Positions 1 through 64,000 of a DNA stretch of 64,000 bases are shown piece by piece. The stretch comes from Promethearchaeota archaeon (GTDB lineage: Archaea; Asgardarchaeota; Lokiarchaeia; Sigyniarchaeales; SOKP01). The stretch covers positions 32,001 to 96,000 of the forward strand of contig JAEOTA010000081.1 of the NCBI GenBank assembly GCA_016840085.1, in the 5' to 3' direction. The notes beneath the pieces are model-generated. The model made no database searches and was not told the origin of the DNA. It worked only from the letters and a program-made list of their open reading frames with translations. The position numbers were made by a program, and so were the translations under genes. Position 1 is the stretch's first letter; every line of letters starts with the position of its first letter.

Positions 1-58
1 GTACAATTGTCGTTATACCAGTATAGTCATGTAAGAATTGAAATTCTGGAAAGAAGGC

Positions 59-619
59 TCAAATGGACATAAATAAGATTGAAAATAGCACTGAGGGAAA
101 AAAGAGATACATCCCAACTTTTTCTTTAGGTAATAGTTTTACGGGTAATTCTAGTCGTTCTTTCTTGATCTTAATTTTTTCAGGCTTTTCTCTTGTAAAC
201 CTTTTCTTTAATACTGGTGCAATTAATTCTTTTTCTTTTGTAATCGCTTCTACTTGTTCGATTTCTTGCTCAATAGGAGATTCTAGATAAGTTAGGAATT
301 CATTGCGCCATTCTTCTAAGGTAGTAAAGATCTTATCTTGATACTTACTTTCAAAATAATCTTCGGTCTCTCCAAGATCTTTTAACATATCATAATCAGA
401 CTCAATCTGACTTTTTAGATTATCTTTAAATTTATCTATTTCATCAGTCTTTTTATATATACTCTCTTTATAGAGCAAATCTCTTTGTTTTTGATAAGAT
501 AATAAATATTTATAGAGTCCAAAAACAATAGAGGTAGTAGTTACTATTGAATCATCAATACCTAAAAAATCTGAAAGCTCTTTTATCCGTTGATTGACCT
601 TTTTATGAATTTCTGTCAT
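59..619 (-). CDS. Hypothetical protein (charged N-terminus then a TM segment); frame stays open past the TGA at 59-61 to the window edge
   Basis: ORF track 186 aa; hydrophobic C-terminus continues in frame after TGA as AFFPEFQFLHDYTGITTIV. Confidence 0.55.
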   Translation of the reverse strand: MTEIHKKVNQRIKELSDFLGIDDSIVTTTSIVFGLYKYLLSYQKQRDLLYKESIYKKTDEIDKFKDNLKSQIESDYDMLKDLGETEDYFESKYQDKIFTTLEEWRNEFLTYLESPIEQEIEQVEAITKEKELIAPVLKKRFTREKPEKIKIKKERLELPVKLLPKEKVGMYLFFPSVLFSILFMSI

Positions 620-946
620 TCTGACTCATCATTTTAATATTTAATTTGTATTTTTATCTTTACTAATAATATTCCTACAATAATTAAAGGAAAACTCCCC
701 TATTTAAAATTTATAATATGAAAAAACCCAGGTGAATTTTCATGGTGAAAATTGAATCAGAACGGTTGGCGTTGTTACATCTATAACTCAGGTAAAACTT
801 AATATATTAGCACAATACGTCTTATAGCAATGTCTTTACCAAAGATGTATTCTATATCAAGTGAATACTGGAGTCTCATTTCTACTTTCCATTGCTCATT
901 TGAGAGAGCATATTAATCCAAATTTATAAAAAAGAAAAAAAGTGAT

Positions 947-1112
947 TAGATACAAAATTCAGTGATGGCGAAATGATCTGATCAGAATTTGTTTCATAAT
1001 CATTAAAAATAAGGATTTCCCAAACCAAATAAATTAGAACACCTTAATTTCCGATGGAAAATGATTTAGGAATGGCGAAAGATTTAAAACCCATCACTGG
1101 GTTTTGTAACTA
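947..1112. repeat. 22-bp imperfect inverted repeat pair enclosing ~120 bp (MITE-like element or structured RNA)
   Basis: TAGATACAAAATTCAGTGATGG (947-968) vs reverse complement of 1091-1112, TAGTTACAAAACCCAGTGATGG; 3 mismatches. Confidence 0.6.
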
Positions 1113-1142
1113 CCCAAAATAGAGTGTATATAAAATTTAAAA

Positions 1143-1523
1143 ATGATTGAAAAACGATTAAATAATAATTTCTTGAATGAATTTAGAGATTATGCTTTTT
1201 CTAAAATTAAAGAAGATAAATTATACCTTGTTGGATCCACACGATTTAAAGATTATTTCATAAAAATTGAATCAGTATTACAGATTAAATATAAGAAATT
1301 AGTTTCAATTTGTTCTATTGATGGATTATTAAATAAGGAAAAATTTTCAACCGAAGAATGGGAAATATTACAGGAAATTGCTTTAAGAAAGTTAGAGAAT
1401 CAGGAAGCTATCCTAATATTAGATGTAAATGATTATATTGGGCAGCATTCAAGAGAAGAAATTGAATATTTTAAAAATCGTCTAAACCTTCCTGTCTATT
1501 ACTTATCAAATTTAAAAGTTTGA
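1143..1523 (+). CDS. Small hypothetical protein, nucleoside 2-deoxyribosyltransferase-like fold
   Basis: Motif AILILDVNDYIGQHSREEIEYF resembles the NDT-like family C-terminal motif. Confidence 0.5.
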   Translation: MIEKRLNNNFLNEFRDYAFSKIKEDKLYLVGSTRFKDYFIKIESVLQIKYKKLVSICSIDGLLNKEKFSTEEWEILQEIALRKLENQEAILILDVNDYIGQHSREEIEYFKNRLNLPVYYLSNLKV

Positions 1524-1722
1524 ATAACTTAAGATTAAATTCAATCTCCCAAAGATTTCCGTCGGCTATATAAACAAAAAATTCATAAAAAAGCGTCTAA
1601 AATTTTCAAATAAATTATTAAATCAATTAAGTCGTCAAATTAAAAATAAAAAGTTGACTTTAAATCGTAGAAAAATCAAATAATGAGAAGGAAAGTTAAA
1701 ATATTAAGGGTTTAAAATTATA

Positions 1723-2688
1723 ATGGAATTGTTCCAAATATTTTGGGACGATCAGAAAAACTTATTCTTAGAGTTTAAAAAAGATGAGGAAGAAAAACAA
1801 CTTCTACTTCCTAAGAAAATAAGAACAATAAATTTACAATTTGAAATTTCTAAAAATATACGGCAAAAATCGCCACCTTATTTAATTTCAATACATAGAT
1901 TATATTACACTGCAGAGACATTTTCATTTACTATTGAATTGGATGAGTTAGCTAATGTTGATGAACTTCACATTAAAATTTTGCGTATAGTAATTATATT
2001 AATTTCTGGTCAGCGAATCCAGTATACTTTTACACAGAGCTTTAGCATGTCTGATATTACCCTCAATGAAGATTGCTATATTGGGTATAATTATGAAGAT
2101 TTGAAATTGAAACCTAATATTAAAAACAAGATAACTCAAGAAAAAATTTTTCATGAGATTAAAACAAATATAGATGGCAACGAAGAACGAAGAACTGAAA
2201 TCTATGAAAAAAGTAAAGTGGAGGAGGTTATTAAGGATAATGGTTTAATATCAATGATCTACGAAAGTAATAAAACATTGAAAAGCATTGCGCAAGAATT
2301 AAAAAACATATCTTTGACTTTACAGAATTTACCTAATAATGTTGTTTCATATAGCTCTTCGGTTCCGGTTATTAATAGTCAAAAAGGGGGAATTGAAAGG
2401 ATAAAAATACCTATGAAACCAGCTTTAATTCAAGGACAAATGTCTTCAGCGAAATTAATGGTGATTAGAGAAATGAAGTCTATATTTGAACAAAGTATTG
2501 ATGAGAATTCTAACTTTAATGTTAAAGCTATATTAAAACCTTTAGCTGAAGATGAACTAAAAGATATAACGCTCAATGATGATGAGTTAAAGAAAAGAGA
2601 AGAAGTAGCAATAAATAATCAGATTATAAGGCTTAAAAAACATCATGAACAAGAAATTCAATTGGAAGATTTGAAAAAACCTGAATAA
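1723..2688 (+). CDS. Hypothetical protein
   Basis: 321-aa ORF, no family recognised. Confidence 0.7.
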   Translation: MELFQIFWDDQKNLFLEFKKDEEEKQLLLPKKIRTINLQFEISKNIRQKSPPYLISIHRLYYTAETFSFTIELDELANVDELHIKILRIVIILISGQRIQYTFTQSFSMSDITLNEDCYIGYNYEDLKLKPNIKNKITQEKIFHEIKTNIDGNEERRTEIYEKSKVEEVIKDNGLISMIYESNKTLKSIAQELKNISLTLQNLPNNVVSYSSSVPVINSQKGGIERIKIPMKPALIQGQMSSAKLMVIREMKSIFEQSIDENSNFNVKAILKPLAEDELKDITLNDDELKKREEVAINNQIIRLKKHHEQEIQLEDLKKPE

Positions 2689-2830
2689 AATATAATCCTC
2701 CTTACATTTAAAAAGCCTCATCTACTACAAAATGAATAACTATTATAACTTTGAGTTTATTAACAAATTTTAATTATTTTTAAATATTTAGATAAAAAAG
2801 AGGAAAATAATTCCATAGAGGTTAAGAAAA

Positions 2831-3607
2831 ATTTTACTGAACTATTTTATCGGAACTGCCGGAAGTGGAAAAAGTACATTAACTGGAGAATTAAAAGAAT
2901 ATATGATAAATAGAGATCCAGAAATTTCTGCGATTACTTTAAATTTAGACCCTGGAGTTAGGATAATATCGTATGCTCCGGATATTGATATCAGAGATTA
3001 TCTTATTCTTGAAGAAGTTATGGAAGAATACGGTTTGGGTCCTAATGGTGCAATGATTTTAGCGTCTGATCTAATGGTCAATTATTTAGATGAATTAAAA
3101 GACGAAATCGATGAATTCAATCCTGATTGGGTATTTGTGGACACTGCTGGACAACTTGAGCTTTTTGCATTTCGTGAGACAGGGCCATTAATTGCAAGTG
3201 CTTTAGGATTTGGCGACGTTCAGAGGGCTGTATCGTTTCTTTTTGATTCTAATTTTGTTTTACGACCAAATGGATTTATATCTACTTTACTTCTAGCTGC
3301 TTCTGTACAATTTAGGTTTAGAAACATATCACAAATAAATGTCTTATCTAAGGTTGATCTCATTGATGAAGATCAAATCAAAATGATCGTTAATTGGAGT
3401 CAAGATTTCCAAGCTTTAGAAGATTCTACTAGTGAAAGAGAAAAAGGATTAATACGAGAATTATCTATGTTGATATCTGAAGTATTTGTCCAAATGGGTT
3501 CGACAAGTGAATTAATTCCTTGTTCAATCAAGGAAGAACAAGGTTTAGATCTCCTATTTGGGCATCTACAGAGAGTTTTCGATTCCGACAAATCAAGTTT
3601 TTATTAA
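2831..3607 (+). CDS. GPN-loop GTPase, probable ATT start
   Basis: GLGPNG motif and DTAGQLE; P-loop GTAGSGKST lies upstream of the ORF-track ATG (2903); in-frame TAG at 2816; SD-like GAGGT at 2818-2822, then ATT at 2831. Confidence 0.9.
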   Translation: MLLNYFIGTAGSGKSTLTGELKEYMINRDPEISAITLNLDPGVRIISYAPDIDIRDYLILEEVMEEYGLGPNGAMILASDLMVNYLDELKDEIDEFNPDWVFVDTAGQLELFAFRETGPLIASALGFGDVQRAVSFLFDSNFVLRPNGFISTLLLAASVQFRFRNISQINVLSKVDLIDEDQIKMIVNWSQDFQALEDSTSEREKGLIRELSMLISEVFVQMGSTSELIPCSIKEEQGLDLLFGHLQRVFDSDKSSFY

Positions 3608-3657
3608 TTATCTTTAATTTTAGAAAATAATTCAATGAAAAATTTTTTAAAAAGACA

Positions 3658-4755
3658 ATGAAGATAATAGGGCCAATCGCGGGAATAGGGAGTAGATTAC
3701 GTCCCTTTACCTTTAATAAGCCAAAAGCATTTATACGAGTTGCAGGTAAGACAATATTAGAACATATATTAGATAAATTAACCTATACATTTGATTTAGA
3801 TACTGAGTTAATCCTAATAGTTGGATATAAGAAAAGACAAATTATGGAATATATTAAAAAGAATTATAGCAATAAATTTAAACTTACCTTTATTGAACAA
3901 ATCCCACGTGGGTATAAGGAAGATATTCCGTATTATTGGGGCCTTGGAGAAGCTGTATATTTAGCACACAGAAGATTTGGAAAAAAGGAATTTAAATCTA
4001 ATGAAGAGAATAAAAGAGCGGGATCTCTGATTTTTCTAAGTGATATGATATCGATTGACGAATATTCATATTTAATGTATAGATATTATGAATCTGGCGT
4101 AGATGGGATAATAACTGTTATGGAAGTCTCAAAAGAAAATGCCAGCTCTTACGGTATTGTTGTTGTTGATAAAGATAATATTATAACAAAATTAGTAGAA
4201 AAACCAAAAGAGTATATCTCAAATCTTGCTATCGTAGGAATTTATGCCTTCTCTAATACTACGACTCTCGCTCTTTTTAGAAATTTAAAAAAATATTTAG
4301 ATCAGAGAGATGAAGATTCTGGTGAAGTTTATATGACTGAGAGCTTACAAGATTTAGTAAATGATGGATTTAAAATATCGGCTGTTACCCATAAGCAAGG
4401 AGTCCTTGATTTTGGAAGACCCTCTGAATTATTAAATGGAAATAGATACCTTTTGGAAACTTATTCTGTTAAAAGAGAAGATTTTCAAGAATTAAACATA
4501 TCTGTTGAACGATCTCATCTAAAAAATCCTATTAATATTGGAAAAAACACAAAAATCATTAATTCCGTCATAGGACCATATGTTTCAATAGGGAATGATT
4601 CATATATATCGAATTCTATATTAAATGATTGTGTTATTGAAAAGAGAGTTATTTTAGAAAATATAATTAGTGAAAATTCAATTATAGGAAGCGATGTAAG
4701 AATTGAGAATATAAGCAAAGATAATTTAATTATTGGAGATAAGAGCTCCTACTAA
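3658..4755 (+). CDS. Sugar-phosphate nucleotidyltransferase (RmlA/GlmU-like) with C-terminal left-handed beta-helix
   Basis: AGIGSRLRPFT..PK motif, YGIVVVD, VEKP, hexapeptide repeats. Confidence 0.9.
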   Translation: MKIIGPIAGIGSRLRPFTFNKPKAFIRVAGKTILEHILDKLTYTFDLDTELILIVGYKKRQIMEYIKKNYSNKFKLTFIEQIPRGYKEDIPYYWGLGEAVYLAHRRFGKKEFKSNEENKRAGSLIFLSDMISIDEYSYLMYRYYESGVDGIITVMEVSKENASSYGIVVVDKDNIITKLVEKPKEYISNLAIVGIYAFSNTTTLALFRNLKKYLDQRDEDSGEVYMTESLQDLVNDGFKISAVTHKQGVLDFGRPSELLNGNRYLLETYSVKREDFQELNISVERSHLKNPINIGKNTKIINSVIGPYVSIGNDSYISNSILNDCVIEKRVILENIISENSIIGSDVRIENISKDNLIIGDKSSY

Positions 4756-4951
4756 AAAAGCTCTATCCTACGAAAAGTGCATCTATTAACCGGCTTTCTC
4801 ATAATATTATATTAAAATTCTAAATTTACGAATTGTAATTTCTAAATATTATTATTAAATATTAAAATATAGAAAGATTAAAATACTAATTAATAATAAC
4901 AAGATTTTGATTATATAAAAAATATAATTATTACATGGAATATGATTAGTC

Positions 4952-6334
4952 ATGTCATATCATATCGCGTTCGATATTGCTCATAAACCAAGAGGTCAAA
5001 TTGATGAAAACCTTACTGAGATACGAGATCATCTCAATTCGAATGGTTTTGTATGTTATAACTTTTTAGAAGTTCCAATTACAGAAGAATCATTAATACC
5101 GTATGATATCTTAGTTTTTGTTTGTCCCGATTTTGCTAAAATAGCGCCTCTGGAAATTACTGAAATTATTAATTGGGTTACGAATTCTGGAGGAGGTTTG
5201 TTATTATTATCTCATGCTGGTGGAGATAGAGGGCGAGGAAGTAATCTGTCTGAAATCTCTGAGCAATTTGGGATAGCTTTTGAAAGTGATCAAGTTCTAG
5301 ACGAAAGAACTAATTTAGGAATAGAAAATATTCCGTTAATCTCTACTTTTAATATACCACATCCAATAACTGCTGATATAGATACTATATGCTATAGATC
5401 AGGGTGTTCACTTACTATTATTGGTAGTGGTGCATTAGCAATTGCATCATCTAATGAAAGTTCAGAGCCATTTTCTTGTCCCTTGATATGTGTGTCAGAC
5501 CTAGGAAATGGTAGAGTATGTTGTATTGGAAGTTATGAAATGTTTAGAGATAATATCGGCGGAGGTTTTCAATGCAGTGATCATCCAAATTTAGCTATAA
5601 ATATGTTTAAATGGCTCGTTTCTGACTATCGCATGGAATTAAGGGCAACTATTGATGTTCCAACCCCTATTCCTCAAAGATCTGATATTTCAACTTCAGT
5701 TATAGAACAACCAGACTATTCACGCATTTCTACTCCTAGTGAAAAAAGAAAAATAGATATTGATTTTTCAATGAAAATTTCTAAAAAAAGTGAGTTAATG
5801 GAATTATTAAAGATATTTCAAACTCAACTTACTACAATTAAAACTACAATCGATAAATTAATAGAAACAGCTTCTATCTCTCAAGACGACGTAATGGAGT
5901 TAAAAAATATAGAAATCTCCCAAGTGCCTGAAAAAAAAGGAGTAGATGAAGAAGTTTCACTAGAACCATCTCAAACTCCAGAAAAAGTTGATACAAAAAG
6001 TATTCTACAAGAACTTGCAAATATAGATCCTACATTAACAGATTTACCTCCAAAACCAGAAAGTATGAAAAAGGAAGAAACTGATGAATTAGGATTGAAA
6101 CCTGTTCCTAAACTTAAAACAAAAGATAAAAGTAAAAAAGAATTAAAAAGTGAAAAGAAAGGTTTGGAAACAAAATTAACTTCTGTTAAAGACCTATTAA
6201 ATTTTATTGATAAAAAGCACTCTTCGGGGGCATTAGATGATGAGGAATATGCTAAACGCTCCAAAAAATTACAAAAAGATTTAAAGAAAACTAAGAAAAG
6301 AATTGATATTCTCGATAAATTATTAGTAAAGTAA
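4952..6334 (+). CDS. GIFT/DUF4350-like (GldG/IFT52-type) domain protein with low-complexity linker and C-terminal coiled coil
   Basis: IAFDIAH start, YDILVF..P, GGGLLLL, FGI.F..D.V, HPIT, GNGRV..IGS..MF, N..LA.N.FKWL. Confidence 0.65.
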   Translation: MSYHIAFDIAHKPRGQIDENLTEIRDHLNSNGFVCYNFLEVPITEESLIPYDILVFVCPDFAKIAPLEITEIINWVTNSGGGLLLLSHAGGDRGRGSNLSEISEQFGIAFESDQVLDERTNLGIENIPLISTFNIPHPITADIDTICYRSGCSLTIIGSGALAIASSNESSEPFSCPLICVSDLGNGRVCCIGSYEMFRDNIGGGFQCSDHPNLAINMFKWLVSDYRMELRATIDVPTPIPQRSDISTSVIEQPDYSRISTPSEKRKIDIDFSMKISKKSELMELLKIFQTQLTTIKTTIDKLIETASISQDDVMELKNIEISQVPEKKGVDEEVSLEPSQTPEKVDTKSILQELANIDPTLTDLPPKPESMKKEETDELGLKPVPKLKTKDKSKKELKSEKKGLETKLTSVKDLLNFIDKKHSSGALDDEEYAKRSKKLQKDLKKTKKRIDILDKLLVK

Positions 6335-6362
6335 TTATTAAAAAAGTTATTAAAATAATTTC

Positions 6363-7679
6363 TTAATTTTTAGGTTTAAATTCATCTGGAACGTACGGTT
6401 GAGCATAGTGATTCACAATTTCAAAGAATTCCCTATCACTCACACCTTTAGTAATTTTTTTTAATTCTTCTTTAATAATATTAAAAGATGCTCTTAATTC
6501 TTCCTTAGATGTAGATTCATGCTTTCTTTTTACATCAGTAACAATCTTTTTAATAATCTCATCGGGAATATCTAAATCAAGAACCTTAATTTTTTGCTTT
6601 AAAGCATGTAGAATTGATTTAGAACCTGAAAACTTGCCCAAATAAAATTTTCTCCTCCTTCCAACCATACGAGGATTAATAGGTTCATATGTTAAGGGAT
6701 GTGCTAGTATTGCTGCTATATGAAGTCCACTTTCATGCGAAAATGCATAATCTCCAACTATTGGTTTATATTGTGATAAAGGTTTGCAAAAATACTTTTC
6801 ACATATCTCACTTAATTCGGGTAATTTTGTTAAATCTATTCCTGTTTTGATTCCTACTCTCTCTAATATTGTGGCAACTTCTTCCAAAGCAGCATTTCCA
6901 GCGCGTTCTCCATATCCATTAATGCATGTATGAGGATATTGGCACCCTTCAAATACTCCTGTAATAGTATTCGCCACAGCTAATCCAAAATCATTATGGG
7001 TATGGATCCCCATTGGGACTTTCTGTTTTAATGGATTTATTATTTCCTCTTTTATCCGTTTTATTAAATAAGAAGTTGATTGTGGTGTTAAGATCCCAAC
7101 TGTATCCCCTAATACTATCCGTTCTGCTCCAGCTTTAATTGCAGTATTAAAAACATCTTTAAGATGTATAAAATCACATCGTGTTCCATCTTCAGAAACC
7201 CAATTGATTTTAAGACCATTATCTTTTGCATAATGAATAGCTGATTTAATCTGTTTTAATTGTTCATCTGCTGTCTGTTTTAAGGTTTTTCTAAAAATAG
7301 GAGATATTGGCATAAATATAACGATTTCTTTAAGATCTGCATCAATACATGCATTAATATCATCTTTCCGTGGTCTAGCTATTCCCAATATTGTTGATCT
7401 TTTGAGATTCTCCTTTACAATGGACTTTACAATTTTCTTTTCTGAATCTGAAACAGCTGGAAAACCTACTGCTATTAATTTTACACCTATTTCATCCATT
7501 AATTTAGTTAAATGAATTTTTTCATCAAGAGTTAAATAAACCGTTGGGCTCTGTTCACCATCTCTAAGAGTTTCATCCCAAATCTCAACTTTATCGGGTA
7601 AATCGTATTTTTCTAATACGATTTCATTGTAATCGATTAACAATTCTCTAAGTTCTTCCTTTGTAAATTTATATGACAT
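6363..7679 (-). CDS. Homocitrate/isopropylmalate/citramalate synthase family (DRE-TIM), no LeuA regulatory domain
   Basis: DETLRDGEQ, HTHNDFGLAVAN, GYGERAGNAALEE, AFSHESGLH; start moved to ATG at 7679 (MSYKF). Confidence 0.9.
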   Translation of the reverse strand: MSYKFTKEELRELLIDYNEIVLEKYDLPDKVEIWDETLRDGEQSPTVYLTLDEKIHLTKLMDEIGVKLIAVGFPAVSDSEKKIVKSIVKENLKRSTILGIARPRKDDINACIDADLKEIVIFMPISPIFRKTLKQTADEQLKQIKSAIHYAKDNGLKINWVSEDGTRCDFIHLKDVFNTAIKAGAERIVLGDTVGILTPQSTSYLIKRIKEEIINPLKQKVPMGIHTHNDFGLAVANTITGVFEGCQYPHTCINGYGERAGNAALEEVATILERVGIKTGIDLTKLPELSEICEKYFCKPLSQYKPIVGDYAFSHESGLHIAAILAHPLTYEPINPRMVGRRRKFYLGKFSGSKSILHALKQKIKVLDLDIPDEIIKKIVTDVKRKHESTSKEELRASFNIIKEELKKITKGVSDREFFEIVNHYAQPYVPDEFKPKN

Positions 7680-7965
7680 ACTTTGCGCCTTAATATTATT
7701 GATGATAATAAAAATTATGGAAGGCAAATAAACTTCATTTTTAAAAATAAAAAAGCTCTACTTGATAAAGCAATAATAATTTTGAAAATTGAAAAAAATT
7801 TTGAAAAGAAAAAATTTATGCTGTTTATCAGTGTAAAATCAAATTTTCTGAGAAAAAAGATTTAAATCTTCAATTTCTGGAAGATCGATATTAAAGTATA
7901 TGCTTAACTGAATTAATATTGAACTGGTTGTAGCGAGGCACAAATATCGAATAATTGAAAAAGAT

Positions 7966-8394
7966 TTACTTTATCACATCTGTTATGAAGCAAGTTTCCA
8001 CTATCTTTACTCCTTTTATCTGAGAAATCTTTTCCTCAATCAGCGGATTGAATAACTCTATACTTCCGATTTCAACTTTCATAAAAAGACCACAATCCCC
8101 AGAAAGTCTCCAGATATTTGTAATTTCTTCTATTTCTAATAGCTCTTTTAATATTCTTTTTATTTCTTTGAAATCTGGTTCAACCTTTACAGTAGCTCTA
8201 GTACGTGGCTTATTATCTATATTATATTCAATAGTAAATTTCTTTATAACGCCCTCATCATTTAACTTTTTTACCCTTCTTCTAACTGTAGCTTCTGTTT
8301 TACCTACTTGTACTGAAATATCATTAAACGACATTCTACTATTATCTTTTAATAATTCGAGGATTTTGATATCAACTATGTCCATAATGATCAA
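7966..8394 (-). CDS. Lrp/AsnC family transcriptional regulator
   Basis: DIKILELLKDNSRMSFNDI...EATVRRRVKKL..EGVIKKF wHTH plus RAM domain. Confidence 0.93.
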   Translation of the reverse strand: MIIMDIVDIKILELLKDNSRMSFNDISVQVGKTEATVRRRVKKLNDEGVIKKFTIEYNIDNKPRTRATVKVEPDFKEIKRILKELLEIEEITNIWRLSGDCGLFMKVEIGSIELFNPLIEEKISQIKGVKIVETCFITDVIK

Positions 8395-8853
8395 ATTAAC
8401 TTTTATATTCTTTTTTTATAAGTAATTTATCTTAATTAATAAATATAATGATTTAATTATTAAAAAAAAAATAACAAATCTTTAATTTGATTCCCTAAAT
8501 CACAAATTTTATTCTCATTTGAAAAAATTCATGTTTGAAATATCCTAAATTAGTTTATTAAACTATTAATATAATCTCATAGTTTACTTTTTTTGATAAT
8601 TTTATTTGATTTGAATTTGGAATGCGAACTAAAAGTATCCATTTCTTACAATTTATATTACAAATTCTCATTATTTTGAAAATAGATGAAAATATTCATT
8701 TATCATTATAAAATGAGTTTATTCTGTAAATCCTTTTTTCAATAAATTTACTGCTTTTTCTTAAAAAAGAGCATAAAAAATAATATTGATATGTAATAAT
8801 AATATTAATAATACATAATTTCTGCAGATGGAAGATATTGAAAGTGGTAAAAT

Positions 8854-9648
8854 ATGTCAAAAGAAATTCCAGAAAACGTAAAGGAATCTTTAAAGGCTAT
8901 TGGGTTAACCGATTATGAGATAGCCATCTATTTAACTTTAATTTCTAAAGGTCCAATGGATGCTAGAGAACTTTCGGATGCGTCCGGTGTTCCCTACTCA
9001 CGGATATATAATATTCTTACACAGCTTGAAAAGGAGAAAATGTGGATAATAAAGGAGGAAGAATCCAGACCTAGTCGCTATTTTGCCAAATCACCTGATG
9101 AGGCTTTGGTTATTGCAAAAAAGCAATATAGTGATAGCTTTAACGATGACTCTAAAAAAATTATTCATACATTAACCCCAATTTATCAATCACATGACAC
9201 ACCAATAAAGATTGCCTTGTATGTTCACAGAGGTAGAGACGTTTGTATTAATCGAGCCCTCTCCTTAATTAATATGGCAAAAACATCACTTTATTTTACT
9301 TCTACGAAATATGAATTTTTAGAACTATTTTATGATGACATAAAGAAAGCCAGAGCTCGAGGTGTTACTGATTTAAAACTGTTAGTTGAGGCTGAATCTT
9401 TGGAAGATAAAAATATTAAAGCTTTACTTAAGAAATACAGCACTCTATGTGAAATAAAGTGGAGAGATCAAATTTTTGGAAGTTCAATAATAATAGATGA
9501 AGGAGAGGATGCATTCATAATTCTTTCAGAAAGATTTTTTCCTGAAAGAATGTCTTATTTTGGTATAGCTACTGATCATGTGGCGTTTGGACCATCAGCC
9601 TTGTATTATTTTAATTATCTTTATACCACAGCAAAAGAAGTAGATTGA
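8854..9648 (+). CDS. TrmB family transcriptional regulator
   Basis: LKAIGLTDYEIAIYLTL...ARELSDASGVPYSRIYNIL..L, RP.RY.A..P. Confidence 0.92.
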   Translation: MSKEIPENVKESLKAIGLTDYEIAIYLTLISKGPMDARELSDASGVPYSRIYNILTQLEKEKMWIIKEEESRPSRYFAKSPDEALVIAKKQYSDSFNDDSKKIIHTLTPIYQSHDTPIKIALYVHRGRDVCINRALSLINMAKTSLYFTSTKYEFLELFYDDIKKARARGVTDLKLLVEAESLEDKNIKALLKKYSTLCEIKWRDQIFGSSIIIDEGEDAFIILSERFFPERMSYFGIATDHVAFGPSALYYFNYLYTTAKEVD

Positions 9649-10020
9649 CATTTCAGCAAAACGGAGTCAATTAATAAATAATTCAACAACTTTGGAATAG
9701 ATTTGTAAAAAGGACACTATAAACTGCTTAAAATCGGTAATAGGAATTTTCCCCTATCTGAATAGTCTATCATTTTACTTCTTTCCCTCTTATTTGGTGT
9801 ATTTGGTAATTTTTTTAATACGCTTTACTTGGCAATTCGCACATACTAACCCTTCTGGATTCAGAGTGAGTCCGTTTTAAATTAATGTTCTGGTAGCACA
9901 ACAAAATTATCTCTATAAATCAGCTAAAGAAGCAAAATTAAATTAACCCATTTTGGAAAAATGAAGTTATTTGCTTCATTTTTAAAAAAAAGAATTAGAC
10001 TAAAATGAAATTAAAAATTT

Positions 10021-10275
10021 TTACCATTTAATACTTATTGCATTTTCTGGACATACATCAACACATTTAAGACAACGAGTACAAACGGATGGCCAAATTG
10101 CTGTTATTTTCCAATGCTTAGGATCATATATGTCTTCTTCCTGATTTTTTAAATCTTCATGCCTTAAAAATACACAAGGATCACAGACATTAAGACATCT
10201 AGCACATTCTCTTGGATCTACATTACCCTCAGGTCCACATTTTGAATAATCAATTTTTATTTTTGTTTTTCCCAT
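10021..10275 (-). CDS. 2x[4Fe-4S] ferredoxin
   Basis: C..CARC..VC and CTRCLKCVDVCP motifs. Confidence 0.9.
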   Translation of the reverse strand: MGKTKIKIDYSKCGPEGNVDPRECARCLNVCDPCVFLRHEDLKNQEEDIYDPKHWKITAIWPSVCTRCLKCVDVCPENAISIKW

Positions 10276-10283
10276 AAGACCAC

Positions 10284-11153
10284 CTAAAAATGTCCATCAA
10301 ATCCCGGAAATTCTTGTCTTGGTATAAGCTTTAGAGCATCATGTTCGCAAGCATGACGACATACTCCACACCCAAAACACTTATTGTAATCAATTATAAC
10401 TCTCTTAATGGAGGGGATATAACGTATAGCATTCCATTGGCACATAGAAACACAAGCTTTACACCCTTGGCAATTGTCTTGATCTAAATGAATAATATAT
10501 TCTGCTTTGGACATTATCATTAAATCAAAATCGTTTCTCAATCGTAGTGCTCCACATTCAGGACTTTCACAATTACATATCGCATTTATATATGGGTAGG
10601 GTTGATACCAAACAGTAGATACTAATCCATTTTTGTTATGTTGCTCTATTCTTTCCATTGCTTCTTCCCGAGAGATACGATGTGCTCTCTCTTTTGGTAT
10701 AAATCTTGGGAGTTTTTCTAATACTTCTGAAAGTACTCCAAAATTAATACAACATTGATAATTTACACCTCTTTGCATCTTGCGACACATACAATATGTT
10801 TCAACAATAGGTTCCGCTGCTAGTTCAGAAAGAATAATCTGAGCATCTTCCATAGGAATTACTTGCCCAATATGACCATCTGCTCTAATAGGGTTTGGAT
10901 GTCTGATAGTGCCATGAATCATTCGCTCAACAGCCCAGCGAAGAATTTTTCCAATAATGGGCATTTGTAATTTATAACCCAGACCCTTGGAAGATAATCC
11001 CGCAATTTTTCGAATATATACAGCTTCAAAATTCATCCACTGCTCAGTTAGATATTCTTTAAGATTATGTTCGTCAGCAAGTTGATCTGAATAATTCTTT
11101 GCGTTTAAGTACCATTTATGCCCAATTCCATGTTTCATACACCATTTACACAT
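10284..11153 (-). CDS. 4Fe-4S dicluster-binding protein
   Basis: CMCR, ICNC...CG, CQGCKACVSMC, CFGCGVCRHAC; start placed at MCKWC after SD AGGAG. Confidence 0.85.
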   Translation of the reverse strand: MCKWCMKHGIGHKWYLNAKNYSDQLADEHNLKEYLTEQWMNFEAVYIRKIAGLSSKGLGYKLQMPIIGKILRWAVERMIHGTIRHPNPIRADGHIGQVIPMEDAQIILSELAAEPIVETYCMCRKMQRGVNYQCCINFGVLSEVLEKLPRFIPKERAHRISREEAMERIEQHNKNGLVSTVWYQPYPYINAICNCESPECGALRLRNDFDLMIMSKAEYIIHLDQDNCQGCKACVSMCQWNAIRYIPSIKRVIIDYNKCFGCGVCRHACEHDALKLIPRQEFPGFDGHF

Positions 11154-11238
11154 TTTTTTATCTCCTATAATTCTCAAAATATTTATTTCTTTATTTTAGA
11201 TTAAATGATAAATTATATAAAACTTTTAATTTTAAGAA

Positions 11239-12165
11239 TTAAGTATTAGATGCCCGAAAACTTCTTAGATGCTCCATCATCCCCGATCCAATTTCTCCAG
11301 TATCTCTATTTTTCATAATAACCATCTGTTCAAAAAGTTCAGTAAACCCTCCCTGAAAATTCCGAACAAACCGAATAAAAGAATTCTTTCTAATTCTTTC
11401 TGCTTTAATTTTTAATGTTTCTCCGTCTGATCCCGTAATAAAATATTCTGTCTTAAGGGGACTGTGAAATTGGTCATTATCATTAATTGTTTTAATATCT
11501 AATTCGGAAATAGGAATATTCCCTGATTTTTTTGAGATAGAACCAGATAAATCAAAATTATCACCTATATAATCTTTACGGAATCCACATGACCATTCTT
11601 TGAATTGAAAATGACCTGCATACCACTTATCAAACTGATGCCAATTTCGGAAACCCCAACTCTTATCTCGTTGTCCATGTCCATTTATATTTATAGTTGT
11701 CCCATCTTTCATTATTAAGATTCCTTTCACGATTCCTGATGCTTCAAAATGTTGTTGCCATGACGCAGAAGAATCCCTTCCAAAATAATATGTTGTAAAC
11801 CTAGTCTTAAATTGAATATTAATTTTTAATTTTCGAGAGTTATATATGATTTCCCATGTTTTAAATGGTTCAACTAACCTATAAGAAAGGTTTTTGTTCG
11901 AAAGCATGGTATTAATATCCTCCTCGTAATGATGAAGTGGTGGTTCTTTATAATAAACTTCATTTCTTTCTTTTAGAAATAGTAAAAATACGAATTCTCT
12001 TCTCTTTGCATTAGGGACTATCCCAATAGTTGAAAATCCTGAAACTTTATTTTCGATATCTACCCAATTAAAGTAATACGATTCTCGCCACTTTAGTTCA
12101 CTAGTTGGTTTGTGCAATAGTTCATCTATCTCAATTAAGGGTGAGTCTGATACTTTAGAATTCAT
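11239..12165 (-). CDS. Hypothetical protein, AttH/tocopherol-cyclase/hydroxyneurosporene-synthase-like beta-barrel
   Basis: WRESYYFNW, HFEASG.V.G, GQRDKSWG.R.W motifs. Confidence 0.6.
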   Translation of the reverse strand: MNSKVSDSPLIEIDELLHKPTSELKWRESYYFNWVDIENKVSGFSTIGIVPNAKRREFVFLLFLKERNEVYYKEPPLHHYEEDINTMLSNKNLSYRLVEPFKTWEIIYNSRKLKINIQFKTRFTTYYFGRDSSASWQQHFEASGIVKGILIMKDGTTININGHGQRDKSWGFRNWHQFDKWYAGHFQFKEWSCGFRKDYIGDNFDLSGSISKKSGNIPISELDIKTINDNDQFHSPLKTEYFITGSDGETLKIKAERIRKNSFIRFVRNFQGGFTELFEQMVIMKNRDTGEIGSGMMEHLRSFRASNT

Positions 12166-12170
12166 AGATC

Positions 12171-13328
12171 CTAATCCTCTGGTAATAAATAAAGTGATGG
12201 TCCTTCTTTCTTTTTCTTTGCTTTACTTCGAAAGAATCTTGGAATACCTGGGTCAAAATCACTTTCTAGGAATTCTGGTACATATTTATTCATTGTTTTA
12301 TCAGTAAGATTCCAATCTATTTCATCGGTTATACCCACATAATTAGTATATCTCGCATATCCATAACAATAAGCATAAGAACCTGCTATTAACCTCTGCT
12401 TTTTATCCCATTTAGAAAATTTTAAAAATAACTCCTTGTTTGCCTTAACAGCGTAATCGTTAAATTGATCTAAAATATCAAAATTAAGGGGAATTACATC
12501 ATTCCCTTCTCTCGTTAACAATGCAGCACCTGTAATATTATCCGTGAAATCAATGGGTTTTGATTCTAAAGATACAAATTCATCCAATTCTACTTCAACA
12601 TTTTTTAACCTTAAGACAAATGCAATATTTGTATAAGGTGCTTTTACTTCAGTGGCAGACCAAGAAAAATGGGGCTTCTCTCCATTATAAAGATGCAATA
12701 TTTCTCGAAATACTAAAATTTCATCTTCGTCTACTTTATAAGGGCCATGATCACATATTTTTGCTCTTGCCTCACATTCGTCCATATATGAAACCAATTC
12801 TATATTAGCCATCGTTCGTTTAATTTTCTTAGCTTGTTCTTTAGGAATATCAATAATTTGACCTAATGTCCAATCTATGTCTGATTGATCTAATGCAATA
12901 TTTTTTTTATCTGAATCAAATACAGATAATTTGTTATTTGGAAAATAGGATGATGCCAATCTTTTCCAAAAATCAAGTATGAACATCGTTTGTTTTCTTT
13001 TTTCCTCACTTTCACTCCTAGGATCTCCATTATTTCTTTGAATTTCCCCCATACGACCTGCCATATAATAGAGTGGAATGTAAAAAATACTTAATGCTTG
13101 AATTTCTGAAAGAATTTTTCTGCTTTCTTTTCCAATCTTTTCCGAAGTGGCTTTTTCTGATACTTTTTTTAATATATTATAAAGAATATCATATGAATTA
13201 TAAAAAGAAACACAAATATAAGCAGTAACAGGGAATAATTGTGATTCTAATAGACCTCTTTTGGAAACTTGGTAATCTATTAATTCAGAGGCGTGTTTAA
13301 TTATTTTATTAGCTTCTTGAACATTCAT
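12171..13328 (-). CDS. Conserved-looking hypothetical protein divergent from PEP-utilising domain genes
   Basis: 385-aa ORF; ECEARAKICDHGPY motif; no family recognised. Confidence 0.7.
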   Translation of the reverse strand: MNVQEANKIIKHASELIDYQVSKRGLLESQLFPVTAYICVSFYNSYDILYNILKKVSEKATSEKIGKESRKILSEIQALSIFYIPLYYMAGRMGEIQRNNGDPRSESEEKRKQTMFILDFWKRLASSYFPNNKLSVFDSDKKNIALDQSDIDWTLGQIIDIPKEQAKKIKRTMANIELVSYMDECEARAKICDHGPYKVDEDEILVFREILHLYNGEKPHFSWSATEVKAPYTNIAFVLRLKNVEVELDEFVSLESKPIDFTDNITGAALLTREGNDVIPLNFDILDQFNDYAVKANKELFLKFSKWDKKQRLIAGSYAYCYGYARYTNYVGITDEIDWNLTDKTMNKYVPEFLESDFDPGIPRFFRSKAKKKKEGPSLYLLPED

Positions 13329-13489
13329 AATTCTATTTAATTACATTATAGGTTGTTGATAATTATTCAACTTAACTATATTTAAAATTATTAACCCAAA
13401 TCGTTCTTTTTAATAAAATTTAAGTAAAATATAAAAAATAAAAGATCAATTAGCATCAATTATTTTGGATTCTATTAGGGATATAATAC

Positions 13490-13846
13490 ATGAAGAAAAT
13501 TGGTGAAGGCTTATCTTGTTCATCAAAAACAGAAGTTGCTGGTGAATTAGTCTATATTCAAACTATTGAAGATGTGATTAACCTGTTCGATAACGCTTCT
13601 GGAAAGATATGCATAGTTGAAGATGCAGGAATTACAACATTAAGTCCTATTTTATCAGAATTGGTAGGAACGATCTGTACTTCTGGTTCTGCTGGATCAC
13701 ATCTAGCTATTGTTTCTAGAGAATTTGGGATTCCTTGTATAATGAGTACTAAATTTTCAATCGATAATCTTTATACTTTAAACGGAAAACTCGCTAAAAT
13801 TGCTTTTGATGGAGAAGATAAAGGAATTCTCTATTTAAGTGAATAA
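13490..13846 (+). CDS. Stand-alone PEP-utilising enzyme mobile (phospho-His) domain
   Basis: GSAGSHLAIVSREFGIPC signature. Confidence 0.9.
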   Translation: MKKIGEGLSCSSKTEVAGELVYIQTIEDVINLFDNASGKICIVEDAGITTLSPILSELVGTICTSGSAGSHLAIVSREFGIPCIMSTKFSIDNLYTLNGKLAKIAFDGEDKGILYLSE

Positions 13847-13886
13847 TTCTTTATTTTATTACTATTAGATTTATAATGTTTGAAAA

Positions 13887-14864
13887 ATGACTTATGTGGA
13901 ATTCTTTTCAAATTCTAAACCAAATCCAAACTTATTTGGAGGGAAAGGTTCAAATTTAATTAAATTGCTTAAATTGGGCCTTAATATACCTCCTGGATTT
14001 ATTGTAAACACAGAATCATATAAGAAATTTCTTGAAGATTCACATTTAAAAGAACAAATATTTCAAATCCTTTCCACGGAATATGAACAGAAAGATGTTC
14101 TGGCTCTCTCAGAGAAAATAAAAAACCTATTTCAAGATTCAAAAATACCACAAAAAATTATAAATGAAATTAAAGAAGCTTATCAAATTACTCGCAAGAA
14201 AATTGGTAAAAAAATTTCTTTTTCTGTAAGATCCTCAGCCAATGTTGAAGATTTAAAAGATTTTTCATTTGCTGGCCAAGCTGAAAGTTTTTTAAATAAA
14301 AAAACCTTGGAAGAAATTTTAGAATCATTAAAAAATTGTTGGATATCCCTATTTTCACCTCGGGCATTACTTTATATTCTACAAACTCGAAAATATAATA
14401 AAGAAATTTCTTTAATTGACCTGAAAATGGCAGTGATTATTCAAAAAATGGTGTGCTCTCAAATATCAGGTGTTTTATTCACTGCTAATGTGTTAAACAA
14501 TTCTCAAAATCAGATGTTAATAAATTCTACATGGGGTCTAGGTGACACTATTACAAATGGTACTATTATACCAGATCTAATAGTTTTGAATAAAGAACCC
14601 TTTAATATCATAAAAAATGTGATAGGAAAAAAAGAAAAAAAGTCTATTCCTAACCCTTATGGTTGTTCCACAATTTTAATAGAAACAGAGCAAGAACTAC
14701 GAGATAAATGTTCTTTGAATGACTCACAATTACGGAATCTCTATGATCTTGGATTAAAACTAGAACACGGTTTTCATTACCCTCTAGATATTGAATGGGC
14801 TATAGAGAATAAAATCCTCTATACTTTACAATGTCGATCAATCACCACGTTAAGAAAAAGGTAA
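13887..14864 (+). CDS. Stand-alone PEP synthase/PPDK N-terminal ATP-grasp domain
   Basis: GGKGSNL..L, PPGF, VRSSA..ED....SFAGQ, MAVIIQKMV, SGVLFT, WGLG, DIEWA, LQCRSITT. Confidence 0.92.
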   Translation: MTYVEFFSNSKPNPNLFGGKGSNLIKLLKLGLNIPPGFIVNTESYKKFLEDSHLKEQIFQILSTEYEQKDVLALSEKIKNLFQDSKIPQKIINEIKEAYQITRKKIGKKISFSVRSSANVEDLKDFSFAGQAESFLNKKTLEEILESLKNCWISLFSPRALLYILQTRKYNKEISLIDLKMAVIIQKMVCSQISGVLFTANVLNNSQNQMLINSTWGLGDTITNGTIIPDLIVLNKEPFNIIKNVIGKKEKKSIPNPYGCSTILIETEQELRDKCSLNDSQLRNLYDLGLKLEHGFHYPLDIEWAIENKILYTLQCRSITTLRKR

Positions 14865-14890
14865 TAAAAAGAGAAAAAATCTATATTTAT

Positions 14891-15346
14891 TCATTTTAAA
14901 AAAGTTCTTTTTCCTAAATAAATAAAAAGTTCTGATAACTCAAAAATAGTCAACGGCATAACCATTTGAGCCATACTTGTACGAAGATCTTCTTTGTCTT
15001 TACCAGCCAATATTAATTTCCGTATATCTTCAACATAATCATCCATATTCAAAAATAATATTTCTATTTTATCAACCCCTGTAAGTTCTTCAATATCCTT
15101 ATCCAGATGCTCCTCTACTTGATTAAGCAACCCTAACTTTATTTTTGGAGATAAATCATATTTGGTTATAAGACGATTACACTCTTCTATAATAATATTT
15201 AAACTTAAATTCCAATCAGCATTTTCCTTATATTTTGGAATAAGAATATCACTAATAATCACTTCAAAAAGAGTTCTTGGCGCTCTTTCATCAAAATCAA
15301 CTTGTTCCCCATTGCTCAATTCAACCTTAATAATTTGATCACTCAT
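14891..15346 (-). CDS. Hypothetical protein
   Basis: 151-aa ORF, SD-like GAGG upstream. Confidence 0.7.
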   Translation of the reverse strand: MSDQIIKVELSNGEQVDFDERAPRTLFEVIISDILIPKYKENADWNLSLNIIIEECNRLITKYDLSPKIKLGLLNQVEEHLDKDIEELTGVDKIEILFLNMDDYVEDIRKLILAGKDKEDLRTSMAQMVMPLTIFELSELFIYLGKRTFLK

Positions 15347-15695
15347 GCCTCATCTCAACTTGAATCGAAAATTGTGTTCTTAATAATTAATGGACTAATA
15401 TCTAATAAATATTTTCATAACTCAAACTGCTTTAAAACTTTAATAATCACTAAGTGTAGTTTTTCGATTAATTTGATAATATTAATTCTTTTGATTGAAC
15501 TCAATAACCTATTGACACTTATAGAGCTTGCCAAGAAAAGAAAATCAAAATTTGATGAATTAATAATACTTTATGATAAAGCTTCAGAAGAATTCGATAA
15601 ATTGAAGGTGACTGGTATTATAGGCGGATATATAGGAGATTTAGTCTAGGAATAAATTTAAATATGTTTTTTTTCCTTTTTATTATAGGAGCCAT

Positions 15696-16757
15696 ATGAA
15701 AATCTCAGAATTAATAAAATTATTATCAAAAGCAGCAGAGGGTAAGGACTCAATCGCTGAAGGAGCTGTAGGATCTAATTTCTTTGGCTTTGTTTTCAGG
15801 GATGTAGTTTTTGTGGAGGACCTCCTCGATCTAGGTTATTTAAGTCAATTTTGTAATGTTGGAACTATGCCGATGTTTCTACATAATTTCAGCGGGGACC
15901 CAGACGCTTTTTTTAAATATTCTGACTTAAGTTTTGATATTTCTTGTATTGGATCATTAAAGACTCTGGTTCCCACAATTAAGTTTTGTATGGATGATTT
16001 ATTATTTGAGGTCTGGATGTTAGTAAGGACGCCAAAAGGGGAGGTCTTTCCTGCTTCTTTTTACTATGGAAAATCACGTCTAGCCATTGGAGGTTGGAAT
16101 ATTAATACTATAGAATTATTTCATAAGATTAAATTTTATTTACCTAAGGAGCTTAACGAGTTTACAACAGTCAATCCTTTTGATTTCACGGTCGAGGAGC
16201 GAGACCATTTAGCAAGTTCTTTAGAATTAGCCCTTCAAAAAGTTAAACCATCTGATTTTGAAGTGACATTTAGAGACGAATATGGAGATATTTTTTTAGC
16301 TATTCAGGAGGGAATACCTGTTTTTAAAAGAATTAATGATGAAGATTATTGGCCTATTGAAATTATAGACCAAGGATCTTGGAGGTATTTAGATCTTTTT
16401 GAAGAATTAATTAAGGATCAGCTAACCTTAGATGATAAAAATAGATTAGAAGCAGATCTAACTTCTTTAGAATTTAGAACGCTCAGAAAAAATTTAATTA
16501 TGAAGTGTTACGATAAATTAATTGATCTTGCTTATCAACAGGGTTCTCGTCTTGCGTTTCAAGTGTTAGGAAAGTTACTTCTAAATGAGGGGATAAAGAT
16601 TTTCGATGATCTTAGAAGACTAATTCTAGATAATTCACGATGGATAGACGAACGCGACAAATTGAAGATGAAAAAAGATAGATGTAAAAGAAGAAATAAT
16701 TTAATTAATTTTAGAACAAGATTATTAAAGAACAAGGAGGATATGATTGCACAATAA
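15696..16757 (+). CDS. Hypothetical protein
   Basis: 353-aa ORF, SD AGGAG upstream. Confidence 0.7.
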   Translation: MKISELIKLLSKAAEGKDSIAEGAVGSNFFGFVFRDVVFVEDLLDLGYLSQFCNVGTMPMFLHNFSGDPDAFFKYSDLSFDISCIGSLKTLVPTIKFCMDDLLFEVWMLVRTPKGEVFPASFYYGKSRLAIGGWNINTIELFHKIKFYLPKELNEFTTVNPFDFTVEERDHLASSLELALQKVKPSDFEVTFRDEYGDIFLAIQEGIPVFKRINDEDYWPIEIIDQGSWRYLDLFEELIKDQLTLDDKNRLEADLTSLEFRTLRKNLIMKCYDKLIDLAYQQGSRLAFQVLGKLLLNEGIKIFDDLRRLILDNSRWIDERDKLKMKKDRCKRRNNLINFRTRLLKNKEDMIAQ

Positions 16758-16889
16758 TTTTTAAAAAAGAAGATTAAGTTATTTGAGATTCATTTTTAAT
16801 TTATTCATCATAAAAGAGGTTAGATTTTATGTTTCCTTTTTTCACGTGAAAAAAAGGAAATTTTTATAAGGGAAAAAAATTCAACATAT

Positions 16890-17080
16890 TATGATGAAAG
16901 AATCGGAACACCGTGATTTAAATATATTCTTATACCTAATGCCGAACAATCGGCTAACCTCAACCCTTAACCCTGAGCATCAGTTCTCTCGACTGGGCGG
17001 GTAATTATTAGATAAATACGTCTCCTCTTTTTGTTTTCAGTTTTTCGCGGTGTCCGCTTCTTTACTACTTCTTTTTTTTA
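16890..17080 (+). ncRNA. Candidate small structured RNA (box C/box D-like motifs plus hairpins)
   Basis: BRE/TATA-like AAAAAGGAAA-TTTTTATAAG at 16851-16870; ATGATGA at 16891; CTGA at 16973; hairpins at 16941-16954, 16970-17002 and 17047-17057; T-rich tail. Confidence 0.4.
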
Positions 17081-17440
17081 ATAAATTTTATGTTATTTTT
17101 ACGTTTTTTTTGTTTTTACTATTTAAAATCTAATACTGAAAAAATGGAAAATGCAAAAAAGAGACATAAAGGTCAATTACCTTTCTGTATATTGTCGAAA
17201 TTTTATAAAAAACATCTATATTTTATCATTTTCTAGTTTAAATTTTACATTTTTACAATTTAAACGAGACATAATCATAATCTTGAATTTTAGCATCAAA
17301 TTGGAACATAACTGTTTTTATAAATCTTGAGATTATTCTCATAAAAACATTCTTCAAAATTTTTTAATAGATACTTGGTTTCCGAGGATAAATAATGAAT
17401 TAACTGCTTAAATAAAGAATAACCCGTACTAGGTAAGAAT

Positions 17441-18634
17441 TTAGGGTTTAATTAAATTAGGAAGATATTTCTCATTAGATATTTCTATTAATGATTTTGT
17501 ATAATCAGTTATTTTTTTTGCGATTTCTGGATGGGATAGCATTTGAACTTCAATTTTTTCACCTCGATCCCATAATAAATAAGGAGTCTCTTCATATGGG
17601 ACATTTTCTTTAATTTCCTTTATCCAACTATCTGGTAATTCATTTTTTAATTGAACATCAAGCATTTTAGCTAAAAATAAAGTCCAAGCTCGTGGAACTA
17701 CAGATATTAAATAACCACCTCCTCCAAATGCTACCCATCTATTTTGACAAAATTCACGAGCACTAGTTTTGATTGTTTGAGCAATATCTCTATATGCTGC
17801 TATTGAAAGACCCATTTCAGTTAATGGATCATTGAAATAAGTATCTACACCTAACTGAGTAAATAATATATCGGGAGAGTATGCTTCTAATAGTTTAGGA
17901 ACGGTTTTTCTAAATAGATTTATAAAATTCTTATTATTTGTGCTAGGAAGCAAGGGAAAATTAATAGAATAACCTTTTCCCTTTCCTTCTCCGTTTTCAT
18001 TAATAAAACCTGTACCTGGAAAAAGAAATCTTCCATCTTGATGAAAAGATATTTTTAAAACATTAGGATCATCATAAAACAACCATTGAACACCATCTCC
18101 ATGATGACAATCAATATCTAAATAAGCTATTCTTATATCTTTTTGCAAATTTTGAAGGTGTTTTATTGCAACTCCAATATCATTAAAAATGCAAAAACCT
18201 GAAGCTTTATTTCTTAATGCATGATGAAGACCGCCAGCGGGATTAAACGAAACTTTAAAATCCTCTTCATTCCAAACTTTTTCTGCTGCTAAAATACTTG
18301 CACCACAGACTAAAGCAGATGCTTCATACATACCCTCAAATGCAGGAGTATCTCCGGGACCTAGTCCATAAATATAGGGAGAAATTGTGTTATCTCTTGG
18401 ATTTTCGCTCAATTTCCTAACAATATTGACATATTCTAGGGAATGAATTCGTTCTAATTCATTATTCGTGGCCATCCGAGGTTTTATTATCTCTAATCTG
18501 CTACTATTTAAAAGATTTAATTTATCCATAAGGCTGTATGTAAATTTGAGCCTTAGAGGTCTAAAGGGATGATCCTTTCCAAAATTATATTTCTGATATT
18601 CATCTGTATAAATTAGACCAACTCTATCGACCAT
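17441..18634 (-). CDS. Zn-dependent histone deacetylase family (AcuC/class I HDAC-like)
   Basis: HPFRP.R, GGLHHA, ASGFCIFND, DIDCHHGDG, SFHQ, FPGTG, QLGVD...DP, GGGGY. Confidence 0.95.
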   Translation of the reverse strand: MVDRVGLIYTDEYQKYNFGKDHPFRPLRLKFTYSLMDKLNLLNSSRLEIIKPRMATNNELERIHSLEYVNIVRKLSENPRDNTISPYIYGLGPGDTPAFEGMYEASALVCGASILAAEKVWNEEDFKVSFNPAGGLHHALRNKASGFCIFNDIGVAIKHLQNLQKDIRIAYLDIDCHHGDGVQWLFYDDPNVLKISFHQDGRFLFPGTGFINENGEGKGKGYSINFPLLPSTNNKNFINLFRKTVPKLLEAYSPDILFTQLGVDTYFNDPLTEMGLSIAAYRDIAQTIKTSAREFCQNRWVAFGGGGYLISVVPRAWTLFLAKMLDVQLKNELPDSWIKEIKENVPYEETPYLLWDRGEKIEVQMLSHPEIAKKITDYTKSLIEISNEKYLPNLIKP

Positions 18635-18843
18635 TATAGTTATTAAAATTTAACCTCCTATTAATCTTTTTAAAGTATAAATTATAAGTTTATCTCAATC
18701 TTCTCTTGTATAAATCGTATTTTTTAAACAGAAGTAATAATATTTAAGAGAGGTGTATTATCAAAATATTATAAGAAAAAATAAATATTTGCAAAAAAGT
18801 TCATATAAAGATAATTCTTTTAAAGATAACCTATGCTTTAACC

Positions 18844-19398
18844 ATGTCCCAAGTATTTAAGAGTTTTTTAGATCGAGTTGCTCGTGAATCTGAATTTAAG
18901 CCGCTTAAGAATCAATTACTCAATTATTTAAAAAAAGAGAGTGAAAATAAATACAAAAACTATCCCAGATTATTAGAATTAATGAAAAATTATTGGCCTA
19001 AATATCAAGACCGTTCTCGTATTTCTCATCTTTTAAAAGATCATTATGAAGAGATTTTTACTTTTTATTTGAATAGTTTTTTTCATTTTCGAAAGCGGGG
19101 ACTTTCATATTTAGAACCAGAAGCCCCAACTCCAGTTGATTTTAAGCTCGTTTTCAAATATCATTATAATTCTAAAGAGATTGAGGTTGTTGAGGAAATA
19201 ATGAAAAAGCAAAAGATTGAAGGAAATACAGAATCGATACTAAAGCGAGTTTTTATTTTTGCTATTAGTTCTTTTGGTTTTATGGTTGAGCAAATATTTG
19301 AAAGGCCATTTGCCTTTCAATTTTTTGATATTACTTCAAATCTTCTTCCTAATAATGAATATGAAGTAATTGCTATTATATCTGGAAGAGAACAATAA
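18844..19398 (+). CDS. Hypothetical protein
   Basis: 184-aa ORF. Confidence 0.65.
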   Translation: MSQVFKSFLDRVARESEFKPLKNQLLNYLKKESENKYKNYPRLLELMKNYWPKYQDRSRISHLLKDHYEEIFTFYLNSFFHFRKRGLSYLEPEAPTPVDFKLVFKYHYNSKEIEVVEEIMKKQKIEGNTESILKRVFIFAISSFGFMVEQIFERPFAFQFFDITSNLLPNNEYEVIAIISGREQ

Positions 19399-19422
19399 AA
19401 AACTGTTGTTTATATTTATTAG

Positions 19423-19854
19423 CTATTTGTTATTGCTTAAAAATGAACTTAAATCCATGATATCATCGCCTCTTTTAACTTGGATCTTGCTTTTAATTCC
19501 TTTAATTTTTCGTTCTAGAAACATAATAGCATCAAGCGGAATTCTTCTAGGAATTCCTCCTCTTTGTCTAATAATCGCTAATAGATAGTCTATATTTTGC
19601 AGTACATCTGGACTTATCAATTCATTATATATTGCTTGGTAGACATTTGACTCTCTAACTTTTAAATTGTTCAAGTGATTGTATGCTTCAGGGGCTAATA
19701 CTACTTTTAATATAAATTCGATTTTTTCTGACATCGAAACGACTTTATCTTTTACTACATCTTGTTGCCTTTTAGCTTCCATTAATGCTTTCATTTTTCT
19801 CATGCGAATTTTTTCTAGTTCATGTTGTTCAAAGTTTCTATTAGTTTCATTCAT
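19423..19854 (-). CDS. PDCD5-like double-stranded DNA-binding protein
   Basis: ELEKIRMRKMKALM...ILKVVLAPEAYNHLNNLKV pattern of the PDCD5/DUF122 family. Confidence 0.7.
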   Translation of the reverse strand: MNETNRNFEQHELEKIRMRKMKALMEAKRQQDVVKDKVVSMSEKIEFILKVVLAPEAYNHLNNLKVRESNVYQAIYNELISPDVLQNIDYLLAIIRQRGGIPRRIPLDAIMFLERKIKGIKSKIQVKRGDDIMDLSSFLSNNK

Positions 19855-20047
19855 TTTCTTATCTATCTCTGTTATTTTGTTCTATTAATTATAGTTTAAT
19901 TTAAGATATACATCTTGTCATTAATTTGTTAAATTAAAACTCAATAAATAAATAATGGTGGCTAAAATAATAATTTTTTGAAGAAAAATTCCTTTTTCTT
20001 CTAATAATTAAATCTTAAAATTAGTAAAAATGGTCCCTCCCCCCGGA

Positions 20048-20076
20048 ATCTAGCTAGATCTGAAGTAGATCCGTAT
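20048..20076 (-). other. tRNA intron in the T-loop, position 59/60 (29 nt)
   Basis: Relaxed BHB: CTCG/CTAG helix, bulges AA|A and AT|T; inner hairpin GGATCT/AGATCT; removal restores a 7-nt T-loop. Confidence 0.85.
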
Positions 20077-20098
20077 TTCGAGCCGGGGACCGCTCGGT

Positions 20099-20153
20099 TT
20101 CAATTTCGGCTGACGTAACTTCATTAGCTACCAGCTTTAGTACGCGATATTAT
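20099..20153 (-). other. tRNA intron at canonical position 37/38 (55 nt)
   Basis: Relaxed BHB: CTGT/ATTG helix, bulges AG|A and AA|A; internal hairpin GCTGG-TAGCT...AGTTAC-GTCAGC. Confidence 0.9.
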
Positions 20154-20472
20154 CTACAGCCGAGCACTCTGACCACTGAGTTAGGGAGGGGATGTGTTTT
20201 AAAATTATATAATAATTTAATTAATTTATTTTTTATGATTTTCAATTTAGAGTAAATAATAACAAGAATTATTTTATTCTATACTTTTTTTAATACTCAT
20301 AAATAACCCTCTTTTGTTTAAGAAAACTTATTAAACAAAAAATTTTCCTATATTATTAACATAAAAATTTCCAATAAAAGATCGCAAAATACTTTTGTTG
20401 TGAAAAATTTAATTAATTAATGAATAGTTTTATAAAATTAAACTAATATTTTTTTAAGAAAGGTGATGAATA

Positions 20473-21012
20473 ATTAGAGAAGAGACTGATTATACAGAAT
20501 CTATTGAGAGTTATAAAAACGATCCAAACGTTATTCTAGAACCATGGGGTAGAAGTATAGATCATTTACGATTAACCATTATTGGTAAAAAAGGAACACC
20601 TTATGCTGATGGAAAGTTCGTTTTTGAAATCAAGTTCCCTGAGAACTACCCGTTCGCTCCGCCCTACGCTTACGCAGTTACTTTAATGTGGCACCCTAAC
20701 ATTGATTCATCTATTCCACCAGGGAAATTGAATATATGTTTAGATTTAATTAATCCAGATTTAGTAGGTAAAGTTGATGCGAGTACAGGAGCAAGCGGAT
20801 GGACACCTTCAAAAACTCTAACTAATATTATTGAAGCACTGAAGGGCATGATGCATATAGAGTTATGTGAATATCTCGCATAACGTGTAAAGCCGCCCTT
20901 CTTTAATCCTGGCGATCCCCTTAATCATGAAGCAGGTGAACAGTATTTTCGTGCTTTAAAGAAATTTGAAGCTAAAGCTAAAAGCTGGACAGCCAAATAT
21001 GCCATCGACTAG
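20473..21012 (+). CDS. Ubiquitin-conjugating enzyme E2; exons 20473-20860 and 20891-21012; 169 aa if spliced; probable ATT start
   Basis: GTPYADGKF, FPENYPFAPP, WHPNI, catalytic ICLDLI, WTPS, and after the insert NPGDPLNHEAG..Y......F...AKSWTAKYA; SD AAGGTGAT at 20460-20467. Confidence 0.92.
20861..20890 (+). other. Putative BHB mRNA intron in E2 (30 nt, in-frame TAA)
   Basis: Central helix ATAT/GTGT, bulges AG|A and AA|A, 9-bp inner stem GTTATGTGA/TCGCATAAC, outer GC/GC plus GAAGGGC/GCCCTTC; splice gives HIE-PPFFNP. Confidence 0.85.
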
Positions 21013-21026
21013 AGGAATTTAACTAT

Positions 21027-21058
21027 CTTTTATTTCCTATTTTTATTTTTTATGTTTT
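21027..21058 (+). terminator. T-rich archaeal-type terminator after E2
   Basis: Several oligo-T runs immediately after the E2 stop. Confidence 0.45.
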
Positions 21059-21210
21059 AATTTATTTGGTTTAAGAAATTCAAACTCATATTTCATAGAT
21101 TAGCTCATATCTCATAGATCACCTGTTATTATTAATAACCCAATTTCTTTAAATTGTTAATCCAAATATTTATTATAACGATTTGATTAAAGCAAATAAT
21201 TAATTAAAAA

Positions 21211-22092
21211 GTGGATTTATTGCTAAAAAAATCGACAGGGTTAAGATCTAAGGTTATAAAGATGGATAAATTTGATATCTCTTCTTTTACAGATATTTTA
21301 GCTGATAAGGCTGGAAAAATAATTCCAGAAATTTTCAAGGGTGTACAAAAAGCAAGAAGAGATTATAAAAATGAAATTAAAATACTTCCAGATGAGATTA
21401 AATATGCATCTGCAGAGTTATGGGAAGAGATTATTGGAAAAGCAATATCATTGGGAATAGATTTAATAGGATTTGCTCCTATTGATGAGAATTTAATTTT
21501 TGAGAATGATTATGTTGGTGGAATCGAAATGTTATATGAAAACGGAATTGTATTAGGTATGGAAATGAATTATGATGCAATAAATACTGCACCTAAACCC
21601 CCAGCAGGTTTAGAATCATTAAGAATTTATGCGGAATTAGGTAATGCTACGAATAAATTAGTTGATTTTATTCGTTCAAAAGGATATAAAGCAATTGCTT
21701 GTCATCCTTTAGGTGGTCCTATACTTTATCCCGCAATGGCAGTTAAAGCAAAATTAGGAAAAATAGGAAAGCAGGGTCTTTTAATCACAAAAAAGTATGG
21801 TCCCCGGCAAAGGTTATCTATTATTGCAATAAATGCTACTCCCCTTCCTGAAAATCAATGTGAAGATTTTGAAATTTCTGAGTTTTGTGAGAGATGTAGA
21901 AGATGCATTCATTTTTGCCCTGTTAATGCAATTTTTGAAGATCCTCTTGTCAAAAAAAATGGAACAATAACCCGAATCGATAGCAACAAATGTTTTGAGT
22001 ATTTTTACGAAACTACTGGTTGTTCAGTATGTATTGAAACATGTCCCTTTCATAAAATTGGTTCTGAAGTACTTTATTATAGACAGCTATAA
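21211..22092 (+). CDS. Epoxyqueuosine reductase/reductive dehalogenase-like 4Fe-4S protein
   Basis: AVKAKLGKIGKQGLLITKKYGPRQRL, FCERCRRCIHFCP, C...CSVCIETCP. Confidence 0.85.
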   Translation: MDLLLKKSTGLRSKVIKMDKFDISSFTDILADKAGKIIPEIFKGVQKARRDYKNEIKILPDEIKYASAELWEEIIGKAISLGIDLIGFAPIDENLIFENDYVGGIEMLYENGIVLGMEMNYDAINTAPKPPAGLESLRIYAELGNATNKLVDFIRSKGYKAIACHPLGGPILYPAMAVKAKLGKIGKQGLLITKKYGPRQRLSIIAINATPLPENQCEDFEISEFCERCRRCIHFCPVNAIFEDPLVKKNGTITRIDSNKCFEYFYETTGCSVCIETCPFHKIGSEVLYYRQL

Positions 22093-22126
22093 CAAATTCC
22101 CTAAATTATATTTAAATTAAGTAAAC

Positions 22127-22747
22127 ATGCGAAATATTTCTTTTAAAGATAAGAAAGTAATCATTTTTGATTTAGATGGGACTATTGTATACTTAAAAGC
22201 GGATTGGATATCTTTGAAAAGAAAACTAGTTGAAAAATATAATAAGCTTTATGATGATTATTGCAATTTTGATAGCGTGTCTGTATGTCTTAGTAAAATA
22301 GTAGAAAGAGAAGATGAAAAAGCGCTTGCAGATTTCATTAAAATTATTCGCCAGTATGAACTTGAAAATATCGAAGAAAACAAACCAATTAAAGAGTCAA
22401 TTTTTTTTATTAATAATAAAGAGTTATTTGGTATAGAAGAAAAGAGTAAATTCGTAATTTTGTCTCTTAATACAAGAAGTACTATAATCAAATCATTAAA
22501 ATTAGCGAAAATATTCAAAAAAATTGATTTTATAGTAGGAAGAGAGGATGTCCGAAAATGGAAACCAGATCCAGAAGGAATTTTTAAAATAAAAGCTCAT
22601 TATAATTTGAGAAATGAAGAAATGATTTATTTTGGGGATTTGGAAAAAGACATGATAACTGGGAAAAATGCTGGTATTGAAGCTTACTATATAGATGATT
22701 TAATTAATCTTGTTAATAAAAAGAAGTCTGGATTAAAAACTATCTAA
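22127..22747 (+). CDS. HAD-superfamily hydrolase (phosphoglycolate phosphatase-like)
   Basis: FDLDGT, KPDPEG, GD...D...GKNAG. Confidence 0.9.
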   Translation: MRNISFKDKKVIIFDLDGTIVYLKADWISLKRKLVEKYNKLYDDYCNFDSVSVCLSKIVEREDEKALADFIKIIRQYELENIEENKPIKESIFFINNKELFGIEEKSKFVILSLNTRSTIIKSLKLAKIFKKIDFIVGREDVRKWKPDPEGIFKIKAHYNLRNEEMIYFGDLEKDMITGKNAGIEAYYIDDLINLVNKKKSGLKTI

Positions 22748-22767
22748 ATTTGTTCCATAATAAGTTA

Positions 22768-23313
22768 TTAGATTTTCATAAAGGTAAAGACTTCATCCTT
22801 TTTTTCAATATATTTGAACAAACCATAATTAGTTACTTTTGTAATAATTTGATCGTCCTTTAGATGATGGTCATCAACTGATAACCATCCATTATCTTTT
22901 AAAACTCGATACAATTCTCTTAAAATATTTTCTGGATCTGATAAGTGATGAAAAATATCCAATAAAAGAACTACATCAACGGTATTATCTTCTAGTTTTG
23001 TATTACATTCAGTTAGAATTGTTTCAATATTACAAAGTCCTCTTTTTTCTGCTCTTTTTTTGACATCTTCAATAGCTAAAGGATGAATATCAGCTGCATA
23101 TACTTTTCCTGTCTTACCAACTGCCTCTGCTGCGGCAATAGTATAACTCCCTGGACCACATCCATAATCTAATACAAAATTTCCTTTTTTTATTTTAGTT
23201 TTTTCTATTTTTAGATTTGGTGGATAGTTTTTATCACGTTTTTCAAAATGTTTAATCATAAATTTAAAATGAGTTTTGCTCATGGGTTTATCTTTTTCCC
23301 TTTTTTCTGGAAT
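22768..23313 (-). CDS. Class I SAM-dependent methyltransferase; start uncertain (ATT 23313 or ATG 23283)
   Basis: VLDYGCGPG, VYAADIHP, VDVVLL, LYRVLK..G; SD GGGGTG 6 nt before ATT. Confidence 0.88.
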   Translation of the reverse strand: MPEKREKDKPMSKTHFKFMIKHFEKRDKNYPPNLKIEKTKIKKGNFVLDYGCGPGSYTIAAAEAVGKTGKVYAADIHPLAIEDVKKRAEKRGLCNIETILTECNTKLEDNTVDVVLLLDIFHHLSDPENILRELYRVLKDNGWLSVDDHHLKDDQIITKVTNYGLFKYIEKKDEVFTFMKI

Positions 23314-23363
23314 TACTAACACCCCTATTTTAAATATTAATATAAGAATAAAAAAATGGAATT

Positions 23364-24977
23364 TCACATAAAAGTGATTATAACATTATATTTTTTAATC
23401 TCTGATTCTGCTAGTGCTTTTCCCAAAGGAGTTAACATAATTATATCATTTGATTTTATTTTTACTGAAGTTAACTTAATATCAGGATCTTTTAGTGAAG
23501 GCATGTACGGATTCCAATAAATCTCTTTAGTCATTGGATTAGTAATCATCCAAAATTCTGGATCTAGTTTGTGTCCTGAAACTTCCATTGCGTTAAATAT
23601 ATAACCAATATCAGCGTCAAAAGGCACTACAATTTGTACATTTTCTTCACCTTCAATCTTTCCACATGCTAAACAATCATCTCTTTTTATGATGTTTAGA
23701 TGATCAAATTGACCGTAAATGCCATTGTAATTCACATAGGGAGGATCCATCGGAGATCCAATATTTCTGCTGTTAACTCGAAATAATAGTTTGAGTGCTT
23801 CTTGAGATTGGATACTTGCAATTACGGAACTAACTGTTTGGATTGCTGCTATTTTATTTCCGAGAATATTTTCCATTTCTTCAAATTTGTAATCTGGACC
23901 AAAAGTGTTTCTGATATTATTTTTCCATTCTTCAATCTCTGCTTCAGTTAATGTATCTCTTTTCTCTGGAGATACATTTTCATTAAATACTCGCTCTCTT
24001 AATTGTTCTAACTCCTCTTGAGCTAATTCTTTTAGTTTAAGAACGTCAACATTTAAATTAAGATCAGGTTTATGTCCATATTTTTTTTCAAAATTAACTT
24101 CAGCTTTTATAACACAATGATTTCTATTACGGGGTAACCCTTTTAACGTGCACGCTGCAACTAATTTATCGTCAGCTGGAGGAATTGGAACTAAGCATCT
24201 ATAACATGGAGTTTGATCTAAAAGTTCGGGGGCATATTTCCAATCAAAAACCATTTCAATCTCTCTTCTGAATTTTTCTTTTAATGGATTAATTTTTTCT
24301 TCATTTAACCGTTCTATTTCTTCTTCTAGGTCTTCAATTCTTTTCTGGGCTTGAAAATATTCAGGGTATTCCATTTCAGTAATTTCCCAAAGTCTTGCTT
24401 CTACTAAATTATCGATCTCTCTTTCTTTATCTTTATATTGTAAACCAGAACCCTCAGGGATTACAATTTGAACATGACCTTCAAAAGCATGTGTAGCTCC
24501 TTCGACCATAGGTTTTTTTAGTCTAAGACAGATTTTATTTAAGTCCAATCTAGCATTAAAATTATCTAATGCTCCTATAACTACATCTGCTTCTTCATAT
24601 ACAGCCATAGGTAATTTTTGAAGCTTTTCAAAATAAAAATCAACTTTTAGAAAAAGATTCATTTCTTTCAATCGTTCTGCTGCCACTTCAGCTTTAGGTC
24701 GTCCCTCATCTCCCGGTTTAAATAGCATTTGTCTAGATAAATTTGAGGTTTCAATAGTATCTAAATCCACTAAGATCAGTTTACCTATACCCATCAGAGC
24801 GAAATCTTTTGCGATTTCACAGCCCTTCACGAAAATTATTGTTTATAATATTCCTAATGCGCCTACTCCGATGATTAAAATACATCCCTTATTTATAACA
24901 TCTTGATCCCAGCCATCAATTAATTGTTGTCGGGCATACATGCGCGACTTAACAAAATCTTCTACTTTTTCAGTCAT
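23364..24977 (-). CDS. Ubiquitin-activating enzyme E1 (Uba2/Uba3-like architecture); exons 24977-24855 and 24824-23364; 527 aa if spliced
   Basis: YARQ...GW.Q..I....ILIIGVGAL|GCEIAK, DLDTIETSNLSRQMLF, KAEVAA, LDNFNAR, CYRC, catalytic ACTL...PRN..HC, CLAC, C-terminal ubiquitin-fold-like domain. Confidence 0.92.
24825..24854 (-). other. Putative BHB-like mRNA intron in E1 (30 nt, in-frame TAA)
   Basis: Central helix GCAT/GTGA (one G-A mismatch), bulges TA|G and AG|G, inner stem GAATATTAT/ATAATTTTC, outer GGC/GCT; splice restores GVGALGCE. Confidence 0.8.
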
Positions 24978-25074
24978 TTTTAATGCCTTTATTTGTGGGT
25001 ATTATAATAATATTATTTTTTCATCAGAATTTAAACTCTTTTAGTTAATTTTAGAGATAGGTTATTTTTAATTT

Positions 25075-26460
25075 CCCTTTATGAAATCAAAATTCTATTC
25101 TTTATTTTAACTATGAAATCGTAATAGAATATGGGTGTAACCCTACACCCTCTATCCCATCTGCCAATATGGCTTTTGGGACTGCTTTTTTAAGGATATT
25201 ATATGCACCATTTACATCCGCATTGATAATAATCCCTTCTTGACTGTGATATAAACCCCTACAAATACGCTTTCCTTGAAATTTTTCATGTTTTTTTATA
25301 GATTCATTATCTAAGAAACTACATCTCGAAGTGAAAGATTCTGGCTCTAATATAACATCAATCTCGATTAACTCTGATTTATATTTAATTTGGGACATAA
25401 ATTTGGAAAAAGGAATTTGGACAAAGTTTTGGTTATTACGCTTTCCAATTTTTATTTTATGTTTCCAAGATTTATTATAACCAATGACTATCGTTCCAAA
25501 ATTGTGGTTAATGCAATAATTTATCACTGCTCTCGAAATTTTATGGAAGATATCATTAATTTTATTGTTTCTTTTCCGGGTTAGCCATTGCATTCTTTTT
25601 GTTTCAGAACCGATCCCTTGCTTATCCTTTTTGCTTTTATATCTAGCAAGTTGTTTGTTGTAGAATTGATTAATAGATTTCACAACACCACCTTTAATAA
25701 CAACAGGTTGTAACCCCGCATTATTTACCATAGTTATGATATTGTTCAACCCCAAATCAATCCCAATAACTCTCTTTTTATCTAAATTCAAATTTTTTAC
25801 TTCCTTTTTATAAATAATTTCTAAGATATAATATAATCCTTTTGGAATAATTCTGACGTGGTGTAATTTACTTTTTATACGGGTTTTAACGGGAGGTAAT
25901 TGAGTTTTTTTCGGGAAATAAAGAAAAGCTCCCTTGATCATGCATTGTTGATTCGTAAAAATAATCATACACTCGCCATCTTTCTTTTTGTAACGTGGCG
26001 GTTTTGGAGATCCTAAGTAATTCTCTGGCTGCTTTTTGTGGTTTTTAAGAGATTGGAAAAATGATTTCCAATTTTTATCCACGAGTTTTAAAATTTGCTG
26101 AGCAGTTTGTGAAGGGAGCTTTTTATATGGTTCTTTCTCTTTTAGCATATACCATAAGTCGTAATATCTCAACCAATTACCTAAATAAAAAAACTCTTGT
26201 CTCACATAATAATTGGCAAGATTATAGAGATTTTTAGATAAATGACATAGATAAGATAATTGTGGAGTGTTCTTTAATTGAATCTGTTCTGTTAACCTCA
26301 TTTCCATAATATTGAAGGAGAATTTCAGATTTAAAAGAAAAGAGACTGAAGATTTATATTTGATAAAAGAATTTAAAAAAATTAAGGGAAATTAAGAATT
26401 CTCTAGAGATATAAAAAGTATATAGAAAATGATACGTATTAAGCCTATAAAAAAGTATAA
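25075..26460 (-). mobile_element. Solo-tnpB (IS1341-like) element without tnpA; boundaries approximate
   Basis: tnpB alone; 3' hairpin GGGTGTA-N4-TACACCC (25133-25150); direct repeats TATAAAAA(A)GTATA at 26410 and 26446. Confidence 0.6.
25111..26307 (-). CDS. tnpB: TnpB RNA-guided endonuclease (IS200/IS605/IS607 superfamily), rearranged RuvC type
   Basis: SKNLYNLANY, GIDLGLNN (RuvC-I), IVIGYNKSWK, EPESFTSRC, NADVNGAYNI (RuvC-III). Confidence 0.95.
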   Translation of the reverse strand: MEMRLTEQIQLKNTPQLSYLCHLSKNLYNLANYYVRQEFFYLGNWLRYYDLWYMLKEKEPYKKLPSQTAQQILKLVDKNWKSFFQSLKNHKKQPENYLGSPKPPRYKKKDGECMIIFTNQQCMIKGAFLYFPKKTQLPPVKTRIKSKLHHVRIIPKGLYYILEIIYKKEVKNLNLDKKRVIGIDLGLNNIITMVNNAGLQPVVIKGGVVKSINQFYNKQLARYKSKKDKQGIGSETKRMQWLTRKRNNKINDIFHKISRAVINYCINHNFGTIVIGYNKSWKHKIKIGKRNNQNFVQIPFSKFMSQIKYKSELIEIDVILEPESFTSRCSFLDNESIKKHEKFQGKRICRGLYHSQEGIIINADVNGAYNILKKAVPKAILADGIEGVGLHPYSITIS

Positions 26461-26485
26461 TTATTAAAATTAAAAAAGCAATATT

Positions 26486-29400
26486 TTAAGTTTTTTTACT
26501 TTTATCAGCTTTTTTAATCATTTTTTTAAGATTATCAATTTCTTCCCTTTCTTTAGCTTGTTTTAATCTTTTTTGTTCTTTCTTCTTTTCCATTTCCTTT
26601 TTCTCAATCTCATCTATAAGTTCTTGTTTAATTTTAATCAAATCACTCATTTTCTTACTGAATTCTTTTGCTTCATCTTTGATTTGTTCTTTTTGCTTTT
26701 TTTCTTTTAATTTTGCTTTACTCCGTCCCTCTTCAATCATTTTCATAACTTTATCTGTATCAATACTAACTTCACTAATTGCTTGTTTCATTTCGGCATC
26801 TTTAGATTCTCTTCTACTTTTTTCTAAGGACCTTTGTTTTTCTAATTGCTTTTGAATTTCATTAATTCGTGATTCCTCGGCTTTAACTCTTTCTTCCAAA
26901 ATCTTAGCATTTTTTATTTCGGTTTCAATATATTTTATCTCTTCTTTCCATCCAATTTCTTTAAATTTAGAAATAGCTGTATTGAACTTTTCATAAGCAT
27001 TTTCAAAATCATGATACGCTGCTAATCTCTTTCCATCATCAATATATTTTAATCCTTCATCTCTAATTTGATCAAAATGTTTCTTTTTAACAAATAATTC
27101 TCTATATTGTTTTTCTTGTCCACGCTTCAGTTGTTCTTGTTCCAATCTTTTCCTTCTTACCTCTTCTTGAAACTTTTCATATTCTATTTGTCTTTGTATT
27201 CGAGCCTCTTCCTCTAACTTCTTCTTTTTAATATAATTAACTTGTTCTTGTTGTAAATCTTTGATTAATGCATTTAAATTATTTATTTCTGGTTCCCATC
27301 CTATATTTTCAGCTAAAATATTTCTTGCTTGGACATATAAAGAAATTGCATTATTAAAATCTGGATTAAGTTGTTTCAAGTATTTTCCGGCTTCGTCGAG
27401 CAAAGAATAAGCAGATTCCCTGACAGTCATTTGTTCTTGAATCATTCTTTCCCTTTGTTTTTGAGCTAATAATTGTGCTCTTTTCTTTTCTTCTTCTTGC
27501 CTTTTTCTTTCATCTATAAGAATTTTTAATGCTTTTTCTTCTTCTAATTTCTCAAATTCTTTCTGAAATTTTAATTCTTCTTGTTCTACTTCTTGCTTCT
27601 TTAATTTATTAACCTTAAGAATCATATTATTAATAGAATCTGTTGGAAACTGTAATTCATTCAAGATTAATCCTGCTTTTCTATATCTTTCAATAGCGTT
27701 TTCATAATTCGATGCTTTTAGAAATTTCTCTGCATCATCAAGGATTTTAAATGCAGATTCTTTCCTCTTCTCAAGTCTAGCTTTCAATTCTTCTTTCTCC
27801 TGGATCTCGATTTGCTTATTCTGTAATCTTTCTCTTTCGTTTTTAAAAAAAGTAGATATTTGTTCTTCAAACTCCCACACCTCTCTTTCTCTCTGTATAC
27901 TGAGTTCTAAATCCTTTTGTCTTTGTAATTGATGGTCTTTTTTCTTCTCTCGGACTTTTTGAATTGTTTCTCTAATTGCTTCTGTTGGGAATGAAATTTC
28001 GTTTAAAATTAATTCTGCTGTATGATAATATTCAAGTGCTTTATTATATCGCGCTTGATTCATATATATCTCTGCTTCATCTAGTATACTAAAAGCCTCA
28101 TCTTTTCTCTTTTCCATATAAGCACGATGCTTTTTTTGTTTTTCAAGTTCATTCTGCTGACTCTTCATTCTCAATTCATTAATTTTTATGCTTTCAGCTA
28201 TTTTTTGTTGAAAATCAAATTGTTCACGCTCTTTCTGAAGTTTAGATTCTAACTCCATTTGCTTTGTAGTTATTTCTTCCCTACTTTTCATTTGAACCTT
28301 ATAAATCATATCTCTAATCAAATTTGTTGGAAATCCTATTTCACTTAAAATTAATTCTGCTTTATGATACATTTCAGTTGCTTTATCATATTCAGCTTGC
28401 TTTAACAACTTTTCAGCAAGATCCATAATCTCAAAGGCTTCTATTTTACGTGATTCCATTTTCTGTAATAAATTTTCGCGTTCTTGTATTTTTAATTCTT
28501 TTAATTCTAATCTTTTCTTTTCTCTTAACATACTTTCAGAGATCTTTGATTGAAATTGTTGTTGTTCTTGTTGTTGGTTAATCTTCAATTCTTGTTCTAT
28601 TTCTTTTTGTTTTTCTAAATCTCTCTTTCTCTTTTCAATTGTATTTATCGTATTAGTTAATAACTTCAGATATTCACGGGTCCAACCTATTTCAGTTAAT
28701 ATATGAATCGCATGTTGATAACTTACTAATGCATTATCAAAATCTTTGTGTTTAACTGATTCATACCCATTATTAATTAAATTAAAAGCTTCTTGTTGCT
28801 TGACTAAATTTTGAGCACTTATGAGTTTTTGACTTTTTAAATTTTCTTCTTCTTCTATTGCCATTGCTCTTTCTTTCTTTCTGTATAATTTTATTTGTTC
28901 CATAAACTCATAATTCGCTTTTTCCTTATCTATTGATTCTTGTAGTAATTTTGCCTTTTGTATATCATCTTCTCTCTTTTTTTTCATGATATTCTGAATT
29001 GCATTTTCAAGAATGGGTATTTCATCGTCCCATTGAATTTGGGCAAAATTGTTTGCAACATCTCGATATATATCAATTGACTCTTCAAATCTTCCTTTCG
29101 AGAGTAAATCTTGAGCTTTATCCAATAATTTAAAACCCTCTTCTCTTTTTTTCTCTCTATATACTAATTCTTCTTCTTTTTTTCTTAATTTTATCTCTCT
29201 TTGTCTTAATTTTTCACGTTGAGTTTTCATTTCTTCTGATATAAGTTCATGAAATAATTTTTCTTCCTTTTCTCGCTCAAGACTTGCTTTTAATTCCATC
29301 TGTTTTTTAACTTCCATCTTATATTTTTTATTCTCAACCTCATTAATAGATCTTTGAATTAAATCAATTTCATCATGCCATTGAATCTCTGTAAAAATAT

Positions 29401-32400
29401 CCGTAGCGTTATAGTATACTGTGATTGCTTTATCAAAATCATTTTGTTCAATATGTTTTTGTGCTTCTTCTAAAAGTTTGAAAGCTTCTTCTTTTCTCTT
29501 TTCAGTTATTAATCTAATTTCTTCCAGTTTTCTCAGTTCCTCTTGTTTTTCTTTCATTTTAAGCTGTTCTAATTTCATTTTTTCTGTTATCTGTTGTTGG
29601 AATAGGCGCTCTTCTTGTTCTCTTCTAAGATTTAATTCGAGTTCTTTTAATTTATTCAAATCATCATCTCTCTTTTTCTCCTGGATTTTTTGAATCATTT
29701 CTCTGATAATAGTTGTAGGAAAAAAAATTTCATTGAAAATTAATTCTGAATTACGATAAAGTTCAATTGATTTATCATATTCACTTTGATTTAATAACTC
29801 TTCAGCTTGATCCATAATCTCAAATGCTTCTATTTTACGTTTTTTCATTTTTTGTAACAAATCTTCACGTTTTTGAACTTCAATTACCTTAGAGTTTAAT
29901 CTTTCTTTCTCTTTTCGTATATAGTTTGAAATTTTATTTTGAAATTGTTCCTCTTCTTTTTGACGGTTTAATGCAGCTTCAAATTCTATCTGCTTTACCT
30001 TTTCCTTTCTTTCTTTGCTTTCTTGAATAGATTGAATTGTGTCTTTTAGTAATTTTAAATAATCTTCTCGCCACCCTATTCCTTTTAAGATATTTATTGC
30101 ATTTTCATAATTTTCTATAGCTTTCGCGAAGTTTTCTTCTTTGAGAATATTTTCGGCTTCTTCAATAATATTAAATGCTCTTTCTTGTTCAACTAAATTT
30201 TGGGCTGAAATTTTTTTCTGTTTTTCAAGTATTTTTTGCTCTTTTAATGCTTCTACTTTTTCTCTTTCTCTTTGAAGTAGAATCTTGTTCATAAAAGCTT
30301 TATCAACAGTTTCTTTTTCAATTGCCTTTTGTAATAATTTTTGTTTATAGAGTTCATTCTCTCTCTTTTTCTCTTTTATATCCTCTATTGTAGTTTGAAT
30401 AATTGGAATTTCTTCTGTCCATTGAATTTGAGCAAAGATATTGGCTACATCATAATATATTTCAAGAGTATTATCAAACTTTCCAAAAGAAAGGAAATTT
30501 TGAGCTTTTTCTAGCAAATCAAATGCTTCATTCTTTTTATTTGCTTGATAGGCTCTTAAATTCTCTTTTTCACTTAATGCAATTTCCTTTTCTTTCAATC
30601 TTTCACGTTGAGCTTTCATTTCTCTAGTGATGAGCTCTTGAAACCTTTTTTCTTCCTTTTCATGCTCAAAATCAGCTTGAATTTTCAATTGTTTTTGTAA
30701 TTCGGCCTCTTTTTTCTGATTTTCAATTTCTATAATAGAATTTTGAATTAAGCTTATTTCGTTTTGCCAATTCGCATCTGCAAAAAAATTGATAGCATAT
30801 TGCAATATTTCAATAGCTTTATCAAAATAACCTTGTTTTAAATTATCCTGTGATTCCTCTAATAATTTAAAACCTGATTTTCTTCTTTCTTCACGATATT
30901 GTAATTCTTTTTCCCGTCCTCTTAATTCAATTTCTTGTTTTTTCAGTTTTTCTCTTTCTTGTTTTAAATATTTTGTAATTTGCTTTTGAAAATCTTCTTC
31001 TTTTTTTTCTCTTTCTAAAGTTTCTTGCATCTTTTTTTGTCTTAAAATCTTTTGATCACGTTTTAGTTCTTCAACTTGATGTATAGAATTTTCAATCAAA
31101 GGAATTTCCTCAGTCCATCGTATTTCAGCAAAAATATTGCCTGCATTTTGGTACTCCTCGATTGCATTATTATATTCACCTCTTTTAACGAAACTTAATG
31201 CTGAATCTAGAAATTCAAAAGCCTTTTTCCTCCGCTCCTTAAAATATTTTACTTCTTCCTCCTTTTCCTTTAATATGATCTCTTTTTTCTTTAAATGTTC
31301 ACGCTCTTTATTTAATTGAGTAGCAATTTGCTTCTGAAAATCAATTTCAGCTTCTTCCCTTTTTTCCAAACGTTTTTGGTCTTCATATTGCTTCTTGAGT
31401 CGAGAATCTTTTATCTTCTCTATATTTAATATTGTATTCTTAATTGTATTAATGTAAGTTTCCCACCCTGTTCCTAAATCTTCAAGAATTACCAACCCTT
31501 CTTTATATTCATTGATAGCTCTTTCAAAGTTTTTTTCTTTTAAAATTTCATCTGCTTTATCTAAAATTTTAAAGAGATCCTTCTCTTTTTCTGCATAATC
31601 TCTTTTTTTTAATTCAAATTCTTCCCTTTTATTCTCTAAATCTTTAGCAGATTCTATTGCTTGCTTCATTTCCTTTAAATAAATAGATTCTTGAACTCTA
31701 AATAATTCTCTTTCTCGTTTTTCTTTAAGACCCTCAGTTTTTTTCTCTCTTTCTTGTTTTTCCTTTATCCCATTTATTAAATTAATCACTGGTTGAATAT
31801 AAGAATCCCATTCTATTGATTTGAGGAGCTGAATCGCTTCTTCAAGTTTCTCGATTGCGTGATTATAATCTTTTTCTCTTTCAAACTTCTTTCCTATATC
31901 AATTAAATTGAAAGCTTTTATTTGTACTTGCTCTTCTATTCTCTTCTTTTCTTCAAACTCAATAAGTTTTTTTCTTTGTAAATCTGCTTCTGAAGTTAAA
32001 GCTTCTGATTCTCCCTCAATTTTACTAGATACCATTGAAATAGCTTGTTTTTGTTGAGTTTGAAAATTTTCAATATGCTCTTTATCTTTTCTAAGTTTTT
32101 CAATAATAGCTAAAATATTCTGAGTTTGGGCAATCCAACCTATAGAATTTAATAATTGGACTGCTTCTTTATAATTATTTATAGCGTTATCAAATTTCTT
32201 TTCCTTTTCAAATATCTTGGCTTTATCAATAAGAGAAAAAGCTTCATTTTGTACTTCTTCTTCACGTCTCTTTTGTTCTCTATATCTAGCAATCGTTTCT
32301 GCTTTTTCTGGAGTAGATTTTTCTCCAAACATTCCAACAATTTGAGGTGATTGTTCTACTTGCTGTTGTGAGATTTGTTCTGAAGATATTTTCTCTTGTT

Positions 32401-32854
32401 GTTGTTTTAATTGAAATTCTTGTTGTTGCTTAATATTATTTGCGAGTTTTTTTATTTTTACTCTCAGATTTTCTAATTGTACTTCAGGCCAACCCGATTG
32501 GGCTAATAAATTAATAGCTGACATGTATTGCTGAATAGCATCTTCATAAAAACCATTAGATTCTAACTCTTTTGCTCCTTCTAAAAGTGAAAAAGCTTGA
32601 TCTTGTACTTGTTCAATTTGAGCCTGGATCTGAGTATGTTCATAAAATTTTTCTTGTTTAAGAAAATTTTTTAATTCTTCTATTCTTTCATATATATCTT
32701 GAATTCTATGAGTTAAAATTCCGCTTTGCTTTAGGTATTTAGCAGCTTTTTGATAATGGGATATTGCCTTTTCTGCATTTTTTTCCTCTTCAAAATTTTG
32801 CGCAAGTTCTAAAAATTTTAAGGCTTCTTGAGCCAATTCGTCTGGATTTTGCAT
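26486..32854 (-). CDS. Giant helical repeat protein (~18 units of TPR/MIT-like hairpin plus charged coiled coil)
   Basis: Recurring AF.(L/I)(L/I)(D/E).A ... AI..Y..A..I...I.W about every 115 aa. Confidence 0.85.
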   Translation of the reverse strand: MQNPDELAQEALKFLELAQNFEEEKNAEKAISHYQKAAKYLKQSGILTHRIQDIYERIEELKNFLKQEKFYEHTQIQAQIEQVQDQAFSLLEGAKELESNGFYEDAIQQYMSAINLLAQSGWPEVQLENLRVKIKKLANNIKQQQEFQLKQQQEKISSEQISQQQVEQSPQIVGMFGEKSTPEKAETIARYREQKRREEEVQNEAFSLIDKAKIFEKEKKFDNAINNYKEAVQLLNSIGWIAQTQNILAIIEKLRKDKEHIENFQTQQKQAISMVSSKIEGESEALTSEADLQRKKLIEFEEKKRIEEQVQIKAFNLIDIGKKFEREKDYNHAIEKLEEAIQLLKSIEWDSYIQPVINLINGIKEKQEREKKTEGLKEKRERELFRVQESIYLKEMKQAIESAKDLENKREEFELKKRDYAEKEKDLFKILDKADEILKEKNFERAINEYKEGLVILEDLGTGWETYINTIKNTILNIEKIKDSRLKKQYEDQKRLEKREEAEIDFQKQIATQLNKEREHLKKKEIILKEKEEEVKYFKERRKKAFEFLDSALSFVKRGEYNNAIEEYQNAGNIFAEIRWTEEIPLIENSIHQVEELKRDQKILRQKKMQETLEREKKEEDFQKQITKYLKQEREKLKKQEIELRGREKELQYREERRKSGFKLLEESQDNLKQGYFDKAIEILQYAINFFADANWQNEISLIQNSIIEIENQKKEAELQKQLKIQADFEHEKEEKRFQELITREMKAQRERLKEKEIALSEKENLRAYQANKKNEAFDLLEKAQNFLSFGKFDNTLEIYYDVANIFAQIQWTEEIPIIQTTIEDIKEKKRENELYKQKLLQKAIEKETVDKAFMNKILLQREREKVEALKEQKILEKQKKISAQNLVEQERAFNIIEEAENILKEENFAKAIENYENAINILKGIGWREDYLKLLKDTIQSIQESKERKEKVKQIEFEAALNRQKEEEQFQNKISNYIRKEKERLNSKVIEVQKREDLLQKMKKRKIEAFEIMDQAEELLNQSEYDKSIELYRNSELIFNEIFFPTTIIREMIQKIQEKKRDDDLNKLKELELNLRREQEERLFQQQITEKMKLEQLKMKEKQEELRKLEEIRLITEKRKEEAFKLLEEAQKHIEQNDFDKAITVYYNATDIFTEIQWHDEIDLIQRSINEVENKKYKMEVKKQMELKASLEREKEEKLFHELISEEMKTQREKLRQREIKLRKKEEELVYREKKREEGFKLLDKAQDLLSKGRFEESIDIYRDVANNFAQIQWDDEIPILENAIQNIMKKKREDDIQKAKLLQESIDKEKANYEFMEQIKLYRKKERAMAIEEEENLKSQKLISAQNLVKQQEAFNLINNGYESVKHKDFDNALVSYQHAIHILTEIGWTREYLKLLTNTINTIEKRKRDLEKQKEIEQELKINQQQEQQQFQSKISESMLREKKRLELKELKIQERENLLQKMESRKIEAFEIMDLAEKLLKQAEYDKATEMYHKAELILSEIGFPTNLIRDMIYKVQMKSREEITTKQMELESKLQKEREQFDFQQKIAESIKINELRMKSQQNELEKQKKHRAYMEKRKDEAFSILDEAEIYMNQARYNKALEYYHTAELILNEISFPTEAIRETIQKVREKKKDHQLQRQKDLELSIQREREVWEFEEQISTFFKNERERLQNKQIEIQEKEELKARLEKRKESAFKILDDAEKFLKASNYENAIERYRKAGLILNELQFPTDSINNMILKVNKLKKQEVEQEELKFQKEFEKLEEEKALKILIDERKRQEEEKKRAQLLAQKQRERMIQEQMTVRESAYSLLDEAGKYLKQLNPDFNNAISLYVQARNILAENIGWEPEINNLNALIKDLQQEQVNYIKKKKLEEEARIQRQIEYEKFQEEVRRKRLEQEQLKRGQEKQYRELFVKKKHFDQIRDEGLKYIDDGKRLAAYHDFENAYEKFNTAISKFKEIGWKEEIKYIETEIKNAKILEERVKAEESRINEIQKQLEKQRSLEKSRRESKDAEMKQAISEVSIDTDKVMKMIEEGRSKAKLKEKKQKEQIKDEAKEFSKKMSDLIKIKQELIDEIEKKEMEKKKEQKRLKQAKEREEIDNLKKMIKKADKSKKT

Positions 32855-32989
32855 AATATAAAAATCTGACCAATTGTATTTTAATCAAATATATAACTAT
32901 TGTTTTTCTTACTTAATTTACACTAAGTAATTAAACTTTTTATATTGTGATAACTATTTTAACTAAATTATTAAACACGATGAATATTA

Positions 32990-34942
32990 TTGAGCCAGAA
33001 ATTAAATAATAGAATTATAATAGACTTTGAACCAATTTCAAGAAGAGTATATCTACAAGAGGATAAAACTCTTTACGAAATCCTTACCGATTTAAATATT
33101 CCTATTCAAACGATATGTGGTGGATCAGGAACATGTGGAAAATGTAAAGTATTAATTCAGAGAGGAAAAGAATATCTAACACCTACAACGAATAATGAAA
33201 AAAATTTTGTAAAAACAAAGGAACTTGAGAATGGATGGAGATTAGCATGTCAGACAAGAGTAAACAAAAATAACATAAAAGAATTGGAAAAACAATCTTC
33301 CCCTCAATTTCGGATATTCTTACCGAATGAATTATTAATTGAAGATTTTAAAATCTTAGTAACTGGAACAGAAAAGGGGACAGAATTGTGGCCAGCAATT
33401 AAAAAAGTTTATATTGAGGTTAAGAAACCAACTTTACAGGAGCCTGTTCCTGATTATGAAAGAATCTTAACCGATCTTCTAGCTCAAAATAAAGATATAA
33501 AAAAGAATATTCAAATTGATTTTACTTTATTACAAGATTTGCCAAGTATTTTAAGACATAATGACCATAAAATTACATTAACTTTATGGAATTCTAATAA
33601 AATAATTGATTGCGAATTTGGGAATACTACTTATGATAATTTTGGAATTGCCTTTGATATTGGGACTACAACTATTGTGGGCTATTTAATCAATTTAAAT
33701 AATGGTAAAATCTATTCTGTTGACTCAAAATTAAATAGTCAAACAGCATATGGAGAAGACGTTATTACTCGTTTAACGTATATTAAAAACGATAAAAATA
33801 AGCTCAAAATATTAAATTCTACTTTGATAAACGATTTAAATAATATTATTGACAAGACTTCAACCGAAGCTAATATTAGTCCTTCTCAAATTTATGAAGC
33901 TACTATTGTTGGTAATTCTGTTATGCATCATATTTTTCTAGGATTAGATCCTGTAAATATTGGATTAAGCCCATTTATTCCTGTAATCAAAAAGGGATTA
34001 AATATTAAAGCGAAAGATTTAAAACTTAATATCTCTAAAAAAGGAAATGTTTATACTGCTCCACTTATTGCGGGATTCGTTGGAGCTGATACGATTGGAG
34101 TTATTCTCTCTTCTAATATTGAAAAGGAAAAAGAACTTACTTTAGCAATTGATATTGGAACAAATGGAGAAATTATTATAGGAAATCATAAATTTTTAGC
34201 TGTTGGATCATGTGCTGCAGGTTCCGCATTAGAAGGGGCTCATATTAGTGATGGAATAAGAGCAGCAGCAGGTGCAATCGATACTATAAAGATCACCCCT
34301 AAAAACCTTGATGTCTCTTACACAACAATTAGAAATAAAGAACCTATCGGTATATGTGGTTCTGGTTTGGTAGATGCTATAGCAGAAATGTTGAAATCTA
34401 AAATCCTAACAAGAAGTGGCAATTTTAATAAAGAATTTCTTGACCATGAGAGATTTATTAAAAAAGATAAAAATAATGAATTTATTATAGTTAAAAGAAA
34501 TGAAACATCTATTGGGAAAGATATAACTGTCACTCAAAATGATGTTAGACAAATCCAGATGGCAAAAGCAGCATTTTACTCGGGTTCAAGGATCATTTTA
34601 CAACATTTAGGAGATTCATTAGAAATTAAGCAAGTTTTCCTAGCTGGAGCTTTTGGAAACTATATTAACGCAAAAAATGCTAAATTTATAGGAATGATTC
34701 CAGATATCCATGATGAGAAAATCTTTCAAATCGGAAATGCCGCTGGGATAGGAGCTCAATATTGTTTGCTAAATAAGAATTTAAGAGATAAAGCAGAACA
34801 GTTATTAACTAAAATTCAATATGTAGAGATTGCAGTAAAAGAAGAATTTCAAAAAGAATACGCTGAAGCTATGTATTTTCCTCACTTAAATTTAAACTTA
34901 TTTCCAAATTTGAAAGAGTATAAAGAGATACCAAAAAGATAA
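32990..34942 (+). CDS. ASKHA-type reductive activator of corrinoid proteins (RACo/DUF4445) with N-terminal 2Fe-2S domain
   Basis: CGGSGTCGKC...RLACQ, DIGTTT, GFVGAD, DIGTNGE, AAGSALEG, GICGSG, LAGAFG, GNAAG.GA. Confidence 0.93.
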   Translation: MSQKLNNRIIIDFEPISRRVYLQEDKTLYEILTDLNIPIQTICGGSGTCGKCKVLIQRGKEYLTPTTNNEKNFVKTKELENGWRLACQTRVNKNNIKELEKQSSPQFRIFLPNELLIEDFKILVTGTEKGTELWPAIKKVYIEVKKPTLQEPVPDYERILTDLLAQNKDIKKNIQIDFTLLQDLPSILRHNDHKITLTLWNSNKIIDCEFGNTTYDNFGIAFDIGTTTIVGYLINLNNGKIYSVDSKLNSQTAYGEDVITRLTYIKNDKNKLKILNSTLINDLNNIIDKTSTEANISPSQIYEATIVGNSVMHHIFLGLDPVNIGLSPFIPVIKKGLNIKAKDLKLNISKKGNVYTAPLIAGFVGADTIGVILSSNIEKEKELTLAIDIGTNGEIIIGNHKFLAVGSCAAGSALEGAHISDGIRAAAGAIDTIKITPKNLDVSYTTIRNKEPIGICGSGLVDAIAEMLKSKILTRSGNFNKEFLDHERFIKKDKNNEFIIVKRNETSIGKDITVTQNDVRQIQMAKAAFYSGSRIILQHLGDSLEIKQVFLAGAFGNYINAKNAKFIGMIPDIHDEKIFQIGNAAGIGAQYCLLNKNLRDKAEQLLTKIQYVEIAVKEEFQKEYAEAMYFPHLNLNLFPNLKEYKEIPKR

Positions 34943-35133
34943 ATTTGCTTTTAAATAAATAAAATTCAATTTGAGTTTTTGTAAAAATATTTAAATTTTT
35001 AATTTATCTAATCTATAATTTAATTTGTATTATCAAATTAAATAAATTCTTAAATATCATTTACAATAATATTTTATATACATAAACAAAAACTTTAAAA
35101 AAAAATATAAATAAACGACGTGAATGAAGCCTT

Positions 35134-35658
35134 ATGTCGAGTTTTAAGCTCAAAGTATTGTTAACGGGAGCCGCTGCTGTAGGTAAAACCAGCCTCGTCC
35201 AACGATTTATTAAAAATAGATTTCAAGCAAATTATAAATTAACTGTTGGAGTTGATATATTGACGAAGGATGTTGAATTCCGATCTGGTGAAATAGCAAC
35301 TCTATCGATATGGGATATTGGGGGACAGCAACGCTTCGAATTTATTCGAAGTACTTTCTATAAAGGTGCCGCTGGTGCCTTATTGGTATTTGACTTGACT
35401 CGAGAACAGACTTATACAGAAACTCGAAAATGGATGACAGAAATACGTCAATTTGCAGGTGAAAATATTCCTTTTGTCCTTATTGGAAACAAGGCAGATC
35501 TAATAGAGGATGTTGGGGTAGTGATCGATAGAAATGAAGCACGCTCATATGCGGAAAATGAGGGTAGTATTTATATAGAAACATCTGCAAAAACAGGAGT
35601 AAATGTAGACGAGGCTTTCACGGAACTCACACGAAGAATAATTGATTCTAGATCTTAA
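35134..35658 (+). CDS. Rab-like small GTPase, no C-terminal prenylation motif
   Basis: GAAAVGKTS, WDIGGQ, NKAD, ETSAK; RabF-like VGVDI, RFEFIR, FYKGA, LVFDLT. Confidence 0.95.
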   Translation: MSSFKLKVLLTGAAAVGKTSLVQRFIKNRFQANYKLTVGVDILTKDVEFRSGEIATLSIWDIGGQQRFEFIRSTFYKGAAGALLVFDLTREQTYTETRKWMTEIRQFAGENIPFVLIGNKADLIEDVGVVIDRNEARSYAENEGSIYIETSAKTGVNVDEAFTELTRRIIDSRS

Positions 35659-35752
35659 GAATTAAAATATGGTTTTTTCTTCGAATTCTGAAAATTATTT
35701 ATTTCTTAATTTTGAAGAAGTAATAATTTAATTACTTTCTCATGAAAATAAT

Positions 35753-37168
35753 TTAGTTAATAGGCTCAAATTCTTCATAAAGATCATCATGAATAATTTT
35801 TATCGCATCTATTAATCGATCTTTGGCTATAACAATAGAAAGATTTAATTCATCATAACTTTGAGAAATCGATTTAACTTTTATATTCTTTTTATCTAAA
35901 GCATTGAATATTTTTGCTTTAGTTTGATTTTCAAGGACTTTTAGACCTATTATGTTAATCACAGCAACATCTTCCCATTTTATCTCAAAAAATTCAGAGT
36001 AAAATTCAGAATTTTTTAATGCTTGAATCGCTTTTTTTGAGTCTTCTGCTTTAACGATGAATGATGTGCTTATTTCAGAAGAACTTTGCGCTACTAGTGA
36101 AACGCTAATATTATTTTTACTCATTTTTTTGAATATCTTTGCTAAAATCCCTGGAACATCAACCATGCTCCCAGAAATTATAGTAATTATTGTTGCCAAT
36201 TCTACAGCAGAAATTCCCTTAATATGTTTGACATCAGTATGTTCAGAAATCTCAGTAAAGTTCTTTTCTAATGGATTATCAAAATTTCTGATTTCTAAGG
36301 GGATTTTATATTTTTCTATTGCTTCTAAACATTTAGGATGGAGAATTTTAGCTCCAAAATTAGCGATATGTTTTGCTTCAGTATAATCTAGATTCTTAAT
36401 AAGGGAAGATTGAGGAACATATTTCGGATTTATTGCCAATAATCCACCGACATCTTTCCATAAAATTACTTTTATATTTTTATCTATACCCACATTATAA
36501 AGTGAATGTGCTAAAATCGTTGCTGAATAATCTGAGCCTCCTCTTCCTAATGTTGTAATATATCCGATCTTATTTCTTCCAATAAAGCCAGTAAAACATA
36601 TAATTATATCCTTTTTAGGATTCTCTAAAATTGGGATTAAATATTTTTCAACTCGAGAGTTTGTTAAATCATATAAAGGATAAGCGTTATTAAATTCATC
36701 ATTTGTGATAATAACTTTATTTGCTGGGATATAAACAGAATCTATTTTATTACTTGCTAGATACTGATCTAAAATATATGTCGATATTATTTCACCGAAA
36801 CTCGATATATAATCCTTATAATAGGGTTCTAAACCAAATTCTTTAATATCTGCTAAAGTATCTTCTAATTCACTTAATTTATCATCAATCCAATCTTTTA
36901 CTTTAAAATAATATTCAGTTTCCTCTTTAAATATCTGTTCAATTATGTCAATATGCTTTTTCTCAATTAAAGCAATATTTTTATCAATATCTTTAATATC
37001 TTCTAAATTTTGAGCTGTTTTTAAGAGTAAATCTGTTATTCCACTAAAGGCTGAAGTAACATACACTTTTTTTACATTTTTATAAAGTTCTGTAATTTTA
37101 AGAATCTGTTTAAAAGAAATTTTATCAGTTAAACAAGAACCTCCGAATTTCATCACTACAATCGGCAT
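35753..37168 (-). CDS. lysC: Aspartate kinase with two ACT domains
   Basis: VMKFGGS, SFGE..S, TTLGRGGSDYSAT, WKDV.G, FGAKILHP, ACT domains. Confidence 0.93.
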   Translation of the reverse strand: MPIVVMKFGGSCLTDKISFKQILKITELYKNVKKVYVTSAFSGITDLLLKTAQNLEDIKDIDKNIALIEKKHIDIIEQIFKEETEYYFKVKDWIDDKLSELEDTLADIKEFGLEPYYKDYISSFGEIISTYILDQYLASNKIDSVYIPANKVIITNDEFNNAYPLYDLTNSRVEKYLIPILENPKKDIIICFTGFIGRNKIGYITTLGRGGSDYSATILAHSLYNVGIDKNIKVILWKDVGGLLAINPKYVPQSSLIKNLDYTEAKHIANFGAKILHPKCLEAIEKYKIPLEIRNFDNPLEKNFTEISEHTDVKHIKGISAVELATIITIISGSMVDVPGILAKIFKKMSKNNISVSLVAQSSSEISTSFIVKAEDSKKAIQALKNSEFYSEFFEIKWEDVAVINIIGLKVLENQTKAKIFNALDKKNIKVKSISQSYDELNLSIVIAKDRLIDAIKIIHDDLYEEFEPIN

Positions 37169-37348
37169 ATTTCTCCAATCTAACTTATGACGCTCTAGTT
37201 CTATTAATTTTAATTAATAAATATATTTTATCCAATAAAAATCATAAAAAAGACATTAAGTATTTTTGAAATTTATTATCTAAATGAAGCAGAGTAATTG
37301 TACTTATTTTAAGAAAAAGTAAAATGGTAATATTAATTTAATAATAAG

Positions 37349-38221
37349 ATGATAGATTTACATTTACATTCTACTAGTTCTGACGGACTGCAAACACCTT
37401 CTCAATTAATCGATTTAGCAACTGACCTTAAATTAAAAGCGATTGCACTGACAGATCATGATACAGTAGCGGGAGTAGATGGATTTTTATTATATGGAGA
37501 AACTAAAGAGATAATCGTTATTCCGGGCTTAGAAATATCAATAAGACATGAACCAGATAGAGAAATAATAGATGTTCATATAATTGGTTTGAATATTGAT
37601 CACAAATCAACAAAATTGATTAATGTAATTGAAGATCAAATAAAGGGTAGATTAGAACAAAAAAAAGCAATTTGTAAGCGTCTACGAGAGGAATTTGGTT
37701 ATAATATAACATTTGAAGAAGTTAAAACCTATGCAGGAGGAAAGGTTGTTGGTCGACCACATATAGTTGAAATTATGAAAAAAAATAATCCTGATAAAGT
37801 TAAAGTAAAGTCTGCCAATCAATTATTTAAGATGATAAGTATAAATGGTGAAGCGTTTGTAGATCGTGAAATAGAGCTTAATCTGGAAGAGTCCATTGAA
37901 TTAATTAAATCTGCTGGCGGAATTCCAATTCTGGCACATCCAGGAATTTATGAGATTTCAGATAGAACTAAGTTTATAGAATTATTTATTAGCGCGGGAA
38001 TAGAGGGAATCGAAGTAGAGTATACATATAATAAAAATAGACCTTTTTCCCAAACAGATAAAGCAAATTGGGCACAAAGCTTCTTTCCAGGTTATTTTCG
38101 AAAAATTGCTGAAAAATTTAACCTCATCAAATCAGGAGGATCTGATTATCACGGAGGTAAAAAAGGGATAAAAATTGGAGACGCCAAAGTTCCAGATGCA
38201 TATTTAAAGAGTTTTATTTAA
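37349..38221 (+). CDS. PHP-domain phosphoesterase (TrpH/YciV-like)
   Basis: DLHLHSTSSDG, ALTDHD, GRPH, LAHP, GGSDYHG. Confidence 0.93.
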   Translation: MIDLHLHSTSSDGLQTPSQLIDLATDLKLKAIALTDHDTVAGVDGFLLYGETKEIIVIPGLEISIRHEPDREIIDVHIIGLNIDHKSTKLINVIEDQIKGRLEQKKAICKRLREEFGYNITFEEVKTYAGGKVVGRPHIVEIMKKNNPDKVKVKSANQLFKMISINGEAFVDREIELNLEESIELIKSAGGIPILAHPGIYEISDRTKFIELFISAGIEGIEVEYTYNKNRPFSQTDKANWAQSFFPGYFRKIAEKFNLIKSGGSDYHGGKKGIKIGDAKVPDAYLKSFI

Positions 38222-38265
38222 TTTGATATCTAGAATTTCATTCCTTTAAATTCAGTTTTCTTATT

Positions 38266-39735
38266 TTAATCACTTTCTAAATTAGATTTAATATTATTTG
38301 CTCTTTCTTTCAAGATCTCTCTAATCTGATTAGCATCTTTTTCGCTTGTAAAGAAAAGTGGAACCCATAAGCAAATTGATAAAATACCAAATATTAAAGT
38401 TGACCATAATATTGTTAACGAAAAACTATCTGTCCACGCAATTATAAAACCTCCTAAGACGACCCCAATTGATCTTCCTACAAAATCAATAAACGATCCC
38501 ATTGCTACGATTGTTCCTCTATGCTCCGGTAAATTTACATCTATTAAAGAACTATACCAATTTGGTGCGATTCCAAAAGTAAAGGCAAAACCAATCCCTA
38601 ATAACGAGGAATAAATAATCCATAAAACCCAAAATCCTGTTAAATTAACTGATAGACTTCCAAAAAAAAAGGTTTTATTTGAAACATTAGGTGTCAGTAA
38701 AAAGCCCCCTAAAAGAAAGGGTAATGTAAGAATCGAACAAATTGTAGCAATTTTAATTCTTCCACTTGAGTCACCTCTCTTTACCTTTTTATCTCCCCAA
38801 TGAGCCAACCAAAACTGTCCAAAAATTAATCCTAAACCAATGACAAAGAGAAGCAGAACACCAAGTGTTAATATACTAAAAGAATCGGAAAATGAAATTC
38901 CTAATTCGAGATTTAAATAAGGAAAAATATATGCCACAAGTAGTCCTGAAGCTATTACATCAAAGAAATTTAATGTTAAAAAAATATTAGATTTCCTTAT
39001 GTAAATATTTTTCAAATCACTAAATTTTATTTTATAAGAATATTGAAGTGTATCCTCTGTTAAGATTGATTCCAAATATTTTTCTTTTGCAGCTCTTTTT
39101 GGTTCAGTAGTAAGAAATAGACAGAAAATAGTGAAAATGAAGCCAACAAGACCAAGAATTAAAAAGGGAAGCCGCCATGTATTTAGCAAATTAGGAAAAT
39201 TTAAAGAGATATATGAAATATTTTCTCTAATACTTTCAGATTCTATATCAATTCTTTCATAGGGAATTTTATTAAAGGATAATGCAAAGAATGTAGCAAA
39301 TAACGAACCGATTGTTGATAATAATGACCACACAGCAAATGATTTTGACCTTGATTCTGAAGAGACCATATCTGCAATATAAGAAATGATTAAAGGACCT
39401 GTTATTCCTGTTGCTATAGCAGCGAGAATACGTGCTAAAATCAACTGCCATAGATCAGTAATAAAAATATGAATCATTGCTGTCATGGACCAAAACAATC
39501 CTGCAATGACTAACAACTTTTTTCTTTCAATAAGATCTGTAGCATACCCCGAAATAACAATAGTTACTCCATGGACTATTGTATAAATTCCGAGAATAAT
39601 ACCAATAGTGTCAAAAAATATTCCTAAATCCGCGGCAATTAATACTTGGTTTGGAAGTATTAACGGACTATCCATTATAATGATTATTACTAAGATTAAA
39701 AATAAAGATAATGAGAGATATTCTCTTTTTTTCAT
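38266..39735 (-). CDS. MFS transporter
   Basis: About 12 TM segments, GYATDLIERKK motif A, DVNLPEHRG. Confidence 0.88.
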   Translation of the reverse strand: MKKREYLSLSLFLILVIIIIMDSPLILPNQVLIAADLGIFFDTIGIILGIYTIVHGVTIVISGYATDLIERKKLLVIAGLFWSMTAMIHIFITDLWQLILARILAAIATGITGPLIISYIADMVSSESRSKSFAVWSLLSTIGSLFATFFALSFNKIPYERIDIESESIRENISYISLNFPNLLNTWRLPFLILGLVGFIFTIFCLFLTTEPKRAAKEKYLESILTEDTLQYSYKIKFSDLKNIYIRKSNIFLTLNFFDVIASGLLVAYIFPYLNLELGISFSDSFSILTLGVLLLFVIGLGLIFGQFWLAHWGDKKVKRGDSSGRIKIATICSILTLPFLLGGFLLTPNVSNKTFFFGSLSVNLTGFWVLWIIYSSLLGIGFAFTFGIAPNWYSSLIDVNLPEHRGTIVAMGSFIDFVGRSIGVVLGGFIIAWTDSFSLTILWSTLIFGILSICLWVPLFFTSEKDANQIREILKERANNIKSNLESD

Positions 39736-39777
39736 TTTTATATTAAGAGCTTAAAATTAGATAAAGAAACAGTAGGA

Positions 39778-41643
39778 TTATTGATTTAAAAGATTTTGGA
39801 TTTCATAGATTTGGTCATCTAATTTTTTCACTAAAAGAGTTATTTTCTTCTTTTTTTCTTCAAGTTCTTCAGCAGAAATTTCTCCTTGTAGTTCTTGCAT
39901 ATCATAGTCTAACGCCATTTTATTTAAATTTGCTTTTTTTATCTTTATATCAAGCAATTGTTTTTTCAAATCTTCATTTTGATACCTATTCGTTATTGAA
40001 ATCGCTTCTGTAGTCGTAGAAGTTTCCAAGGGAGGGATTCCTTCAGATTCTTCTTTTAAAACTTTTTGATATTTCATTTCTAGCGGTTTTTCGTCAATTT
40101 TTTGAACAAATGGTTGCTCAGGTTGAGTTTTGATAACATTAGATTTTATTTTTAAAGATGGAGTCGCTGAGAGAGGTTTTGTGATTTTTTGTTCTGCGTC
40201 ACTTTTTATCTGACCATACGGAGAAATTTTTAACTGAGATTTAGCCTCTTTTGGAACAGTAACCACTCTTTTTGGTCGAATTTTAACCATAAAATCTTCA
40301 GGCTTTAATTTTAAACTTGTAGGTTCTTGAGCAATTTCTGGTTTTTTAAGCCCTTCTTGTTTAGGTATTTCCTTAATATCTTCAGTTTTTTCCTGAAGTA
40401 CTTCTTGTTCTATTCTTGGTTTTTCAATTGAAAACGGGCTTTTTTGAGGTGGATTTACTGATGGAGGAAGATGTGGTGGCGGAGGAGTTTTAAAAATTTT
40501 TGGTTCTTCAATGGGTATAGGGGCCTTAGATGTTTCAGACGGAACAGCTTTTTGGACTCTATCCGCATCTATAGGGTGTGCAGGGGTAACTTGCGGTGCT
40601 TCAACTTGTTCTAACATTGTTTTTATTTTTTGTGATTTCTCAAAAAATTCCTTTCCTAATGAATCATCTCCTAATTCCACGCATAAACTACTGATTTTAT
40701 CAAATAGAAATGCTGCTTTATCAAAATCAGCATCCTTCAAAACTTTTGTTGCCTCTTCAATCAATTTATCCCTCTCTAATAATGGCTTTAAAAGAGGAGA
40801 AACCTCTGCACTCATCTCTAAGATATCTGCGATTATTTGAATCATTTTATTACGATTTTCTGGATCTTTAGCTATCATTGAATAAGTTTTCAATCCTAAA
40901 ATTCTTTCGATTTGGGAAGGGTCCATAGCTCCTTCTAAATCTTGTTTATTGCCTATTATAGATGTATGTGCATCAGGTGCTTGTTCTTTTATTAATTCTA
41001 AGAAAAATTTGCTTTTTTCAACATTTTCTAATGTAGAATCAGTAATCAGGAGAACCGCATCACTTCCTTTAATAAAATTATTCCATAAGTAGCTAAATTG
41101 TTCCTGTCCTGCAAAATCCCATAAATGAAAATATAATTTACCAATTCTAATTGTAGCAATTTCGCCTGTGATCGTAGGTATATGTTGCATAGGGATTTCC
41201 TCTGCACGAATTAATTTAGTGATTGTAGTTTTACCTACTCCAGAAAATCCAACTAAAGATATTTTTGGTCTTAAATTTTTATGGATTCCATCTACTATTG
41301 GATCAAAAACTTCGAAAGTTTTGGCATCAAACCTGTGTTGTAGGATATCTTCAAATAAAGTTCCGAATTCTTTTCTACATCTCTCTAATTCTTTTTTAAC
41401 ATTATCAAATTTATCTGTTAACCCAGTTACAAATATGAACAGTAAGTCTAATTCTTTTTGTGTTATAAATGATACTTTAAATTTATAAAAATCATGAGAT
41501 TCTACTATATCTATTTCTCTTGAGGATACATCTTGCATAATTTCTTCTACTAGAAGACTCAATGCTTCTTGTTTCATTGCTTTACCGAAATGCCTATAAT
41601 ATAGAAGCTCTTCACCCTTATATATAAATACTTGACGTAAAAT
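39778..41643 (-). CDS. Longin-like domain + Arf-like small GTPase + Pro-rich linker + C-terminal coiled coil; probable ATT start
   Basis: GFSGVGKTT, IPTI, WDFAGQE, NKQDL; frame extends upstream as (M)LRQVFIYKGEELLYYRHFG to ATT at 41643, bounded by in-frame TGA; SD GGTGA. Confidence 0.88.
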   Translation of the reverse strand: MLRQVFIYKGEELLYYRHFGKAMKQEALSLLVEEIMQDVSSREIDIVESHDFYKFKVSFITQKELDLLFIFVTGLTDKFDNVKKELERCRKEFGTLFEDILQHRFDAKTFEVFDPIVDGIHKNLRPKISLVGFSGVGKTTITKLIRAEEIPMQHIPTITGEIATIRIGKLYFHLWDFAGQEQFSYLWNNFIKGSDAVLLITDSTLENVEKSKFFLELIKEQAPDAHTSIIGNKQDLEGAMDPSQIERILGLKTYSMIAKDPENRNKMIQIIADILEMSAEVSPLLKPLLERDKLIEEATKVLKDADFDKAAFLFDKISSLCVELGDDSLGKEFFEKSQKIKTMLEQVEAPQVTPAHPIDADRVQKAVPSETSKAPIPIEEPKIFKTPPPPHLPPSVNPPQKSPFSIEKPRIEQEVLQEKTEDIKEIPKQEGLKKPEIAQEPTSLKLKPEDFMVKIRPKRVVTVPKEAKSQLKISPYGQIKSDAEQKITKPLSATPSLKIKSNVIKTQPEQPFVQKIDEKPLEMKYQKVLKEESEGIPPLETSTTTEAISITNRYQNEDLKKQLLDIKIKKANLNKMALDYDMQELQGEISAEELEEKKKKITLLVKKLDDQIYEIQNLLNQ

Positions 41644-41683
41644 AGCTTTTCACCAAAAAAGTATATAATTTACCCTCTTAAAA

Positions 41684-42172
41684 CTAATTCGAGAGATATT
41701 TTACTAAATCCTTAATAATCGAATATTTATCCTTTTTAATTTTTTCTTCTTTTAAAGTATCTTCTATTTTTGTAATCTCTTTTGAGAAATCAAAGATAGA
41801 AAATTCATGAATCTCTTCTTCAGAACTTTCACTTAATTTTTTCAAAAAAACACCAATACTTGGCATAAATTTTGCTAAGTTTACGCTTAATTCAAGTTTA
41901 GAAATTAATATTAAATCTTCTATAAATGTAAATAAATAGTTATTCTTTTTAGCTTCCAACGCAAATGAATTAATATTTTCTAAACTTAATTCAGCAGCAA
42001 TTTCTTTAGAATTTGAAATCAATGATAGAATTTTTTGAGGAATTACTTTTCCTTTAGAGAATTCCTTAATTGCCGATCCTAGTATAATTCCATATTTATT
42101 AGCGATTGCACATTCAGCATTTAAGTCAGATTTTAGTTGAGAGATAATTTCCTCGTAATTAATTTGATTCAT
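41684..42172 (-). CDS. Roadblock/LC7-like protein
   Basis: CAIANKYGIILGS beta-hairpin and alpha-beta-beta-alpha-beta-beta-beta-alpha pattern; directly upstream of the GTPase. Confidence 0.6.
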   Translation of the reverse strand: MNQINYEEIISQLKSDLNAECAIANKYGIILGSAIKEFSKGKVIPQKILSLISNSKEIAAELSLENINSFALEAKKNNYLFTFIEDLILISKLELSVNLAKFMPSIGVFLKKLSESSEEEIHEFSIFDFSKEITKIEDTLKEEKIKKDKYSIIKDLVKYLSN

Positions 42173-42284
42173 AATTTGGAAGTATTGCTTTTTAATAAAT
42201 AATGAAAACCTATTTATTTATATTTATTTTGTTATTAGAATCAATATAATACTAAGATTCTTAAGAATTTAATAAATAAAGAAA

Positions 42285-43082
42285 TTGAAAACATTTAAAA
42301 CACATTTTTCAGAAAAAGAATCTGATATTACGATTATTTCTGAATCGAAATCAGCAATATTAAGAGCTAAAGACACTTTATTTTTTCATAGAAATAATTT
42401 AGAAAGATATATTAAAAAAAATAATAATTTTTTAACTTCCTTCTCTCCAGTAAAAGTAAAAACAAGTTTAAGGATTGTTAATTTAATGGCAGAAGTAGCC
42501 TATATCTGTGATGTTGGTCCTATGGCTTCTGTAGCAGGAGCTTTAGCTGATTTAATGTTAGAAGCAATGAAAATAAAGGATAATACTACAGAAATTGATT
42601 TTATTCCAGCAAAAATTGCGTTAGTTGAAAATGGGGGTGAAATTTCAATAGATTCAATTAAACCAATGAAAGTTGCTTTATTCGCTGGATATAATGAATT
42701 AAATCTAAATATAGGATTCTTAATAGAAAAAAAAGATTGTCCTTTAGGAATTGGTACTAGTTCTGCTACAATAGGGCATGCGATTAGTTTAGGACAAGCT
42801 GATGTGGTGACAATCTTTGCAGAAAATGCAGCGTTAGCAGATACTGCAGCTACTAAAATTGGAAACTTAGTAAAGGGTAAAGATATCGAAACATCAATAA
42901 AAAAAGGTTTGGATGCCGTGGATAACATTTTTGGGGTTTCAGGAGCTTTTATTAGCAGAGAAAATAAAGTTGGTCAAACTGGTAAGTTGCCTAAATTAAT
43001 AAAGATTGAAGGAAATAAGAAAAAGATTCTTAAAGAAAAATTGGATAATATCTTTCCTGGAGATTATGAAATTTTTAGATAA
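42285..43082 (+). CDS. UPF0280/ApbE-like protein
   Basis: VGPMASVAGA, VENGGEI, GIGTSSATIGHAISLG.AD, ADTAAT. Confidence 0.9.
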   Translation: MKTFKTHFSEKESDITIISESKSAILRAKDTLFFHRNNLERYIKKNNNFLTSFSPVKVKTSLRIVNLMAEVAYICDVGPMASVAGALADLMLEAMKIKDNTTEIDFIPAKIALVENGGEISIDSIKPMKVALFAGYNELNLNIGFLIEKKDCPLGIGTSSATIGHAISLGQADVVTIFAENAALADTAATKIGNLVKGKDIETSIKKGLDAVDNIFGVSGAFISRENKVGQTGKLPKLIKIEGNKKKILKEKLDNIFPGDYEIFR

Positions 43083-45360
43083 CCCAATAAAGAGGAGTTT
43101 CCACCCCTTTCATCGTTTTTGATGATAATATTTTGTTTAAATAATCGAGAGTGTAATATTCTTCTAATTCCTCTTTTGATAATTGTCCAAATAAATCTCC
43201 TCCCTTGTTTATTATATATTCACCTGCGAAAATAATATAGACATCTGTATTATAATCACTTTTAATTTTACTTAAGATATTAATGCCACTCTCATTGATA
43301 TGGTTATTAGGAGGAAATAAATCAGTTTCATTTTTCAAAAAAATAAAATTCTCATTATAAGTAAACGAACCATCTTGATCACTAAAAAGATAATCATAAT
43401 GATTAAATACATGATTCCATCCAACTTTAGTAAAGATAACATTTTTATCCACAGTGTTATTTGAATACCATTGAATAGAACTTGCATCCCTCTTCTTTAC
43501 ATCAAAAACTTCATAACTGACTGACTCATAAAAATAAGATGTAAATAATGAAAATGATATTATCATTAAAAAGGTAAATTTTAGTCTAAAGTTTTTAAAT
43601 TTGTTTAACCTTATAAGCTTATATATATACGAAATAAACCCAATCACAATAAATGGAGGTATAAGATATAGAATTCTTTGCCAAATCAAATTACTAAGAA
43701 TAAAAACGTTAAAAATAAAACCTATTGCCAATAATATAATGAGACTTAATCCCCAAATAAATATCGGTTTTCCTCTTGGCTTTTTTTGAAATAGAATCAT
43801 TCCCCATATAGAAAATGCGCTTATTAATATAATTTCAGTTACATAGAATATATTAATCATTTCTATTTTAAGCCAGAACAAGTTTACGATCAATAAAACA
43901 ACTACAAGGAGAATCAAAATACTTAAAATTAGTGGAATTATTATTCTGTCTTCGATTCTTTTGTAAAAATTATTTCCTTCTCCTTTAATCACAGATGAAA
44001 ATCTTCCTTTAGTAAAAATGATTGATTTTTGTAATCTCCAGAATAAAATAGCTCCAGCTGTAACCCCGGCTATAATCATAAATAGTAAGAGATACCATGA
44101 GATATTGAATGGAATTAAAAACCAATAATGTCCACTTCCAATTCCAAAATAACTTAATACTAAAAAAATCCCTAATAATCCTACTAAAAAGATTAAGTCA
44201 AAACCGCGCTTGTAATCTTTCAAAAAATAAATAAAATATAACCATAAATAAGAGATTAAAAATATTATAGATGTGACTACGTGCGTAAGAACAGCACTAA
44301 TAAAGATTATCGTAATTATTATATAAAAGAAAGAAATGTTTGTAAGAATGTCTTTTCTCTGTGGGCGTTCTACTTTAATAAAATTTTGTAATCGTACATA
44401 TAGAAGGAAAAATATAGCTAGACATTTAATTAACGCGGAACCTGAAGGCCAATATTGAAGCATCATTGTAGAGAAGCCTAGCGAAGAAAACTCTAAAATA
44501 AATACACTAAGAAATGCTAGATTCCGATTTTTAAATATTCTTAAAGATATATTATAGAAAACAAGAGCAGAAAGAAAGAAAGTATAAAATACCAAAAATT
44601 TTGGTAAAAGTACATGATTCAAACCAGAAAAAAAATTGATTACTGCTCCAAAAATACTTAAACCCATTTCTCCATGATATTCTTTAATAGGAATAATATT
44701 TTCACTTGTTATTCTTTGGCTATTAAGAATATGAAGCCATGGATCAGTTCCACCAAAATTACTAAATTTAAAAATATTCATAATACAGATTAAGAAGATA
44801 AAAATTATTAAGAGGATGCCATTTAGAGGTATGTTGTCTTTGAAAAATTTATATAGAGAGAACTTATTGATTTTTTCATGTTTATTTTTCAAATACTCTT
44901 TAGATTTAATGAAATTATATAATCCTTTTTTCCATTCACCAAATATTATAATAATTATTAACAGTAAAAAAAATATTAAAGTAAAAGAAAAGAAAAAAAA
45001 CCCTATAATTGGAATACCTATCCAATATCCAATATAACCTATAAAAATGTAAAAAGCTGAATTAATAACTATTGTTAGACTTAATTTTTCTAAAAAACTA
45101 AAATTCTGCTTTTTCATTAGTATGAAAAAGATGGGGTAAGTGGGTAAAAATAATAAAGCAAAAATGGTACTAATAATTACACTCGATTGAAAAAGATATT
45201 CAAGAATAAAGATATCTGCTATACCTAAAAAAGTAGTAAAATTAATTAATTTAAAAAAAATGAATGTAAAAGAAACTATAGAAATTATAAAAATAAATAG
45301 ATTTATTCTTGAATAAATGGAAAGTAATGCTGTGGTTATTTTATTTTTAATATTATTCAT
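43075..45360 (-). CDS. Polytopic membrane protein, possible GT-C-fold glycosyltransferase/polymerase
   Basis: Many TM helices, GTDPWLH loop motif, soluble C-terminal domain; located in glycan cluster. Confidence 0.6.
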   Translation of the reverse strand: MNNIKNKITTALLSIYSRINLFIFIISIVSFTFIFFKLINFTTFLGIADIFILEYLFQSSVIISTIFALLFLPTYPIFFILMKKQNFSFLEKLSLTIVINSAFYIFIGYIGYWIGIPIIGFFFFSFTLIFFLLLIIIIIFGEWKKGLYNFIKSKEYLKNKHEKINKFSLYKFFKDNIPLNGILLIIFIFLICIMNIFKFSNFGGTDPWLHILNSQRITSENIIPIKEYHGEMGLSIFGAVINFFSGLNHVLLPKFLVFYTFFLSALVFYNISLRIFKNRNLAFLSVFILEFSSLGFSTMMLQYWPSGSALIKCLAIFFLLYVRLQNFIKVERPQRKDILTNISFFYIIITIIFISAVLTHVVTSIIFLISYLWLYFIYFLKDYKRGFDLIFLVGLLGIFLVLSYFGIGSGHYWFLIPFNISWYLLLFMIIAGVTAGAILFWRLQKSIIFTKGRFSSVIKGEGNNFYKRIEDRIIIPLILSILILLVVVLLIVNLFWLKIEMINIFYVTEIILISAFSIWGMILFQKKPRGKPIFIWGLSLIILLAIGFIFNVFILSNLIWQRILYLIPPFIVIGFISYIYKLIRLNKFKNFRLKFTFLMIISFSLFTSYFYESVSYEVFDVKKRDASSIQWYSNNTVDKNVIFTKVGWNHVFNHYDYLFSDQDGSFTYNENFIFLKNETDLFPPNNHINESGINILSKIKSDYNTDVYIIFAGEYIINKGGDLFGQLSKEELEEYYTLDYLNKILSSKTMKGVETPLYWVI

Positions 45361-45374
45361 CTTTTTTAAAGGAT

Positions 45375-46346
45375 TTACGATATCTGTAAATCTATTTTAT
45401 ATTTTTGACTATGCCATGTAAAATACTCTCTCAATCCTTCTTCTTGTGTATATTTTGGCTGGTAATTTATAATTTTTTTAGCCTTAGAAATATCACCAAA
45501 ACTATGTAATATATCACCAGGCCGAGGATCTGTATATGTAATCTTTAAATCTTCTCTGTTTGTTAATTTTAAAATCAATTTTGCGAGATCTGTTAATTTA
45601 ATTGGAGAACCAGCTGCTATATTTAAAATTTCACCTTTTATATTATGCTCAACAGCTAATATATTAGTCTGAATTACATCTTCAACATAAGTAAAATCCC
45701 TTGATTGCTCTCCATTACCAAATATTATTAGATTCTTATTATTGATGAGTCTTCCTAACCAAATTGCGATTACCCCGCTATAAGTTGAATCCTTTTGTCT
45801 TGGACCAAAAACATTAAAATATCTCAAAGATACTGTCTTTAATCCATAAATTTGATAATATACCTGCATATACGCCTCACCAGTCATTTTAGATACACCA
45901 TAAGGAGAAATTGGTAAACAATTCATATCCTCCCTTTTAGGTAATTCAGGACTATCTCCATATACTGAAGAACTTGACGCAAAGATGATCTTTTCGACAT
46001 CCATTTTCCTGGCTGCATTTAAAATGTTTAATGTACCATTCACATTAACATCATTGCATGATTCTGGCATTAATATTGATTGAGGTACACTAGTAAATGC
46101 TGCTTCATGATATATGATGTCAATATCTTCAAAGATTTCTAATAAAAAGTTTAAATCTCTTATATCCCCTTTTTTAAATTTAAAATTTTTGTGTTCTAAA
46201 ACATTTTCTAAATTGTCTAAACTGCCATTAAATAGGTTATCAACACCTATTACTTCTGCCCCTAATTCAATTAATTTACTTGTTATATTACTTCCGATGA
46301 ACCCAGCAGCTCCAGTAACAAGAATTCTTTTATCTTCAATTTTCAT
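45375..46346 (-). CDS. NAD-dependent nucleotide-sugar epimerase (GalE/WbpP-like)
   Basis: TGAAGFIGS, ASSSSVYG, YGVSK, LRYFNVFGPRQ. Confidence 0.93.
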   Translation of the reverse strand: MKIEDKRILVTGAAGFIGSNITSKLIELGAEVIGVDNLFNGSLDNLENVLEHKNFKFKKGDIRDLNFLLEIFEDIDIIYHEAAFTSVPQSILMPESCNDVNVNGTLNILNAARKMDVEKIIFASSSSVYGDSPELPKREDMNCLPISPYGVSKMTGEAYMQVYYQIYGLKTVSLRYFNVFGPRQKDSTYSGVIAIWLGRLINNKNLIIFGNGEQSRDFTYVEDVIQTNILAVEHNIKGEILNIAAGSPIKLTDLAKLILKLTNREDLKITYTDPRPGDILHSFGDISKAKKIINYQPKYTQEEGLREYFTWHSQKYKIDLQIS

Positions 46347-46475
46347 ATTTAATCAATTAAAAATCTTGAGATTATTTTTATTAAAATCTTGTAATGTTAT
46401 TTAACATTTTTAATAAAATTGATAACCTAAACATGTTCATAAAGAAGAAATTTTTTAATAGTATTTTAAAAATTA

Positions 46476-47627
46476 TTAGCGTGAATCCGTTAAATATTTC
46501 ATAAATTCTTTTTTATACTCTTTTGGAAGTTTATCTGGTCTTTTTAGGTCTGAATCAGGACTTACTTTAGTTTTAATCAAGATCATAATTGGACCTTCTC
46601 GATTTTTAATATCTTCTAATGATTCTAATAATTTCTCTTTAGATTCTATTAAAATTCCTAATTTGTAATTTGATGCCAAGGCTATATTAGTGAATTTAAC
46701 ATTGGGAGAATTTGTAGGTTGACTTCCTGTAGATTCATGAACTTCATTATCTAATATAATATGAACGAAGTTTGTAGGTGAATACTTTCCAATCGTTGTA
46801 AAAGCCCCCATTTGCATAATTGTTGCTCCATCTCCATCAAATACAATTACTCTTTTATCTGGCTTTTGAAGAGCTATACTTAATCCAATAGAACTAGCGC
46901 ATCCCATTGATCCAATATTATAGAAACTTTTATTATGTTCTTTTTTTCTTGATTCTCTATACTCAAATAATTTTCTTGAAATATATCCTGTGGTAGAAAC
47001 AATAATTTCATCATTAGTTAAATTATTCATAATTAACTCTATTACTTCTTTCGTTGTCAATGAATAATTATTTAATGATTTTTTTTTCATTTCATAAAAT
47101 TGAAAGAAATTTCGTCGAAAAATTAAAGCATATGGACCATTTTCTTTCTTAAGATACTCAATTACCTTCTTAATCTCGTTTTTAATTAAAACTAAATCTG
47201 GTTTAAGGATAGTATAAGGAATTTGCAATGTATCTAATAATGGGAGCATAATTTCACCCATTTTCTTATGTTGAGGTGCATCAATTTTATCAGGTTCACC
47301 TCTCCACCCAATCATTAAGAGAACAGGAATTGAGTATACTTCTGGATCACATAATGACGTAATAGGATTGATTGTCTTCCCAAATCCAGAATTTTGCATA
47401 TAAACAATTCCTATTTTATTTGTTGCTAAATGATAACCAGAAGCAATAGCAATAGCTTCACATTCATTGCAAGCAACAACATTTTTTAGACCTTTTCCAT
47501 CATTATCAGCTAAGTATTTCATCCAATCTTTAAATGTGGAATCAGGGATTCCAGTAAAGAAAGTAAAATCAAAATTTTTTAAAATTTCAAAAAAATCCTC
47601 GCACCTAATCATTTTTATCATCAACAA
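46476..47627 (-). CDS. ppd: Phosphonopyruvate decarboxylase
   Basis: FFTGIPDS, YMQNSGFG, GWRGEP..DAPQH, STTG..SR, GSMGCAS, DGDGA..M, HESTG.QP. Confidence 0.93.
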   Translation of the reverse strand: MLMIKMIRCEDFFEILKNFDFTFFTGIPDSTFKDWMKYLADNDGKGLKNVVACNECEAIAIASGYHLATNKIGIVYMQNSGFGKTINPITSLCDPEVYSIPVLLMIGWRGEPDKIDAPQHKKMGEIMLPLLDTLQIPYTILKPDLVLIKNEIKKVIEYLKKENGPYALIFRRNFFQFYEMKKKSLNNYSLTTKEVIELIMNNLTNDEIIVSTTGYISRKLFEYRESRKKEHNKSFYNIGSMGCASSIGLSIALQKPDKRVIVFDGDGATIMQMGAFTTIGKYSPTNFVHIILDNEVHESTGSQPTNSPNVKFTNIALASNYKLGILIESKEKLLESLEDIKNREGPIMILIKTKVSPDSDLKRPDKLPKEYKKEFMKYLTDSR

Positions 47628-47635
47628 ATAAAGAT

Positions 47636-48352
47636 TTAATTATTTTTTTTAAAATACTGCTTTGCTTTTTCTAAATCTTTGTGATCATCAATTTCAATAC
47701 AAAATTCATTAAAAAAACAAGGTTTTAAAACTATTTTATCTAAAATTTCATTTAGTGCATCTTCAGCATAGCAATTTACCTTATTATAGCTTACAAAAAT
47801 TTCTATTTGTTCAAACCATTGTTTCATAAATTCTTTTGATAATTTATATAATGGAGCTAAAAATGCTGTTTGTGGTCCTGACAAATCTACTCCTATCTTA
47901 TATATCCTATTATTTAAAATATTTGCTTTAAAGTCCTTCACGGGAGGGGGAATCTCTTTATTTACTAATACACAGTTTATATCTTTAGAATCAACTAAAA
48001 GCTTTATCAGATTTTCAGAAATTATTAAATCTCCATGAGAAATCAAAATATCATCAGTAATAACATCTCGAGCTAAATAAATTGAATATATATAATTGGT
48101 ATTTTCATAACGGGGATTATGAATAAATTGAACTTCAATAGAAGGATAAAACTTTTTAATATAGGATTTAATTTGATTCTCAAATGGACCAGTTGGAATT
48201 ATAAACTCTTTAAAGTTAAACTTAACGATGTTTCTTATTTGATAATCTAATATTGTTTCGTCATTATTAATTTTAACAAGGCATTTAGGCTTATTATTAG
48301 TTAATGGCGCTAATCTTTTGCCAATCCCTGCGTTTAACAATATCACTTTCAT
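47636..48352 (-). CDS. Phosphocholine/phosphonyl cytidylyltransferase (LicC/PntC-like)
   Basis: LNAGIGKRL..LT..KPKCL, NP.Y..TNYIYS, HGDL, EIDD..DL. Confidence 0.85.
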   Translation of the reverse strand: MKVILLNAGIGKRLAPLTNNKPKCLVKINNDETILDYQIRNIVKFNFKEFIIPTGPFENQIKSYIKKFYPSIEVQFIHNPRYENTNYIYSIYLARDVITDDILISHGDLIISENLIKLLVDSKDINCVLVNKEIPPPVKDFKANILNNRIYKIGVDLSGPQTAFLAPLYKLSKEFMKQWFEQIEIFVSYNKVNCYAEDALNEILDKIVLKPCFFNEFCIEIDDHKDLEKAKQYFKKNN

Positions 48353-49509
48353 CTTATATCATTTAAGATTTTCCTTAATTTTGTTTCTGTAAGTAAACGA
48401 GGATTATTTTTTACTCTTTCAGGATTGAATCCATTTTTTATAATTAATTCAATATCCTCCTGAGTCTTAATATGCAAATTCTCTAATTTTATTTCTAATC
48501 CAATATTTATTATTAAATTTCTAATAATTTCTCGTGCTTCGATAAAATCTGAAGCACCAATTATTGAAATTAGTTCTTTCATAACCTTTTTAACATATTC
48601 AACTCCACGTGAATCTATTATATCATCTTCACTCACATCTGAATTAAAGACAATCATAGAAGGTAAAGTCAAAGCAACTGCATGTCCATGAGGTATATTA
48701 AAGTATGAAGTAATAGGATATGAAATAGCATGACAAGCAGTCGTTTTTGTGATGTTTATTGCTTTTCCAGCATAATTTGCCGCAATTACCATATTATACC
48801 TAGATTTTTTATCAGGGGTGTTAACAGCTTTTATTAAATTATTTAATATAAGCTCAATTGCCTTCTTCGCATAGTTTTTTGATTCATCAGTAGAATTTAT
48901 ATTCCAAAAAGATTCAATAGCTTGAGTGAGTGCATCTAAACCGGAAACAGCAGTGTTTTTTTTCGACAAGCTGTATGTAAACTGAGGATCGACAATCACA
49001 TATTCTGGTTGTAAGTATTCTGGTTCTGCTAAAGAATATTTATCTTTATCTATGTAAACAACAGCAAAATGAGTTGCTTCACTCCCAGAACCTGCTGTTG
49101 TTGGAATCCGAATTAAAGGTATGCCTTTTTTTTTTATTTCTTTTTTTTTTACGATAAGATCTATAGGAGAATTATCATTAGTTGATAAAATTGAAATAGA
49201 TTTTCCCATATCTAAGACTGATCCTCCTCCAACAGCGATAATTACATCAAAATCTTGGCTTTTAAATAAGTCTAATCCTTTTTTTATATCATTTAATTTT
49301 GGATTTGGAGAAAAATCATTGAATTGGATATAATCATAATTTTTGAGAATCTTAAGAAGCTTTTCTTTTATAATAGTCTTCTCAAAAGAATCTTTTCCTG
49401 TTATTAGGAATATATTTTTAAAGGTATTCTTTCTTAAAATCGTCTTTAATTTATTAATAGAGTTAAATCCTAAATATTCTATCATTTTTGTGTTATATTT
49501 ATTAATCAA
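48349..49509 (-). CDS. Fe-dependent alcohol dehydrogenase, probable phosphonoacetaldehyde reductase (PhpC-like)
   Basis: GGGSVLD, IPTTAGSGSEAT, GLDAL.QAIES, T.ACHAISYP, HGHAV, NNPR; overlaps pepM by 4 nt. Confidence 0.85.
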   Translation of the reverse strand: MINKYNTKMIEYLGFNSINKLKTILRKNTFKNIFLITGKDSFEKTIIKEKLLKILKNYDYIQFNDFSPNPKLNDIKKGLDLFKSQDFDVIIAVGGGSVLDMGKSISILSTNDNSPIDLIVKKKEIKKKGIPLIRIPTTAGSGSEATHFAVVYIDKDKYSLAEPEYLQPEYVIVDPQFTYSLSKKNTAVSGLDALTQAIESFWNINSTDESKNYAKKAIELILNNLIKAVNTPDKKSRYNMVIAANYAGKAINITKTTACHAISYPITSYFNIPHGHAVALTLPSMIVFNSDVSEDDIIDSRGVEYVKKVMKELISIIGASDFIEAREIIRNLIINIGLEIKLENLHIKTQEDIELIIKNGFNPERVKNNPRLLTETKLRKILNDIR

Positions 49510-51206
49510 ATTAATCTTTCAGCAAATTCAATATCTTTCTTATTATGAATCTCAATCCAACCTTTATGTACTTCCAAAATGTCTACTTGAAAACCTCTAT
49601 CTATTACTTCTTGTATAAGATCAACAAATGATGCTTTTTCAAATGAATCTGCTTCATGGAAATTTCCTTTGTGATTCATTTTGCAATCATTATATATCCT
49701 TCTGATTATCTCGACCCCATATTCTGAGAAGTAAGCTATTCCGGCAAATTCATAATCCGCCATGTCTTTATTAATACTCCTTCCTATTCTGAAAATCTTG
49801 TTCTTTATTTGATATAAATCTCTGGTTTGTTCACTTGGCTTACTTTTTGTAAGAACAAGTTCAAGAATTTTATCAATTTTATGCTTGTGATAAGTGTAAG
49901 AATTATCCAATACCAATATAATATCTCCTTTTGAATTGAGCAGGTTTTTTATTATTTGTTCATTAAACAATATATCAGAGTAAATAAAAATAAACCCTCC
50001 TCCCATATCCCATTCAGCTTTAAAGAGAGAATGTAAGATGTAATACTCATCATATTCATCATTATCAATGTATTTTATACCATCAACTGTAAATTCCTCT
50101 TTTTTATAACCTCTAATAACAATTATATCGTTAATACCACAATTTTTTAATGTCTCTATTTGTCTTTGGAGAACAGGCTTACTTTTTAAAAGCGTCATCC
50201 CCTTCGGAATATTAAACTCAGGATCACTTCCAGCAGCAGGGATAATTACTTTTATAGGACTTTTAATATATTTTAAATCTTTTTCTTTTACATCCAAAAA
50301 ACCAACATCTTTAAAAACGGTTTTAACTGGGCTGCACATAGATTCTGCTTCAAATGCCCTTTTATTCCTTAAAATTATTGAAGCAGTTTCCTTCATAGCT
50401 TTATGAGCAGCTCGTAAAAGATGATTAGCATATATTACTATATTAAATCCATGCTCTATTAGTTCTTCCTCTGTAATAGTATTATAAGTGGTAGGGACAC
50501 ATACTAAAGGTTTTCTAAATCCTAATTCTTTTGTTAATTTTTCATATTCTATAGCAAAATTAAGGATTTCTTTAGGATCTCTCTGTTTAGAATGAATCAT
50601 TATTCCATCTGCACCTGCTAATAAATATTTCTTAGCTCTATAAATAGCATCTCTTAATCCTGAACCTGCTATCAAGCTTTCAATACGTGCTATAATCATA
50701 AAATCATCAGAAATTTGAACTTCCTTCCCTCTTTTAATTTTTGTAGCAAATATATCCGGATCTGCTTGATCTTGGATTGTACCCCCTTCAAGGCTATTTC
50801 TTTTAGGGAATTTCTTATCCTCAATAATAACCATTGAAACGCCCATGTCTTCTAATGCTCGAATAAAATATTCGAAATTTGCAGCTTCTCCACCAGTGTC
50901 TCCATCAATTATTATTGGTTTATTTGAGCTATTTAGAATTTGTCTAATTGTTTCATATCGAGATTCAGCACCTACAAGCTCAATATCTGGATATCCTTTA
51001 GCAGCACTATCTGTAAAACTACTAGCCCAAAATCCATCAAACTCACGAATTTCATCTTTGTAGTGTTCTTTTATATTATTAGCGATAATTGCACTTAATC
51101 CGTTATGAGCTTCTATAATTCTAATAAAACTTTTTTTTTCAAGTAAATCTTTTAGCATTCTTCTTCTTACATTTGGTAAGATTCTACTTGTTAGCTTGAA
51201 TTCCAT
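49506..51206 (-). CDS. pepM: Phosphoenolpyruvate mutase fused to a C-terminal NTP-transferase (cytidylyltransferase) domain
   Basis: EAHNGLSA, DGDTGG, diagnostic EDKKFPKRNS, ARIESLI, VPTTY, IYANH; start moved to ATG 51206 after SD GGTGA. Confidence 0.95.
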   Translation of the reverse strand: MEFKLTSRILPNVRRRMLKDLLEKKSFIRIIEAHNGLSAIIANNIKEHYKDEIREFDGFWASSFTDSAAKGYPDIELVGAESRYETIRQILNSSNKPIIIDGDTGGEAANFEYFIRALEDMGVSMVIIEDKKFPKRNSLEGGTIQDQADPDIFATKIKRGKEVQISDDFMIIARIESLIAGSGLRDAIYRAKKYLLAGADGIMIHSKQRDPKEILNFAIEYEKLTKELGFRKPLVCVPTTYNTITEEELIEHGFNIVIYANHLLRAAHKAMKETASIILRNKRAFEAESMCSPVKTVFKDVGFLDVKEKDLKYIKSPIKVIIPAAGSDPEFNIPKGMTLLKSKPVLQRQIETLKNCGINDIIVIRGYKKEEFTVDGIKYIDNDEYDEYYILHSLFKAEWDMGGGFIFIYSDILFNEQIIKNLLNSKGDIILVLDNSYTYHKHKIDKILELVLTKSKPSEQTRDLYQIKNKIFRIGRSINKDMADYEFAGIAYFSEYGVEIIRRIYNDCKMNHKGNFHEADSFEKASFVDLIQEVIDRGFQVDILEVHKGWIEIHNKKDIEFAERLI

Positions 51207-51405
51207 AATCACCACTTATAAGTCCAGATAAAAAATTATTTTAAATATTCTCTTATATTTTCTAATTAACTTGCTTGATGTCTATTACTAATTAAAGATT
51301 AGAATTTATACAATTATCTTAGTAAATTAAGATTAATTAGGTTTTTCTTTTAATATATTATTTAAAATGTGGAAATGAGAAAAAAATTATTAATAATTTT
51401 ATGTG

Positions 51406-52719
51406 TTATAAATATTCCTTTCTCTCTGGCATACTTTTCCAATCAACTAAAAGAACTAAACCACCTACTAGAGCCACAATTATCCAAAGCATAAAAGCAG
51501 CTCCAGAACCTGCCGTATCAATGAGAACACCTGAAGTAAAAGTTGTAATTGCTGCGCCAATATATCCCCACCCATCAATAAACCCCGTGGCGGCAGATGC
51601 TGCTTTTCTTGTACCAAATTCCATTGGTATTGTAGAAACTAATAGAGCGTGGGGAGCAAAGTTTAAAAAACCAATTAAAATCAATACTGGAATCCCAAAA
51701 ACCATATCAAGTGGAGGAAGCAATGTATATATAACTAATGTCAAGGATAATGCTATAAAAAGAAGTGAAATAACAGGAATTCTTCTTTTATTGAGAAATT
51801 TATCTGAAAACCAAGCACCGATAATAACCCCAATTACTCCCCCAATTGGGTAAAAAATTGATTTCCATATAACAAAATATTCCGCACCTGTTATTTCAGG
51901 GCTTAATAAATATGGGAGCCAATCTGTTAAACCATATCTAACCATATTTAAACAAAATAACCCAAAGGAAGCAAAAAGAACCGTTTTTGTTTTAATAATT
52001 GTGCCAACTGTGTATTTAAAGCCTAGAAATTCATCATCATGACATTCACCCATTACAATTTTACCCTCACATTCCTCCTCAAGAGTTGGGAAACCAACCT
52101 CTTCAGGAGCATTTCTACTACGAATGTAAAAATGAATCGCCATGAAAAACATGATAAATCCTGGAATAATAAATGAAAATCTCCAATTTAGCCCAAAAGT
52201 ACCAGTAATAAGTATTGCAATTAGCCATGCTATAACACCTCCAAATAAATATGATGTAGCAAGTCTACTTGACCATTTCCCTCTTTCGTCTGGAGGATAC
52301 CAATTGGCAATGGTTTTTACAGAAGGAGCCCATCCCATTGCTTGAAAATATCCATTTAATCCCCAAAGCAGAAATGCCAACCAAATGAATTCAAATGCAA
52401 CCCCCATAAATAAATTTATAATAGAAGATGCAATTAGACCCAAAGTTATAAAACGTCTCGCGCCAATTTTATCACCTAAAAACCCATTAAAAAATTGTCC
52501 AAAAGCATATGCTAAGAAAAAACAAGTCCCTACAAATCCCATAATAGTTGCGGAGATTCCATACTCCGACATGAGATATGGTTTTGCTATAGACAAATTT
52601 GTACGACCTATATAATAAATCATATAGGTAATCCACACCGTAAAAAATATTCGATTTCGCCAACGTTTAAATGCTTGTTTTGTTTCAATCTCACTGTTTA
52701 AACTTAATTTTTCATCCAT
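51406..52719 (-). CDS. MFS organophosphate:Pi antiporter family (GlpT/UhpC-like)
   Basis: Y.IYYIGRTN, AYAFGQF.NG.LGD, LNGYFQAMGW, NWYP..ERG, PEEVG, TGFIDGWGYIG. Confidence 0.9.
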   Translation of the reverse strand: MDEKLSLNSEIETKQAFKRWRNRIFFTVWITYMIYYIGRTNLSIAKPYLMSEYGISATIMGFVGTCFFLAYAFGQFFNGFLGDKIGARRFITLGLIASSIINLFMGVAFEFIWLAFLLWGLNGYFQAMGWAPSVKTIANWYPPDERGKWSSRLATSYLFGGVIAWLIAILITGTFGLNWRFSFIIPGFIMFFMAIHFYIRSRNAPEEVGFPTLEEECEGKIVMGECHDDEFLGFKYTVGTIIKTKTVLFASFGLFCLNMVRYGLTDWLPYLLSPEITGAEYFVIWKSIFYPIGGVIGVIIGAWFSDKFLNKRRIPVISLLFIALSLTLVIYTLLPPLDMVFGIPVLILIGFLNFAPHALLVSTIPMEFGTRKAASAATGFIDGWGYIGAAITTFTSGVLIDTAGSGAAFMLWIIVALVGGLVLLVDWKSMPERKEYL

Positions 52720-52749
52720 ATTTTTAATACCTCTTCTTAATTAAAAGTT

Positions 52750-53514
52750 TTATATTTTTCCTTCTTTTATTAATTGTTTTGCATATTCATAATCTTCGTC
52801 AGTATCCAATTCAACCCATCCTCCCTCAATATCTACTGAATAGATAGAATATCCCCTAATAATAAGTTCCTCAAACATATCTGTTAAATAAGCTTTTTCA
52901 ATCGTAGTAGAATCATGGAAGCGTCCTGTAAACTTACAGGTTTTATTATTTTTTGCCCGATTGTAATTCCGGGTAAAAATCTCTGCTCCTTTTTTAGAAA
53001 TTTTTCCAAGGCCTATAAATTCTCCATAAGCAACATTGGGATTATAAAATTTAGAAAGGTGAGTTATTTTACCTTCTTTTACTAGAACTAATTCAGCTTC
53101 ATCTGTAGGATGCTTTGTACGTCCCTCATATCTTTCTCTCCAAGCTGTATCTACTACAAGGCTAAAATCATGAGCGGAATCAAGTAGTTTTTGAACAACT
53201 TCTTTGCTATAAAGGATATCTGAATATGTGAATATGAATTCATCAATCATCTCTGGCTCAGCGTAAAAAAGTGATTCTAAAATATTATTGTTATAAAAAT
53301 TATCATTATCATAATACCTAATATTTGGAAGATTAATTGTTTCTTTCTGATATCCTCGAATAATGACAATATCATTAATACCACAACTATAAAGAACCTC
53401 TAAAGTCCTATCAAGAATTGTTTTTCCTTCTATTTCTAGTAGACATTTAGGTTTGTAGTCTGTAAAGGGTCTTAATCTAGTACTAGGCCCTGCTGCTATA
53501 ATAATAGCTTTCAT
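52750..53514 (-). CDS. Phosphocholine/phosphonyl cytidylyltransferase (LicC/PntC-like)
   Basis: IAAGPSTRL.P.T..KPKCL, NNILESL, YSDI, GEFIGL, W.ELDT.EDY. Confidence 0.87.
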   Translation of the reverse strand: MKAIIIAAGPSTRLRPFTDYKPKCLLEIEGKTILDRTLEVLYSCGINDIVIIRGYQKETINLPNIRYYDNDNFYNNNILESLFYAEPEMIDEFIFTYSDILYSKEVVQKLLDSAHDFSLVVDTAWRERYEGRTKHPTDEAELVLVKEGKITHLSKFYNPNVAYGEFIGLGKISKKGAEIFTRNYNRAKNNKTCKFTGRFHDSTTIEKAYLTDMFEELIIRGYSIYSVDIEGGWVELDTDEDYEYAKQLIKEGKI

Positions 53515-53683
53515 ACTTGAATACCTATTTTAAACATTTAATTCTAAGTAAAATATAAAATACAAAATATTTGTATAAAAAATTAATTATTCAATTAAAT
53601 CCTTTTGAAATTATTTATAATCTGCCTTCAAATTAGTTTTAAGAGATGGTATAAATAAATTACTTCTTGTTAAGAATTTTAAA

Positions 53684-55189
53684 TTAAGGATAATGTTTTC
53701 TTACATATTTATTAAAATAAAGAGGAAAGTATAAAATCCATACAACTATTTCTTTCCATCTTTGGGACAATTGTTTTCTTCGGGCTATAATTGACCGTAT
53801 TACAAACTTTAAATATCCGGTATTTTTAATCTGATTAGATACATCATTTAATTCTGTGTCTAAGATAATGAAACGTTTAGTGAACTTTTTATACCTACGG
53901 AACAACTTTTTTAATCCATAACCAGTTAATCTATTAAAAATTAGAATTGTAATGAACTTTTGATTTTTAGATGAATAAAAATTTTTAGTTTCAGATGGGT
54001 TTATCATAGAATTATTGATTTTAAGCTTTTCTCGAAGAAATTTCACTAATTGGGGTGGAAATTGATAAGGAATTAAGACATTCTCAAATTTCAATGTGGT
54101 TAAAATGCTTTGTTCATAGAGTGTATTCAAAATGGATTGAAACGTCCTGTAAGCTTTTGATTCTGTCTTTTTATAAAATTGAAATAATTCATCATATATG
54201 ATTGGATATTTTTCCTTTACATCTTTTTTCTCCAGATAATCTTCATACAAATTGTATAAGGCAAACTTTCCATTGTCATTAACTAATTTCCAATTATCCT
54301 GAATTATCATTGTTTTTTTGATAGATTGAAACATTAAGTAACAATCTCCTCTAACTTTTCTGTTCTTATTAACATCAACACCTTTTTCGATTAAATCTTT
54401 AAATGATTTTGATTCTCTCTCATGCGTAGCTTCAAGATTTAGATAATCAAGAATAGTTTCTATAATGTCTATTAAATAAACTCTATTTTTGATTCTTTTA
54501 GGAGGAGAATTCGTCAGAATTAATGGCAACTTGATAAAAAAAACTGGTTGCATAGAAGATTGATGTATATCATCAAAATGTAATAATTTAGTTTTTTTAT
54601 ATAAATTCTTATCATAATAACCATGGTCAGAGTTGATAATGATAATAGAATTATCCCAATAATCTTTCTTTTTTAAATAATCTATTATTTTGCTTAAAAA
54701 TAAATCAGTTTGAGGGTCACTTGGTCTAAAAAATACAAAAAGGAAATTGTTTTTATAACGGTTAAGTTCCTCAACCTTTTTGATAAATAAGTGATATACT
54801 TCCATCGCATTTAACCAGTGATCTCCTTTATGCAGGTCCTCTTCATAATATGGATTGAGAATTTCTTCAAAAACTATTACTTGCTCTCTTCCAAACAATA
54901 TTGATTCAATATTATAATCTTCTTTTCTTAAAGGAGCAATATTATTTTTAGATTTTAAACTTGGAAGGTTTTTGATTGAACGAAAATAGTCAGGAAATAC
55001 AAAATAGGGGAATCTTCCGGTTAGAAATGAAAAGAGCGATAAGTTTGTTGAGGAAAATTGAGAAATACAATCTTCAAAATAAAAACCTTCATTACAATCT
55101 CTTAGTTTTTTATATATTGGAAGCAACCCATGTAGATCAGATCTTTCATAATTGCAGATTGAATCAGTGACTATCCAAAAAATATTCAT
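53684..55189 (-). CDS. Alkaline phosphatase/sulfatase superfamily protein
   Basis: NIFWIVTDS, SST..S..S.LTG, IIINSDHG, DIIETILD; start moved to ATG 55189 after SD AGGTG. Confidence 0.75.
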   Translation of the reverse strand: MNIFWIVTDSICNYERSDLHGLLPIYKKLRDCNEGFYFEDCISQFSSTNLSLFSFLTGRFPYFVFPDYFRSIKNLPSLKSKNNIAPLRKEDYNIESILFGREQVIVFEEILNPYYEEDLHKGDHWLNAMEVYHLFIKKVEELNRYKNNFLFVFFRPSDPQTDLFLSKIIDYLKKKDYWDNSIIIINSDHGYYDKNLYKKTKLLHFDDIHQSSMQPVFFIKLPLILTNSPPKRIKNRVYLIDIIETILDYLNLEATHERESKSFKDLIEKGVDVNKNRKVRGDCYLMFQSIKKTMIIQDNWKLVNDNGKFALYNLYEDYLEKKDVKEKYPIIYDELFQFYKKTESKAYRTFQSILNTLYEQSILTTLKFENVLIPYQFPPQLVKFLREKLKINNSMINPSETKNFYSSKNQKFITILIFNRLTGYGLKKLFRRYKKFTKRFIILDTELNDVSNQIKNTGYLKFVIRSIIARRKQLSQRWKEIVVWILYFPLYFNKYVRKHYP

Positions 55190-55330
55190 TGGGACACCTT
55201 TTTTTAATATCAATTTTAATGTTTTTAATTATTTGAGTATAAATGCATTCAATGATTAATTAAATGATAAAAATTTATTGCATTATACTTAACTCTTAAA
55301 ACTATTATTCTAACTTAATTACTCACCATT

Positions 55331-56443
55331 CTATTGTTGCAAACATTTTTTATATGTATCTAAAACAGTTTGTGCGCTCTCTTTCCAGGAAAATTTCTTG
55401 ACTCTTTCAAGACCCTTATCTATTAGATTATTCCGTAAATTTTTATCACTAATTATCTGAAAAATTTTATTCGCAAGTTCATTTGGATCCCTATTATCAT
55501 TTAAAATTAGGGCAGCATCTCCTACAACTTCTGGAATAGCAAAAGCATTTGATGTAATAACTGGGCAACCACAAGCCATAGCTTCTATATTGGGTATACC
55601 AAATCCTTCGAAAAATGATGGAAATACAAAAACTTCGGCTAAATTTAAAAGCTCAATAATTTCTTCTCGAGAAATAAAGCCTGTAAAAATGATATCTTTA
55701 AGTATATTCTTTTTTTTTGCAAATTCAACTACTTTTTGATTTTTCCATCCTTTCCCTCCCAAGACAAATTTTAGATCTATTTTTTTTTCTTTTAGAATTT
55801 GAAATGCATTTAGCATTATCCAAGGGTTTTTTCTCACAGAATATTTACTCAAATGAAAAATAAAAGGTTTATCTATTCTAAACTTTTTTTTAGCTTTTAT
55901 TGGATTATCTTTATATTTTTTGAAATCCTTGTCTACAGAGCTATGAGTAAAAAAGATTTTATCTTTTTTCACATGGTATTGATTAGTAATAAAAAATTTA
56001 CCTGCTTTTGAACCCACAAATATGTAATCCATTTTTCGAATATAAAATGGCTTAATAATTCTTGTGTGCAACACTTTAATTTTAGAATATTGATATGGAA
56101 AATAGAATTGCGCTGCTCCTCCTCCATGGATTGAAGTAATTTTTTTTGGTTTTCTTAACCAAATAGGAGAAAATATAGTTATAGGGTAAAAATGAAGAAT
56201 ATCAAATTTTTCCTTTATAAGCTTAATTGTTGCTAATAATGGATTTTTAGAAATAATAAGTTGATCTGCTTTTTTATAAATTTCATTATTATTTCTCGAG
56301 TAATGTATAAGTACAATATGAAATCTATCATTAATATTTAAAATATTATTAACTAACTGTCTTAAATAACTACCACTTCCACTTGTTCCTTGATCTATTG
56401 GTTTTGTAAAAATCCCTACTTTTGGTCGGTTATTTGATTTCAA
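55331..56443 (-). CDS. Glycosyltransferase family 4
   Basis: RKN, FVFPSFFEGFGIPNIEAMACGCPVITS, FSW. Confidence 0.93.
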   Translation of the reverse strand: MKSNNRPKVGIFTKPIDQGTSGSGSYLRQLVNNILNINDRFHIVLIHYSRNNNEIYKKADQLIISKNPLLATIKLIKEKFDILHFYPITIFSPIWLRKPKKITSIHGGGAAQFYFPYQYSKIKVLHTRIIKPFYIRKMDYIFVGSKAGKFFITNQYHVKKDKIFFTHSSVDKDFKKYKDNPIKAKKKFRIDKPFIFHLSKYSVRKNPWIMLNAFQILKEKKIDLKFVLGGKGWKNQKVVEFAKKKNILKDIIFTGFISREEIIELLNLAEVFVFPSFFEGFGIPNIEAMACGCPVITSNAFAIPEVVGDAALILNDNRDPNELANKIFQIISDKNLRNNLIDKGLERVKKFSWKESAQTVLDTYKKCLQQ

Positions 56444-56472
56444 CTTTATTTTAACATTTCTTCGATTCGTAA

Positions 56473-57279
56473 TTAATCATATTTATTCGTAGATTGAAAA
56501 ATCTTGATAATATCCTTTTCAAAAGTTTTAGCTTTAATAATTATAAATGATGAAAATACAATAAACATAAAAATAGTGTAAACTATCATAATAATTTCTA
56601 ATATCTGTAAATAACCAAAATTCATATATAATAAGAAGCCAATGAAAAATACTGTTATAATGATATAAGGATGACTAAAAGCATTAACAAGATTAATAAT
56701 TAAACCTTTTATAAATTTAATAATACCTTTTTTTGACGATTTAAATTCGTTACTTTCTATTTTTCGATTAATAATATTTCTGATTTCACTCTTAGTAGAC
56801 GCTATCATGGCTATCTTACGGATTATTCTTATTCCTAATAAGAAGTAAGATGCTATTGCTCCTAAAATTATGTATAGAAATTTTGTATTGATATTATAAA
56901 TGCTATAACCAAGAGCAAAGAAAAATAATCCCAGAAAGATTAAATGTCCAATCTCATCGTAATAAATTCCTCGCAATGAAATTTGTTTTTTATATCTTGC
57001 AATCTCCCCGTCTACTTCATCAGAGATATAATATAGATATAATAATATAAATCCAAGGATAATAAAAAAGTTGTTACCTACCCCAATCAATAATAATCCT
57101 ATTAAACCAATTATAATACCGAAAACTGTAACAAAATTTGCAGTAATTGGGGTTTTTACTAATATCCAGGTGATATAAGGAGAGATAAAGTGAGGAAGAG
57201 AGTGCCACCAAGCTTTTTTTCTTTTTGTTCTTTCTAATTTTTTTCCCTGACAGATCTTTTTGAATTCTTTAAATTTCAT
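56473..57279 (-). CDS. CDP-alcohol phosphotransferase family protein
   Basis: ITANFVT, DEVDGEIAR......RGIYYD. Confidence 0.9.
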   Translation of the reverse strand: MKFKEFKKICQGKKLERTKRKKAWWHSLPHFISPYITWILVKTPITANFVTVFGIIIGLIGLLLIGVGNNFFIILGFILLYLYYISDEVDGEIARYKKQISLRGIYYDEIGHLIFLGLFFFALGYSIYNINTKFLYIILGAIASYFLLGIRIIRKIAMIASTKSEIRNIINRKIESNEFKSSKKGIIKFIKGLIINLVNAFSHPYIIITVFFIGFLLYMNFGYLQILEIIMIVYTIFMFIVFSSFIIIKAKTFEKDIIKIFQSTNKYD

Positions 57280-57432
57280 CTCGCATTTTAAAAGTATTTT
57301 AATTTATAATATACTCACAAATTTTTCGAAAAATAAATTATTTATCAAAATCTTCAAATCATAAATTTAATTTGAAACTCATTATTTTTTTTTAAAATGA
57401 ATTAAAAATTTCAGAGATTTTTTACTTTTAAT

Positions 57433-57582
57433 ATGAAAGCTGAAAATATTGAGAAACAGCTATCTAAAGATAATACAGAGTACAAAAATTTAGCTACTAA
57501 TACATTTTACTCGATTTTAAAGAATTTCTGCAAGTATATAAAAACTTTTTTAGGAAGTTTAAATTACCAACACCAGAAATAA
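57433..57582 (+). pseudogene. Truncated paralog of the flippase N-terminus
   Basis: KDNTEYKNLATNTFYS matches RDNTEYRNLATNTFFS of 58724; similar upstream motif. Confidence 0.65.
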
Positions 57583-57626
57583 AATCATTATGTAAAATAT
57601 TTTAATTCTTTATATATAGGTTAAAA

Positions 57627-58295
57627 ATGAATAATAGAGTTTTTATTTTGTGCGCAGGAGAATCCACCAGATTTGGTGGCAAAGCAAAGCAATTGATTAA
57701 AATAGATGGGGAAGAAATTTTAAGACGAATAATAAGAGTTTTAAAGCATTATGAAAGCATTAGCGAAATTTTTATTATAACCCATCGTGATGATATTAGA
57801 AACAATATAAAAGAATTAAATGACAATAAAATACACTTTATAAACCCATCAAAAAGGAGATATACGCTTGAGTCGATGCTATCCACCCAAGATGAATGGG
57901 TTGATAGAAATATTATTTTACTTGGAGATGTTATATTTTCTAAAAATGGTTTAGAAAAAATATTAAATTCTAAGAAAGATTTTTGCTTTTTTGGAAGAAC
58001 CAAGCCTTATAAATATACCTTTAAAATAGAACAGGAGATCTATGGCATAATAATCCCCTTTAGCGAAAAAGAAAGAAGAATAAAAGATTCTCTTGAAGCA
58101 ATAGAAAATTCTACGGGAAAAAATAAAGGAAAGCTAAATAGTCTTTTTTTCTATTTAGAAAAACAAGAGAAAAGCAAAAGGTTTTTTCGTGAAATAAATT
58201 GGGTTGAAATTAACGATACAACTGAAGATATTGATTCTAAAGAAGACTTAGAACAATTTAAGAAAAATATAATAGATAAAAATTTATTAGATTGA
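57627..58295 (+). CDS. NTP-transferase (cytidylyltransferase-like)
   Basis: LCAGESTRFGG.AKQL, LGDV, DIDSKEDL. Confidence 0.85.
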   Translation: MNNRVFILCAGESTRFGGKAKQLIKIDGEEILRRIIRVLKHYESISEIFIITHRDDIRNNIKELNDNKIHFINPSKRRYTLESMLSTQDEWVDRNIILLGDVIFSKNGLEKILNSKKDFCFFGRTKPYKYTFKIEQEIYGIIIPFSEKERRIKDSLEAIENSTGKNKGKLNSLFFYLEKQEKSKRFFREINWVEINDTTEDIDSKEDLEQFKKNIIDKNLLD

Positions 58296-58723
58296 AATTA
58301 TAAGTCCGATTTAGCAAGATTATAATATTATTTAAAATTGAAAATAAATTTTTCTTCATCACAAGAAGTGTAAATAGGTATTTTCTCATTTTCAACGTGA
58401 TAAACTTAAATTCTTCTTAAAATTTTCTTAAATCATAAAGTTAATAAAATTTGAAGGAGATTTTTTATGGATTCAGAATTGATTCCAGTACATATAGGCT
58501 GGAAAGACTCCTTTTCTACCTTTTATATAGAGCTTGCTTCTTTAGGTGTCCTCAATCATAAATTTAATTTGAAATTTTAAAAGATTACTTTATACTTAAT
58601 GAGACTTTCAAGATCAATTTCTTTAGAAAGTATTAATTTCATAAACTTAATTTGAGATTCATAATTTTCTTTTTTTAATTTAATTTCATATTACATTTCA
58701 TTCTTAAATTATAACAGAGTATC

Positions 58724-60352
58724 ATGACGAATCAGTCAGCTAGAGATAATACAGAATATAGAAATTTAGCTACAAATACATTTTTTTCCTTTATGTTTAA
58801 TTACAGTTCTCTTTTTTTTACATTCATATATTCATTTCTTTTAGCACGATTGTTTACTGACGCTTTGTGGGGGCTTCTAATATTGGCTACATCATATATC
58901 ATAATAATAGTAACCATTACCTCTTTATTACCACCAGGTCTTAATTTTGTGTTAAATTATTATATTCCAAGATATCTAATATTAAATGAAAAAGTTAAGA
59001 TAAAATCTTTAATTAGAAATTCAGTTATAGTAAAATTTTCTTTTTTAATTCCTATTTTCATTATCAGCATTCTCTTATTTAATATATTTAGCTATTTTTT
59101 TATAGATACTTTGGTATCTCTTTTTTTTATTTTATCCCCCCTCATTTTCATAAATAATTTTAACTTAATTGTTTTAGCAATAAACCGTAGCTTTAATAGA
59201 TTTAATTATAATTTCTTGTTCTTAGTATTGAAAAATTGTATTCATATTATACCTCTATTTATATTTTTTATTTATGAAATTAATATTGAAATAGAGATTG
59301 CTGCTTGGATAGTATTAATTTCAAGTATAATTCCCTTTTTGCTAAACTCTCTATTTGTATTTATAATGGTTTATAAAATTAAACCAATCGGAAATAAACC
59401 CGATTCATTTAAAAAAGATGTATCTAAAACGTTTAAATATGGTATTTATATAGGATTTACTGATCTTATCGAAAGACTTTCGAGGGAAGCACAACTTCAA
59501 GGAATTGGATTTGTAATATCACCAGATGTTGTTACAGGTTTTAATATCGCTAGAAATTACCAAAAATTAGGTGAGTATTCAATTGCATCTTTTCATTTTC
59601 CATTATTAACTTCTTTTACAAAACTGAACACAAAGGAAAATTATGAACAAATAGATATGATTTATAGAGTTGCTTATAAAATAACATTATTTCTATTGTT
59701 AATTATATCCGGAATTTTATTCTTTAGTGTTGAATTTGTTTTAGATTTTGTATTTCTTGAAGCGCGTTTAATATATTCGAATTTACTCCGTTTAATCGTA
59801 CTTGCTTCTATTTTTCAAGTTTTAGCGATTTTTGTACAAAGCCATTTCAATGCTCAACATAAAGTAAAATTATCATTATTTTTAAGAATATTCTATACTT
59901 CAATTAGTATTCCATTATTTTTTATAGGACTTTACTTTTTTGGGGTCGAAGGAGCAATATTATATGGATTAATTGTAGGGAGCATTCTTTCAATGGTTAT
60001 TCAGATTTTTGCAACCTATAAATTTGGAAACATCAAATTAAATATTAAAGGTATAATACTCCAATATATAACATTTTTTGTTCCGTTAATTATCACAATT
60101 TTCTTAAAAGAACTTATATTTAAAGATGCTACTTCAAACCTAATAGAAAATTTAGGATTATCACATTTTAAAAAATTAGACTTTCTATCTATAGGTACAT
60201 TCCTTATCCTCTTTATATTAATGAATTTAATTCTTAAAACTGTTACCTCTTCAGATATTAAATATTTTGAATCTTTCTTAAATAAAGAAAGATTTTTTGA
60301 TAAATATATGTTAAAAGGTCTGAATATCTTAAAGAGATTTACGAGAGATTAG
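58724..60352 (+). CDS. Wzx/MOP-family oligosaccharide flippase
   Basis: About 14 TM segments, LARL....WG, located in glycan cluster. Confidence 0.85.
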   Translation: MTNQSARDNTEYRNLATNTFFSFMFNYSSLFFTFIYSFLLARLFTDALWGLLILATSYIIIIVTITSLLPPGLNFVLNYYIPRYLILNEKVKIKSLIRNSVIVKFSFLIPIFIISILLFNIFSYFFIDTLVSLFFILSPLIFINNFNLIVLAINRSFNRFNYNFLFLVLKNCIHIIPLFIFFIYEINIEIEIAAWIVLISSIIPFLLNSLFVFIMVYKIKPIGNKPDSFKKDVSKTFKYGIYIGFTDLIERLSREAQLQGIGFVISPDVVTGFNIARNYQKLGEYSIASFHFPLLTSFTKLNTKENYEQIDMIYRVAYKITLFLLLIISGILFFSVEFVLDFVFLEARLIYSNLLRLIVLASIFQVLAIFVQSHFNAQHKVKLSLFLRIFYTSISIPLFFIGLYFFGVEGAILYGLIVGSILSMVIQIFATYKFGNIKLNIKGIILQYITFFVPLIITIFLKELIFKDATSNLIENLGLSHFKKLDFLSIGTFLILFILMNLILKTVTSSDIKYFESFLNKERFFDKYMLKGLNILKRFTRD

Positions 60353-60410
60353 TTATTTTAATGCAATTTAAAAATAAAAAACAACATAATTAGGATAACA
60401 CATTATATTC

Positions 60411-61376
60411 TTATTTGTTCATATTTTTCCTTAGCCAATCATATGTTTTTTGTAATCCTTCATCAATACTAATTTGGGGATGATAATTTAATATTGTTTT
60501 GGCTTTATTTATGTCTGAATGTGTAATATCTACATCTCCTTTTTGCTTATCAGCGTATATTATATTTTTAGGTTTGTTTGCAATTTTAGACATTTTTTCA
60601 ACTAATTGATTAACACTAATAGGATTTGAATACCCTAAATTAAATGCTTCCCCTGAGGAATTATTACTCTCTGCTGCTAAAATTAATCCATTAACTATAT
60701 CCGAAATATATGTGAAATCTCTTAGCTGTTCCCCTTCACCATAAATAGTAATTTCTTTGTCTTGGAAAATAAGGTTTAAAAATTTTCTTATTGCCATATC
60801 TGGTCTACCTCTTGGCCCATAAACAGTATAAAATCTAAGAGAAGAAGTAGGAAGGTTATTTTCTCGAAAAAAATAGTCAACATACATTTCACAACATAAT
60901 TTTGAGATAGCGTATGGAGATATAGGGTTTTTAGGGTGTTCTTCATCAACTGGAGTATAAATTGGATTGCCATATACAGAAGAAGATGATGAATAAATAA
61001 CCTTTTTTACATTATTTTTATCAGCATATTCTAAGATATTGAGAGTACTAATGATATTATTATTAGTAATTTTTCCTGCATGTTCAATTGAATATCTTAC
61101 ACCTGGTTGAGCAGCAAGATGAAATATAATATCAATATCGCAATTAATTTCTTCAAAAACTGATTTATTTAATAAATCTCCTCTAATTAGATCGAAGTCT
61201 TTAAATTTTTCATAATTTTTAGTTATTTCTTCTATGTTTTCTTCTTTTCCGGAATAATAATCATTAAAATTATCTATTATTATGATATAATTATCTTTTA
61301 TAATTAAATTCTCAAAAAGATGGGAACCTATAAAACCTGCTCCCCCAGAAATCAAAATATTTTTATTTTTTATCAT
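60411..61376 (-). CDS. NAD-dependent nucleotide-sugar epimerase (UDP-glucuronate 4-epimerase-like)
   Basis: SGGAGFIGS, HLAAQPGVRYS, YAISK, FYTVYGPRGRPDMA. Confidence 0.92.
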   Translation of the reverse strand: MIKNKNILISGGAGFIGSHLFENLIIKDNYIIIIDNFNDYYSGKEENIEEITKNYEKFKDFDLIRGDLLNKSVFEEINCDIDIIFHLAAQPGVRYSIEHAGKITNNNIISTLNILEYADKNNVKKVIYSSSSSVYGNPIYTPVDEEHPKNPISPYAISKLCCEMYVDYFFRENNLPTSSLRFYTVYGPRGRPDMAIRKFLNLIFQDKEITIYGEGEQLRDFTYISDIVNGLILAAESNNSSGEAFNLGYSNPISVNQLVEKMSKIANKPKNIIYADKQKGDVDITHSDINKAKTILNYHPQISIDEGLQKTYDWLRKNMNK

Positions 61377-61664
61377 AGTGATTTCAAATTCTTTTTTTTA
61401 AATAGAATAATTATTCTAAGGAAGAATAAATTAATTATATTACTAAAAAAATTCTTAAAATTGTCTATTAGAAAGAAAATTCTTTATAAATTCGTCCTAA
61501 ACTTAATAAAATTTATAAAAAATCAAAATATTATTCAGAGATTCAATTTCATAAGACTTTAAAACGTATAAAAGTAGTTTATTTAATTTAAATCAAGAAA
61601 TTAGAAAATTTTATGTGCTGAATCTTTTAAAGGATAAAATAACATCTTAATTCGTTTATTAAAA

Positions 61665-62876
61665 TTATTGATATAATCGTTCAAAATTTTTAATATTTTT
61701 TTTCCATAGGAATTTAGCTTGTATTTTATCCAGACTATTTTTTATAAATTGATTTCTTAAATCTTCATCTCGTAACAGTTTTTTTATTGATCGTGCATAG
61801 CATATGTAATTTTCTGTTTCACATAAAAGTCCATTTTTTAAATGATTTATTAAATCTCTTGTACCCGCTATATTACTGGTAACTATTGGAACTTGAAAAA
61901 CCATTGCTTCCATTAAGACACCAGCTAAACCTTCTCCTCTACTTGGAAGAAAAAATATATCTGCATGCCCATAAAAATTATGAACATCAAGTCTATTCCC
62001 TACAAATAAAATTATTTCTCCTAATCCTAATGTTGAAGCTTTCTGGATTGATCTTTTCCGCTCTGGACCATCTCCTATCAATATAAACTTAATATTCTCA
62101 TTTTTTAGTAATTTAGCAGTTTTTAAAATTAAATCAATCCCTTTCCTTTTATTAAGGAGTCCAATAAACAAAATTATTTTTTCATTTTTAAGAATGTTAA
62201 AAATCTCCTTTATATTTTTATCAGGCGTTTTTGGTGTTAAATCAATTCCAGTAGGGGTAATTCTGATTTTTCTTTTAGGAACTCCTGCTTTATCAGCATA
62301 TTTAATTAAGGATCTTCCATAAACTGTGATATAATTAGAAGCAATAAAAACAAGTTTACCTAATATTTTAAAGAAAATTTTAAAGAAGACATCTAATTTT
62401 GATGATACTTTAAAGGAATAAGACGGAATAGTATCCATTGTGAGAACTAATTTTTTTTTTTTAAAGAATAAGAGTTTTAGTAAGCAAATTATAAATGTAT
62501 TTGGATAGAATGGTACCCAAGCATGAATTATATCATTTTCTTTTAAGATTTTCCAACATTTTTTAAAAAATTCCAAATTGGTGGGGATAGGCCAAGAATA
62601 TCCTGAAGATTTTGTCCAAACCGGGTAAGTTATTAGATTAATTCCCTTAAAATCGTCGTAGTGTCTTGAATCTTTTTTTTTTAATTCTTTTTTTTTTCTT
62701 GGAGTAAAAACTGATACAATATATCTTTTTTTTTTTAAATTATTCATGATATAAGAAATTGGTCTCTTTGTATTAATACCAGGGTTTATATAACAAATTC
62801 TTTTGTATTGTCTACTCATAAATAAGGAAAAGAAGTATGAAATTTTTAAATTACTTTTTTTTACAAAAATTTTCAT
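61665..62876 (-). CDS. Glycosyltransferase family 4
   Basis: RKG, GDGPER, LPSRGEGL..VLMEAM. Confidence 0.92.
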   Translation of the reverse strand: MKIFVKKSNLKISYFFSLFMSRQYKRICYINPGINTKRPISYIMNNLKKKRYIVSVFTPRKKKELKKKDSRHYDDFKGINLITYPVWTKSSGYSWPIPTNLEFFKKCWKILKENDIIHAWVPFYPNTFIICLLKLLFFKKKKLVLTMDTIPSYSFKVSSKLDVFFKIFFKILGKLVFIASNYITVYGRSLIKYADKAGVPKRKIRITPTGIDLTPKTPDKNIKEIFNILKNEKIILFIGLLNKRKGIDLILKTAKLLKNENIKFILIGDGPERKRSIQKASTLGLGEIILFVGNRLDVHNFYGHADIFFLPSRGEGLAGVLMEAMVFQVPIVTSNIAGTRDLINHLKNGLLCETENYICYARSIKKLLRDEDLRNQFIKNSLDKIQAKFLWKKNIKNFERLYQ

Positions 62877-63122
62877 TAAATTAGTCTTAAAATAACTAAT
62901 ACTATAAGCTAATTAAAAAGAATGATTGTAGGATATATCTCCTTGAGTTTACAAAATATTAAAAGGCATAAGTTGTTATTGAGACAGTTATATAAATATA
63001 TAATTAATAAAGTACTAATTTTTTATATTACGTAATTTTTTAACACATATCGAAGTTTTATTAATAATTAGATTTAAATTTAATAATAGAAACTGATTTT
63101 AATACATCTAGGAGTATTCATT

Positions 63123-63959
63123 TTGAAAACATCAACATCTTCTAAAAATTTGAAATATACTACGAAGAAAAATACACCTAAATCTCTTGATACAAAATAC
63201 CTTTTTCCAGGCTTAAAAATAGGTGTAATAATACCAGCATATAATGAAGAATTGAATATAGGAAAAACCCTTGAAGAAATCCCCCATAATTTATCTGAAA
63301 AATTTGATGTTATAGTAGTCGATGATGGATCCGCCGATAAAACTAGCGAAGTTGCTAATCAGCATAATATCACTTTAATTAAGCACTCTCAAAACAGAGG
63401 ATATGGGGCTGCAGTTACAACAGGATTAAATTATTGCAAGAAAGATAAATTTGATGTGATAGTTATACTTGATGCTGATGGCCAACATCCTCCTAGGTAT
63501 ATTAAAGATTTTATAAAACCTATTATTGAAAATAATGTAGAGTTTGTCATTGGAAATCGTTTTAAATATTATTATGATATGAACAGCTTTAAGAAACTTT
63601 CAGTTAAAATTATGACTGCCTTTTATATGGTATTTTTTCAAAGAAAAGTAATGGATCCTACTAATGGATATAGATCATTGTCTTCAAAAATAATAGAAAA
63701 TTTAGAACTTGAATCTGTATATTCCATATCACAAGAGATGCTTTTCAAAATTATTCCTTTCTACAAATATAAAGAAATTCCTATTATTGTTAGACAAAGG
63801 AACCACGGGAAATCTTTTATAAAAATGAGAAATTATTTACTCAAAATAATATTACTATTCTTAAAATTTTACATTTTCCCAAAAATTAAAAAAATCACTC
63901 ATAAATTTTTAAGTGGAGATTTCAGACAGAGAGTTAAAAAATATTATCTGAGAACTTAA
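63123..63959 (+). CDS. Glycosyltransferase family 2 (DPM-synthase-like)
   Basis: IPAYNEE, VVDDGSAD.T, NRGYG, DADGQH, GNRF, D..NGYR. Confidence 0.93.
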   Translation: MKTSTSSKNLKYTTKKNTPKSLDTKYLFPGLKIGVIIPAYNEELNIGKTLEEIPHNLSEKFDVIVVDDGSADKTSEVANQHNITLIKHSQNRGYGAAVTTGLNYCKKDKFDVIVILDADGQHPPRYIKDFIKPIIENNVEFVIGNRFKYYYDMNSFKKLSVKIMTAFYMVFFQRKVMDPTNGYRSLSSKIIENLELESVYSISQEMLFKIIPFYKYKEIPIIVRQRNHGKSFIKMRNYLLKIILLFLKFYIFPKIKKITHKFLSGDFRQRVKKYYLRT

Positions 63960-64000
63960 ATCTTTCTAATTCTATAATTTGAAGTTATGAAGGTAATAAT

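What the first reader, a model, noticed from the sequence alone, without database searches (positions are those of the whole stretch)
20031..24977. Candidate system: ubiquitin E1 and E2 both gated by 30-nt tRNA-type (BHB) mRNA introns
Seen in sequence: the first two enzymes of the ubiquitin cascade, about 4 kb apart, each carry an insert of exactly 30 nt. The inserts are unrelated in sequence, each contains an in-frame TAA, each folds as a BHB, and each restores a conserved motif when cut after the 2nd bulge nucleotide. No other gene in the window showed such an insert. A two-intron tRNA-Tyr lies ~280 bp from the E2. Established: BHB motifs are cut by the tRNA splicing endonuclease EndA and joined by RtcB; the well-known archaeal mRNA intron case is crenarchaeal cbf5. 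In eukaryotes, non-spliceosomal excision of a short intron (XBP1/HAC1, joined by tRNA ligase) controls proteostasis. Inference: ubiquitin conjugation here depends on EndA/RtcB, giving a coordinated post-transcriptional switch in a lineage close to eukaryotes. I know of no description of this in Asgard ubiquitin genes but could not search.
Basis: partly seen in the sequence, partly recalled or inferred. Interest (0 to 1): 0.97.

Follow-up and report, generated by a model that had tools for sequence, protein, structure and literature searches.

The report
tRNA-type mini-introns in Asgard ubiquitin genes
Two ubiquitin-pathway genes of an uncultured Asgard archaeon are each broken by a 30-base insert shaped like a tRNA intron and very probably spliced out of the message, but the same kind of insert is scattered through many other conserved genes of this family, so it is not a dedicated ubiquitin switch.

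Summary
Both inserts are real: E2 at 20861-20890 (+) and E1 at 24854-24825 (-). Each is 30 nt, carries an in-frame TAA, folds as a bulge-helix-bulge (BHB) and restores a conserved motif when cut as EndA cuts. The E1 insert recurs at the same site in 9 genomes with compensatory changes. The E2 gene carries 21 inserts at 7 sites in 15 of about 105 family genomes; 19 are BHB-shaped (shuffles: 3.5), and frame-shifting 29- and 32-nt versions occur at this genome's site. Exons are under purifying selection. mRNA splicing is therefore likely (about 0.85) but not shown. The proposed coordinated switch is not supported. Only this genome has both introns (1 observed, 0.96 expected by chance). EF-2 is interrupted more often (23 of 111). 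This genome has at least 9 such introns in unrelated genes. A second Ub-E1-E2-JAB operon probably lies in an assembly gap. Intron sequences cross genus boundaries, suggesting lateral spread into conserved motifs. In the papers I could search, only cbf5 has such an intron inside a coding sequence. This scan found the same intron class before on other Lokiarchaeia DNA, including this E1 site.

The parts
20031..20190 (-). tRNA-Tyr(GUA) gene with two intervening sequences; a neighbour that needs the same splicing enzymes
   Evidence: Read from the sequence; near-identical genes in 20 relatives, some lacking the T-loop insert, some with a third 30-nt insert. ARAGORN misses it.
20048..20076 (-). 29-nt T-loop intron of tRNA-Tyr
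   Evidence: Absent in two congeners (L016, L025), which show the 7-nt T-loop
20099..20153 (-). Anticodon-loop insert of tRNA-Tyr, about 55 nt (49 nt in most relatives); boundaries approximate
   Evidence: no clean BHB register was found
20473..20860 (+). E2 (UQ_con) exon 1 with the HPN motif and catalytic Cys; probable ATT start 6 nt after GGTGA
   Evidence: Pfam PF00179, E 7e-21; pN/pS 0.020/0.473 against the closest relative; start context the same in 4 relatives
20861..20890 (+). 30-nt BHB intron in E2 (codon 131, phase 1), in-frame TAA at 20881
   Evidence: same site in 8 other loci, five genera in all, lengths 29, 30 and 32 nt
20891..21012 (+). E2 exon 2: PPFFNP segment and C-terminal helices; no start codon of its own
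   Evidence: pN/pS 0.011/0.348 against the closest relative; contiguous with exon 1 in about 90 relatives
23364..24824 (-). E1 (ThiF fold, UBA1/UBA3-like) exon 2
   Evidence: Pfam PF00899, E 5e-49; the intact ortholog matches UBA1 at E 1e-41; pN/pS 0.035/0.381
24825..24854 (-). 30-nt relaxed BHB intron in E1, phase 0, inside the GxGxxG ATP-binding loop, in-frame TAA
   Evidence: same site in 8 other genomes, two genera, with compensatory changes
24855..24977 (-). E1 exon 1 (ATG 24977, 41 codons, ending GVGAL)
   Evidence: pN/pS 0.020/0.159 against the closest relative

Best explanation
Both inserts are tRNA-type (BHB) introns in protein-coding messages. The pre-mRNA folds into a 4-bp helix between two 3-nt bulges. 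The cell's two-subunit splicing endonuclease EndA cuts after the second base of each bulge and RtcB joins the exons, giving a 169-aa E2 and a 527-aa E1. They belong to a family-wide class of ~30-nt introns that are gained, lost and probably passed sideways between species at a limited set of highly conserved motifs. They are most likely removed constitutively by the enzymes that already serve the many tRNA introns, and are tolerated passengers. This genome is intron-rich and happens to carry one in each of two neighbouring ubiquitin enzymes. Shown: inserts, boundaries, fold, covariation, selection on exons, patchy distribution. Inferred: splicing in the cell, the enzymes, constitutive removal, lateral spread.
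For: Homology fixes the boundaries at the EndA register: 19 of 21 E2 inserts have a 4/4 central helix there, at most 3 of 21 at any shifted register (the register was picked among those tied on protein score, and the shuffle control allows the same freedom). Central-helix bases follow synonymous or conservative exon changes: A-U to G-C at the E1 site, four different pairings at the E2 site. Lengths of 29 and 32 nt at the same E2 site exclude read-through. Both exons of both genes have pN far below pS. RtcB and one EndA subunit are intact here; four congeners have both subunits, one with the Tyr-His-Lys motifs. Asgard EndA is reported as the two-subunit type with the loop linked to relaxed motifs (PMC5829648). 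Carriers of the E2 site-131 intron are rejected as one clade on the exon tree (AU p 8e-16). The G086 intron is 82-85% like those of two genomes of another genus, and this genome's is 73% like that of G140, also of another genus.
Against: No RNA data: no spliced read, cDNA or junction peptide was seen. The catalytic EndA subunit is missing from this assembly, together with its neighbour gene, which points to a gap but does not prove one. The E1 central helix has a G.A mismatch in five of nine genomes. One E2 insert (G111a, codon 128) fits the BHB poorly. A motif-only genome scan showed no excess over decoys, so shape alone proves nothing. Patchy distribution could also be one old gain with many losses. 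Regulated splicing cannot be excluded from DNA.
Confidence: 0.8

Rival explanations
1. Coordinated switch: EndA/RtcB activity gates ubiquitin conjugation through paired introns in E1 and E2, as XBP1/HAC1 splicing gates the unfolded-protein response.
For: Both genes are interrupted in this genome, as is a ThiS-type ubiquitin-like gene just before its Gly-Gly. E2 is an intron hot spot with 7 sites. The E1 motif is weaker than the E2 motif and could be cut less efficiently.
Against: Co-occurrence 1 observed against 0.96 expected. About four in five family genomes have neither intron. EF-2 is hit more often. The genes are convergent, not one transcript. A second E1/E2 pair is general in congeners and probably unassembled here. 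The same enzymes must mature tRNAs and EF-2 mRNA, so they cannot be turned down selectively without a further factor, and none was seen.
Confidence: 0.07
2. The introns are spliced but incompletely, and act as a general, non-specific brake that ties the output of many conserved genes to tRNA-splicing capacity. The unspliced E2 message may also yield a 137-aa E2 core without its last helices.
For: All introns seen sit in conserved core genes. Nearly all stop translation if left in. In Haloferax, removal of a BHB intron from a 5' UTR seems important for expression (PMC7714728).
Against: The set of interrupted genes differs between close species, which is not how a maintained regulon looks. A 35% sample of G006 shows no intron that this genome lacks.
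Confidence: 0.07
3. The ribosome skips or reads through the insert (bypassing or stop read-through), with no RNA cutting.
For: Both inserts here are 30 nt, in frame, and form hairpins.
Against: The same E2 site carries 29- and 32-nt versions. Pairing with the exon is conserved in the exact EndA geometry. Ten extra residues would sit inside the E1 ATP loop. The same 29-30-nt class occurs in tRNA genes.
Confidence: 0.03
4. Dead genes or an assembly artefact, with paralogs doing the work.
For: Intact paralogs probably exist in the assembly gap. The genome is a fragmented assembly with 7.6% contamination.
Against: No other lesion in either gene; pN far below pS on every exon. The same inserts occur, diverged and covarying, in independent assemblies. 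EF-2 and PurA carry the same kind of insert.
Confidence: 0.03

Closest known systems
cbf5 pre-mRNA intron of Desulfurococcales and Sulfolobales (Yokobori 2009, PMC2738675)
   Same: Short intron inside a coding sequence at a catalytic motif, BHB or relaxed BHB at the junction, cut by the two-subunit EndA, lost in some lineages.
   Different: cbf5 is one gene, one site, inherited from one ancestor, and splicing is shown. Here there are many genes, 7 sites in E2 alone, a narrow size class (29-32 nt, one of 39), patchy distribution among close species, signs of lateral spread, and no RNA proof.
Asgard tRNA introns (bioRxiv 10.64898/2026.10.13.758758)
   Same: BHB-dependent, repeatedly gained, same enzymes, arrival route unknown; the neighbouring tRNA-Tyr and a tRNA-Arg in this genome carry 29-30-nt inserts of the same build.
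   Different: That study covers tRNA genes only; the words mRNA, ubiquitin and cbf5 do not occur in its main text.
BHB intron in the 5' UTR of Haloferax volcanii HVO_1309 (Schwarz 2020, PMC7714728)
   Same: EndA substrate in an mRNA; removal seems to matter for expression.
   Different: It lies outside the coding sequence and is a single case; the present ones break the reading frame.
XBP1/HAC1 non-spliceosomal splicing (own knowledge)
   Same: Short mRNA intron, exons joined by a tRNA ligase, target linked to protein quality control.
   Different: XBP1/HAC1 is cut by the stress-activated nuclease IRE1 at two stem-loops and is conserved across its lineage. Here the motif is BHB, the predicted nuclease is a housekeeping enzyme, and most relatives lack the introns.

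Membership tests
Archaeal BHB (EndA/RtcB) introns | 4-bp central helix between exon and intron, flanked by two 3-nt bulges | tested here: met
   E2 4/4; E1 3/4 here and 4/4 in three genomes of genus g22
Archaeal BHB (EndA/RtcB) introns | Cuts after the second bulge base restore the product | tested here: met
   The joined protein matches intron-less orthologs without a gap
Archaeal BHB (EndA/RtcB) introns | Structure kept while sequence changes | tested here: met
   E1: 11 both-side changes, 0/500 shuffles, slid controls 24-44% paired against 87.5% (related rows can inflate this). E2: 19 of 21 against 3.5
Archaeal BHB (EndA/RtcB) introns | EndA able to cut relaxed motifs, and RtcB, encoded in the genome | tested here: inconclusive
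   RtcB and one EndA subunit found. The subunit with the catalytic His is in four congeners but not in this assembly
Archaeal BHB (EndA/RtcB) introns | Spliced RNA in the cell; cleavage by EndA in vitro | not testable with these tools
   No transcript data or bench assay
Regulated non-spliceosomal switch (XBP1/HAC1-like) | Intron conserved in the target gene across the lineage, and paired targets co-occurring | tested here: not met
   E1 8 of 105, E2 15 of 105, both in 1 of 95
Regulated non-spliceosomal switch (XBP1/HAC1-like) | Splicing induced by a signal through a dedicated nuclease | not testable with these tools
   No expression data; no such nuclease was looked for beyond EndA
Eukaryote-type E1 and E2 enzymes | ThiF adenylation domain with GxGxxG; UBC fold with HPN and catalytic Cys | tested here: met
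   The modifier they handle was not determined; no ubiquitin gene was noticed next to them

The most novel reading that the evidence does not exclude
One family of the archaea closest to eukaryotes hosts a mobile class of ~30-nt, structure-defined mRNA introns that spread between species into the conserved motifs of core genes, the ubiquitin E1 and E2 among them, and whose removal by the tRNA-splicing enzymes is rate-limiting under some conditions, so that it tunes protein output.
Probability: 0.15. Interest if true: 0.9.

Novelty: new variant of a known kind. Interest (0 to 1): 0.7.

Why it matters
The papers found report a BHB intron inside a coding sequence for one archaeal gene only (cbf5; PMC2738675, PMC7714728). 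Here 21 such inserts occur at 7 sites of one 170-codon gene, and at least 11 in one genome, in a lineage close to eukaryotes. If spliced, routine mRNA splicing by tRNA enzymes, with frequent intron gain and probable lateral spread, exists in Asgard archaea. That bears on how intron-tolerant gene expression arose. It gives presence/absence pairs among close species with which to test how such introns arrive, which a 2026 preprint calls the central open problem for Asgard tRNA introns. It also means that automatic annotation truncates or misses core Asgard genes, E1, E2, EF-2 and PurA among them. The ubiquitin-specific switch, which would have been the most striking reading, is not borne out.

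Tried and rejected
(1) Motif-only genome scan with ORF rescue: 3073 candidates against 2918 and 3088 frame-shifted decoys, no enrichment. A stricter filter gave 34 against 30 and 32 and was useful only where a known protein motif was restored. (2) My early reading that the E2 intron is private to this genome came from a small sample and was overturned by the family search. (3) A junction hit on contig C30 is a tRNA-Arg intron, not an mRNA intron. (4) The break in the G022 E2 is a run of N in the assembly. (5) A paper I recalled as reporting DPANN coding introns (PMC8784108) does not mention them in the held text. (6) Eight literature searches found no report of mRNA introns in Asgard archaea or in ubiquitin genes; subscription journals are not covered. 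(7) No solved structure matched the E2 at E below 1e-25. (8) No folding or complex prediction was run: the joined proteins have no reference and the question does not turn on fold. (9) Only 35% of one congener was sampled as reference, so the genome count is a lower bound.
Full report
Observation. The E2 gene (20473-21012, +) and the E1 gene (24977-23364, -) each carry a 30-nt insert with an in-frame TAA, at 20861-20890 and 24854-24825. The E2 junction folds as a full BHB: central helix 4/4, bulges AG^A and AA^A, 9-bp hairpin. The E1 junction is a relaxed BHB with a G.A mismatch in the central helix. Cutting after the second base of each bulge gives a 169-aa E2 and a 527-aa E1 that align without gaps to intron-less orthologs. 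Pfam places them in UQ_con and ThiF, and the intact E1 ortholog is closest to UBA1 among solved structures. The genes are convergent, with an Fe-S protein, a HAD hydrolase and a methyltransferase between them. The tRNA-Tyr 283 bp upstream of E2 has a 29-nt T-loop insert and an anticodon-loop insert of about 55 nt.

Organism. Two single-contig genomes of the same order have lengths (4,324,194 and 6,035,313) that I recall as those of the two cultured Lokiarchaeia. The assignment to Lokiarchaeia is therefore an inference from memory. Both have open E1 and E2 frames over the part searched.

The E1 intron in relatives. A pattern search over 118 family genomes found the insert at the same site, always 30 nt, in 8 genomes: four of this genus and all four of genus g22. 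G018, from the first sample, is a ninth. A full-length protein search showed no other interrupted site in E1. Across the nine, 87.5% of cells pair against 24-44% in slid controls; 11 cells change on both sides, reached by none of 500 shuffles. The central helix changes from A-U to G-C in step with a synonymous Ala codon change. Related rows can inflate such counts, so I read this with the E2 evidence.

The E2 intron in relatives. Of about 105 family genomes with the gene, 15 have interrupted copies, holding 21 inserts at 7 sites (codons 58, 59, 66, 76, 128, 131, 147). Lengths are 29 (2), 30 (10), 31 (3), 32 (5) and 39 (1). Nineteen have a 4/4 central helix at the register that restores the protein, against at most 3 at any shifted register. 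Nineteen meet a BHB rule that shuffled inserts meet 3.5 times on average, 9 at most. This genome's site (codon 131, phase 1) is used in nine loci from five genera, with lengths 29, 30 and 32, so read-through cannot explain it. The carriers are rejected as one clade on a tree of exon DNA with the inserts removed (AU p 8e-16; 54 rows, none left out). The G086 intron is 82-85% like those of G111b and G120 from another genus, though its exons lie among its own genus, and this genome's is 73% like that of G140. Lateral spread is the simplest reading; an old gain with many losses is not excluded.

Are the genes alive? Against the closest relative pN/pS is 0.020/0.473 and 0.011/0.348 for the E2 exons and 0.020/0.159 and 0.035/0.381 for the E1 exons. 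There is no other lesion. Decay and assembly error are unlikely.

Is it a ubiquitin switch? Among 95 genomes in which both genes could be read, 12 have only an E2 intron, 6 only the E1 intron, and 1 (this one) both; independence predicts 0.96. As a control, the first 170 codons of EF-2 carry a stop-bearing extra ~30 nt in 23 of 111 genomes (folded only for this genome). Comparison with a 35% sample of one congener found five more inserts here, in EF-2 (2), AMP phosphorylase and an 89-aa protein (2), and none private to the congener. That extrapolates to about 14 per genome, not counting shared ones. A filtered scan added PurA, a Ras-like GTPase, an acyl-CoA ligase and a ThiS-type ubiquitin-like gene, whose exons abut in their Pfam models or restore a known motif. 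With E1 and E2 that is 11 in this genome. Most sit in conserved nucleotide-binding or catalytic motifs. Most congeners have a second E2, lying in a Ub-E1-E2-JAB operon in the four genomes examined. This assembly breaks exactly there: C67 ends in the ubiquitin-like gene and C13 begins in the JAB gene, 2.1 kb apart in G024. An intact second pair is therefore likely but unseen.

Enzymes. RtcB is intact. One EndA subunit, lacking the catalytic His, is intact. The catalytic subunit is present in four congeners but missing here, along with its neighbour gene. As the tRNAs carry introns, a gap is the likely cause. Asgard EndA is reported to be of the two-subunit type with the loop linked to relaxed motifs (PMC5829648).

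Mechanism. Most likely the pre-mRNA folds locally, EndA cuts both bulges, RtcB joins the exons, and translation proceeds. Left in, the E1 insert stops translation after 44 codons and the E2 insert after 137. I put splicing by any regime at about 0.85-0.9, constitutive passenger behaviour at 0.8, and a coordinated ubiquitin switch at 0.07. How the introns arrive is not shown; recombination with intron-bearing DNA at conserved motifs would fit the pattern, but this is inference.

Comparison with the known. The closest case is the cbf5 intron (PMC2738675), described in 2020 as the only other mRNA example beside a Haloferax 5' UTR intron (PMC7714728). A 2026 preprint on Asgard tRNA introns does not treat mRNA. 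I found no paper on Asgard coding introns, within a library that lacks most subscription journals. Earlier notes of this scan describe the same class in at least 11 genomes, including this E1 site. They are unchecked leads; I tested the EF-2, ubiquitin-like and acyl-CoA ligase cases myself.

Verdict. The splicing reading is likely but awaits RNA evidence. The switch reading is not supported. This is a new variant of a known kind; interest 0.70.

Noticed in passing
window 20458-20475 (+): The E2 gene has no ATG/GTG/TTG start. GGTGA is followed 6 nt later by ATT, and four relatives checked show ATT or ATC at the same place. The 89-aa gene on C51 also has ATT where G006 has ATG.
   Followed up: partly
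G000 contigs C67 end / C13 start; L103 8361-10524: The second Ub-E1-E2-JAB operon of congeners falls in an assembly gap of about 2.1 kb, next to a repeated ubiquitin-like gene (further copies on C18 and C67).
   Followed up: yes
L242-L245 (congeners); G000 C79:3909: The catalytic EndA subunit and its MEMO1-like neighbour are missing from this assembly; only the His-less subunit is present.
   Followed up: yes
L257 (G000:C51:58189 and 58260): An 89-aa conserved protein with no Pfam match is split by two BHB inserts (30 and 38 nt).
   Followed up: partly
L255 (G000:C19:6047-6018, minus): A ThiS-type ubiquitin-like gene gets its C-terminal Gly-Gly only after removal of a perfect 30-nt BHB insert.
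   Followed up: partly
L225 (G111:C91) and L235 (G140:C3): Single E2 genes with three inserts each in 170 codons. G111 has a second E2 copy with a different insert, which may be contamination.
   Followed up: partly
window 26486-32854 (-): A 2122-aa repetitive, helical-looking protein upstream of E1 on the same strand; not examined.
   Followed up: no
window 25111-26307 (-): A TnpB-like ORF (by motif, own knowledge) directly upstream of E1.
   Followed up: no
L012, L014, L016, L020, L025, L062: The tRNA-Tyr of some congeners has a third 30-nt insert in the variable region, with or without the T-loop insert: presence/absence polymorphism like that of the mRNA introns.
   Followed up: partly
G000 C30:4281 (+): A tRNA-Arg(GCG) with a 30-nt T-arm BHB intron that G006 lacks.
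   Followed up: partly

What the first reader, a model, noticed from the sequence alone, without database searches (positions are those of the whole stretch)
20841..20901. Near-canonical BHB intron splitting the ubiquitin E2 gene
The ORF track stops at ...MHIELCEYLA* (TAA 20881), yet the typical E2 C-terminus (NPGDPLNHEAG...AKSWTAKYA) follows in the same frame. The RNA folds as outer stems GAAGGGC/GCCCTTC and GC/GC, central 4-bp helix ATAT(20855-58)/GTGT(20885-88), 3-nt bulges AG|A and AA|A, and a 9-bp inner stem with a 5-nt loop. Removing 20861-20890 gives ATA GAG CCG (I-E-P). The two bulges are identical to those of the neighbouring tRNA-Tyr anticodon intron. The unspliced product would keep the catalytic Cys but lose the last two helices.
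Basis: partly seen in the sequence, partly recalled or inferred. Interest (0 to 1): 0.93.

Follow-up and report, generated by a model that had tools for sequence, protein, structure and literature searches.

The report
tRNA-type intron in Asgard ubiquitin enzyme
The gene for a ubiquitin-conjugating enzyme (E2) of an uncultured Asgard archaeon is broken by a 30-base insert shaped like the introns archaea cut out of tRNAs, and comparison with about 130 related genomes shows it is one of many such introns in ordinary protein genes, whereas the papers I could search confirm this kind of splicing inside only one archaeal protein gene (cbf5).

Summary
Observation confirmed. The 30-nt insert at 20861-20890 carries an in-frame TAA and folds as a bulge-helix-bulge (BHB). 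Cutting after the second base of each bulge restores the motif of intronless orthologs (MH[VIMY]EPPFFNP).

Thirteen distinct alleles from other Promethearchaeia (Loki) genomes have 29-32-nt inserts at the same junction. Their central helix pairs 50/52 times with compensatory changes. Exon wobble bases keep a full 7-bp outer helix in 10/12 intron alleles versus 5/76 intronless ones. Exon 2 stays under purifying selection. The 29- and 32-nt versions exclude readthrough.

It is not special to ubiquitin. A motif-free comparison found seven such inserts in 851 genes of this genome (E1, EF-2 twice, RpoN, AMP phosphorylase), and E2 orthologs have six intron positions. E2 and EF-2 inserts occurred in one family only; none was seen in a sample of cultured MK-D1.

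Most likely an EndA/RtcB-spliced mRNA intron (0.92), patchily gained and lost rather than a regulatory switch. I found no spliced RNA for this gene, and the catalytic EndA subunit is missing from this assembly, probably in a gap. The scan has noted the same phenomenon on other Asgard DNA.

The parts
20462..20466 (+). Shine-Dalgarno-like GGTGA, 6 nt before the inferred start
   Evidence: sequence; conserved in the genus
20473..20860 (+). E2 exon 1; inferred ATT start codon at 20473 (ATC/ATT in this genus, ATG/TTG/GTG at the same codon in most other genera)
   Evidence: Pfam UQ_con 7e-21
20737..20739 (+). catalytic Cys89 codon (HPN...C motif aligned to Ubc1/Ubc4)
20841..20847 (+). outer exon helix, 5' arm (pairs with 20895-20901)
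20853..20854 (+). proximal exon pairs (with 20892-20893)
20855..20858 (+). central 4-bp helix, exon strand (pairs with 20885-20888)
   Evidence: 50/52 pairs in 13 alleles, with compensatory changes
20859..20861 (+). 5' bulge; predicted cut between 20860 and 20861
20861..20890 (+). 30-nt BHB intron in codon 130, phase 1
   Evidence: absent from intronless orthologs at this junction
20862..20884 (+). intron hairpin, 9 bp plus 5-nt loop (-8.7 kcal/mol); holds the in-frame TAA at 20881-20883
20885..20888 (+). central helix, intron strand
20889..20891 (+). 3' bulge (AAA in 13/13 alleles); predicted cut between 20890 and 20891
20891..21012 (+). E2 exon 2 (last two helices, to TAG)
   Evidence: 8 synonymous versus 1 non-synonymous difference from the nearest intronless allele
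20895..20901 (+). outer exon helix, 3' arm
20031..20190 (-). tRNA-Tyr gene with a 55-nt anticodon intron (20099-20153) and a 29-nt T-loop BHB intron (20048-20076); missed by ARAGORN and Rfam
23364..24977 (-). E1 (ThiF family) gene, also interrupted
24825..24854 (-). 30-nt BHB-like intron in the E1 GxGxxG motif (central helix 3/4 with a conserved G-A; in-frame TAA)

Best explanation
The insert is a tRNA-type intron in the E2 mRNA. The transcript folds so that four exon bases pair with four intron bases between two 3-nt bulges, held by a 9-bp intron hairpin on one side and a 7-bp exon-exon helix on the other. The two-subunit splicing endonuclease EndA cuts after the second base of each bulge and RtcB joins the exons, giving a full 169-aa E2. 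Unspliced message gives a 136-aa product without the last two helices. SHOWN: the insert boundaries, restoration of the frame, covariation of the helices and selection on exon 2. INFERRED: the enzymes and the splicing reaction itself, from cbf5 and tRNA biochemistry. INFERRED with less confidence: these introns are tolerated, near-neutral elements of fairly fixed size (28-32 nt) that come and go at conserved codons. The Lys-Gly...Pro-Phe codons around this site are already partly complementary, which may make it an easy place to keep one.
For: Intronless orthologs read straight through the predicted junction. Thirteen alleles have inserts of 29, 30 or 32 nt at the same junction; 264/286 predicted pairs are kept; the central helix pairs 50/52 in register versus 3/52 and 2/52 when slid by one base; A-U/G-C and U-A/C-G/U-G swaps occur; the 3' bulge is AAA in 13/13. 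The outer exon helix is 7/7 in 10/12 intron alleles versus 5/76 intronless; 4/4 versus 6/78 in the first set, Fisher p=1.2e-4 if counted as independent. Exon 2 is dominated by synonymous changes in the intron alleles. Motif-free census: 7 frame-breaking inserts of 30-31 nt in 851 genes, all BHB-shaped, while in-frame indels were not (null 4.5e-4 to 3.4e-3 each). EF-2: 22/22 stop-bearing inserts have a 4/4 central helix, at five positions. RtcB and the structural EndA subunit are in this genome; both EndA subunits are in four relatives. Precedent: cbf5 introns of 16-44 nt (PMC2738675).
Against: No RNA-derived spliced sequence was found for this gene. The catalytic EndA subunit is not in this assembly, although most of its neighbouring genes are also missing, which points to an assembly gap. 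The BHB conformer is 0-3 kcal/mol above the predicted minimum-energy fold. An intrinsic genome scan found little excess of BHB geometry over decoy geometries, so shape alone is not proof and the case rests on comparison with relatives.
Confidence: 0.92

Rival explanations
1. A hairpin or MITE-like insertion has inactivated the gene (pseudogene), or the cell lives with a truncated E2.
For: In-frame stop; most relatives lack the insert; more distant E2 paralogs exist in relatives.
Against: Exon 2 shows 8 synonymous versus 1 non-synonymous difference here, and a similar pattern in most other intron alleles. No second close copy of this ortholog was found in the assembly. The same kind of insert breaks EF-2 and RpoN. 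There is no target-site duplication, and the insert pairs with exon sequence in BHB register.
Confidence: 0.025
2. The insert is removed from DNA (precise, phase-variable excision) rather than from RNA.
For: Close relatives lack it precisely, and its presence is patchy on the tree.
Against: The conserved features are those of an RNA substrate: a U-G pair in 13/13 alleles at one central position, 3-nt bulges, and exon wobble bases keeping an outer helix. There are no direct repeats. The same geometry occurs in tRNA introns.
Confidence: 0.02
3. Translational recoding (stop readthrough, frameshift or bypass), or a split two-chain E2.
For: The 30-nt version keeps the frame; a stop-free in-frame 30-nt insert exists at another E2 site (L316).
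Against: Same-site alleles are 29 and 32 nt long, which would need three different recoding events. Other inserts split GxGxxG, GTPase G1 and CxxC motifs.
Confidence: 0.015
4. Add-on to the best explanation: the E1 and E2 introns form a dedicated splicing-controlled switch for the ubiquitin cascade.
For: Both genes, 4 kb apart, carry 30-nt stop-bearing inserts in this genome; unspliced products would lack essential parts.
Against: The E1 insert is in G000, G024, G076, G033 and G018, but the last four have intronless E2. E2 inserts occupy six positions and are absent from about 85% of the family. Unrelated genes carry the same kind of insert.
Confidence: 0.1

Closest known systems
cbf5 pre-mRNA intron of Desulfurococcales/Sulfolobales (Watanabe 2002; Yokobori 2009, PMC2738675)
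   Same: Short BHB intron (16-44 nt there, 28-32 here) inside a coding sequence at a conserved codon; cuts between bulge positions 2 and 3; lineages with a two-subunit EndA; precise losses in some lineages.
   Different: cbf5 is one gene, one site and one ancient gain, confirmed by cDNA. Here there are many unrelated genes, at least six sites in E2 and five in EF-2, a patchy distribution within genera, narrow size and shape, an Asgard host, and no cDNA from my session.
Non-canonical tRNA introns of Asgard archaea (bioRxiv 10.64898/2026.10.13.758758; PMC11291895)
   Same: Same phylum, BHB boundaries, repeated gains, unknown route of arrival; the neighbouring tRNA-Tyr T-loop intron has the same size and hairpin shape.
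   Different: Those papers treat tRNA genes only. 'mRNA' and 'cbf5' do not occur in the preprint's main text.
Haloferax HVO_1309 5' UTR BHB intron (PMC7714728)
   Same: EndA acting on an mRNA.
   Different: Untranslated region; it does not interrupt a reading frame.
HAC1/XBP1 non-spliceosomal mRNA splicing in eukaryotes (from my own knowledge, not tested)
   Same: An mRNA is cut by an endonuclease and joined by a tRNA ligase to restore a protein.
   Different: Ire1 cuts stem-loops in a regulated stress response; there is no BHB, and nothing here shows regulation.

Membership tests
Archaeal BHB (EndA-type) intron | 4-bp central helix between exon and intron | tested here: met
   4/4 here (two U-G); 50/52 across 13 alleles with compensatory changes
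Archaeal BHB (EndA-type) intron | two 3-nt bulges on opposite strands, with flanking helices | tested here: met
   the conformer is about 3 kcal/mol above the minimum-energy fold
Archaeal BHB (EndA-type) intron | cuts after bulge position 2 regenerate the uninterrupted gene | tested here: met
   matches intronless orthologs for 29-, 30- and 32-nt alleles
Archaeal BHB (EndA-type) intron | host encodes EndA and RtcB | tested here: inconclusive
   RtcB and the structural subunit are present; the catalytic subunit is absent from this assembly along with most of its neighbours, and present in G024, G006, G084 and G050
Archaeal BHB (EndA-type) intron | spliced RNA or cleavage by EndA demonstrated | not testable with these tools
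   indirect searches for a spliced contig found none
cbf5 intron proper | lies in cbf5 at the catalytic Asp codon | tested here: not met
   host gene is UQ_con/E2
Group I/II or spliceosomal intron | ribozyme core or GU-AG ends | tested here: not met
   30 nt, no Rfam match in the window, ends are A...AA
Ubiquitin-conjugating enzyme E2 (UBC fold) | HPN motif, catalytic Cys, conserved Trp, C-terminal helices | tested here: met
   PF00179 7e-21; the intronless ortholog aligns end to end with yeast Ubc1 (1fxt, E 1.4e-18); complete only after splicing

The most novel reading that the evidence does not exclude
One family of Lokiarchaeia carries a standing, mobile population of about 30-nt endonuclease-spliced mRNA introns that move between lineages at the same codon without any encoded homing protein. 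Hints: near-identical intron hairpins (0.87-0.91) occur in hosts whose synonymous sites are saturated (0.44-0.47), and this allele's flanking wobble bases match distant intron-bearing alleles (7-8 of 9) better than its closest intronless relative (5 of 9). That would be a living example of intron spread through protein genes, without a spliceosome, in close relatives of eukaryotes.
Probability: 0.35. Interest if true: 0.92.

Novelty: new variant of a known kind. Interest (0 to 1): 0.8.

Why it matters
In the papers I could search, splicing inside an archaeal coding sequence is confirmed for cbf5 only, and for Asgard archaea only tRNA introns are described. Routine tRNA-type splicing of mRNAs for E2, E1, EF-2 and RNA polymerase subunit N would have three consequences. 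(1) mRNA introns can spread in archaeal relatives of eukaryotes without a spliceosome or nucleus. (2) Gene catalogues of these genomes are systematically wrong: the truncated E2 products are already deposited as 136-139-aa proteins, which affects counts of eukaryotic signature proteins. (3) The open question of how BHB introns arrive becomes easier to test, because coding exons give exact boundaries, synonymous clocks and many allelic pairs with and without the intron.

Tried and rejected
ARAGORN and Rfam found nothing in the window; the tRNA-Tyr was read by hand.

Three intrinsic genome-wide BHB scans gave about as many hits for decoy bulge sizes as for 3+3. They were used only for leads, not as evidence or as a count. 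The first attempt timed out.

The search for a spliced transcript failed. A junction pattern in metagenome contigs returned one intronless genomic allele. Proteins matching spliced products came from divergent genomic alleles; the one quantified was 74-77% identical in DNA.

The intron has no close copy elsewhere in the genome, and eleven mRNA inserts of this genome are unrelated to each other (mean identity 0.43), so copying within the genome is not supported.

No frame-breaking insert was found in 155 comparable genes of G050 (0.8-Mb sample). Its chromosome length, 4,324,194 bp, equals that of cultured MK-D1 (PMC11316595).

The E2 exon tree cannot separate repeated gain from repeated loss (11 changes, at least 6 forced; four long-branch outgroups left out). 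The uniform 30-nt length in EF-2 is partly an artefact of picking in-frame matches with stops. Searches were input slips; the pair count was done instead. No structure or complex prediction was needed.

Full report
1. What is in the sequence. The E2 frame runs from an inferred ATT start at 20473, six bases after a GGTGA site, to TAA at 20881-20883; the normal E2 C-terminus continues in frame to TAG at 21010-21012. Exon 1 matches Pfam UQ_con (7e-21). The intronless ortholog aligns end to end with yeast Ubc1, which places the catalytic Cys at residue 89 and the last two helices after the break. The region folds better than 200 of 200 shuffles (z -3.68). The BHB conformer is about 3 kcal/mol less stable than the predicted minimum, which uses another register for the central bases.

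2. Host. The nearest orthologs (87-98% identical) lie mostly in records titled Promethearchaeota/Promethearchaeia, that is Lokiarchaeia. G050, from another family of the same order, has the chromosome length of Promethearchaeum syntrophicum MK-D1.

3. Orthologs. Most read MH[VIMY]E[PA]PFFNP with no insert. Of 114 genomes of the host family with a match, 16 have an interrupted E2 (14 resolved as BHB inserts, two not resolved); none of 20 genomes from other families does. Adding metagenome contigs gave 13 distinct alleles with an insert in codon 130, phase 1, of 29, 30 or 32 nt. Across them 264 of 286 predicted pairs hold. The central helix pairs 50/52 in register, and 3/52 and 2/52 when slid by one base; slides of two give 38 and 29 because the strands alternate purine and pyrimidine. 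Position 3 is A-U in 6 alleles and G-C in 7; position 2 is C-G, U-A or U-G; the first intron pair is G-C, A-U or U-A; the 3' bulge is always AAA. Exon wobble positions follow the structure too: the 7-bp outer helix is complete in 10 of 12 intron alleles but in only 5 of 76 intronless ones. The alleles are related, so these counts overstate independence, but the first four fell in four separate places on the tree. Exon 2 is under purifying selection: 8 synonymous versus 1 non-synonymous difference from the nearest intronless allele here, and 10/2, 13/2, 16/0 and 22/2 in others; the most distant comparison gave 10/9.

4. It is one of many. E2 orthologs also carry BHB inserts at codons 58, 65, 75, 127 and 146; some genes have three. 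The neighbouring E1 gene has a 30-nt insert in its GxGxxG motif (24825-24854, minus strand), shared with four other genomes, with a compensatory A-U to G-C change in the central helix. A census that did not use the motif (proteins from 1.6 Mb of G006 aligned to this genome) covered 851 genes. It found seven frame-breaking inserts of 30-31 nt: E2, E1, EF-2 twice, an AMP/thymidine phosphorylase-like gene, an RpoN-like gene and one unnamed gene (names for the phosphorylase and RpoN are my reading of the motifs). Five have a 4/4 and two a 3/4 central helix; in-frame indels lacked the shape; the reverse comparison found two inserts in G006. The chance of this geometry at a random site is 4.5e-4 to 3.4e-3. 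The N-terminal part of EF-2 holds stops in 26 of 124 genomes of the family and in 0 of 25 others. All 22 inserts examined have a 4/4 central helix, at five positions. The adjacent tRNA-Tyr has a 29-nt T-loop intron of the same build, present in some relatives and absent in others.

5. Machinery. RtcB is present. Only one EndA subunit is in this assembly, and it lacks the catalytic motif. Four relatives have both subunits. Most genes on either side of the catalytic subunit in G006 also have no match in this assembly, which suggests a gap rather than a loss. The Asgard tRNA preprint reports the two-subunit form in 44 of 60 genomes.

6. Mechanism. Shown: boundaries, frame restoration, covariation, selection on exon 2. 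Inferred from cbf5 and tRNA work: EndA cuts both bulges and RtcB ligates. Without splicing, the product is 136 aa and lacks the last two helices. Pseudogene, recoding and DNA excision are each unlikely (see rivals). A dedicated ubiquitin switch is not favoured, because E1 and E2 inserts rarely co-occur and unrelated core genes carry the same elements. History is unresolved. The exon tree needs 11 changes for 16 intron rows, at least 6 forced by strong branches. Same-site hairpins resemble each other more (mean 0.59) than they resemble other sites (0.43). One pair from separate, well-supported branches of that tree is 0.91 identical while synonymous sites are at 0.47. This allele's flanking wobble bases match distant intron alleles at 7-8 of 9 and its closest intronless relative at 5 of 9. 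Lateral exchange with short co-converted flanks fits these data, but so does selection for the outer helix plus repeated precise loss. Inserts of this genome are not copies of one another, in line with the tRNA preprint's negative result on copying.

7. Relation to what is known. It works like the cbf5 intron (PMC2738675) and meets the structural tests for a BHB intron; the enzymatic test could not be run. A 2020 paper names cbf5 as the only earlier mRNA case and adds a Haloferax 5' UTR (PMC7714728). The 2009 paper says introns in other protein genes had been predicted but not confirmed. My literature searches found no report of Asgard mRNA introns, though the library omits most subscription papers. 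Earlier notes of this scan describe the same phenomenon in other Asgard genomes, some citing RNA evidence that I did not check. I found the E1 and EF-2 inserts before reading those notes.

8. Verdict. A real feature, most likely an endonuclease-spliced mRNA intron (0.92). It is a new variant of a known kind: a mechanism confirmed in one archaeal coding gene, here apparently routine across many genes of an Asgard family. Interest 0.8.

Noticed in passing
window 20473-20475 (+): The E2 appears to start at ATT. The genus keeps ATC/ATT at the codon where most other genera have ATG, TTG or GTG, with GGTGA 6-7 nt upstream. Annotators start it at the GTG of that site or at Met72.
   Followed up: partly
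window 24825-24854 (-): 30-nt BHB-like intron in the E1 GxGxxG motif, shared by G024, G076, G033 and G018; conserved G-A mismatch in the central helix.
   Followed up: yes
window 20031-20190 (-): tRNA-Tyr with two introns (55 nt anticodon, 29 nt T-loop). Some relatives add a third 30-nt insert in the variable region or lack the T-loop one; this allele has a 6-nt extension at the 3' end of the anticodon intron.
   Followed up: partly
G000:C4:16144-16173 and 16273-16302 (-), locus L147: Two 30-nt BHB inserts in the EF-2 GTPase motifs; EF-2 inserts occur at five positions across the family.
   Followed up: yes
G000:C24:121176-121207(-), C9:138211-138240(-), C69:52786-52816(-), C32:24483-24512(+), C49:147228-147258(-), C19:6018-6047(-), C88:13630-13659(-): Further 30-32-nt BHB-like inserts in a 4Fe-4S protein, an AMP/thymidine phosphorylase-like gene, RpoN, an unnamed gene, purA, a ThiS-like ubiquitin homologue just before its Gly-Gly, and an unnamed gene. 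Three are confirmed by comparison; the others rest on restored motifs.
   Followed up: partly
L316 and L323 (E2 codon 75); P0098 and P0105 (codon 127): Some E2 inserts are in frame without a stop and are annotated as longer 179-191-aa proteins; the codon-75 ones keep a full BHB.
   Followed up: partly
window 20737-20800 (+): The E2 has a loop about 13 residues longer than Ubc1/Ubc4 after the catalytic Cys, where Cdc34/Ube2G have their acidic loop (the family comparison is from memory and earlier notes).
   Followed up: no
window 26486-32854 (-): 2122-aa repetitive helical protein co-oriented with and upstream of E1; an IS200/IS605-like transposase-family ORF (25111-26307, by my reading) lies between them.
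   Followed up: no
G000 whole assembly: The block holding the catalytic EndA subunit and most neighbouring genes in G006 has no match in this 98.8%-complete assembly.
   Followed up: partly
G006 sample, blocks B2 129379-129406 (+) and B3 189461-189490 (-): BHB inserts of 28 and 30 nt in a uL11-like ribosomal protein gene and a small zinc-ribbon gene.
   Followed up: no

What the first reader, a model, noticed from the sequence alone, without database searches (positions are those of the whole stretch)
24815..24866. BHB-like intron inside the GxGxxG ATP-binding loop of the ubiquitin E1 gene
The ORF track starts E1 at MKGCEIAK and misses exon 1 (ATG 24977; MTEKVEDFVKSRMYARQQLIDGWDQDVINKGCILIIGVGAL), which ends at TAA 24845-24843. 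Minus-strand RNA reads GGC-GCAT-TA|G-GAATATTAT-AAACA-ATAATTTTC-GTGA-AG|G-GCT, i.e. outer helix, central helix with one G-A mismatch, two 3-nt bulges and an inner stem. Removing 24854-24825 gives GCA TTA GGC TGT GAA, restoring GVGALGCE. An insert in this loop would abolish adenylation, yet the other ~486 codons are intact, which argues for splicing rather than decay. The weaker motif could mean slower or conditional splicing than E2 (inference). The junction can slide up to 2 nt because of a GG repeat.
Basis: partly seen in the sequence, partly recalled or inferred. Interest (0 to 1): 0.9.

Follow-up and report, generated by a model that had tools for sequence, protein, structure and literature searches.

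The report
tRNA-type intron in Asgard E1 gene
The ubiquitin-type E1 activating-enzyme gene of this Asgard archaeon (Promethearchaeota, Loki-type) is cut in its ATP-binding loop by a 30-base insert shaped like a tRNA intron; two genera keep it at the same site with compensating base changes, so the messenger RNA almost certainly has to be spliced, which the papers I could search confirm for only one other archaeal coding sequence (cbf5).

Summary
Observation confirmed. Removing 24854-24825 gives a 527-aa E1 with GVGALGCE. A 30-nt insert sits at this exact site in 9 of 154 genomes of the order (two genera); 98 are intronless. Across 16 versions, the central and inner helices show compensatory changes, and the bulge-helix-bulge (BHB) cut site is the only junction that fits all of them. 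Every version keeps an in-frame stop, yet both exons stay under purifying selection (exon 2 dN/dS 0.06-0.12). In this genus, synonymous sites are frozen over a 19-pair exon-exon scaffold that ends where the helices end. Carriers are not monophyletic, which suggests gain by recombination as well as loss. Seven other genes' inserts of 30-31 nt and non-canonical tRNA introns occur in the same genome. Caveats: no spliced transcript was found; the motif is 'relaxed' (3 of 4 central pairs); the catalytic EndA subunit is missing from this assembly, along with its neighbours. E1/E2 co-gating is not conserved. The scan noted BHB mRNA introns before in at least 88 genomes.

The parts
24855..24977 (-). 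E1 exon 1, 41 codons, ending in GVGAL (first half of the GxGxxG nucleotide-binding loop); missed by the ORF caller as part of the gene
   Evidence: dN far below dS among carriers
24825..24854 (-). 30-nt phase-0 intron: last bulge base + 9-bp stem (one U.U) + 5-nt loop + stem + 4-nt central strand + 2 bulge bases; in-frame TAA at 24845-24843
24821..24863 (-). BHB core: outer helix 24863-24861 with 24823-24821; central helix 24860-24857 with 24830-24827 (G.A, C-G, A-U, U-G); bulges 24856-24854 and 24826-24824; predicted cuts 24855/24854 and 24825/24824
   Evidence: sequence; pair counts
24865..24874 (-). 5' strand of a 10-bp exon-exon helix (pairs with 24800-24791)
   Evidence: 10/10 pairs in all 12 carrier sequences of the genus, 7-10 in intronless ones
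24791..24818 (-). Exon-2 side hairpin (24818-24801, 6 bp) and 3' strand of the exon-exon helix (24800-24791); synonymous sites frozen up to codon +10
23364..24824 (-). E1 exon 2, 486 codons plus stop: ThiF domain, two CxxC pairs, catalytic Cys motif (Cys266 of the spliced protein, codon 24152-24150)
   Evidence: dN/dS 0.055-0.12
20861..20890 (+). Companion 30-nt BHB insert in the neighbouring E2 gene (about 20473-21012); same 1+9+5+9+4+2 geometry, unrelated sequence, 4/4 central pairs; found only in this genome among those checked
20031..20190 (-). tRNA-Tyr(GUA) that forms a cloverleaf only after removing 55 nt (20153-20099) and a 29-nt T-loop intron (20078-20050): local positive control that this cell processes non-canonical BHB introns
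   Evidence: ARAGORN score 118 after removal

Best explanation
It is a tRNA-type (bulge-helix-bulge) pre-mRNA intron. SHOWN: the insert interrupts the GxGxxG loop with an in-frame stop; removal at the BHB register restores the orthologous 527-aa E1; structure and both exons are under selection. [quoted passage not shown] In this genus the long exon scaffold probably compensates for the 3-of-4 central helix (the second genus has 4/4 in three of four genomes and no conserved scaffold). The intron is most likely a near-neutral passenger on the tRNA-splicing machinery, gained and lost repeatedly, partly by short recombination tracts between related cells, and not a conserved regulator.
For: Same site and same 30-nt length in 16 distinct versions from two genera; no genome has both forms. 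Covariation: 5 of 13 core pairs change on both sides, score 0.276 against 0.154 in shuffles and at most 0.137 for slid partners; the exon-intron pair A-U/G-C changes at a synonymous site together with an intron base; a competing helix shows no two-sided change. Register 0 is the only junction compatible with all versions. Exon 2 dN/dS 0.055-0.12 among carriers against 0.055-0.10 in intronless pairs; exon 1 dN is also low. Synonymous identity between carrier clades is 0.85/0.82 in codons -7..+11 against about 0.5-0.6 elsewhere and 0.47/0.49 in intronless genes; exon variation inside the helices is only C/U opposite G. This is the only E1-type gene in the assembly. Seven further 30-31-nt frame-breaking hairpin inserts in core genes (E2, EF-2 twice, uS3 twice, purA, a Zn-ribbon gene). 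tRNA genes carry 17-41-nt BHB introns at non-canonical positions. Catalytic EndA alpha in 24 of 24 congeners and beta in most; RtcB present.
Against: No spliced junction was found in JGI contigs, genome contigs or short protein fragments; these collections are mostly DNA, so this is weak. The central helix is only 3/4 in the whole genus, which is 'relaxed', not canonical. Nearest-neighbour folding puts the BHB conformer 8.7 kcal/mol above the minimum in this genome. The catalytic EndA alpha gene is not in this assembly; only the His-less beta-like subunit is. Its usual neighbours, including A-ATPase subunit A, are missing too, which points to an assembly gap. Covariation counts are inflated by relatedness; independent events are few (about 5-8).
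Confidence: 0.9

Rival explanations
1. Pseudogene or neutral disrupting insertion: E1 is dead in carriers.
For: In-frame stop; 98 relatives lack the insert; no transcript evidence.
Against: Intact 486-codon exon 2 in every carrier clade across dS of about 1.7, with dN/dS like intronless genes; covariation inside the insert; no second E1-type copy in the assembly.
Confidence: 0.01
2. Translational recoding (stop read-through, ribosomal bypass) or re-initiation at the GTG inside the insert, giving a split two-chain E1.
For: In clade A a GTG two codons before the Gly gives an open 488-aa frame; the insert is 3n long and forms a hairpin.
Against: The GTG is GCG or ACG in the other carriers, and the second genus has a second stop as the last codon of the insert. 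The insert's residues are not conserved and the stop varies (TAA, TGA, TAG, moved or doubled). There is no matching take-off/landing Leu codon before the Gly. Ten extra residues would split the ATP loop. The exon-intron covariation has no role in these models.
Confidence: 0.03
3. The RNA is spliced, but by another route (a different nuclease/ligase pair such as an Ire1-like or guide-dependent system) that uses the hairpin and scaffold rather than a BHB.
For: G.A at the first central position in the whole genus; BHB conformer not the predicted minimum; EndA alpha not seen in this assembly.
Against: 4+3 spacing kept at both ends in all versions and in seven other inserts; 4/4 central helix in the second genus; same geometry as tRNA introns of this genome; alpha present in all congeners.
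Confidence: 0.04
4. Assembly or sequencing artefact.
For: Metagenome-assembled genome with 7.6% contamination.
Against: Independent assemblies from NCBI, ENA, JGI and Logan carry diverged versions at the same site.
Confidence: 0.005
5. Compatible with the best explanation: the intron is a selected regulatory gate that ties ubiquitin-like conjugation to tRNA-splicing capacity, together with the E2 intron.
For: E1 and E2 both interrupted 4 kb apart beside an intron-rich tRNA; an in-frame stop is kept in all 16 versions, including TAA-to-TGA and TAA-to-TAG changes; G.A never repaired in the genus.
Against: E2 is uninterrupted in every other E1-intron genome or contig checked (G024, G018, G095, G102, G057, G058, G060 and four contigs). 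About nine in ten relatives lack the E1 intron. Like inserts fall in unrelated genes. Stop-to-stop changes are common transitions.
Confidence: 0.1

Closest known systems
cbf5 pre-mRNA intron of Desulfurococcales and Sulfolobales (Watanabe 2002; Yoshinari 2006; Yokobori 2009, PMC2738675)
   Same: Short intron (16-44 nt there, 30 here) in an essential motif of a protein gene; frequently relaxed BHB; cut between bulge positions 2 and 3; host has a heteromeric EndA; patchy presence with losses.
   Different: Different gene and phylum, no homology. Here the length is fixed at 30 nt, the exons form a long scaffold with frozen synonymous sites, monophyly of carriers is rejected (it was not rejected for cbf5), the genome has at least eight such inserts, and splicing has not been shown.
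Non-canonical tRNA introns of Asgard archaea (bioRxiv 10.64898/2026.10.13.758758)
   Same: BHB geometry, repeated gains, (alpha-beta)2 EndA background; that paper's classifier would score this boundary as 'relaxed' (3 of 4 central pairs).
   Different: The preprint treats tRNA genes only ('mRNA' does not occur in its text) and found no general route of arrival; here the host is an mRNA and the flanks suggest recombinational transfer.
BHB intron in the 5' UTR of Haloferax HVO_1309 (PMC7714728)
   Same: EndA-processed intron in a messenger RNA.
   Different: 46 nt, in the untranslated leader, does not break a reading frame; shown in vivo and in vitro.
HAC1/XBP1 unconventional splicing in eukaryotes (own knowledge)
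   Same: Non-spliceosomal removal of a short intron from an mRNA with ligation by the tRNA ligase (RtcB in animals); exons zip together.
   Different: Cut by Ire1 in two stem-loops, stress-regulated; no BHB; a functional analogy only.

Membership tests
BHB (EndA/RtcB) introns, canonical hBHBh' | Four Watson-Crick or G-U pairs in the central exon-intron helix | tested here: not met
   3 of 4 (G.A) here and in all 12 versions of the genus; 4 of 4 in three of four genomes of the second genus
BHB (EndA/RtcB) introns, relaxed class | Central helix with at least 3 of 4 pairs, two 3-nt bulges, cuts after the second bulge base coinciding with the real insertion boundaries | tested here: met
   Register 0 restores the orthologous sequence and is the only register common to all versions
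BHB (EndA/RtcB) introns, relaxed class | Flanking helices of at least 2 pairs in exon (h) and intron (h') | tested here: met
   Outer 3 bp plus 10 bp; inner 3 contiguous pairs, 8 of 9 in all
BHB (EndA/RtcB) introns, relaxed class | Host encodes a heteromeric EndA able to cut relaxed motifs, and RtcB | tested here: inconclusive
   Beta-like subunit and RtcB present; alpha not in this assembly, its neighbours are missing too; alpha in 24 of 24 congeners; substrate range not measurable
BHB (EndA/RtcB) introns, relaxed class | Spliced mRNA or excised circle observed; cleavage in vitro | not testable with these tools
   Indirect searches for a spliced junction found none
cbf5 intron family | Located in the catalytic Asp codon of cbf5 in Crenarchaeota | tested here: not met
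   Host gene is a ThiF-family E1 of Promethearchaeota
Canonical ubiquitin/Ubl E1 (UBA1/UBA2/UBA3 type) | GxGxxG adenylation domain, catalytic Cys domain, zinc CxxC pairs, closer to UBA proteins than to MoeB/ThiF | tested here: met
   Best solved relatives of an intronless orthologue are UBA1 (E 3e-37), UBA6, UBA3; MoeB 2e-24; motifs at residues 37, 248, 266, 425; E2 gene nearby in relatives
Canonical ubiquitin/Ubl E1 (UBA1/UBA2/UBA3 type) | Activates ubiquitin itself rather than another Ubl | not tested
   Several ubiquitin-family genes lie elsewhere in the genome; specificity unknown
Group I/II or homing-endonuclease introns | Ribozyme core or intron-encoded ORF | tested here: not met
   30 nt; no Rfam match of that kind in 19500-26500
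Ribosomal bypass (T4 gene 60, byps) | Matched take-off and landing codons around the coding gap | tested here: not met
   Codon before the gap is Leu; codon before the resumed Gly is Lys, Asn or stop

The most novel reading that the evidence does not exclude
Promethearchaeota splice protein-coding mRNAs routinely with the tRNA machinery, and this E1 intron behaves as a mobile, ORF-less unit: a 30-nt hairpin plus the roughly 50-90 nt of exon that folds with it passes between related species and genera by homologous recombination, so that coding exons carry an RNA scaffold whose synonymous sites are frozen to let EndA cut a mismatched BHB.
Probability: 0.5. Interest if true: 0.85.

Novelty: new variant of a known kind. 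Interest (0 to 1): 0.72.

Why it matters
In the papers I could search, archaeal mRNA splicing inside a coding sequence is confirmed for cbf5 alone (PMC2738675, PMC7714728), and a 2026 preprint on Asgard BHB introns covers tRNAs only. A conserved, covarying intron in the E1 of the closest archaeal relatives of eukaryotes makes it testable whether intron-interrupted protein genes and exon-encoded splicing constraints existed before the spliceosome. It offers a defined 93-nt substrate for Asgard EndA and a case of how such introns spread, which that preprint names as the open problem. In practice, public annotations truncate this E1 to 476-490 aa without its ATP-binding loop, so Asgard gene inventories are mis-called.

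Tried and rejected
Genome-wide bare BHB scan: no excess over a mirrored control, with or without an ORF-joining filter (one search timed out), so motif counts were not used as evidence. First census by HSP gaps and loose DNA alignment was noisy; only the protein-restoring filter was trusted. Of its seven hits, five (E1, E2, uS3 twice, purA) were targeted from leads and two were blind among about 840 genes from a 1.6-Mb sample of G006, so no genome-wide count is claimed. The second uS3 insert has only 2 of 4 central pairs at the best register. Spliced-junction searches found only intron-bearing contigs and no fragment close enough to a carrier lineage; the intronless sister of clade C is genomic (the difference counts were out of register and are not used). 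No donor for the intron sequence elsewhere in the genome. EndA alpha sought by tblastn and a profile, not found. A 120-protein tree did not finish; DNA trees were used. RNAalifold leaves the central helix unpaired. E1/E2 co-gating rejected as a conserved system. Any link to the upstream IS605 element rejected: carriers without it keep the intron. No structure prediction was run because the stop codon makes the 10-residue insertion moot.

Full report
1. The observation. The minus strand at 24977-23364 is as described. Exon 1 runs from ATG 24977 to 24855 (41 codons); read on, it ends GIL-stop at 24845-24843. Removing 24854-24825 gives a 527-aa frame with GVGALGCE, the length of most intronless homologues. 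Four registers (-1 to +2) give the same product here. The host is a Promethearchaeota (Loki-type Asgard) genome, judged by the names of its closest homologues. The protein is a canonical-type E1: an intronless orthologue matches UBA1, UBA6 and UBA3 better than MoeB, and the spliced product has the catalytic Cys motif at residue 266 and two CxxC pairs. It is the only such gene in the assembly.

2. More than chance? A bare BHB pattern is as frequent as its mirror image in this A+T-rich genome, so the motif alone is not evidence. What counts is that it falls on boundaries defined independently by homology. Twenty same-genus genomes read straight through the site, and three carry 30 extra bases exactly there. 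Across the order, a pattern search finds the interrupted form in 9 of 154 genomes (five in this genus, four of four in a second genus) and the continuous form in 98, never both. Contigs from ENA, NCBI, JGI and Logan add more versions; 16 distinct ones were aligned. All are 30 nt. In the versions ending AAU only the BHB register restores Leu-Gly, so it is the one junction common to all.

3. Selection on the RNA structure. Over the 13 core pairs, 5 show changes on both sides; the covariation score is 0.276 against 0.154 in shuffles and at most 0.137 when partners are slid. The most telling pair joins a synonymous exon base (Ala GCA/GCG) to an intron base: A-U in five versions, G-C in eleven. The alternative helix that energy models prefer in some versions has no two-sided change. 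The first central position is G.A throughout this genus and G-U in the second genus. Relatedness inflates these counts; independent events are few. In this genus the exons add a 10-bp helix, a 3-bp helix and a 6-bp side hairpin. All 12 carrier sequences form 19 of 19 of these pairs; variation inside them is only C/U opposite G. Between the five carrier clades, synonymous codons are 85% and 82% identical in codons -7 to +11, against about 50-60% in the rest of the gene and 47-49% for the same window in intronless genes; variation resumes at codons -8 and +11, where the helices end. The second genus lacks this scaffold, which suggests (inference) that it compensates for the G.A pair.

4. Selection on the protein. 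Exon 2 has dN/dS 0.055-0.12 among carriers, against 0.055-0.10 in intronless pairs; exon 1 also has low dN. Every version keeps an in-frame stop (TAA, TGA or TAG; two stops in some), and the internal GTG exists only in one clade. This excludes decay, read-through and re-initiation as general explanations, and no matched codons for bypassing exist.

5. Machinery and context. The genome has RtcB and one EndA gene that lacks the catalytic His. The catalytic alpha subunit is present in all 24 congeners and in the second genus but was not found here; its neighbours, including A-ATPase subunit A, are absent as well, so an assembly gap is the likely reason. tRNA genes of this genome need BHB introns removed at non-canonical positions, several of 25-31 nt, including tRNA-Tyr 4.6 kb away. 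A comparison with about 840 genes from an intronless congener plus targeted loci gave seven frame-breaking inserts whose removal restores the protein; all are 30-31 nt hairpins and six pass a BHB rule, with about 0.1 expected from shifted positions. An eighth, in the EF-2 P-loop, is visible. Only two of the seven were found blind.

6. History. A tree of exon 2 without the junction region needs five changes of state, and monophyly of carriers is rejected (p-AU 1e-46). Clade D differs from its intronless sister at 23 of 90 bases around the site against 11% gene-wide (P about 7e-5), is identical to other carriers across the scaffold, and its intron is 2 bases from one in clade B: this fits gain through a short recombination tract. 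The intronless sister of clade C keeps the frozen 3' flank (1 difference in 33), which fits loss. One intronless pair also exceeds its background (P 0.01), so these tests are suggestive only. A 13-base core shared with the second genus indicates one origin.

7. Mechanism. Transcription; exon zipping around the hairpin; two EndA cuts; RtcB ligation; translation of the 527-aa E1. The structure, the boundaries and the selection are shown; the enzymes and the reaction are inferred from the cbf5 and tRNA precedents (PMC2738675). Confidence 0.9. No spliced junction was found. The BHB conformer is 8.7 kcal/mol above the predicted minimum here, 3-4 in most relatives and 2.8 for E2, so slower splicing is possible but untested. 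The E2 insert (20861-20890) is real but private to this genome; all other E1-intron genomes checked have an intact E2, so joint gating of the cascade is not a conserved system.

8. Comparison and verdict. It works like the cbf5 intron and belongs to the relaxed BHB class by geometry; it fails the canonical 4-pair test and is not homologous to the cbf5 intron. Literature searches found no report of BHB introns in Asgard protein genes; a 2020 paper names cbf5 as the only earlier case, and the 2026 Asgard preprint covers tRNAs only. Most subscription papers are not searchable. This scan has noted the phenomenon in at least 88 genomes, with one note citing spliced RNA for other genes; I did not check that and do not count it as evidence. 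Verdict: new variant of a known kind; interest 0.72.

Noticed in passing
window 20861-20890 (+): 30-nt BHB insert in E2 with 4/4 central pairs and a perfect 9-bp stem; absent from 29 relatives including the nearest (G024), so a recent gain.
   Followed up: yes
window 20460-20475 (+): E2 has no in-frame ATG; it appears to start at ATT 20473 behind a GGTGA ribosome-binding motif, and some relatives have Met at that position.
   Followed up: partly
window 20031-20190 (-): tRNA-Tyr(GUA) with a 55-nt anticodon intron (which seems to hold a nested 23-nt BHB intron) and a 29-nt T-loop intron; missed by ARAGORN.
   Followed up: partly
window 25111-26307 (-): IS605-family TnpB gene inserted between the giant repeat-protein gene and E1 exon 1; five near-full copies at 86-90% elsewhere in the genome; absent at this place in relatives; it may have changed E1's promoter context.
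   Followed up: partly
G000 assembly (neighbourhood of L163, L169 in relatives): EndA alpha, MEMO1-like gene and A-ATPase subunit A are all missing from an assembly rated 98.8% complete.
   Followed up: partly
G000 C4:16173 and about 16300; C49:155064; C49:147258; C85:142161 and 142251: 30-31-nt BHB-type inserts in EF-2 (two), a Zn-ribbon gene, purA and uS3 (two); the second uS3 insert has only 2 of 4 central pairs but a 9/9 stem.
   Followed up: partly
G012:C5:68102-68523: E2 of G012 is split into two frames with a TAG near residue 53-63: another insert or a frameshift.
   Followed up: no
G065:C116:19948 and G153:C150:3041: Intronless E1 genes whose junction codons match those of the second carrier genus: possible relics of intron loss.
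   Followed up: no
window 26486-32854 (-): 2122-aa repeat protein (faint TPR/MIT hits) lies upstream of E1 in all relatives examined.
   Followed up: no
window 24430-24240 approx. (-): The E1 has a long charged helical insertion before the first CxxC.
   Followed up: no
L218 (G024:C3:33302): uS3 of G024 also has a shortened open frame (185 aa) next to a run of N; not resolved.
   Followed up: no
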